37,016 nucleotides of DNA from Ginglymostoma cirratum (Eukaryota), in NCBI GenBank assembly GCA_024137785.1, contig JAHRHZ010000130.1, positions 1,337,520-1,374,535 of the forward strand, given 5' to 3'. The position numbers and the translations under genes were made by a program. Positions 1-37,016 of this stretch are shown piece after piece (positions within the stretch are counted from its first letter, which is position 1; every line of letters starts with the position of its first letter). The notes below the pieces were generated by a model, which saw nothing but the letters and a program-made list of their open reading frames with translations, had not been told where the DNA came from and ran no database searches.

Positions 1-368
1 TAATTTAACTTGTCCAATTCCCGATCATCTTTCCAATGAATATACCTTCAATTATTGATCTAATTAATTTTCTAAATATACTAGCAAATCTGCTCCAATA
101 AACCTTTCAACAGCACGTCGTGCAATAACGAACTGTGTGAAACGTATCCTCTTCCTTTCCTAATCGATGATAATGCATATGTGCTTTAGCATTGCCAATC
201 ATGCTTCTGGTTGAAATACCCTGTTTTATTTATAAATAGCGAAATAGATGCGCAGGAAGACGCAAGGAAACACGAGTACTGACAACAATGCCGAACATAA
301 GAGAATCAAATAAGATAAACACAGAACTGGTTTGAGAGATAAGCGCTGAAACATAGGGGAGGAAAACA

Positions 369-412
369 ACACGCACGCACACACACACACACGCGCACGC
401 ACACACACACAC
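369..412. repeat. (CA)n/(CG) microsatellite
   Basis: acacgcacgcacacacacacacacgcgcacgcacacacacacaca; explains the spurious CVCV ORFs at 226-435. Confidence 0.9.
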
Positions 413-1111
413 AATGATGGAGAGAGAATGAACATAACGAGAGAAAGCGAGTTGGGAATGATACGGTAAGAATTATGTGGGGGGACGGGGGAGAATGAGC
501 GACTGATCTATAAATACATTCAATAAAGTCTGGAAAGGAAGCTCAGAAAAGATCGGAACAGGTTCATTTATAAAAGTAACCACAGTTTTATCTGTGTGAC
601 TCAGTAGCAATTCTGTGGCCAGATTTAGACAGTCTTGGCAGATGTTTTCATGAGACCGTGCCCTCTGAATTTATTTCTGCACAAACGTGAGATTTGCGGT
701 TTGGAGCCAACAACAGAAAAACGAGAAGTCGTGTTACTACGAGCAGGTCCCTGTTTTGTGTTATCACCACAAACATTCTTCCTGCCCATGGGGGTGAATC
801 GACACTTATAACATCACTGCCACCACACAGAATGCTTTAAATATCAAAATTACTTCCTCCTTGGTTTTTAAAATGTTGTTCTATAATTTGTGTTATAATT
901 CATTATCTGAAGGGCAAATAGATTTAGGGTAATCTTTGATAGAAAGAAGGGAGATGAACGCAAGCAATTTACGACACAAAGGGTTATTATGGACGAAATT
1001 ATTTTCAGTGAATCATGTGCTCTATGAAGGGAAGAGAGAAGAGATTGTAAGGGAATGAGTTGGTGCTTTTTTTGGCTCTGACTTCTCCAAGCTTTTCTTT
1101 TTTGATTAATC

Positions 1112-3056
1112 CGACAGTCCCCTTCACTATCTGCTACTCCACCAATCTTAGTGTCATTTGCAAACTTGCTAATCAGACCATCTGTACCTTCCTCCAGATC
1201 ATTTATGTATATCACAAACAACAGTGGTCCCAACACGGATCCCTGTGGAGCACCAGCGGTCACAGTTCTCCATTTTGAGAAACTCCCTTCCACTACAACT
1301 CTCTGTCGCCTGTTGCCCAGCCAGTTCTCTATCCATCTAGCTAATACACCTTGGACCCCATGCGAGTTCACGTTCTCCATCAGCCTACCATGGGGAACTT
1401 TATCAAATGCCTCACTGAAGTCCACGTATATGACATCCACAGCCCTTCCCGCATCTATCAACTTTGTCACTTCATCAAAGAATTCTATCAAGTTGGTAAG
1501 ACATGACCTTCCCTGCACAAAAACATGCTGCCTATCACTAATAAGCCCATTTTCTTCCAAATGTAAATAGATCCTATCCCTCAGTATCTTCTCCAGCAGC
1601 TTCCCCACCACTGATGTCAGTCTCACTGGCCTATAATTACCTGGATTATCCTGGCTACCTTCTTAAATAAGGGGACAACATTAGATATTCTCCAGTCCTC
1701 CGGGACCTCACCTGTGCTCAAGGATGCTGCAAAGATATCTGTTGAGGCCCCACTATTTCCTCTCTCACTTCCCTCAGTAACCTGGGATTGATCCCATCTG
1801 GACCTGGGGACTTGTCCACCCTAATGCCTTTTAGAATACCCAACACTTGTCCTCTCCTTATGCCGAATTGACCTAGAGTAATCAAACATCTATCCCTAAC
1901 CTCAACATCCGTCATGTCCCTCTCCTCAGTGAATACCTTCACAAAGTACTCATGAAGAATCTCACTCATTTTCTGTGACTCCCCACATAACGTCTCTCCT
2001 TTGTCCTTGAGTGGGCCAACATTTTCTCTATTTACCCTCTTGCTCCTTATGCATGAATAAAAGGCTTTGGGATTTTCCTTAACCCTGTTTTCTAAAGATA
2101 TTTCATGACCCCTTTTCGCCATCTTAATTCCTCATTTCAGATTGGTCCTACTTTCCCGATATTCTTCCAAAGCTTTGGCTGTTTTCAGTCGCCTAGACCT
2201 TATGTATGCTTCCTTTTTCCTCTTTGCTAGTCTCACAATTTCACCTGTCATCCATGGTTCCCTAATCTTGCCCATTCTATCCCTCATTTTCACAGTGACA
2301 TGTCTGTCCTGCATTCTAATCAACCTCTCTTTAAAAGCCTCCCACATATCAAATGTGGATTTACACTCAAACAGCTGCTCCGAATCCACATTCTCCAGCT
2401 CCTGCTGAATTTTGCTATAATTGGCCTTCCCCCAATTCAGCACCCTTCTTTTCAGACCACTCTCGTCTTTGTCTATCAGTATTCTAAAACTTAAGGAATT
2501 GTGATGACTATTCCCAAAGTAATCCCCTACTGAAATTTCAACCACCTGGTCGGGCTCATTCCCCAACACCAGGTCCAGTATGGCCCCTTCCCGAGTTGGA
2601 CTATTTACATACTGCTCTAGAAAACCCTCCTGGATGCTCCTTACAAATCCTGCTCCATCTAAACCCCTAACACTAAGTGAATCCCAGTCAATGTTGGGAA
2701 AATTAAAATCTCCCATCACCACCACCCTGTTGCTCCTATATCTTTCCATAATCTGTCTACATATTTGTACCTCTATCTCATGCTTGCTGTTGGAAGGCCT
2801 GATGTACAGCCCCAAAATTGTGACCACACCCTTCTTATTTCTAAGCTTTGCCCATATTGCCTCACTGGTCGAGTCTTCCATAGTGCCCTCCTTCATCACA
2901 GCTGTAATATCCTCTTTGACCAGTAATGCAACGCTTCTACCCCTTTTACCTCCCTCTCTATCCCGCCTGAAGCATCTATACCCTGGGATATTTAGTTGCC
3001 AATCTTGTCCTTCCCTCATCCAAGTCTCAGTAATAGCAATGACGTCATACTCCCAT
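1112..3056 (-). mobile_element. CR1-clade LINE ORF2 fragment (APE endonuclease plus reverse transcriptase), frameshifted
   Basis: Consecutive minus-strand ORFs 2132-3019 (VVMGDFNFPNIDW, PTREGAILDLVL), 1718-2122 (KSPGPDGINPRLL) and 868-1626 (LTSVVGKLLEKI, YVDFSEAFDKVPH, GAPQGSVLGPLLFVIYINDL, KFANDTK with catalytic ADD changed to AND). Confidence 0.93.
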
Positions 3057-3134
3057 TTTCTGTAGACAGAAAGGGAGCAACTAATGTCATGACATGGCCG
3101 GATGTGGGGTGAATAAAAAACATGAAAGGATGAA

Positions 3135-3530
3135 ATCAGGCTCGGAGTTAAGTCCTAAAGGCTCCAAGGGGTCCAAGCAGAAAATGAGATATCCCTCATT
3201 GAGCATGAGCTCAGACTGACTGGAACTCTGCGGTAGGCCTGAGACAGACATGTTGGCCAAGGAACACTGCGTTGCATTGAAACGGTAGGCAACTGGAAGC
3301 TCAGGGTTATTTTTGCAGAGAGAAAATAGGTCTTGCAATGTGGCCACCCAATGTGCATTTCGTCTCCCCAGCATATAGGAGACTGCACTAGTAGGAACAG
3401 AGCAAATTGTAGATCGGATAGAATGAAGCACAGGCAAATCACTGAAAGTTATGTCTGAGGCTTTGGGTGGTGAGGAGGGAGGAGGTAAAGGGGCAGGTAC
3501 TATGTCATTTGAGATTGTATGGAACAGTGT
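3135..3530 (-). mobile_element. Penelope-like element fragment, GIY-YIG endonuclease C-terminal part, decayed
   Basis: Minus strand reads LLYAGETKCTLG in one frame, then NNPELPVAYRFN...YLIFCLDPLEPLGLN in another, matching the PLE YIGET...PVAxHFN...LIFxLxTLxPxGLN pattern. Confidence 0.7.
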
Positions 3531-4924
3531 ACAGTGATAACTGAGAAAGAACTCAATGTAATAAACTTAGAGATATAGACCAGTAAAGAAATAACTCAGA
3601 TAGATTCCAGCATAATGTTAAGGGTGGCATTGCCTGCAACAGTAAGAACAGAGTATTGTTTAATATTTGCAGATGCAGAAACGAGAGAATTAAGACTTAA
3701 CCAAAGACTTATACATGACTTACTAAAACAGAACATTGATTAACCGAGTGAGTCAATTTTGAGTAGAATTTATTAATACATCCCTGTATACAGAGTAAGA
3801 TTCTTCATAACTGAGAGCGAACTGAGTACAGTGCATACTCTTAAAGGGTCCACGTTACCATCAACAGATAGTAACTTATACAGGACCTAGACTAATATAT
3901 GCTGAAACAGGACCTAATTCGGGAATTATGGCACAGGACCGATAGTAATATAAACCAAGACTGGCCTGAGGCAGTGACGACAATTACAAGATCTAGATTA
4001 ATGTAAGTATGCATATCATCTAGCAGAGTGTTTACATGTCCAGAAAAGGTCTATATTAGTCCAAAATGGGACAAATCCTATTTCGTTAATCGTGGCACAG
4101 AGGCTCGGTTCAGGCGAGGTATAGTCTAATTTAATGATTGCGGATATAGTACATTTATTAAATGTGAAGGCTCTGCGATAATAGTAACTGATGCACGGAC
4201 TTGCGTAAAGACGGAAATATTTAGGCAGAAGATTACAAACCTATTTCCTAATTTCAGTTGGTCAATACCACTTGCAAATATCCCAAAAGTATCAGTCAAT
4301 AGTTTCGGGGTGATCTGAGATGGTCAATTAAGGTCATAGACTAGTGTGATATAAAGCAAACTCAAACAGAATACTGCAGAAAGATAGGTTCGCATTGGTA
4401 GATGAATGGTCAGTGAAAATCACTTTCTGAACAAGATCACGAAAGCGAACGAGTTTTAAATAAATAATAACCGCACACAATAAACATGGAATAAATATCC
4501 TCCTGTCATTAACAGCAATCATGCTGTTAACCATCTCATGCAACAGCCCACATGGTTCACTTGGAGGCGGTCTACTTCCTTAACCAGCTGGGACTGCATG
4601 CAATTACCGTTCTACTGTGATCTCATGGTGTTTTTGTTGCCTCTGAAGTTGGTGGCAAGCTGCTTAGCTGTATCTGAACTGCGACAGAACGTCACATAAA
4701 ATAAAATATGCTGGAAGTCAGAGTTTCAAAGAAATTAGCTGTCGACCATATTTCAGAAGGTCAATTAATCTCGACGAGGAATTGAAAAGTACAAAATATA
4801 GCTGATCCTGAAAATCTGTCAGAAGTGCAAAATGATGAAAGTACTCAGTCGACCAGTCAATACCTGCGGAGAGAGAAACAGATACACTTCGCGGATTGAT
4901 AATTCAAAATATCAGTCATTACAA

Positions 4925-5165
4925 TTCTAAGGAAGGCGGGAGTTCTCTCCCTTGCATCCGGAACTAACATCCAATTAAACTCTCAGATCGTCCGGATATT
5001 GATCATGTGTCGGTTTATGTGAGCTCGGTACTCATAAATCGCCTGTTGTAAATTTTAACTTATAGAAGGAAACATTAATAAAATTTAATCAATGCACTTA
5101 CGAAGCTTTGGGATATTGCGAAGTCGTGAAATGGGACTTACAAACAAAAAATATTTCTTAATGGA
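4925..5165 (+). mobile_element. Decayed SINE, Deu-domain/SacSINE-like 3' part
   Basis: gggagttctctccc...gaagctttgggatattgcgaagtcgtgaaatggg...aaatatttctt resembles the shark DeuSINE 3' region; a related minus copy lies near 27985-28120. Confidence 0.4.
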
Positions 5166-6023
5166 AGTGCTTTCATTTGTACGTTGTGAAATTTTGCGCC
5201 CTTTGAGATTGAAGTGATTAAGGGTGGCTTCTCTCCTTGCTGTATGTTGTTCTGGTGTAAATGGATTAAAATTTCAATCGAATTGATACTCACCAGAATA
5301 CCAACCTGAACAGCGACATTTCATTGATACGCCAGCAGAAGTTTCCGAAACGAATGTTTCATTTCAATATGTTGTTCGGTTGAAATAAATAGCATCTATT
5401 CCGTTTGATTTTCAGTTTCTATTAATTTTGCATCAGGTGCCAATGCTTTTTTCACATAAACCCTTGTTCTGCGTAGAACTACGCAGTAAATAACGTTATT
5501 GATCTTCTTCGAATGCGATGAGAAATTCATTGAAACTGTGGGCGGTTTATGTAAATAAACACAGAAATAGAAGCCCCGGATTGCATTTTTGAGCAACAAA
5601 CGCACAGCAAATATTTCCCCACCAACACTGAAATAGCGACAGAATGCAAATAACGATTCCAAGACAAACTGATTTCAGAACATTTTGTCAATTAAACGAG
5701 AGGAACGATAAGATCTATGTAGAGAATTGGCGAACATTCCCGCAACTATAACGACGCAGCAAGTGTTCGTGTGCAGATCTACCATATCCCACCGCACTGT
5801 ATCTTCTCCCAATCCTGCGTGATTGCTTTTTTACAGCGGCCCATTTTCTCTACTCGACCCTTTAGGACTTCTTCCCTCAAACAGAATCACAGGCGACTAG
5901 CTGAATGGTTTGAGCACAATAGAGCGCGCTTTTCTGTGAAAGATGTTATCGCCGTTCATTTACCCAGCACAGTGAGATGAGAAAAAAAATGTAGTGGAGG
6001 GTCTAACCGGTCTCTAACCCGTG

Positions 6024-6203
6024 CAAAACCAGAAGTTGCTGGAGAAGCTGGAAAAACTAAAGTTCTGACTAAGGGTCAGCGGACCTGAAACGTTAACTTT
6101 GATTTTTTCTTCACAGGTGCTGCCAGACCTGCTAAGCTTTTCCAGCAACTTCTGTTTTTGTTCCTGATTTACAGCATCTGCAGTTCTTTCGGTTTTTATT
6201 TGC
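6024..6203 (+). mobile_element. Short Penelope-derived element (family A) with hammerhead motif and inverted 5' piece
   Basis: Flanked by tctctaacccgtg (6011-6023) and tctctaatccgtg (6204-6216); 6025-6049 is an inverted copy of about 6136-6159; same body as 21851-21990 and the minus copies at 10280-10546 and 14828-14910. Confidence 0.75.
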
Positions 6204-6299
6204 TCTCTAATCCGTGTTGCATCTGCCGTGGGAATGTTTGATAGGAAAATATTGAGGAAGATTTGGTCTTTTAGCAACCTGCATAAAATTCTCTGGAAG

Positions 6300-6740
6300 A
6301 TTTGATTTGAGGAAGTAGACGGAGTTTTACTTCATACTACCCTGCAACAGTTGATAGAGTTTTGCATTGTGTGCAAATGGTGCTAGCCCTACCCCAGAAA
6401 TATTTTGATAGGATATTATACAGTGATGCACGAAAATGGATAGATTAATCCTCGTTTCCTTGGAACAGTGAAATCAGAGGGCAGATTTGAAAGAGGGAAA
6501 AATAATGGAGGCCTCAATAAAATTGATAGCTACAACATACTTTCATTAGTAAATAGTTCAATGATCAGGGGCCATTAATGAAAAAAAAATTGGAAGAATG
6601 ACTGGTGTTAAATTTTCATGCAAACTGTTGTGAATGTACGGAACACATTGGTTGAATGGGCAATAGGATAGAGGGATAAGGAATTACATGTGAATGCTCA
6701 TACAGCTTCGCTGAATACATTCACAGATGCTTTGAGGAGG
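6300..6740 (+). mobile_element. Highly decayed CR1 LINE 3' remnant
   Basis: Weak similarity to the CR1 ORF2 C-terminus and 3' UTR (gggcagatttgaaagaggg...gttgtgaatgtacggaacacattg). Confidence 0.4.
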
Positions 6741-6774
6741 GAATCTCATTGGAATGTATGAAATTTTCATATGG

Positions 6775-7120
6775 GTGGACAGACTGGTGGCACAAATTCG
6801 GCACTGCTGCCTCTCAGCACCAAGGACTAGGGTTCAATTTTGGCCTAGATCGACTGTCTGTGTGGAGATTACACATTCTTTCCGTGTCTGCGAGGCTTTC
6901 CCCGGGTGCTCTGGTTTCCTCCCACAGTCCAAATATATGTGGGTCAGGTGGATTGACAATGATAAATTGCCTATAGTTTCCAGCGATGTGTAAGTTAGGT
7001 GGATTAACTATGGGAAATGCAGGCTAATAAGGAAAGGTGAGCATGGGTGGGATGCTCTTCCAAGAGTCGGTGTGGACTTGTTGGGCCGGATGGCCTGCTT
7101 CAACACTGTAAGGATTCTAC
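6775..7120 (+). mobile_element. HE1-like V-SINE (tRNA-derived head, V domain, LINE-derived tail)
   Basis: A/B-box-like head ggtggcaca...gggttcaattt; V-domain tgtgtggag...ccgtgtctgcg...ccgggtgctctggtttcctcccacagtccaaa; tail ggacttgttgggccggatggcctg. Confidence 0.8.
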
Positions 7121-7409
7121 GAATGATATTTTTGCCTAGTCAGAATTGGTGACGGGTTTGATGCCGGGGGATCGTGAATAGGGCAGAACAAGGGGTTATG
7201 TTCTCAGGATGAGAGATAGGTCATTTTGCGCAGAAATTAGCAGAGCTATCTTCACTTCAAGGTGGAATCCTTTAACATAGAAATCAGTGCATACCACGCC
7301 ATTCAATATACAGTACTTAATGAAGAAAATATTAAAATTTTGAGAGGTTTAAGATGTTATTGGCTATGTGAGAGCACAGTGGCATTGCATTGATATTTTG
7401 AGCAGCCAA

Positions 7410-7700
7410 GATCATAGAAACATATAGCACAGAAACAGACTCTTTGGCCCAAGTCATCCACGCTGACCAGATTCCCAGTTTGATGTCGTCCCACTTGGAC
7501 CATTTCCCTCTGAATCCTTCCTATTCATTAAGCTATCCAGATGCCTTTTAAATGTTGTAATTGTACCAGCCTCAACATGTTGAGTAGCTGAACCAACTCG
7601 ACGAATTGAATGAATCCTGCTCCTAGATCTGACCTGCCATTCAAAATGATCATAGCTGATATCGTATTGTTCCATATTCCATATTTCCATCTATCCCTGC
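7410..7700 (-). mobile_element. CR1 LINE 3' tail fragments
   Basis: atcatagaaacatatagcacagaaacagactctttggcccaa is the reverse complement of the shark CR1 3' end. Confidence 0.6.
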
Positions 7701-7892
7701 TTAGCTAGTTGGCCAGATTGCCTGTTTGCGACGCCAACAGTTTCTGTTCGAGTCCCACACAGGTGAGGTTGCTCAGAAGGACTCCACTTCCCAAAATCTC
7801 CCCTCGCAAAGGCACAGTTACCCTTAGGTTTAACCACCACCTGTCATCTTCTTCCTTGATGGGAGAGCGGGTCTGTGTTGACTTTACCTTAT
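7700..7892 (+). mobile_element. tRNA-derived SINE
   Basis: tagctagttggccag head, gttcgagtccc B-box, body ending gactttacctt; a decayed minus copy lies at about 32060-32212. Confidence 0.6.
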
Positions 7893-8559
7893 ATTCTTGG
7901 TCTCTATTAATTAATGACAAATCTGACTCTTTTTCTATGTTGAACGAAACATTAAATCAACGTGTCAACACTGGACTATTCGCCTATTTACAACAATTGT
8001 GTCTTTAAAAAAAATTAAATCAGTGATGACTTATTTTTATGAAAGATGGAGAGAAAGACAGATAGATAGGCTGACCGACTGACGAACATATAGAATAGTC
8101 TTTGAAATGTCAGACAATATTATGGATGGATAGTTCGGTGATCGTGGTGATTATACAGTTGCGATGTCAGAAGGGCATCAATGACTAGGCAAATGAGGAA
8201 TGGCATTGCTTGAACCATAGTGGATATGAGTCGATAAATCTGTTTCCCTTTGTACTTATATTGCTAAACCTGCCGGTTTCCTCTACCACTCTTTATTTTC
8301 CAAATCGCCAGTATTTGTAGCAGTTTAATTTTATTATAATTAATTTTGTCCCACTGAAATGTCAAAGAGTGACATGTTGAGCTCATTTAAGCGTCAATTG
8401 GCTCATGAGGAAGTTTTGGTTTGTCTCTTCAAGAGATAATGTCGAAGGACGGGATGTGTAGTTGGAAAGCAAAGGTTCCTTACTGAAACAGAGACCACTG
8501 CCATCGTGATCTGCCACAATACAACCCACCATTACCATTGAGCGAAGTGCCCAATACTA

Positions 8560-10215
8560 GTTCAACAGGGATTCAAAGCTGCATTCTGTAAACAAAGCAA
8601 AATGGATCCATATTCAATGGGTCAGATCAAATCTATGCAGTCTTGCCACTTCCAGTTGTGAATAATGATGAAGAATACATGAAGAACTAACGGGCTTAGA
8701 AGGCTAAAAAGAAAAATGATGATTGTGCAAAGCAGTGCGTCAATGCAAAAAAACATAACGGAAAAATGTTTCATCATCTTCATCCAGAAGTGTTGAGGGC
8801 ATGATCTACCTTCAAAAGCTCCAAATGTTGCAACCATCTGACAAGCGAAGGTTCAGCTAATTCGATTTACACCGTGAACTGACAAGAAACCATTCAGAGC
8901 ATTGGATAAAACAAAAACCATAAGGTCAGACACCATCCCCATTGTCACCCTGAAGGTGTGACTTCCAGAACTAACCAAACGTAGGCGAGATACTTCATGA
9001 CAGCTTCAACACTGGTACCTACACAGCAATGTCGATAAAATGTTCCAGTGTGTCTTCCTCCCAACGTTCAGGACAGATTCAATTGCATAAGTTACCACAC
9101 CTTCAATGTGGTGGGATTTATTCATATAGTGATATAAAGTGTCATTGACAATGCCGTTACTGACATTTATGCACGTCGAGCTCGCCTGCTTTGCAGTCAT
9201 AGTTTGGATACCACGAGGATCATTCAGTTTCAGATATCATGCTTGTTTCAAATATGTACAAAATAGCTTAATTCCTGGCGTGAGTTGCAGGTGTTTAGCC
9301 TTCATTACAAGAGAGCATTTTCCTACGTTTGGATAAAGCAGTCTTTGCAAAATTGAAGTCAATAGAAACGAACAGGTTGGATTCTCTGGTTGGATTCTTG
9401 TTTCGCACAAACAAGGATGACCATGGTTGGAGTAACCCAGTCAGTTTAGCTCCTGGACATTGGCATCTGAGTACACCAGAGGAGCGTTATAGATTCGAGT
9501 ATCTTCATCTGCTGCTCCAGTATCTTCCCTATGACACTAGAAGCGGGAGTTTTCGTTGTTCACTGAAAAGATTTCAACTCATTAGATTTTTGTTTCAATC
9601 CGGAAGCAGTCTGTTACTACATAGAACAAAATTTGAATAAAAATATTCAGTCTTAGGCCAATAAAGGGCAACTTTCTGAATTTCCTCATACACATGCCAA
9701 GGAATGGTCATCTCAAATAACAGCTAGTCTAATTATCTCCCCTTGACAACTTTTAGACCATTCATCATGCAAACGTTTATGGTTAAAATGCTGCTCTTTA
9801 CAATTGACCAGGAGTTTACATGGTCCAGTCACGTCTCAAGAGTGGTTACCAGAGAAGGTCAGTTGCTGGTTTGTTTTAACTCGTCCCTGACTTCCAGTTC
9901 TGTACGCTGTATACAAAGGAGACACCTCAAATGGAATGCAATGCTCTTTTCATACTGATTTAGATGAAACTCGAATGGCATTTTAAAAAAGACACCCCAA
10001 AAGTATCCAGGAGGAAGAAACCTGCTTGAACAGCATCCGTTTATTCAGACCAGCTTAGACATTCACATCCTCCATCACCAATGGACAAAGATGTCTGTGT
10101 GAGCAATCTGCCACCGTCATGTTAGGAAATAAACAAGGCTCTTTTGAGAGTACCTTTCCAACTCGTAAACAGTACCAGGAACAACCACAAATCAGCGACT
10201 GGATGGGAACACCAA
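8560..10215 (+). mobile_element. Old, heavily decayed CR1-like LINE (RT and 3' region)
   Basis: Shares motifs with 24490-25370 (catcttcatccagaagtg, acaattgaccag, acattcacatcctccatcacc, gggaacaccaacaac); no long ORF. Confidence 0.55.
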
Positions 10216-10279
10216 CAACAACGGAATATGTCCCTCTAAGATGCACATATGAGTTATGCTGACACGAATAAATGTTGCA

Positions 10280-10546
10280 ACAAAAACAAAGTTGCTGGAA
10301 AAACTCATCAGGTCTTGCAGCAGCTGTGAAGGAGAAAACAATAGACAATAGACAATAGGTGCAGGAGTAGGCCATTCGGCCCTTCGAGCCAGGACCACCA
10401 TTCATTATGATCATGGCTGATCATCCACAATCAGTATCCTGTTCCTGCCTTATCCCCACAACCCTTGATTCCATTATCTATAAGAGCTCTATCCATCTCT
10501 TTCTTGAAAACAGAGTTAATGTTTCGGGTCCGGTGACCCTTCCTCA
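10280..10546 (-). mobile_element. Short Penelope-derived hammerhead element (family A) interrupted by a CR1 tail
   Basis: Perfect 14-bp direct repeat gaataaatgttgca at 10266-10279 and 10547-10560; body matches 6063-6160 in reverse complement. Confidence 0.8.
10341..10505 (-). mobile_element. 5'-truncated CR1 3' end nested in the previous element
   Basis: (atagaca)n tail, then ggtgcaggagtaggccattcggcccttcgagcc; flanked by gaaaaca at 10334-10340 and 10506-10512. Confidence 0.8.
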
Positions 10547-10715
10547 GAATAAATGTTGCATTGCGTTCCATGTTATTGAAATAAAATAATTGAACTCCCT
10601 TCCTAACAAACTATAATTGGATTGATTTCACACAGACTGCAGCGTAACAAAAGAATTCACATCATTTTCGTCAGTAAAAATTAAGAATGTACAATTAATA
10701 TTGGGGATTTCAGTG

Positions 10716-11465
10716 GTAGAACATAGAACATAGAACAGTACAGCACAGGAATGGACCCTTCGGCCCACGATGTTGTGCTGAACATGCCACCAACTGAACG
10801 TATTCCCTTCTGTTTGCCCTTGGACCAAATACTTTCATTCCTTGCATATTCACGTGTTTATCTAAAAGTCCCTTCAATGCCTTATCTGTCTCAACCACCA
10901 GCCCAGCGGTGTGTTCTGGACTCCTACCACTGTCTGTGGAAAAAAAACTGCCCCTCATATCTACTTCGAACTTTCCCCCTCTCATCTTAAATGCATGCCC
11001 TTAATGTTAGACCTTTCAACGCTGAAAACAAGATTCTGGCCGTCAAAGCTATCTATGCATCTCATAATTTGATAGACTTCTATCAAGTTTCCTCTCAGCC
11101 TCCGCCGCTCAAGAGAAAACAACCCGACTTTTTTTACCCCCCTCTTTATAGCTCATATCATCTAATCCAGGCAGCATCCTGGTAAACCTCTTCTGCACTC
11201 CTCCAAAGTCCCCACATTTTTCCTGTAATGTGCCGACTAGAATTGAATGCAATACTCTAAGTGTGGCCTTACCAAAGTCTTATGAAACTACAACATAGCT
11301 CCTGACTCTTGTACTCAATTCCCTGGCCAATAAAGGCAAGCATGCCATACATCTTCTGTACCACCTTATCTACTTGCGTGGCCACTTTGAGGGAGCTATT
11401 GGCTTGAAGCCTAAGTTCCTTCTGTACATCAATGCTGTTCAGAGTCCTGCCGATGTTTGTATCAC
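10716..11465 (-). mobile_element. CR1 LINE 3' portion
   Basis: (atagaac)n tail; ORF 11269-11472 SSLKVATQVDKVVQKMYGMLAFIGQGIEYKS is typical of the CR1 ORF2 C-terminus. Confidence 0.85.
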
Positions 11466-13073
11466 TGAACAAACAAAGAAATTACAAGTGAATGGGGCCT
11501 GCCATGATATCAACATTTTTGCAGAAGATTACTTGATGCAGTATTGTTGTTTTTTCTGAAAGCAGTTGTTTTTATTTATTGCCTGGTGACCAAAGATTTT
11601 TATCGTTTGAACATATCCCTGTCAGCCATTGTTTCTGACATCAATAACAGAACAGTATTATGTCAATCACATTCTGCTGGAGACCTTAATAAGATTTAAT
11701 ATCGATCAAATTTCAGTTGGATTTTACTTATTGACACAAAGGAACTCAGAAAGAAGATGGTGCCTTAATTTCTGTTGAAGTATCTTTATTAATCTTGTTT
11801 TATGAATGTTCATTAAAGTATAAATGAGCCCAATGGAGTTTTATGTTGGGATTGGCAAAAAAAAATGCCTTCCATGATATCATTTCTTCCTTTTTTAGTC
11901 ATTACAGCACTAAACCATGACTCTGTTTAAATGACACTTCCTCAGTTCCACTACACCTTGTTGCTGTTTGTGCCACACTGACCCCTTCCTCGATTAGAAC
12001 CACACTCATCCATGCCTTTACACAGACTACAAGATGCTTGATACTCTGACATATATTTTACATTACCTGGTATGAAGTCTTTAATACTTGCCTTGAAAAG
12101 GTAAACAGAGTGTTGTAACAATCTCCTGGGGTGAATTGGAAATGAGAGACTGGATTGAAATAACTCTATTGCACTTCATCCTGCTCTGTGACAAATTCTG
12201 CTGCATTAATATTTGTAATATACATTTGTGTTGCACTATGATGATTATTCAACACATCTTATTTACTTAAAAACATTTGTTTCCTTTATCGAATGTCATA
12301 GATCTTTTGCTGTTTCACAGCCTGTGTCGATGGAGTTTAGAACTGCGAAGGTAAAGAACTTTCAACTAGGCTGCTGTGGCGTTCTAATGTTACTGCATGA
12401 AAACAAAACTCTCATTTACTTCACAGGAAAATGTGAAAAGGATAATGTAACATTTGTGAATCTGCGTGTCTTTGTGTCCATACGTTGGCTTGTTTCTATA
12501 AAACAGATCTATATTGATGTGCGTATGATTTCCAGAAGCATAAATGATTATCTTTCGCAGTATGTTTCAGCATTCTAGTCAGTTATATTCAGTTTGGTAC
12601 TTAAAATTCTTCAGTAGTACTAACTGACATTGATGATGACTCATCTGTTGAGATAGCACTGTCCCATTTAACTTTCCTTGAATAAGGCGTGGTCCATTTT
12701 GTACCTAGTGTTCAATGGGAACGTGGAAAAAGTCAGAGAAACGATAATTAGATCAACACGCGATTCTTTACTCTTTACTTTTCAGTGCCAATCTCATCAT
12801 CACACTGAACCTATCTTGTTACTTCCTTCACTTGGAAATAAATTAGACACTCTTGAATAACGACCTACATCTTTTGTGTTGTCATCCCATAAACAGGAAC
12901 ATATTAGATGTGAAACTGACTCACAATAGCAATACTAAGACAGGTAAATGTACACCTATTAAATATTGTCGTTTTAAATCGGATCGTGAAGGAGGGGAGG
13001 GAAACAAAGATTTAAGAAGGAATACCAGTTTCAAGGGCAAGGCGGCTAACGACACATTAACATTTACGGATGC

Positions 13074-13425
13074 ACATAAGAACATTGAGTGTAGGAGTTA
13101 GGACGTCTTGTTGCAGCTGAATAAGGCTTTGGTGAGGCCACAATTGCAGTACTGCGTGCAGTTCTCTTCGTCGTACGGTAGAAAGGATATTATTAAACTA
13201 AAAAGACTGCAGAAAAGTTTGCTAGGATGCTACCGTGCCTGGAAGGTCTGAATTATAAAGAGAGGTTTGACAGGCTGGGACTCTTTTCCCTAGAGCGTGG
13301 GAGACTGAGGGGTGACCTGATGGGGATGTATAAAATCCTCAGAGGCATTGATGAGGTAGAGAGCCAATAACCTTTCCCCATGTAAGGAAGTGTGAAACTA
13401 GAGGGCTTAGGCTTAAGTGGAAATC
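13074..13425 (+). mobile_element. CR1 LINE ORF2 C-terminal fragment
   Basis: gctttggtgaggccacaattgcagtactgcgtgcagttc encodes ALVRPQLQYCVQF; gagactgaggggtgacctgat encodes RLRGDL. Confidence 0.8.
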
Positions 13426-14827
13426 GGGAAACTGGTCAGCAGACTATTGCTTTGCTTAAGTCTAAGTGCGGAAAGAGATAGATTAATGTTTCAGTAGCAG
13501 TTGTGTTGAAACCAGTGATGGTGCAGACGATGTCATGGAGGTGAATTCTCATACTGACATTTGAGCGGATCTCGGGTGAGAACCGCTGCTCAAGATGAGA
13601 CCAGGCGCCAAAACAAGAATTGTTATTTTCTAATTCAGTCAGTGGCAATGGCACTAACTGCAATCCATAGTGCAAGGAGAATCCGAAAATAACACGTGTG
13701 TGACTTTGATTAAGGCAATCTTGATCTTTTGACAGCGATGGCAACTTGAATTGCGGCATGCAAACAGGGTTCTGTAACGTGTGTGGTTATGGGAAGCAAG
13801 AAATTGTTTCTGTCAATTTCAGCTTTTCTTTTCTTGACTTCCTTTTTTATAAAAAAAAGGATCGTTTCCATTGTTTTCAATGTTTTCCAACTTTTTTTTA
13901 TCAGATGCACTAACGCCAGCCCCTCCAATAGTTAATATATTTACCCTTAATCAAGGATATGGAGTGCTACTGAAGGGAATCTGCCTCAGAGTTGCATTCC
14001 CCGTTCCATCTGTCCTGGTGACAGGCAATAATTTATAGTATTTGTCATCCCTTGTTTTCTCCAACCTCCAGGAATTTCTCGCAGGCCTTAGGGCCGTAGA
14101 ATATCATCTGGAAAGAATTCAGCGGGTTTGTGCACAATGATGCAGCAGAATGGTGTTATCCTCCAGGAATCATCCCTTTGGCTCTAACCACTTTGTAGAA
14201 TATACATGCTCTCGTAAACATTCAGGTTATCAGGAACTGAACGCCCCTGTAACTAAAAGAGATGTGACTGGACGTTCGAAACGTAAATTTACAGAACAGA
14301 CGCCTGTATAAATGTGAGCAATCTGTAACGTGTAACACAGAGTTAATTTTTTAATCTGTGATCAGTGGGCAGTAAACAGTTCATGAATTGTCGGCACAGG
14401 AGTCACAGATGTTTCCCGTAAATTATAAAGTGCTTTGCTGCTCCTGGCTGATGCTGAATTTTTGGCTTTCAGTGACAGTTCTTAGAGCAGATTTATGCAA
14501 GGAGTATATTTGGAACAAACTTCAATTAAACCCATGCGGTGGTTAATCTTTCGGCAGAGTCAATTCAAATGTACTTCATATGTTATGACATTGCGCAAAC
14601 TGTGTGTTGATGATGGCATGTTCAAAATAAAACAAAATAAAGAACAATATAAGTTTGAAATTTTAAAATGTAAAAGTTAATTTTACTGGTAATCATGAAG
14701 CTCTTTCGCAAGCCCTTGGAAGTACACACAAGCTGAGTTGGAATCATACAGTTAGAAACAAAATGATAAGGAATGATACCAGAGTATCATTCCGTTAGGA
14801 CGTTTCTACTCGATAAACTAAGCTGCA

Positions 14828-14910
14828 AAAACAGAAGTTGCTGGAAAAGCTTAGCGGGACTGGCAGCATCAGAGTTTACTTTCCGGGTCTGGTGACCCTT
14901 CCTCAGAGAC
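14828..14910 (-). mobile_element. Short Penelope-derived hammerhead element (family A), internally deleted
   Basis: aaaacagaagttgctggaaaagc...gggtctggtgacccttcctcag; flanked by aagctgca at 14820-14827 and 14911-14918. Confidence 0.7.
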
Positions 14911-15044
14911 AAGCTGCAGTTTGACAAGTTTAAATCTCAATCTTGAGGTAGATTGGGAATTCAAGTTACCCACCAGTTTTTTGATTTCAGTCGACAGCCT
15001 TTATATTTTAAGATGAAACACTTATTGGTGCAAATGCAAGAGGA

Positions 15045-15372
15045 GGAAATGATGCGGTGGTATTTACACTACACTAATAATTCAGAAGCTGAGGACTTGG
15101 GTTCGAATCCTACCATGGCAGATGGTGCAACTTGCATTCAATAAAAAAAATCTGGAATTAAGAGTCTAATGGTGACCACGAAAACATTGTCGATCGTTGG
15201 GGGAAAACTCATTTGCTTCACTAATGTCCTTCAGGGAAGGAAACTGCCATCCTTGCCTCGTCTGGCCGCCATGTGACTCCAGACGCACGGTAGTGTAATT
15301 AATTGTTAACTGCCCTCTGGGCAGTAAAAGCTGACTTAGCCAGCGACGCCTCCCCTCCCGTGAATGAATTTC
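15045..15372 (+). mobile_element. tRNA-derived SINE with LINE-related tail
   Basis: B-box gggttcgaatcc; tail ccagcgacgcctcccctcccgtgaatgaa matches the LINE tails at about 25340-25365 and 25820-25855. Confidence 0.7.
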
Positions 15373-16439
15373 AAACAAACGCGTTTTTGGCAAAGAAACA
15401 GATACATTTTAAACTCATCATTAACTTAATTCTGTCTCTTTCTTGATCAAATTAAAAGAAAAAAGAAGCCTTTAAACAAATGATACGCCAAATCTCTCAA
15501 ACAATCTGCAACAGTACAGGTTTTCTCATAGTTGGTGCTGCAGCAATTCAAAGGGGAAGCGGTGAGATTTGATACACGTAAATAGCATTCGGCTGAACCG
15601 TGCAGTGTCGTCAAACGTATACAGTTCGGTCGAAGTGTCAATATTTTGCATCGAGAATTGTTCAGCGTGAATTGGAATAACAGCCTAAAGTCAGGTAGCT
15701 GAAATTCAACGATCAGTTTATTCAGGGAAGGTTACTTTAAAGTGGAATGAAACTTTTAGCAATGGAAGCCGTCGGACAATGAGTGATGTTATTCCTTAAG
15801 TTTTTCACGTCCCAAAGCAAATATCATTGTTTTTACTCATAAGTAAATCAAATGTTGCAATTCTTCTATATTCTATTCCACAAACAGGGAGCAAAGGGAA
15901 GAATAAAAACGTACAGGTTTATAACACCTTTAAGTGCCTCGGAGTACCCCACTTGCTCTGTCTTGCAACAATGAAAACTTTTTAAAGAAATATACTAACA
16001 AACTGCTGCCTGGGGAACCACTCTGTGAAATTGCCACCGTGCGAGGGATGAAACCGCATTGCAATGAATAACGAGAAAATTTCCTTTCGTAATGTTGGCA
16101 GATGGTAAGTATTGGTCCTGATCATTGACAAAGTTTCCCAGGAACTTGAACATTGTTGTATAAAAGCATGTTCGGTCATCTGAGTGAAACTGGACACTGA
16201 ATACAGTACGTATTTACTGGGAATGTACGTGCTCGCGCCGAATCAACTTTCAACTGATCATTTTTGGAAAAACTATATTTAATTCCAAACAATCAAACAC
16301 CAATTAAGCAACGTTTTTAGAAATATTCGCTGAGCACGGATTACTGATGGTTAACAAATTTATCTCCAGCTGGATACGACAGGAACGCAGAGGAGGAGTC
16401 AAACTGTTGCAGGGGAGACCTGTGACTCCGAATCTCCCA

Positions 16440-16487
16440 CCTCTCTCTCTCTCTGTTTCTAGTATCAGACTCCAACCAGTATAAATA
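16440..16487 (+). promoter_or_regulatory. VH promoter: (CT)n tract and TATA box
   Basis: TATAAATA at 16480-16487, about 92 bp upstream of the leader ATG at 16579; (CT)7 at 16441-16454. Confidence 0.65.
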
Positions 16488-16578
16488 GCGGAATGGTTCC
16501 GCTCCATGTTCACAATCAAGAGGGATTGTTCCGACATTGAGTCGCATTCTCTACTCAGTTGTGCCAAGAGACGAGACA

Positions 16579-16624
16579 ATGCAACTGATCCCGTGCCTCT
16601 GCTTTTTGCTGTCTTGTTTCACCC
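16579..16624 (+). CDS. IGHV: Ig heavy-chain leader exon, MQLIPCLCFLLSCFT(H)
   Basis: ATG at 16579, hydrophobic 15 codons, phase-1 donor c|gtgagt at 16625; 111-bp intron ending ttacag at 16735. Confidence 0.92.
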
Positions 16625-16735
16625 GTGAGTGTTATTTACAGTATAATAACGCAAAGAAGTGTGCTTAGGATATTCTATTATAGTTTTTGTTTTTGCTTGC
16701 TATCTAATGTTATTGTATGTTTCATTTACTTACAG

Positions 16736-17038
16736 ATGTCCGATCCAATATCGTGTTAAACCAGTCACCTCCTGTGTCGGTAAAGCGTGGAGAATCTCAT
16801 AAACTGTCCTGTTCAGTGTCGGGGTTCAGTCTTGACAGCCACCATGTGCATTGGCTTAAGCAATTTCCCGGGAAAAGGTTGGAGTGGCTCCTTGCTTATA
16901 GAAATCCTTCAGATACCAATTATTACGCGCCTGGAGTCGAAGGCCGAATCATTCCTTCAAGGTCCTCCTCTACAGCCTACATTGAGATCAAAAGTTTCAG
17001 ACTCGAAGACACCGCCATTTATTACTGTGCAAAAGATG
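16736..17038 (+). CDS. IGHV: Ig heavy-chain V segment, unrearranged, IgW-like/divergent VH
   Basis: (H)VRS-NIVLNQSPP...LSC(22)SVSGFSL...WLKQFPGKRLEWL...EDTAIYYCAKD; canonical Cys, Trp and YYC; open frame; followed directly by an RSS. Confidence 0.95.
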
Positions 17039-17077
17039 CACAGCAGCTCAACTAAGCCCAGGGTGCATAAAAATACC
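17039..17077 (+). other. V 3' recombination signal sequence, 23-bp spacer
   Basis: Heptamer CACAGCA 17039-17045, spacer 17046-17068 (23 nt), nonamer AAAAATACC 17069-17077 (7/9 to ACAAAAACC). Confidence 0.88.
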
Positions 17078-17406
17078 GAGGAAGATAATTGCATTGAATC
17101 GTAGGTGAGTACTTATTACACGTATTTGCAATTAGATGGAAAGATGCTCGAGTTAAAGCAATACAGTGGCAAAGAATAGTAAAGATGTTAATTAGGTTCG
17201 TATGGAGAGGGAACATGCTTCTGGTTATATTATTCACTGCTGACGACTGGATGTCAACTGAAAAAGATTATTACATAGCTGAGGATAACTTTGGTCGAAA
17301 ACTCTGCCGCCAAATAAACCTCACAGTTAGACTATGGTCAAAATATATTGAGCTGCTGTAATTTATGTGACTATATTTCTAACATCTGCAATTATTCAGT
17401 CAGCAT

Positions 17407-17434
17407 AGTATTTATATGAGGTCTTATTACTGTG
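17407..17434 (-). other. J 5' recombination signal sequence, 12-bp spacer
   Basis: Plus strand AGTATTTAT 17407-17415 (6/9 to GGTTTTTGT), spacer 17416-17427 (12 nt), TACTGTG 17428-17434; nothing nonamer-like at 22/23 spacing (tcagtcagc). Confidence 0.78.
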
Positions 17435-17487
17435 GTACAGCTCTCTTGACAGCTGGGGACAAGGAACCATGGTGACGGTGACTGCAG
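17435..17487 (+). CDS. IGHJ: Ig heavy-chain J (or germline-joined DJ) segment, YSSLDSWGQGTMVTVTA
   Basis: WGQG motif, TMVTVT typical of shark JH, phase-1 donor g|gtaaga at 17488. Confidence 0.95.
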
Positions 17488-18415
17488 GTAAGAAACATGT
17501 TTTATTCGTGTCCTGCTTGATTTGTGACATTATTTCATATTTATGTTTGTTTTCACAATTACTATGCGAACTAAACAGTTCAGTTGTTTGATGCTATGCT
17601 TACAATAATGCTTTTTGCTATGCTACAAGGTGATACTACCATTTCACTGCACCTCTAAATTTTAAGAAAATAGTTACGGAGATATTGAGAGTCTGGTTGA
17701 GTGATTTGCCACTTATTTGCTGTTGAAACATTTTACCTGGCTTACTTCACACACTTGAATTTTTGATAGCAGTTCGGCGTTTCTGACAAGTTTCTAAACT
17801 TGGAGACCTCTGATTGCTGCAAGCTATCTGATAAAGTCATAACATATGTTTAACAACGTTGAAACTAAATTTTAGAATGATATCTAAATGCTTTCAAGGT
17901 CTAAAAATTAATACAGAGATCTTAAATTAATTTTTTTGCTAATTAAATTGCAAGAGATTAATACGAGTTTGATGAGTATTGATTTTAATAAAGGAAATAC
18001 GACTTTAAATAAGAAGAACGTGTTTAACAAATTTCCTGCCCGGATCAGTTTTAAATTATTGCAAATATTCTAATAGAGTATCGTCTCCCAATATTACTAA
18101 AATATGTTATTGTTTAAAAATCAACAAGTTAGGTATAATGTATTTCAATTCAATTGCCCTGTATTGTTCTATATTTGTCTATTTTGAAAATAATAATAAT
18201 GTGTTAAGTGGCAGTCAGTACCGACGCAATGCGCTGCATTTTATTTGAAATATTATATTTGTTTCTGCTGAAAGGATTTGGAGAATTACGCATTTGTGGG
18301 ATGCAATCCCTTGATGTTGCGCATTTTTGCTTATGTGATGAATGGAATATCTACCGATGATACACTGAATAGCTAAAATACGTGACACTCTTTGTTGATT
18401 CTATAATGTTCGTTG

Positions 18416-18459
18416 TTATTCGCTAAAATCAAAGATTTTATTCGCTAAAATCAAACATT
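18416..18459. repeat. 22-bp tandem duplication
   Basis: ttattcgctaaaatcaaagatt followed by ttattcgctaaaatcaaacatt. Confidence 0.8.
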
Positions 18460-18984
18460 TTTGGGTGATTGAAGCGGATAGAAGTAAGGTTACAGTAAAC
18501 AACTAGTTGTTATTCACACGTATAGATATGCGATGCAAAATTTTAGTGACCCTGCATTTAAACATTCATGCATTAAAATTTATTTTATAACATTCTCATA
18601 CTTACATGAAATGTTGAAGTAAGATGAAAACACACAATCAATGAGTGCTTTTGAGAGTGAAATTAATAAACATACATGATAATAATATCGCGGTATTTGA
18701 AAGGTCGAGGGGAATAAACAACAGGATCAACTACACTTCAGATACTTCTAATCAAATTCTCACATATATTACAATGCAGATTTGGAGCAGACAGAATTTG
18801 AAAGGCCCTCCTGATTCAGAGATAGGAACAAAATGATTGTGCCAGAACAGCCTTTAGTAATTAAAAGCAGCTTTTATTTTCTTATGCAAAACTGAACTTT
18901 TCTTCCATAACGAATTACCTGTACTATATTTTTCTGTCTATTAATCTCCACTAGTAAATCACTGTGTTTCCAATTGAACAATTT

Positions 18985-19400
18985 AGTTACAAAGCCCATT
19001 AAGGCAAAGCAAACCATCAAAGTTGACGGACAGGTAGGGAAAGGGGGATGGGGCTAAATCAAAATAGAGTTGGATGGGTCGGTAAAGTACTCTATCTCTA
19101 TGGTTCCACCATTCTCTAGAGGTTTTGACAGCATTGGTCGACACAGCCTGCTCCACTTCCAGGGACACTTGGGCAGAAACCCAACCACAGATGTTGGACA
19201 GACAGCCGGTAGCTATGACACACTGCTCTGGACTTGTTAATAGCCAACTTGCCCAAAGCCAGGTGCAGACGCACTAGGAGGTCCTGTGACTTGCCCTCAC
19301 CACTCCGAATGCACAAATGTCAGGAGCGTGGGGCTGAAATACAAACAAAAGCCAAACAAAAATCATTTAAGAGGGAGTGCAATGGCCAGCAAGGAAACTT
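18985..19400 (-). mobile_element. Tx1/L1-clade LINE ORF2 C-terminal fragment
   Basis: Minus-strand peptides FSPTLL, GEGKSQDLLVRLHLALGKLAINKSR and SLEVEQAVSTNAVKTSREWW resemble the Tx1 ORF2 end. Confidence 0.65.
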
Positions 19401-21235
19401 TATGCGACATGGGTATAAATAATTCAGTTTCACACAAAGACATAATAACTTGAGAAGAAGACAAAAAAAACTTCAGAGGCTAGAGCAATTTCCATCTGAT
19501 AAAAACGAAATACTCAATAATCAGTGATGGTCAGCTAATCCCTGTGAGCTATACTCAGCTTTTATTAGAATCACTGCTCTATTTACTCTTAATGTTGCAA
19601 TTTTGAAGATTACGTGAATGACTTGCTATCTCTCAGCTTTATACTGATGCTACTGATCGCACTGCTGCGTTCAGTCTAACAAGGAATTAAAAAACAATTG
19701 GCTTCTCCCACCTAGTGCAAATGATTGACAGACAAATAGTTATCAATGGAGTTCGTGCGGTAAATGCATTTAACCAACTTAATATCCCCTTGGGTGAACA
19801 TCTGCAGTGCAATCAGTCCTCCCAGTTCCTTCAACATTACCTACTGTTAAAGAAATGGGAGACTTCCGCTAAACCGACCTTATATTAATTTGCCGCGGTT
19901 TGATGTTGCTCACAACCAAAAAGTTGTACGCATAATTCCCCTTGTATTCAGTGAAAGTGGGACTCCATCAGGGTGTATGTGGGTAAGTGGTTAATTTCTA
20001 TTAAAGCAGGTTAGTTATAATTGTAAATAACACTTTGAAACTGAAGAGCTGCCGCGCTCCAAGTTATTTTGAGTGAGTCTGACCAGGTACCTCTAAGGAG
20101 CAGGTGGTGCTTAAAACCAACGTAGCAGATAATACGAATATTTTGCTGTCACTCAGTTTTGTATTGATCATCCTGGATTTTACTTCCAATAAATGGCAGA
20201 AAATATTACTATTTAATATACATGTATTGCATGAATCGTTGGAGTGATTTATAAAGGTTTGTCAGGATTGCTAAATCCCAAATATCCAATTAACGATAAG
20301 AAATGACAGCCAACAATATTTATTTAAATAGATATTGATGTTCATTCTACAGTTATGCCTTCGGATACTATTTAAAATATAGAGCCCCACTTTTGTGCAC
20401 ATCTTATCTTGCTATCCATTATTCATTACTGAGCTGAGTACTCAGATAGTGTTCACACAAGGTAAAATTGCTCACACTCAATGACAACAGTTTTGAGAAT
20501 AGATGCTCTTTACGTCATTTCAACATGGTCAGAAACATGAGGAATTTACAGGTCAGTTCGTAAAGAGCAGCACAATGCTTATTGAGGAACTTAAATATTA
20601 AAAATGCGTATATTAAAAGAAAATACTTCGTCTCTACAAACATGCATGTTATTTAGTATTTTATTTACGATATGTCTTAATTTTCTTTTTAGAAAATGTC
20701 ATTTCAGAAAGGACAAGTCGTAAACACATTACAATTAAGTCATTTGGCATAAAAGAACAAATGAGCAGCTGTAGAGAACTAGGTTATAATAACGACAATG
20801 CACTAAAAACAATAACCACTCACATATGCATTGCATCGTATAGAGAATTACAGATAATACAAAATCTATTGATTGAAGAGAATGTTTAATTGTTGTCAAT
20901 TAATTCAGAAAGCTTTATTTTTGCTCTGCTCCATTTGACTGGATAAGCTGACACTACAAATTTTAACCTGTTATCTTCGTGATTAACCTCGACACTTTTC
21001 TTGCTAGTGTTTAATTCCGAGATTATTTCAAATCAGCGAAGTCAACGTTCAATGTATATGTATCGTAATGCGTTACTTCTTTTTACCGTGTTACTGAATG
21101 TCTGTTACAGCAATATAATTGCCATGCATGTAAATTATTTTGATGTAGCTGTTTTCAGGAAACTAAGTGTTACATAGAAATGAAGATTGTATATTTGACA
21201 GGGAGAAATAACAGCCAGTCAGGGAAATCTGTCAG

Positions 21236-21361
21236 AGATAAAAGGTACTGCAGATGCTGGAGAATCCGAGATAACAAGCATGGGGCTGGATGAACACAGC
21301 AGGTCAAGCAGCATCATAGGAGCAGGAAAACTTGACGTGTCGGGCCTAAACCCTTCATCAG
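21236..21361 (-). mobile_element. Short Penelope-derived hammerhead element (family B)
   Basis: Identical to 36868-36993 except for one base; ends in a hammerhead core on the minus strand. Confidence 0.8.
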
Positions 21362-21850
21362 TCAAGTTAGTATGAGCTTGAGAGAAATGTTGAAACGAAT
21401 TGCATTGTCTGAAATTGCCGAAAGATTCAATCAACCTAAAACGTTTCAAGGAAATAAGCAGAAATTAGAGATATATCAGTTCGGTGAATGATAGCTGCAT
21501 CAATTTTGCCTGGTCTGATTCTGTAAGATATGTAAGAAATAGGGAAGCAATATTTCAGTACAGACAAGTGGAGAAGAATCGTTAATCTCTTCAGTGTTGA
21601 TATGCCTGGTGTGTGGAAGTTTGATGTTCGATAATACAGCAGGCTTTCAGTCACGGTGGAGTATCAAGTCAGCTTCAGAATTCAACCCAGCTGGCTTCTT
21701 TAAAGATTACTTTGCTTGTCAAGATGATGCAGAGAGATCTTTAGATTAACTTGTCAATGATGTGTCAGGCCTAAAAGATTTTTCATTGTCCGTGGGAAAG
21801 GGAAACTTTTCTTTATCAGACTAACGAACATCAAGGGTTTAAACTGTTCA

Positions 21851-21990
21851 GTTCTGAGGAAGTGTCACCGGATCCGAATAGTTAACCCTGATTTTTTCTT
21901 CACAGGTGCTGCCAGACCTCCTGAGTTTTTCTAGCAACTTCTGTTTTTGTTCCTGATTTACAGATTCCACAGCTCTTTTGGTTTTTATTT
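21851..21990 (+). mobile_element. Short Penelope-derived hammerhead element (family A)
   Basis: gttctgaggaagtgtcaccggatccgaatagttaac...tgctgccagacc...ggtttttattt; colinear with 6062-6201. Confidence 0.75.
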
Positions 21991-23269
21991 CGTGTTTGAC
22001 CGAGAGGCAGTAAGCATAAATTGCTCTGTTATTCGAATCAAACAGATTTAGTTTACATTTGTGACCAAACAGAAGAGAAGAACAATAATTTCCGCTGTTA
22101 TTGATTCAATGATAACGGTGAAACATATTCTACTTCAATTTAAAAAAAGACAAGATTGTTTTGATCGAAATCTCTCCAAATAATTTCACAACGTCAGTAT
22201 AAAGCTATAGACATTAGTATGGGTTGTGGTGTGATAGAAGCTGGATCGTAATTTTGTGGCTGAATTGATCAATTATGTTGCTTCAATTTCTATCTAATGC
22301 AAACAGTGATTTGAATAATCGATGGCAGATTATAGGAGAAATTCATCTCCATGTCTATGAAACGCATAGCTTTTATTACAATTAGAATTATCAATAAATG
22401 AGAAGAGAAAGTTGGTTTAACATTATCAGTAACTCATCTTCATAAATTAACTAGTTTAGATAAGGATTTTTAAAAAATTTAATCTAACCAGCGATGCATG
22501 TGAATTAGGATAATTTAATCGCTAAGTCTAAAGAATGCTTCTGTTTCTTTTTTCCTTCTATTTATCTATTGATCAATCGATCGAGAGAATGTCTAAGAAT
22601 GAAAATTCTTTTGATTTTCCCCACGGACTATGCTTTTGGCTTTCAATGGGACCTATTTCATTCTTGTGCACTTATTACATTCAGTTTTTTTTAATGTTTG
22701 TAGTAATACACCCGGTATTTGGTGCACTAGCGAAAAAAATAGAGTAATTACATAATATTCCCAATAATTATTAATCTTTCAACAAAATTATAAGCAGAGT
22801 GCAGAAGGCAGGCAATAATTGCTTCAGACAACTGAAGAATTAAATTGCTGTAAGACAAAATACATAGGTGAGCAACAAAAATAAATCAAAATAATTTCTC
22901 AAACTTCTACACACAAGCAAAAACCTTAAATATACTTTCAGTGCACTGGAATCGTCACAATGATTCGTTTCCATTGTTTACACTGTACACGTCTAGAAGA
23001 TCTAAACCCAAACGGTACTTTAAAGAAAATGCCTTCTCAGAACTCAAACTCAGATTATTATTAAACAGTTGACAAGCAGTTCATCATCATCAAGTTCACC
23101 GCAAATGATAGGACCAAGATTTTACAGGTTTCATTCTGTGTTTTTGCATTCATTTTCAAGTCCTGCCCTATTCTTTCCCAAATATTTGTTTTTCTCTGTC
23201 AGGTTCAAACCTACTTTCTTTCGTTTGCGCTATCCATCCAATGCAGCCTCACAAATCCAATTTCAAACT

Positions 23270-23800
23270 CCCTCGGCGCATTCCGGACTACCAAAGTAAA
23301 CTTCAGAGCTCATGTCCACGTTGCATTCCCCTCTCTCCATATGCAATTTCCCTCTCACTCGATTTGCTGCCTCGTTTTCTTCAACAGCATTTTCAGTCTT
23401 CATTTCCATTAATACCTTGGGATCTCCTACTCCCTGCACGCTGTTGCAGCTCTGTATTCCTACCGCGGCCTCTTCTCCTCCTTACATTCCGAATCTTCGT
23501 TTACATTTAGTTGAATCTTCATTCTCAACTTCAGTTCTGTGCAGCCATTGTCTACCAGCACTTCCTTGTAGTCTTTGTTGCTGCCAAAACTTGATAACCG
23601 TTTTTGATCCATTACATTGATGTCTCCGTGCCTCAAATTCTATCGGCACATCTTTCCAGCTGCCTTCTCATCCGCATCCTTGCAGCCTTCTCCTACACCT
23701 CACCGCTCCACGCCAGCACAGACAAATTTTCAACTCCATTAACTTTCTCAAAGCTACCGCATCTAAATGCTTTCCTATGCTTGTTCAATGGCAGACTTTC
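23270..23800 (+). mobile_element. Possible ancient L2-like LINE remnant
   Basis: Pyrimidine-rich, C/T-biased block with Ser/Leu/Pro-rich open frames; no diagnostic motif recognised. Confidence 0.25.
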
Positions 23801-24089
23801 TTTCTTGCATTTGTCGCGCACTTGTTACCACATCAGCAGCAAATGTGATAACGTATTAGCCAATGATTGAAGGAACGTTGCTTGTAGAGTTTGTCTCTCT
23901 CACCTACGAGAACGATGTTTTCCTGCTTGACATCCCATTGAGTGAATTTTCCATTCCTTCTAGTCGTGTTTTGAACCATTCTGTCCACCTGTGCACCCAT
24001 CGGCTTGTCGATCGAGGTATACCGAAATTCCAGATAATTATATTTTCACTTTGGTTACTTCTTAAGTAGTTCAGCTTCTTACCTTATTC

Positions 24090-24482
24090 TATTGTGGAAT
24101 GTTAGCGTCACTGACAAGGCCAACGTTTGTTGCCACCCATAACTGGAATTGAGAACTTTGCTCAGATATTTCAGTGGACAGTGAAGAGTTGAACACATTG
24201 CTGTGGTCTGGAGTCACTGTACCGGATGATCTAAGCATGACAGATTTCCTTTCCACTGATGGTTCGTGTGTAGAATTAATCTCCTGAGAAAGTGATGGAT
24301 TACAACAATTACAACGTTTAAAAGACATTTGGAAAGATACATGAATAGGGGATGTTTGGTGGGATATAGGCAAGGAGCAGGCAAGAGAGACTAGTTTAGG
24401 TCAGGATTATGTTTTCCATGGACTGGTTGGACCGAAGGGTCTGTTTCCGTACGGTATGACTCTATGACTCTATGACTCTTTG
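24090..24482. mobile_element. Minus-strand SINE fragment followed by a plus-strand CR1 3' tail
   Basis: 24090-24260 is the reverse complement of the 15200-15365 SINE body; 24320-24482 ends ggaccgaagggtctgtttcc...(tatgactc)3. Confidence 0.65.
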
Positions 24483-24489
24483 ACCTACT

Positions 24490-25370
24490 CGCCATCATAA
24501 AATTAGAAATGGGGATTTTCGCCAATGATCACACAATATTCAGCAGCTGCTGCGACTCCTCAAATACTGAAGAAATCCATTCCTAATTGCAGCAAGACCT
24601 GGGCAATATCCAGGCTTGACTTGAAATGCGGTAAATAACATTTGCACTACTCAAATTCATGACATTTATCATATCAAATAAAAGACCATCGCCATTTGCA
24701 TTCAAATAGTAATCACCGAATACCCTCGCTGTCAACACCCTGCAGGTTATGATTGAGCAGAACATTAATTGAACTTGCCATATAAATACTGCAGCTCCAT
24801 GATCGGGTCAGAGGGTCAGAATCTTGCAGCGAGTAATTCCCCTTCTGACTCCCAAATACTTGACCATCATCTGCAAGGCACAAATGAGGAGTGTGACAGA
24901 GTACACACTACAAGCCTAGATAAGTGCAGCTCCAATAAGGCACAACTGGCTTGACACCATCCAGGAGAAAACAACTCACTCGGCTGGCACAACATCCACA
25001 AGCATCCATTCTGTCCACGACCAACACTCAGTAGTAGCAGCGCTCCTGACATTCACTAGAAGTCCTTATACAGCACCTTCCAATCTCTGTACCTCGTCCT
25101 CCTCGAAGGAATATGGCAGTAGACACACTGGCACATGCACGTTCCCCACATGTCATCCACCATAGTGAATTGGAAATACAGAGTTATTCTTTCAGTGTGG
25201 TCAGGTGAAAATCTTGGAATTCCATTCCCAGCGGCATTGTAAATCTTCCGACATCACAAAGACAGCATCTGTTATGAAGGAAGCTCACCACCACGTTCTC
25301 GCGGGCAATTAAATACAGACAATACCTGCTGGTCCACCCAGCGACGCCCATATCCATGAGTGAAAAAAGA
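24490..25370 (+). mobile_element. Decayed CR1-like LINE 3' portion
   Basis: ttcgccaatgatcacaca (FAND, RT motif remnant), gcagcaagacctgggcaatatccaggcttg, tail ccagcgacgcccatatccatgagtgaaaaaa; a second tail lies at about 25670-25855. Confidence 0.7.
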
Positions 25371-25912
25371 GACTGATAAAATAACAGCCTAAATACGAGT
25401 GTAGAGGAAGTAACGCTGATGAATGATAAGGTGAAAGTGGTTTGGGAATGAGTGAAGTTTTCTTTAAAGTAGCAATGAAATAGAAGAAATTCAGAATACA
25501 ATAATACACCATTTGTTTCCGATAAACGGGCTTCTTTGGCAGAAAGTCTATTCCAGGTACGTGTCTTAAATTGTGTAAAAGACTTGCTTAATACGATGCA
25601 TCGCTTGTCAGTTCAATTTTCACTCATAAACATAGCTCGTTTAAATTAGATTACAAACATTCAAATTTCAACCTGTTTGCTTAATCAGGTCAAACTCCTG
25701 GAATTCCCTCCTCTCTGACATTATTTGACTGTCTACAGAACATGGACAGAAGATGCTCAAGAAGGCAGCTCGCCACCACATTCCCAAGGCCAATTAGGGA
25801 CGGGCAATAAATGTTTGCGCGGCCATTTATGCCCACATCCCCCAAGTGAATAAAATAAATGTTAATGACTAGTTGAAAAATATAACTTGTTCTATTGTTC
25901 TTTCTTTATCAG

Positions 25913-26212
25913 TGACACCATCACTCCCCACCCTGTATGGCTTGCTCTCCTCCTGTGAACAACCAAGCACACCCAAGTCTGTGACTTATGGCTGTCTGGT
26001 GATGGACTACTCCCCAGAAATCACCAGCCTTGCTTGGAAGAAGGAGCAAGATCCGATTGACAGTGGACTGAAGACTTACCCATCAGTGCTGAATAAGGAG
26101 GGAACGCGTACCCTAAGTAGTCAGTTAACGATCTCTGAATCAGAGGTAGGAAGCGGCAGAATCTACTGTGAGGTCCAACAAAGCGAGAAAGTCTGGCGAA
26201 AAGAAATGCCAG
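25913..26212 (+). CDS. IGHM: IgM Cmu1 exon
   Basis: Acceptor tttatcag|, donor g|gttagt; [17 protein letters not shown]...[10 protein letters not shown]...WKK...[10 protein letters not shown]...IYCEV; light-chain-bonding Cys (SSC) present. Confidence 0.95.
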
Positions 26213-26789
26213 GTTAGTGGTCTGGGCTAAACAGGGCTGTAGTTTCAAAGTGTCAAAAAATGTAATACACAACTAAGTTATGTTCCTATTCTGGAGTCTG
26301 TGGTTTAGAATAGATTAAAGTACGATGCATAGCTCAAGTAAGCATCTCACACTTAGTTGACTGCTGATGTTTGTCATCTCCATATCACACTTTCTCCATT
26401 CTGTATAGTTCCACTTCATATTTGGCATACTATTTACAGCTCTGCTCTCCACAATGCACTTAGCATATTGCGAACAAGTCTGCACTCCACAAATCCCTTA
26501 GTGCACCGTGACGAGCCTTAACATTTATGTCAAACCTAGAGTATTGTTTTGATTCCGCCTTTGCGGATTGTTCCGGGAAACTGGAGAGGAATGAGCCGAC
26601 CGACAAGGATGATGCTACAATCGATTGGTTATTACTGTCAAGAAATTTCGAAAAAGCTGGTGGCATTTTCTCACAAAATAACACTTGGGATGCGACTAAT
26701 TACAGCTGTTCAGACTTAGTTAGAAGATAGTTAGATGAGACAAATCAACTTAGCAATTCAGAAGAACGCTATTCCATAAACCATGCCAA

Positions 26790-27290
26790 TGGAGGGGGTG
26801 CAGAGAAGGATCACTCGGTTAACTCCAGTGTTGAAAGTGTTGGCTTGCGAGGACAGATTAAGTCAACTGGGACCTTTGAATTTAGAAAAATCAGGGGAGA
26901 GCTTAGAGAAACATATGCAATTATGAAGGGAGTGAAGAAGATAGAAACAGGGAAGTTGCTTTCACTGGTGGGTGAAACTAGAACTAGAAGGGTGTAGCCT
27001 CAAAATAACGGGGAGCAGACTTAGGACTGAACTGAGGTAGAATTTATTCACCCAAACGATCGTGAATATGTGGAATTATCTGTCCAGCGAAGCAATTAAG
27101 GCTACCTCGCTGAATTTTTAAAGTCAAATATAGATAGATTTTTGAACAGTAAAGGAATTAAGAGTTATGGTGAAAGTGCGGGAAGGTGAGCTGAGTCCAA
27201 GAAAAAGATCAGCCATGGTCTTATTGAATGGCGGAGGCAAACTCGACGGGCCAGATGGCCTACTCTTGCTCCTGTTTCTTATGTTCTTAC
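26790..27290 (+). mobile_element. CR1 LINE 3' end in the Cmu1-Cmu2 intron
   Basis: ggagggggtgcagagaagg...gaaactagaactagaaggg...gggccagatggcctactcttgctcctgtttcttatgttctta. Confidence 0.8.
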
Positions 27291-27564
27291 GAGAAGAATG
27301 TGGAACTCGCCGCGGTTGAAGCATTGTATAGCTGCCTCCAGGGGAAACCGAATAGGTCCACTGGGTAGAATCGAAACTGCATTCTTTTTGATGCAGCAAG
27401 AGCAAGTAACGCCGCAGGATTTTTGTGAGGGGGTTTGAACGCTGACATTCAACTGTTGATTTCAATGGCCTGTTTTTCTCATTTGTTTTGCAAAAAGACA
27501 GACAGCTTTCACTTGGTTGATTCGCAACAAAATTTAATTTCCTATCTTATGTATTTTCTTGAAG

Positions 27565-27876
27565 ATCCTGTTATTCATCATCCAACTATTATCCTCTCCG
27601 CGAGTCCTAGTGAAGAAGTCATGAGCAGCAGATTTGCAACTGTCGTCTGTTCAATCGTTGATTTCCGTCCAAACTCAATCGCTGTAAATTGGCTGAAGAA
27701 TGGACAAGTCATCCCTTCGGGCTTTGTCACTTCCCCAACCTTTGAAGTGAACGGCAACTTTTCAGCCACCAGTCGTCTCACATTCACTGCTAGGGAGTGG
27801 TTCGACAATGCGGTATTTTCCTGCATGGTTACTCACCAACGGTTCACCCAAATTCAGAACATCACGAGATCTTCAG
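27565..27876 (+). CDS. IGHM: IgM Cmu2 exon
   Basis: Acceptor ttgaag|, donor g|gtaaga; [11 protein letters not shown]...[13 protein letters not shown]...WLKNG...[10 protein letters not shown]...FSCMVTH...NITRSS. Confidence 0.95.
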
Positions 27877-29456
27877 GTAAGAAAAACAACACACAACATT
27901 GGGAGTCCATTCTGGCACCAATCTCAAAGTCACGAGCTCCATCGGAACTGATATAATTTATATTATTTAGTAATCTTGCAATCTTCCAAAGTAAAAGGAA
28001 GACTTTCCATTTTAGAACGTCAGAATGTCCCAAGATATTTATCAGCCAATCTTTTCTATTCGGTCATTGCCGCAATGTAAGATATCCGACAGCCATTTGC
28101 TGCTTCGCAGTATATCATGCTGGGTCGATTTTTTTCCTTTAATTTCATCTGCAGGTTGAGGGATAATTGTTGATCAAGAACCAGACTTGCTGCTGAGTTT
28201 TTTTTCGAATAATTTCTGGTCTATAACAAAAACAAAAGCTAGTTCCCTTGGAATTAATGACGCGGGAGGTTTTAAAGCAAATTAAGAGGACTTGCGGTCC
28301 TTGGTTTAGCATTTCCTGCAAAGTCTGCATCTCGAAGACTTTAGTATTCGCTCATGCGCTGTTGCTGGTGTCAGCTTAAATTTGTGTTCAACTCTTTCGA
28401 ATTAACGTTGACCTCACAATCTTTCTGAAGGAGAATTACATAGACTTCGGGATTCCATGCTCTAACAACACAACGGGAGCATTTCATGAAATGTTGGACA
28501 GTGGCTGAGGGTAATTTTGCTTAGTTTTTATCCTACAATGAATGATGCTGTTGTGAATTGGTAATTCAGGTCGGCGGGCAAGTGCAGCTAATTGTTCAAA
28601 ACCTACTTCAAGCAAAAAAGTCTCAATTTCTGTAACGGCATTCTCTTTGAACATTGTCAATGACAGACTGAAAAGTCGATGTTTTCATTCCTTCGAGAGT
28701 AAAACTAACAGATTATCTCATTAAGGTGAATAATTTGATAATGGAGTTAAAATGAGTTCAAAACATTACGGTGTAATTTCACAACTACAGGTTGAAATCT
28801 TAAAGACAGCAATTATATTTTGGGGTACAGTTAGCGAAGATTTCTTCACACAACGGCTTTGGGATGTTCAAATACTCACCCTGCCCCTCCCCTCACGCAC
28901 ACTAACTATTGAGTCTGGTCTTCAAGTAGTACTTGTTCCAGAAATTGAAGATAGTAGTGTTTATTTCTTCAGGAAAGAGCATCAAAGATTGCGCAGCGCA
29001 CAAAGGTAATTAGAATTCAGAAACAGATCACGCGTTATCTCATTGATTGGCAGAACAGCAGTCGGGGCATATTTTAGTTCTGCTCCTATATTCCTCGAAC
29101 TACGCCTACGACATACTTCCTTCCGCGAATGCAAGGAACACTCACTTTGGACACACATTAGAATACTTCACATCAGCATTACAAACATTACGTGGTGTTA
29201 ACCTGGGGATGTTTTAATCACTGGTAAGAATGTTGAGAGGGGAATGTTGGAGGGTCACAAATCGCGACAGGTCGGGCAAAAATGTGCTGACATTTTCAGA
29301 AGAGGTGACAACCAGAGATTGTTCACTTGTCGTGAATGGGAAAAGAAACAAAGACAAGGAGCTCATTATCATAAAGTTATTTATACTTCACAAGCATAAA
29401 ATTTGAATACTGAAGTTCTGATACTGAAGATGTTGGTTCTCGGTTCTGTTTCACAG

Positions 29457-29765
29457 AGGATTCCACGTGCAGCGATCCTAAAATCACTCTATTGCCACCA
29501 CCGATCGACCAAGTCTTACTGGACGACACGGTGACCTTAACTTGCATCGTGTCTAATGTTGCTTACGAAGTCAACGTGTCTTGGACCCAAGGAACGAAGC
29601 CTTTGAAATCAGAGATTACTAATCAACAGGGAGAGGATCAACACAGTGTGATCAGCAAAATAGATATCTCTACACAAGCCTGGCAGAGTGGGGATACGTT
29701 CTTCTGCGTGGCAAGCGATCATAATCTGCCGACCCCTGTAAGAGGTTCAATCAGCAAAATAAAAG
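29457..29765 (+). CDS. IGHM: IgM Cmu3 exon
   Basis: Acceptor tttcacag|, donor g|gtgaga; [22 protein letters not shown]...LTCIVSN...WTQ...FFCVAS...LPTP. Confidence 0.95.
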
Positions 29766-30271
29766 GTGAGATTATAGTAATCTGACACTCATTTTGCCTA
29801 CTTTCTACATTGCCGGTAAGTCACTCTGTACTTCAGTGTACCATAATGAAGAATAGAACTGACACAATTTCTGATGACAGTAACTGAGCACTCGGCGATC
29901 CAAAGGGATGTCAAGGAAGTTAGATGTGGTTATGAGGCAGAAAAACATGGCAGCGTCTGCTATTTGGGTGAAATGAAGTACTGTGGCAAACGGCTGATGT
30001 GGTAAATTAATATCATTGCAGGACGGTTGAGTTGCACTCTACATTAGAATGCTTCAAACTCCACATATTCTTCCAGTTCATCTTTCTTTTCTTCCTTTGT
30101 TTCCTTCAGAATGCAGTTATATCCGCCTTGGCTGAGTAAAAGTCCAGTCATTGAGGGGAAATGGAAAGCTCTCAAAACTTTTGTTGCAAAGCGCATTTCT
30201 TTCATACCTAAACGTTAGTCTCATTGTCTCTGGAGTGCTCCAGTCTGATGATACTTGTCAATTTTCCGCAG

Positions 30272-30663
30272 ATAATCATCCCCGAGTGCCTTCCGTATCT
30301 GTGCTCTTGCCCTTGGCAGAAAAACTCTCATCCCAGGAGTTCGTCTTCCTCACCTGCTTAGTGAGAGGTTTCTCCCCCCGAGAGATCTTTGTAAAGTGGA
30401 CCGTCAATGACAAGCCGGTGAATCCTGGTAACTACAAGAACACCGAGGTGATAGCGGAGAATGACGATACTTCCTACTTCATGTACAGCCTGTTATCCAT
30501 TAGAGCTGCGGAGTGGGCCAGCGGTGCCTCTTACTCTTGTATGGTGGGACATGAGGCGATTCCCCTGAAATTCATCAACAGAACTGTCGATAAATCTAGC
30601 GGTAAACCGAGTTTTGTGAACATTTCCCTTGCACTGATGGACACTGTTAATTTGTGTCAATGA
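30272..30663 (+). CDS. IGHM: IgM Cmu4 exon with secretory tailpiece
   Basis: Acceptor ttccgcag|; [17 protein letters not shown]...[11 protein letters not shown]; internal donor g|gtaaa at 30602 for the membrane form; tail [20 protein letters not shown] with NIS sequon and penultimate Cys. Confidence 0.96.
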
Positions 30664-30691
30664 GCATCGGTCTGTTGCATTTCACTTCTTC

Positions 30692-30697
30692 AATAAA
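30692..30697 (+). terminator. Poly(A) signal of the secreted form
   Basis: AATAAA 28 bp after the TGA. Confidence 0.8.
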
Positions 30698-33498
30698 AAT
30701 CAATGAAACAATTTCTTTCAATCATGCATTTAACACATAACAGCTCAATTACCTCTCTCACCACCACCGTACCACACACCACACCCCCCCCCCAACCGCC
30801 CCGCCCGCAGTATCGCTGACAACATTTTCAATGGAGAGAAACATTTACCTGAATTAGGTTATTTCCAGTTCTAGTGTTCAACTGTTGAATAGCTAAACTT
30901 TCGAATTCAGATACAACACAAATTAGGAAAAGACTGAAGCTCTTTTACTGGGGATTTCTCAGAGGAACTTCAATATCTTTCCTCCTGCAATGGTGAAAGT
31001 GATTTATTTTTTGTTTCCATTTCTGTCAAACAAATGAAGGCCATTTAGATCTCTGTGTCAATATTCTGCACATCAACAATCTCTCTACAAATGGTACCAC
31101 TTAAGGTTGCAGCAACAAATCATTGGGCCTGTTTACAGGGCTACACACAAACCTAAAACAAACAGGCACCACATTGCCCGCTTCAAAGCAGAGGTACAGG
31201 AAAGGATAAGCTGAATCCAGCGTACATCCACTTCCCTCAAAAGGTGGACGGGAATGGTAAATTGTTACCTCCTGCTCCCTTCTGCATAGCATCAGCAAAG
31301 GTTATCAATTAGCTCATTGCACTTCCACTTCACCAACGAAGAAGGGGATTAACAATTCGAAGGGGAAATGTTAATCAATGTATTTCACAATGCCCAAGCA
31401 AAGAGATGGCTAAAGGGCAACTATTAACTCACCAGAAAGCTTCAAATGTGACTGTTTTCTATTATGTGCAGACGGCTGACAAAACACACAGGTCAGCTTG
31501 CAGCTTCCCGTCAAAGAGCTTACATTTCCAGTATGGTTGTCGTCCTGTATTCACTAATCTTAATCAACATTATTGTTTAAAATGTGTATTTTGCGCTCAA
31601 CTCCTGACGTCGAAATCAGGTATGTTAGTTGCATCCTTTACTTATGTCCCCCTCCCCTCCCTTCCATCATGGTCCTGTCACAAAGCTCTCTGAGACGCAT
31701 TGGTTGAGTTGGTGGATTTGTGTTCCTGATGTCACCTTGCAACTTACAGAAAGCACTTTGGATTCAGGAAGGTGACTCTTGCGTAACTCACTCGATCAGG
31801 AATTGATTCGATTACTGGTACTTTATGAAAATTGGAACAATAATATAAACGAACCAAAACAAAACGCATACTTGACTGACGTCACACACCCATTCACAAA
31901 TTGATGGAAAGACAGGCAAATAACAAATTCACGCAAGTAAACACAAAGACAAGCGCAAACTTTTAACAAATGCAATAGGACAGATTCACAAACACAGAAA
32001 CAAAGGTTATGGTAGACATTATGCCAACACATTAGTTGATATAAATAAAGTTAAGATAAAGGCACCATGATCCTGCAGAATCACATGCTTTTGACGGAAA
32101 AACACGACTGGTGATATATAGGTTGAAGAGTTAGTTGGTGCAAGACTTGAACTCATGTTGCTAGTATCATTCTGGAAAACAAGCTAGCTGTCTGGCCAAT
32201 TGAGCTAACCAATCCCAGTAAACATAAGCAGACATATAGAAAAGCACATACGCAGACTGAAAAAAAATAGACAAAATAACGAAAATAAGTTATGGACTTC
32301 TGGCATAAAGGCTAAAGAAAAAGTCGAAATACTCAACAGCTCATTAAAAATCTGCATCTCTGACAGATGTAATGTTGAGTACTGATGTCATGTTGAGTAT
32401 TTACAGCATTTCTGTTTTAATAAACAAAATCAAACACTGGGTTATAAATACAGAGATAAACAGAAGCAAAAATTCAAGGACAAACATAGAAAGGAAACCG
32501 TATCAATGTACTGTCAAATGCACTGAACAACTGAAGGCACACAGACTGTAGACAAAGGTATTAGAATATAAAAGCATATAAACATACTTCACCCAAAATC
32601 TAACATGTTTTAACTGAGAAATGTAAGCTAACTGAATCAAATACTTTCACGAGAACACGGACAGGAATAATCTGACAGACATATAGATCAGAAAAGAAAC
32701 ATAAACAGCCATATTAGTGGGCATGGATGCAAATACAAATTAACACAGAGTTTGGTGCAAAAACAGTCATCAAAATATAATCAGACACATTTACAAGCTC
32801 ATACTTTCAAGTTGACAGAAATGTCACAGTACACACATGTAAAGAGAAGACACAGGAATGCAAACATCAGCGTTCAGTGACACATGACAAGTGTGCACAT
32901 TATGAAGCAGCCACGCACTTAACAAAAAGTGGGCGATGCTCATACATATATCAAAATCATAAAACACCATAAAAGTAATCAGGATATATTAGAATGTGTA
33001 ACTCAAATTCGCTATTTAGAAGATATAACCATCTAATAATTCCCTCATGGACGTTGTAACATTCTATTTTTCTATGTAAGAACTGATCTAAGCCAGTGAA
33101 CGTTTCCACAATAAATAATAATGATCACACATAGCTTTTAGGCAGTGACTATAATAATTTCAAATTAAGCAGCTGTATGTTTTAAAAAAAGCGATACCAT
33201 CGATCAGTAAACTCTCTCAACACTTCTCAAATGAATTGCCTAAAATTGATCAACAATAAACTGACATTGAAGACAAACTACCGTGTTCCCACAATGGGTA
33301 GTATGAAGAATATGAAGGAAGAACGGTTGTGGAGATAGTAACATAGATTTTGTTTCAGCCAGAGATTAATCAGTATTAATACACAATTAAAAATAAATTA
33401 GAGCACAATCTTTAAGAGAGTGAGAATAGAATTTCATGAGTACAATCGTCTGGAAAAATTAACAAACTAACTATATTACTTGGGCTGTATTCCGGTAG

Positions 33499-33626
33499 AT
33501 TCCACAGACCATGTCTGGATTGAAGACTACCAGGATATAAATAGCAACATCTGGACAACTGCTTCCATGTTCATCTCCCTGTTCTTCCTGAGTATTTTCT
33601 ACAGCGCTGCTGTCACTCTAGTGAAG
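33499..33626 (+). CDS. IGHM: IgM TM1 exon
   Basis: Acceptor cggtag|; DSTDHVWIEDYQDINSNIWTTASMFISLFFLSIFYSAAVTLVK with the conserved antigen-receptor TM motif; phase-0 donor aag|gtaagc. Confidence 0.93.
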
Positions 33627-33746
33627 GTAAGCAGATTCGGTCCACTTACTCTTCAAACCGACAGACACAATTGAAAATACTCTGAATATTTACTTGATTA
33701 AAAGCTATCATAATCCTCGATCATAAACACTATTTTTCTTTTACAG

Positions 33747-33755
33747 GTCAGGTGA
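33747..33755 (+). CDS. IGHM: IgM TM2 exon (VR-stop)
   Basis: Strong acceptor tttttcttttacag| followed by gtc agg tga. Confidence 0.9.
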   Translation, partial: VR

Positions 33756-34142
33756 TCTGTTGAATATCCGACAGACTGGATTTTATTCAAGCGTTAATTC
33801 CTCGATATGGCGAATTTAAAATGAATTATCTTCTCCTTTAAAAATAACTTTTTTATTCAGTTTATTATTTCACACCTGTCGCTGAGACAAGTGTGGAAAC
33901 TACTTCTGTATTTCCATTTGAATAGCTTGAGATAATGAATTAGTTTCTTACTTCACTTGAATATGAATTCCATTTGAGAGTAATATTTCTTGTTCTTTAT
34001 TCAGAATTATCCCTTCCCGTTTGCAGAGTCATTCTTCTTTCTCCCTTGTGTTTGTTTCAGTTGTACAAATAATTGGCAGCTGAGCCAACATGTGCTTCAT
34101 TCTCACTGTGATGCTCATTCTATTCACTCCTGTTAACGTTAA

Positions 34143-34148
34143 AATAAA
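34143..34148 (+). terminator. Probable poly(A) signal of the membrane form
   Basis: First AATAAA noticed after the TM2 stop, just before repeat-derived sequence begins. Confidence 0.55.
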
Positions 34149-34199
34149 CAATGTGAAATGCCATTATGGAAATGTTAGTAAATCTTTAATGGATGTGAA

Positions 34200-34960
34200 C
34201 AAAATACGACATGCTGAATTTCTTCTCCAAGACCAAGCAACCTGTCAAGGCACGTCATGTCTGACAATACATCGTTCGTGGTATAACTTTGAGAGGAATA
34301 CAGACAGAGTGGAATCTTGGGGTTGAAGTGCACAATTTATTGAACATGGCCAGGCAAGTTGCAATAGTTGTTAAGGAAGTTTATAGGAACCTTGGGTTCC
34401 TAACAGAGGCAGAGAGTATAAAATACAAGGAAGGGATGCTGCACTAAAAGTTATTCGCCAGACCACATTGGAGTATTGTTTTCTGTTCTGGGCACCTTAT
34501 TAAAGGAAGGATGTTAAAGTCCTGGAAAGAGTGCAAAGGCGATTTAGTAGAGTGATACCGAGAATAAGGGAATTTAAGTCGAAAGAAAGATGAGAGAAAT
34601 TGGATTTATTCTCCTTCAAGCACAGAAGATTAAAAGGTAACATTATCGCGATGTTCAAAATTATTGACAATTTTCTCAGGGCAAAGAATCATATTCTGTT
34701 TACGCAAGTTTATGCGTCAATAACTAGGTGCGACATTTTCAAGATTGTCAGCATAAGAGCTGGGAGTGAGTAAAAGAGAATTTGGAATGAGTATCGGGGG
34801 TGAGGATGGAAGATTTGTGGAGGCAGATTCTAGACGACGTTTCAAAAAGAGCTGGATATATATAAAGTAAAGACTTTCTCGGACCATCGAGATATAACTG
34901 GGGAATGGAACGAGGTGGATAGCTCTTTCCAGCGCCAATGCGGGTATGCTGAGTTGAAAA
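34200..34960 (+). mobile_element. Decayed CR1 LINE 3' portion
   Basis: agaccacattggagtattgttttctgttctgggcacct encodes RPHWSIVFCSGH, a frameshifted RPHLEYCxxFWAP; ctggaaagagtgcaaaggcgattt encodes LERVQRRF. Confidence 0.75.
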
Positions 34961-35789
34961 ATGAGGTGTTTCCTTGAAGTTTACGTTTAGCGCCACTGAA
35001 AGAGTGCAGTTAGCCAACAAACATGTCAGCATGGAGAATTGGAAATGTAGAACTCGCTGTACCAACAAGTTGTGGATATTGAGGACCAATTGAACATTTT
35101 AAAACTGGATGCTAAACGGTTGTTAAGAGCGTCAAAGCATATGGAATAAGTTTCAGTCCTGATCGAATTGAATGGTTGAGCAGTTTAAAGGGATGATGTA
35201 GGTGAGAATAATTAATGAAAATCTTCTCTTGAAATAGATGGTGAAGTCTCTAGATTCCGGGTACACGGAGACAGGATTCCCGCCTCCGCCCATTGTCCCC
35301 CACCTCCCCCCCCCCTTTACTTGAGCCAAGTATTCCGGAGTAACTGCTGCACTCTCCGGCCAGAGCGAGAATTCAATCCCCGGGCAGCCCCACTTTCTCT
35401 GTGGCGCTAGATCAAGGAATACGAGAGAGGAAGACAATTTGCAAAATCTCCTCGCTTCGTTTTCTTCCAAGTCATGCAGTTTGATTTGAAACAGCACCGA
35501 TTTCCTTTTAACTTTCACACTTACTGAAATATGCCCCTCTGTAAGTAAAAGACTTCTAATTTCCACAGGACGTACAGAGAAGTGTGAAACTCTGGATCTG
35601 GGATTAGTGTCACATCTGCTGAGGAGAACATTCTAGATATTTTGAAGAACCTGCTGTTATAGAAACCCTACAGTGCAGAAGGAAACCTTTCACCCCAACA
35701 GGTCCCCACTGAACCCTCCCCACCAGGACAGGGAAGGACGTATATGTGGTACAGCAAAGTGAGAATGGTGGGAGGGCTTGTGTGATAAA

Positions 35790-36290
35790 ACCAACCTAAA
35801 TAGGAACAGATGAAGCTCCTCAAGACTACTCCACCATTGAATATGATCCTGGCTGATCGATATTCCTCACGTCCACTTCACTGCCCTTTCCCCTTATTCT
35901 TGATTTCTCTACCGATCAATCTATCTCAACTATTGAAACTATCTCAACCTTAAATATTTCCATGGACTCTGCCCCCACAGCTCTCTGTGGTAAGGAATTC
36001 AAAAGACTCACAACCTCTGAGAGAAAATAAAATGCTCCACATCTCAGTCTTAAACTTATTCTGAGACTGTGCCCGTTGGTCGATAATCATCATCCCTGAG
36101 CCCATTCTGTCCAGTGTCCCAGAATGTTATACTCTTAGAAAGCAAAATCAAAGCCAATGGGATTGTAGTAATATACTGGTAAGTAATGTAAATTGCTTAG
36201 CAGAGAGGAAACGGGGAGTAGGAATAAATGAGGCTTCTTTTGGGATAGAAAATGCAAATAAATGGGGTGCCATAAGCAACGGGGCTTGTG
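35790..36290. mobile_element. CR1 remnants (minus-strand 3' tail, then plus-strand RT piece)
   Basis: ccacagctctctgtggtaaggaattcaaaagactcacaacctctgagag is the reverse complement of a CR1 3' region; aattgcttagcagagaggaaacggggagtagg...ggggtgcc resembles WLxxRxQRV...GVP. Confidence 0.5.
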
Positions 36291-36867
36291 CACCAGGGTT
36301 CACAAAACGGGTCAGTGAGGTTTACAAAACAGAAGTCATCTCAATTGATGCACGAGACAGAAAAAGAAACTGGCTCCATTAATTTATTGCTTTAATTTAT
36401 TTACTGCTGAATCTTGGCTATAGATTGAGTACTAAAGGTTTACAAACCACTAGGATAAATTATCTGAAATTTGAGAAAAACCTCAGGTAATGAATGGCCT
36501 AGCAGAAGAGAAATGACACCTCATGTTGCTGTTGGTCAACATTACAAAAGAGCTGCAGATAGGATGGGCCGACATTAAAATAATTGCATTATTTTGTATT
36601 AAAGACCAAGACATTCCCAAATTTCACTATAGCTTGGCTGAACTGTAGTTATCTTTAGAGAGACTGTTGACCAAATTCATTCATCTAGAAACGCAGTTTT
36701 AATAATGGAAAGAGCAATTGAGCCATTTGTCAACTACGAAGTTGTGAAAAGGTGCAAGAGAAAAAAAGAAATCTATTTCTGGGCGGTGTAAAAGTAACCT
36801 AAATGTACTATTCCCAATCCTTTAGTATGGGCACTAATTTACAATAAACAGACGTTATTGGCAGCAT

Positions 36868-37016
36868 AGATAAAAGGTACTGCAGATGCTGGAGAATCCG
36901 AGATAACAAGCATGGGGCTGGATGAACACAGCAGGTCAAGCAGCATCATAGGAGCAGGAAAACTTGACGTTTCGGGCCTAAACCCTTCATCAGAAATGGG
37001 GGAGGGGAAGAGGGTT
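36868..37016 (-). mobile_element. Penelope-derived element (family B), running off the window end
   Basis: Matches 21236-21361 and continues into a purine-rich tract. Confidence 0.8.
36963..36996 (-). ncRNA. Minimal type I hammerhead ribozyme motif with intact core
   Basis: Minus strand UUU-CUGAUGA-A-GGGU-UUAG-GCCC-GAAA-C-GUC-AAG: full catalytic consensus, 4-bp stem II, palindromic ACGU stem III, short stem I. Confidence 0.65.

What the first reader, a model, noticed from the sequence alone, without database searches (positions are those of the whole stretch)
17407..17460. The J may be a fossil germline D-J join (V-DJ configuration)
Seen: the coding end after the 12-RSS heptamer is GTACAGCTCTCTTGACAGCTGGGGACAAGG, lacking the usual YFDY-type JH start. 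Established: shark D1 segments have a 5' 12-RSS, lie 300-400 bp from V and, as I recall, begin GGTACAGC-like in horn shark. Germline-joined VD-J, VDD-J and VDJ clusters from RAG activity in germ cells are known in elasmobranchs. Inference: the 12-RSS and GTACAGC are what remains of D1, fused in the germline to a trimmed JH with D2 and the intervening DNA deleted, leaving V still free to rearrange. This V-DJ state is not one I recall as commonly described.
Basis: inference. Interest (0 to 1): 0.7.

Follow-up and report, generated by a model that had tools for sequence, protein, structure and literature searches.

The report
Shark antibody gene with fused D-J
In this shark antibody (IgM) gene the D and J pieces, still 377 bases apart in a related species, are already fused, most likely by the immune system's cut-and-paste enzyme acting in an ancestor's germ line, which would leave B cells only one join to make and gives a rare before-and-after view of such an event.

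Summary
Confirmed and refined. The window holds one intact shark IgM heavy-chain minilocus: leader, V, 23-RSS, a 329-bp interval, 12-RSS (17407-17434), a 53-bp D+J block, Cmu1-4 and TM exons. In four DNA runs of a related species (about 96% identical) the same locus is unjoined. After 17442 comes the rest of a D1-type segment with its 3' RSS, and a second heptamer abuts J. The window lacks exactly 377 bp (3 of 4 runs bridge it). The junction keeps 6-8 nt of D, trims J by 0-2 nt, uses a 2-nt microhomology and has no N bases, as expected of a RAG coding joint. One correction: only one interval was lost. In the relative, J already follows a 12-type RSS, so D2 likely went earlier. The V is IgW-type on IgM constant exons, and spliced transcripts identical to the window exist. 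Germ-line rather than somatic origin is inferred, not shown. Germ-line joining is known in sharks. An expressed V-(D)J state with an unjoined orthologue was not found in nine literature searches, but the key primary papers could not be read.

The parts
16579..16624 (+). Leader exon
   Evidence: ATG to GT donor, in frame with V; spliced 16624>16736 in contigs of runs X10 and X13 and in one X24 read
16736..17038 (+). VH exon, IgW-type V family, open, one copy found in G000
   Evidence: Tree: clade with IgW Vs 100/100, sister to catshark P0003 98/94; next-best V in G000 49% identical
17039..17077 (+). V 3' RSS, 23-bp spacer (heptamer CACAGCA, nonamer AAAAATACC)
17078..17406 (+). V-D1 intersegment DNA
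   Evidence: Colinear with organism A, where it leads to an unjoined D; only weak similarity to paralogous V-D1 intervals
17407..17434 (-). 12-RSS, the 5' RSS of D1
   Evidence: precedes a complete D in organism A
17435..17442 (+). D1 remnant GTACAG plus the CT shared with J (microhomology); site of the 377-bp loss
   Evidence: table 8 (X1, X2, X5), loose ends (X9), arithmetic
17441..17487 (+). JH coding segment, IgM-type (WGQGTMVTVT)
   Evidence: Preceded by a CACTGTG heptamer in organism A; spliced to this window's CH1 in X10
25913..26212 (+). Cmu1 exon
   Evidence: 63% to CH1 of canonical IgM cluster L007, 30-31% to IgW CH1; AG/GT
27565..27876 (+). Cmu2 exon
   Evidence: open, AG/GT
29457..29765 (+). 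Cmu3 exon
   Evidence: 53% to the IgM-type exon in L038; AG/GT
30272..30663 (+). Cmu4 exon with secretory tail ending in NLCQ
   Evidence: 69% to L038; internal donor after 30601, poly(A) signal at 30692
33499..33755 (+). TM1 (33499-33626) and TM2 (33747-33755) exons
   Evidence: open, canonical splice sites

Best explanation
This is an intact, transcribed shark IgM heavy-chain gene whose D1 segment is fused to JH by a 377-bp loss that is most likely a RAG coding joint, probably made in a germ cell and inherited, so B cells would need only one V-to-DJ join. Shown: the relative has V, D with a 5' 12-RSS and a non-12 3' RSS, a 370-bp interval, a heptamer and J; the window joins D to J with 5-7 nt of D and 0-2 nt of J trimmed, a CT microhomology and no added bases. 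Inferred: (a) the D 3' RSS is the D1-type 22 and the J-side RSS is a 12, so the pair obeys the 12/23 rule; (b) D2 had been lost earlier in a shared ancestor, by a D2-J join, a hybrid joint or a heptamer-to-heptamer deletion that left a D2-like 12-RSS on J; (c) the remaining V23 and D12 signals recombine in B cells and are predicted to give a short CDR3 (29 nt between TGT and TGG before trimming) ending in a fixed (Y)SSLDSW. The V belongs to the IgW family although J and C are IgM-type.
For: One contig spans both sides with 377 extra bases in 3 of 4 organism A runs (X1, X2, X5); the fourth (X9) shows both loose ends; 4 samples, 4 studies. Behind 17442 the loose end is GGGGT plus CACAGTG, the way all 3 canonical D1s in G000 end, and no nonamer sits at 12 spacing (read by eye). 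Before 17440 the loose end completes a CACTGTG heptamer. Its 24 upstream bases match canonical D2 5' RSSs at 12, 14 and 15 of 24 (shuffle p 0.009, 0.0007, 0.0002), D1 5' RSSs at 12, 10 and 10, and IgM J RSSs at only 5, 7 and 5. The 370-bp interval fits canonical D1-D2 intervals of 368-377 bp. Rough chance that both ends of a deletion fall in the two coding ends: 8 of 378 placements at fixed length, 210 of 283,881 with free ends, ignoring selection. For germ line: three other clusters in the same assembly are unrearranged, and germ-line joints show little TdT activity whereas somatic joints carry extra bases (PMC2193156 section 17). Expression: contigs of X10 and X13 match leader and V with 0 differences and are spliced; an X10 contig joins J to this window's CH1; both V contigs stop matching at 17030 and 17034, before the RSS. 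All exons are open with canonical splice sites.
Against: No DNA run of the window's own species was available (best share 0.33), so inheritance and fixation are untested. V-DDJ is a known somatic intermediate, prominent for nurse shark Group 5 in thymocytes (PMC2435157 passages). The J-C contig of X13 starts exactly at 17441, the unjoined J start, and no listed contig of organism B covers 17435-17440; this is a weak hint that that animal carries an unjoined allele. The X10 V contig continues into a junction with another cluster's J (chimeric assembly or an inter-cluster event; unresolved). Only 30 bases at each end of the 370-bp interval were seen, so the D 3' nonamer and a possible J 23-RSS nonamer were not visible. 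The inferred J-side nonamer matches consensus at only 4 of 9. The D2-J interval range (371-394 bp) also fits 370. Alignment to paralogous V-D1 intervals was weak (z 3.8, 1.9, -0.3, against 64-70 among canonical clusters).
Confidence: 0.75

Rival explanations
1. The join is a RAG product but somatic, or private to the sequenced animal: a lymphocyte-derived V-DDJ intermediate or a rare germ-line allele that entered the assembly.
For: V-DDJ intermediates occur in shark thymocytes (PMC2435157). The X13 J-C contig begins at the unjoined J start, 17441. No DNA of the same species could be laid.
Against: No N bases at the joint. Other clusters in the same assembly are unrearranged. A polyclonal tissue would not give one joint as consensus. 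No second copy of the V-D interval and no copy of the J-side RSS motif was found in G000 (absence is not proof).
Confidence: 0.17
2. The 377-bp loss is an ordinary microhomology-mediated deletion or an assembly collapse at the 3-nt repeat GCT, not a RAG event.
For: GCT lies on both sides (17440-17442 maps twice), which any end-joining pathway could use.
Against: Both ends lie in the coding flanks of facing RSSs, within 7 nt and 2 nt of the heptamers; rough chance 2% or 0.07%. Assemblers do not collapse 3-nt repeats.
Confidence: 0.06
3. J is an ordinary JH whose 23-RSS shrank to 12, with no D involved.
For: Bases from 17441 align with canonical JH starts.
Against: In the orthologue the 12-RSS belongs to a separate D with its own 3' heptamer, 377 bp from J.
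Confidence: 0.02

Closest known systems
Partly germ-line-joined elasmobranch IgM clusters (VD-J, VD-DJ, VDJ); PMC5192425 and PMC4279169, passages seen
   Same: IgM minilocus with some segments pre-joined, attributed to RAG activity in germ cells.
   Different: The listed states all have V joined to D. Here V is free and the D-J side is joined, and an unjoined orthologue fixes both breakpoints.
Germ-line-joined NS4 light-chain genes of nurse shark (Lee et al. 2000, PMC2193156; passages and section 17 seen)
   Same: Joined and split versions can be compared; trimming with little sign of TdT.
   Different: Light-chain VJ, fully joined, compared between paralogues. That paper says heavy-chain joins were hard to dissect. 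This is a heavy-chain partial join compared between orthologues.
Somatic V-DDJ intermediates in nurse shark thymocytes (Malecek et al. 2008, PMC2435157; passages and sections 5 and 18 seen)
   Same: Same configuration: V free, one 12-RSS in front of a D-J block.
   Different: Those are per-cell intermediates with N/P diversity. This one is the assembly sequence, with no N bases.
Monotypic second VH family of horn shark (PMC2191167, abstract only) and nurse shark Group 6 (called a pseudogene in a legend of PMC2435157)
   Same: A single-copy divergent VH on an IgM cluster. That a divergent nurse shark VH family is orthologous to the horn shark one is recalled from Rumfelt et al. 2004, not read.
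   Different: The gene here has open exons and spliced transcripts.
Pre-joined D segments in bamboo shark IgNAR2, 5 and 6 (PMC8692893, passages seen)
   Same: Inherited partial joins that reduce the number of somatic junctions.
   Different: D-D joins in IgNAR, not a D-J join in IgM.

Membership tests
Elasmobranch IgM heavy-chain minilocus | Four Cmu exons, secretory tail with penultimate Cys, two TM exons | tested here: met
Elasmobranch IgM heavy-chain minilocus | IgM-type JH spliced to Cmu1 | tested here: met
   J matches IgM Js in G000; splice to own CH1 in X10
Elasmobranch IgM heavy-chain minilocus | Canonical V-D1-D2-J with two free D segments | tested here: not met
   No free D in the window; one free D seen in the orthologue
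Elasmobranch IgM heavy-chain minilocus | V of the conventional IgM VH family | tested here: not met
   V groups with IgW Vs 100/100; 35-45% to IgM-type Vs of G000
IgW cluster | IgW-type J and constant exons | tested here: not met
   C exons at most 34% to IgW P0002 in their main matches; J differs from the IgW J of L006
RAG coding joint | Both breakpoints at coding ends beside facing RSSs, with small trimming | tested here: met
RAG coding joint | 12/23 pairing of the deleted RSSs | tested here: inconclusive
   J-side signal fits a 12-RSS; D-side signal is not a 12, but its nonamer lies outside the 30 bases shown
Germ-line-joined Ig gene | Same joint in non-lymphoid DNA of several individuals | not testable with these tools
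   No DNA run of the window's species listed
Germ-line-joined Ig gene | Little or no N addition at the joint | tested here: met
   Every base is accounted for by D or J of the orthologue
Nurse shark IgM Group 6 / horn shark monotypic VH family | Sequence orthology to the published genes | not testable with these tools
   Primary papers not held; no such sequence returned

The most novel reading that the evidence does not exclude
An old, single-copy IgM lineage with an IgW-type V is being stripped of its D segments step by step by RAG acting in the germ line. First D2 was lost (possibly by a hybrid joint), which gave a TCR-beta/delta-like V23-12D22-12J gene. Then D1 was joined to J, which gave a light-chain-like heavy chain with one junction. 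That would be repeated, selected evolution of a short-CDR3, semi-invariant IgM class.
Probability: 0.3. Interest if true: 0.75.

Novelty: new variant of a known kind. Interest (0 to 1): 0.55.

Why it matters
Lee et al. 2000 (PMC2193156) state that for shark heavy-chain genes it was unclear whether RAG, TdT or the RSSs made the germ-line joins, because joined and split genes were too different. Here an orthologous pair about 96% identical gives both breakpoints to within two bases, so the question can be tested directly. If the genome is nurse shark, as published primers suggest, the gene would add an expressed IgM outside the five functional groups and qualify the review statement that this species has no canonical germ-line-joined IgM (PMC5192425). 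An inherited IgW-V/IgM-C gene is also a control needed when such transcripts are read as class switching.

Tried and rejected
The window's own 12-RSS matches D2 5' RSSs (12, 12, 12 of 24) as well as D1 ones (12, 8, 10), so that test separates 12-type from J-type signals but not D1 from D2. The L010 J site was one base off register and belongs to a pseudogene. Organism B contigs and reads give no cover at 17058-17427; this is not used as evidence. No listed holder is on record as RNA. The V-to-J joints listed come mostly from other IgM clusters that share the V end and J; 19 joints and 182 junction rows were not shown, so no junction could be assigned to this gene. X24 gave about one read pair on this V. 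Protein searches: 1 hit of 60 candidates, 1 of 3, 0 of 104; none showed an expressed junction. PDB search gave only generic VH hits. The J-side RSS motif of organism A was not found in G000 at up to 3 mismatches. The 10 kb on either side of the window showed no V or J motif. The J intron did not align to other clusters. Earlier-findings look-ups by place and by sequence were empty. Papers not held: Lee 2008, Hsu 2016, Kokubu 1988, Zhu 2011, Zhu 2012, Rumfelt 2001, Rumfelt 2004. PMC11641339 passages held nothing relevant. Supplements of PMC12227049 were listed but not read; those of PMC2435157 were not opened.

Full report
Observation. The sequence is as described. A 12-RSS lies at 17407-17434 and is followed directly by a 53-bp block that reads YSSLDSWGQGTMVTVTA and ends in a GT donor. 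Upstream are a leader (16579-16624), a V exon (16736-17038) and a 23-RSS (17039-17077). Downstream are four C exons, a secretory tail and two TM exons, all open with canonical splice sites. The RSS alone is not beyond chance: 7 sites with up to 4 mismatches against 3.5 in 60 shuffles.

Gene identity. CH1 is 63% identical to CH1 of a canonical IgM cluster of the same genome and about 30% to IgW; CH3 and CH4 are 53% and 69% identical to another IgM-type cluster. The V is different. It has one copy in G000 with the next V at 49% (counts are lower bounds). In a tree of 22 V domains it groups with two IgW Vs (100/100) and is sister to a catshark protein at 70% identity (98/94). That protein runs on for 13 codons that fit a heptamer, 23 bases and a nonamer, and then TEE as in the window's flank (read by eye), so V seems unjoined there too. 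Published nurse shark Group 1 primers match cluster L007 exactly (3 of 3), and Group 5 primers match L008 with 0 and 1 mismatch; the Cmu membrane primer has no site within 3 mismatches in the window or the loci held. The genome is therefore nurse-shark-like, and this C region is divergent.

Canonical clusters. L007, L008 and L010 are V23, 12-D1-22, 12-D2-12, 23-J, with intervals of 400-436, 368-377 and 371-394 bp. Aligning the window's V-to-RSS interval to these gave only a weak V-D1 signal in 1 of 3 clusters.

The decisive comparison. Four DNA runs of organism A (4 samples, 4 studies) were laid on 16400-18100. In 3 of 4, a single contig matches 16400-17442 and then 17440-18100, with 377 extra bases between; identity is about 96% (60 differences and 6 gaps in X1). 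In the fourth run the locus is in separate contigs, which exposes both ends. After 17442 the relative continues GGGGT, then CACAGTG and a spacer resembling D1 3' spacers, with no nonamer at 12. Before 17440 it ends in CACTGT, which with G17440 completes a heptamer, so J begins at 17441. The window thus keeps 6-8 of 13 D bases and all but 0-2 J bases, overlaps at CT and adds nothing. No difference is listed between 17388 and 17526 for the orthologous contigs, although a few differences near piece ends are not listed.

What happened to D2. The lost interval is 370 bp from heptamer to heptamer, one intersegment length. The 24 bases before the J heptamer in organism A match D2 5' RSSs (12, 14, 15 of 24) and D1 5' RSSs (12, 10, 10) but not IgM J RSSs (5, 7, 5). 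The nonamer slot matches the D2 nonamer at 7 of 9 and the consensus at 4 of 9. The relative is thus most likely V23, 12-D1-22, 12-J. No D2 coding remnant is visible, so D2 may have gone by a fully trimmed D2-J join, a hybrid joint or a deletion between heptamers; these cannot be told apart here. Only 30 bases of each end were seen.

Expression. Contigs from organism B runs X10 and X13 match the leader and V with 0 differences and skip the leader intron at GT..AG. An X10 contig joins J to this window's CH1. An X13 contig of 1428 bases begins at 17441, close to the 1394 predicted for J through the secretory poly(A) signal. The V contigs stop matching at 17030 and 17034, before the RSS, as rearranged transcripts would. 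These runs are not on record as RNA, and contigs give no level. No junction could be assigned to this gene. The start of the X13 contig at the unjoined J edge is a weak hint of an unjoined allele in that animal.

Mechanism. Shown: the 377-bp difference, its ends at the two coding flanks, open exons, spliced transcripts. Inferred: RAG cut the D1 3' RSS and the J-side 12-RSS, and the ends were joined at a 2-nt microhomology without TdT (about 0.9 likely). This probably happened in a germ cell (about 0.8), because other clusters in the assembly are unrearranged and germ-line joints show little N addition (PMC2193156 section 17). Predicted: one somatic V-to-DJ join with 29 nt between TGT and TGG before trimming, out of frame if precise, against 24-78 nt in single B cells of the canonical groups (PMC2435157 passage).

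Comparison with what is known. Reviews list VD-J, VD-DJ and VDJ as germ-line states (PMC5192425, PMC4279169; passages). V-DDJ is described as a somatic intermediate (PMC2435157). Nine searches showed no germ-line V-DJ or V-DDJ IgM. However, Lee 2008, Rumfelt 2004, Kokubu 1988 and Hsu 2016 were not held, and PMC2435157 mentions pseudogene Groups 6-8 without describing them, so this gene may be one of them. A monotypic second VH family is known in horn shark (PMC2191167, abstract); its orthology to a divergent nurse shark family is recalled, not read. Earlier scan notes describe J with a 12-RSS and IgW-type V on IgM in other genomes; these are unchecked leads.

Verdict. It is a new variant of a known kind, valuable mainly as an orthologous before-and-after pair. 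Interest 0.55; confidence in an inherited RAG join 0.75.

Noticed in passing
window 16736-17038 with 25913-33755: IgW-family V on an IgM J and IgM constant exons; one copy found; a catshark protein is 70% identical, so the lineage seems old.
   Followed up: partly
window 18929-18997: One heptamer (18960-18966) in the J-C intron has nonamer-like 9-mers at 22-bp spacing on both sides; 0 of 60 shuffles gave a two-sided site, but it was noticed after the fact and has no known role.
   Followed up: partly
L006 (G000:C221 near 59757) and L037: IgW cluster with V already joined to D and a single 23-type RSS before J; no partner 12-RSS passed the scan.
   Followed up: no
L009, L013, L014, L015: Four fully joined VDJ genes in G000. 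L015 is followed by CH1-, CH3- and CH4-like exons with no CH2 hit, like IgM1gj; L014 has a stop in V.
   Followed up: partly
L010 (G000:C115 near 447422): Split IgM cluster with a damaged J RSS and a stop in J, probably a pseudogene.
   Followed up: no
L012, L016-L020 (G000:C116): Six IgH-like V segments with 23-RSSs and no D or J within 1.5 kb, resembling the Ig-like Vs described near shark TCR delta (recalled).
   Followed up: no
window 16540-17030, run X10 record 1: The contig of this V continues into a junction with a D2-like core and another cluster's J: assembly chimera or inter-cluster rearrangement.
   Followed up: no
window 871-3154 (- strand), 21238-21360 and 36877-36992: Fragments of a LINE-like reverse transcriptase and endonuclease frame (identified by recalled motifs), and two near-identical copies of a short repeat.
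   Followed up: no
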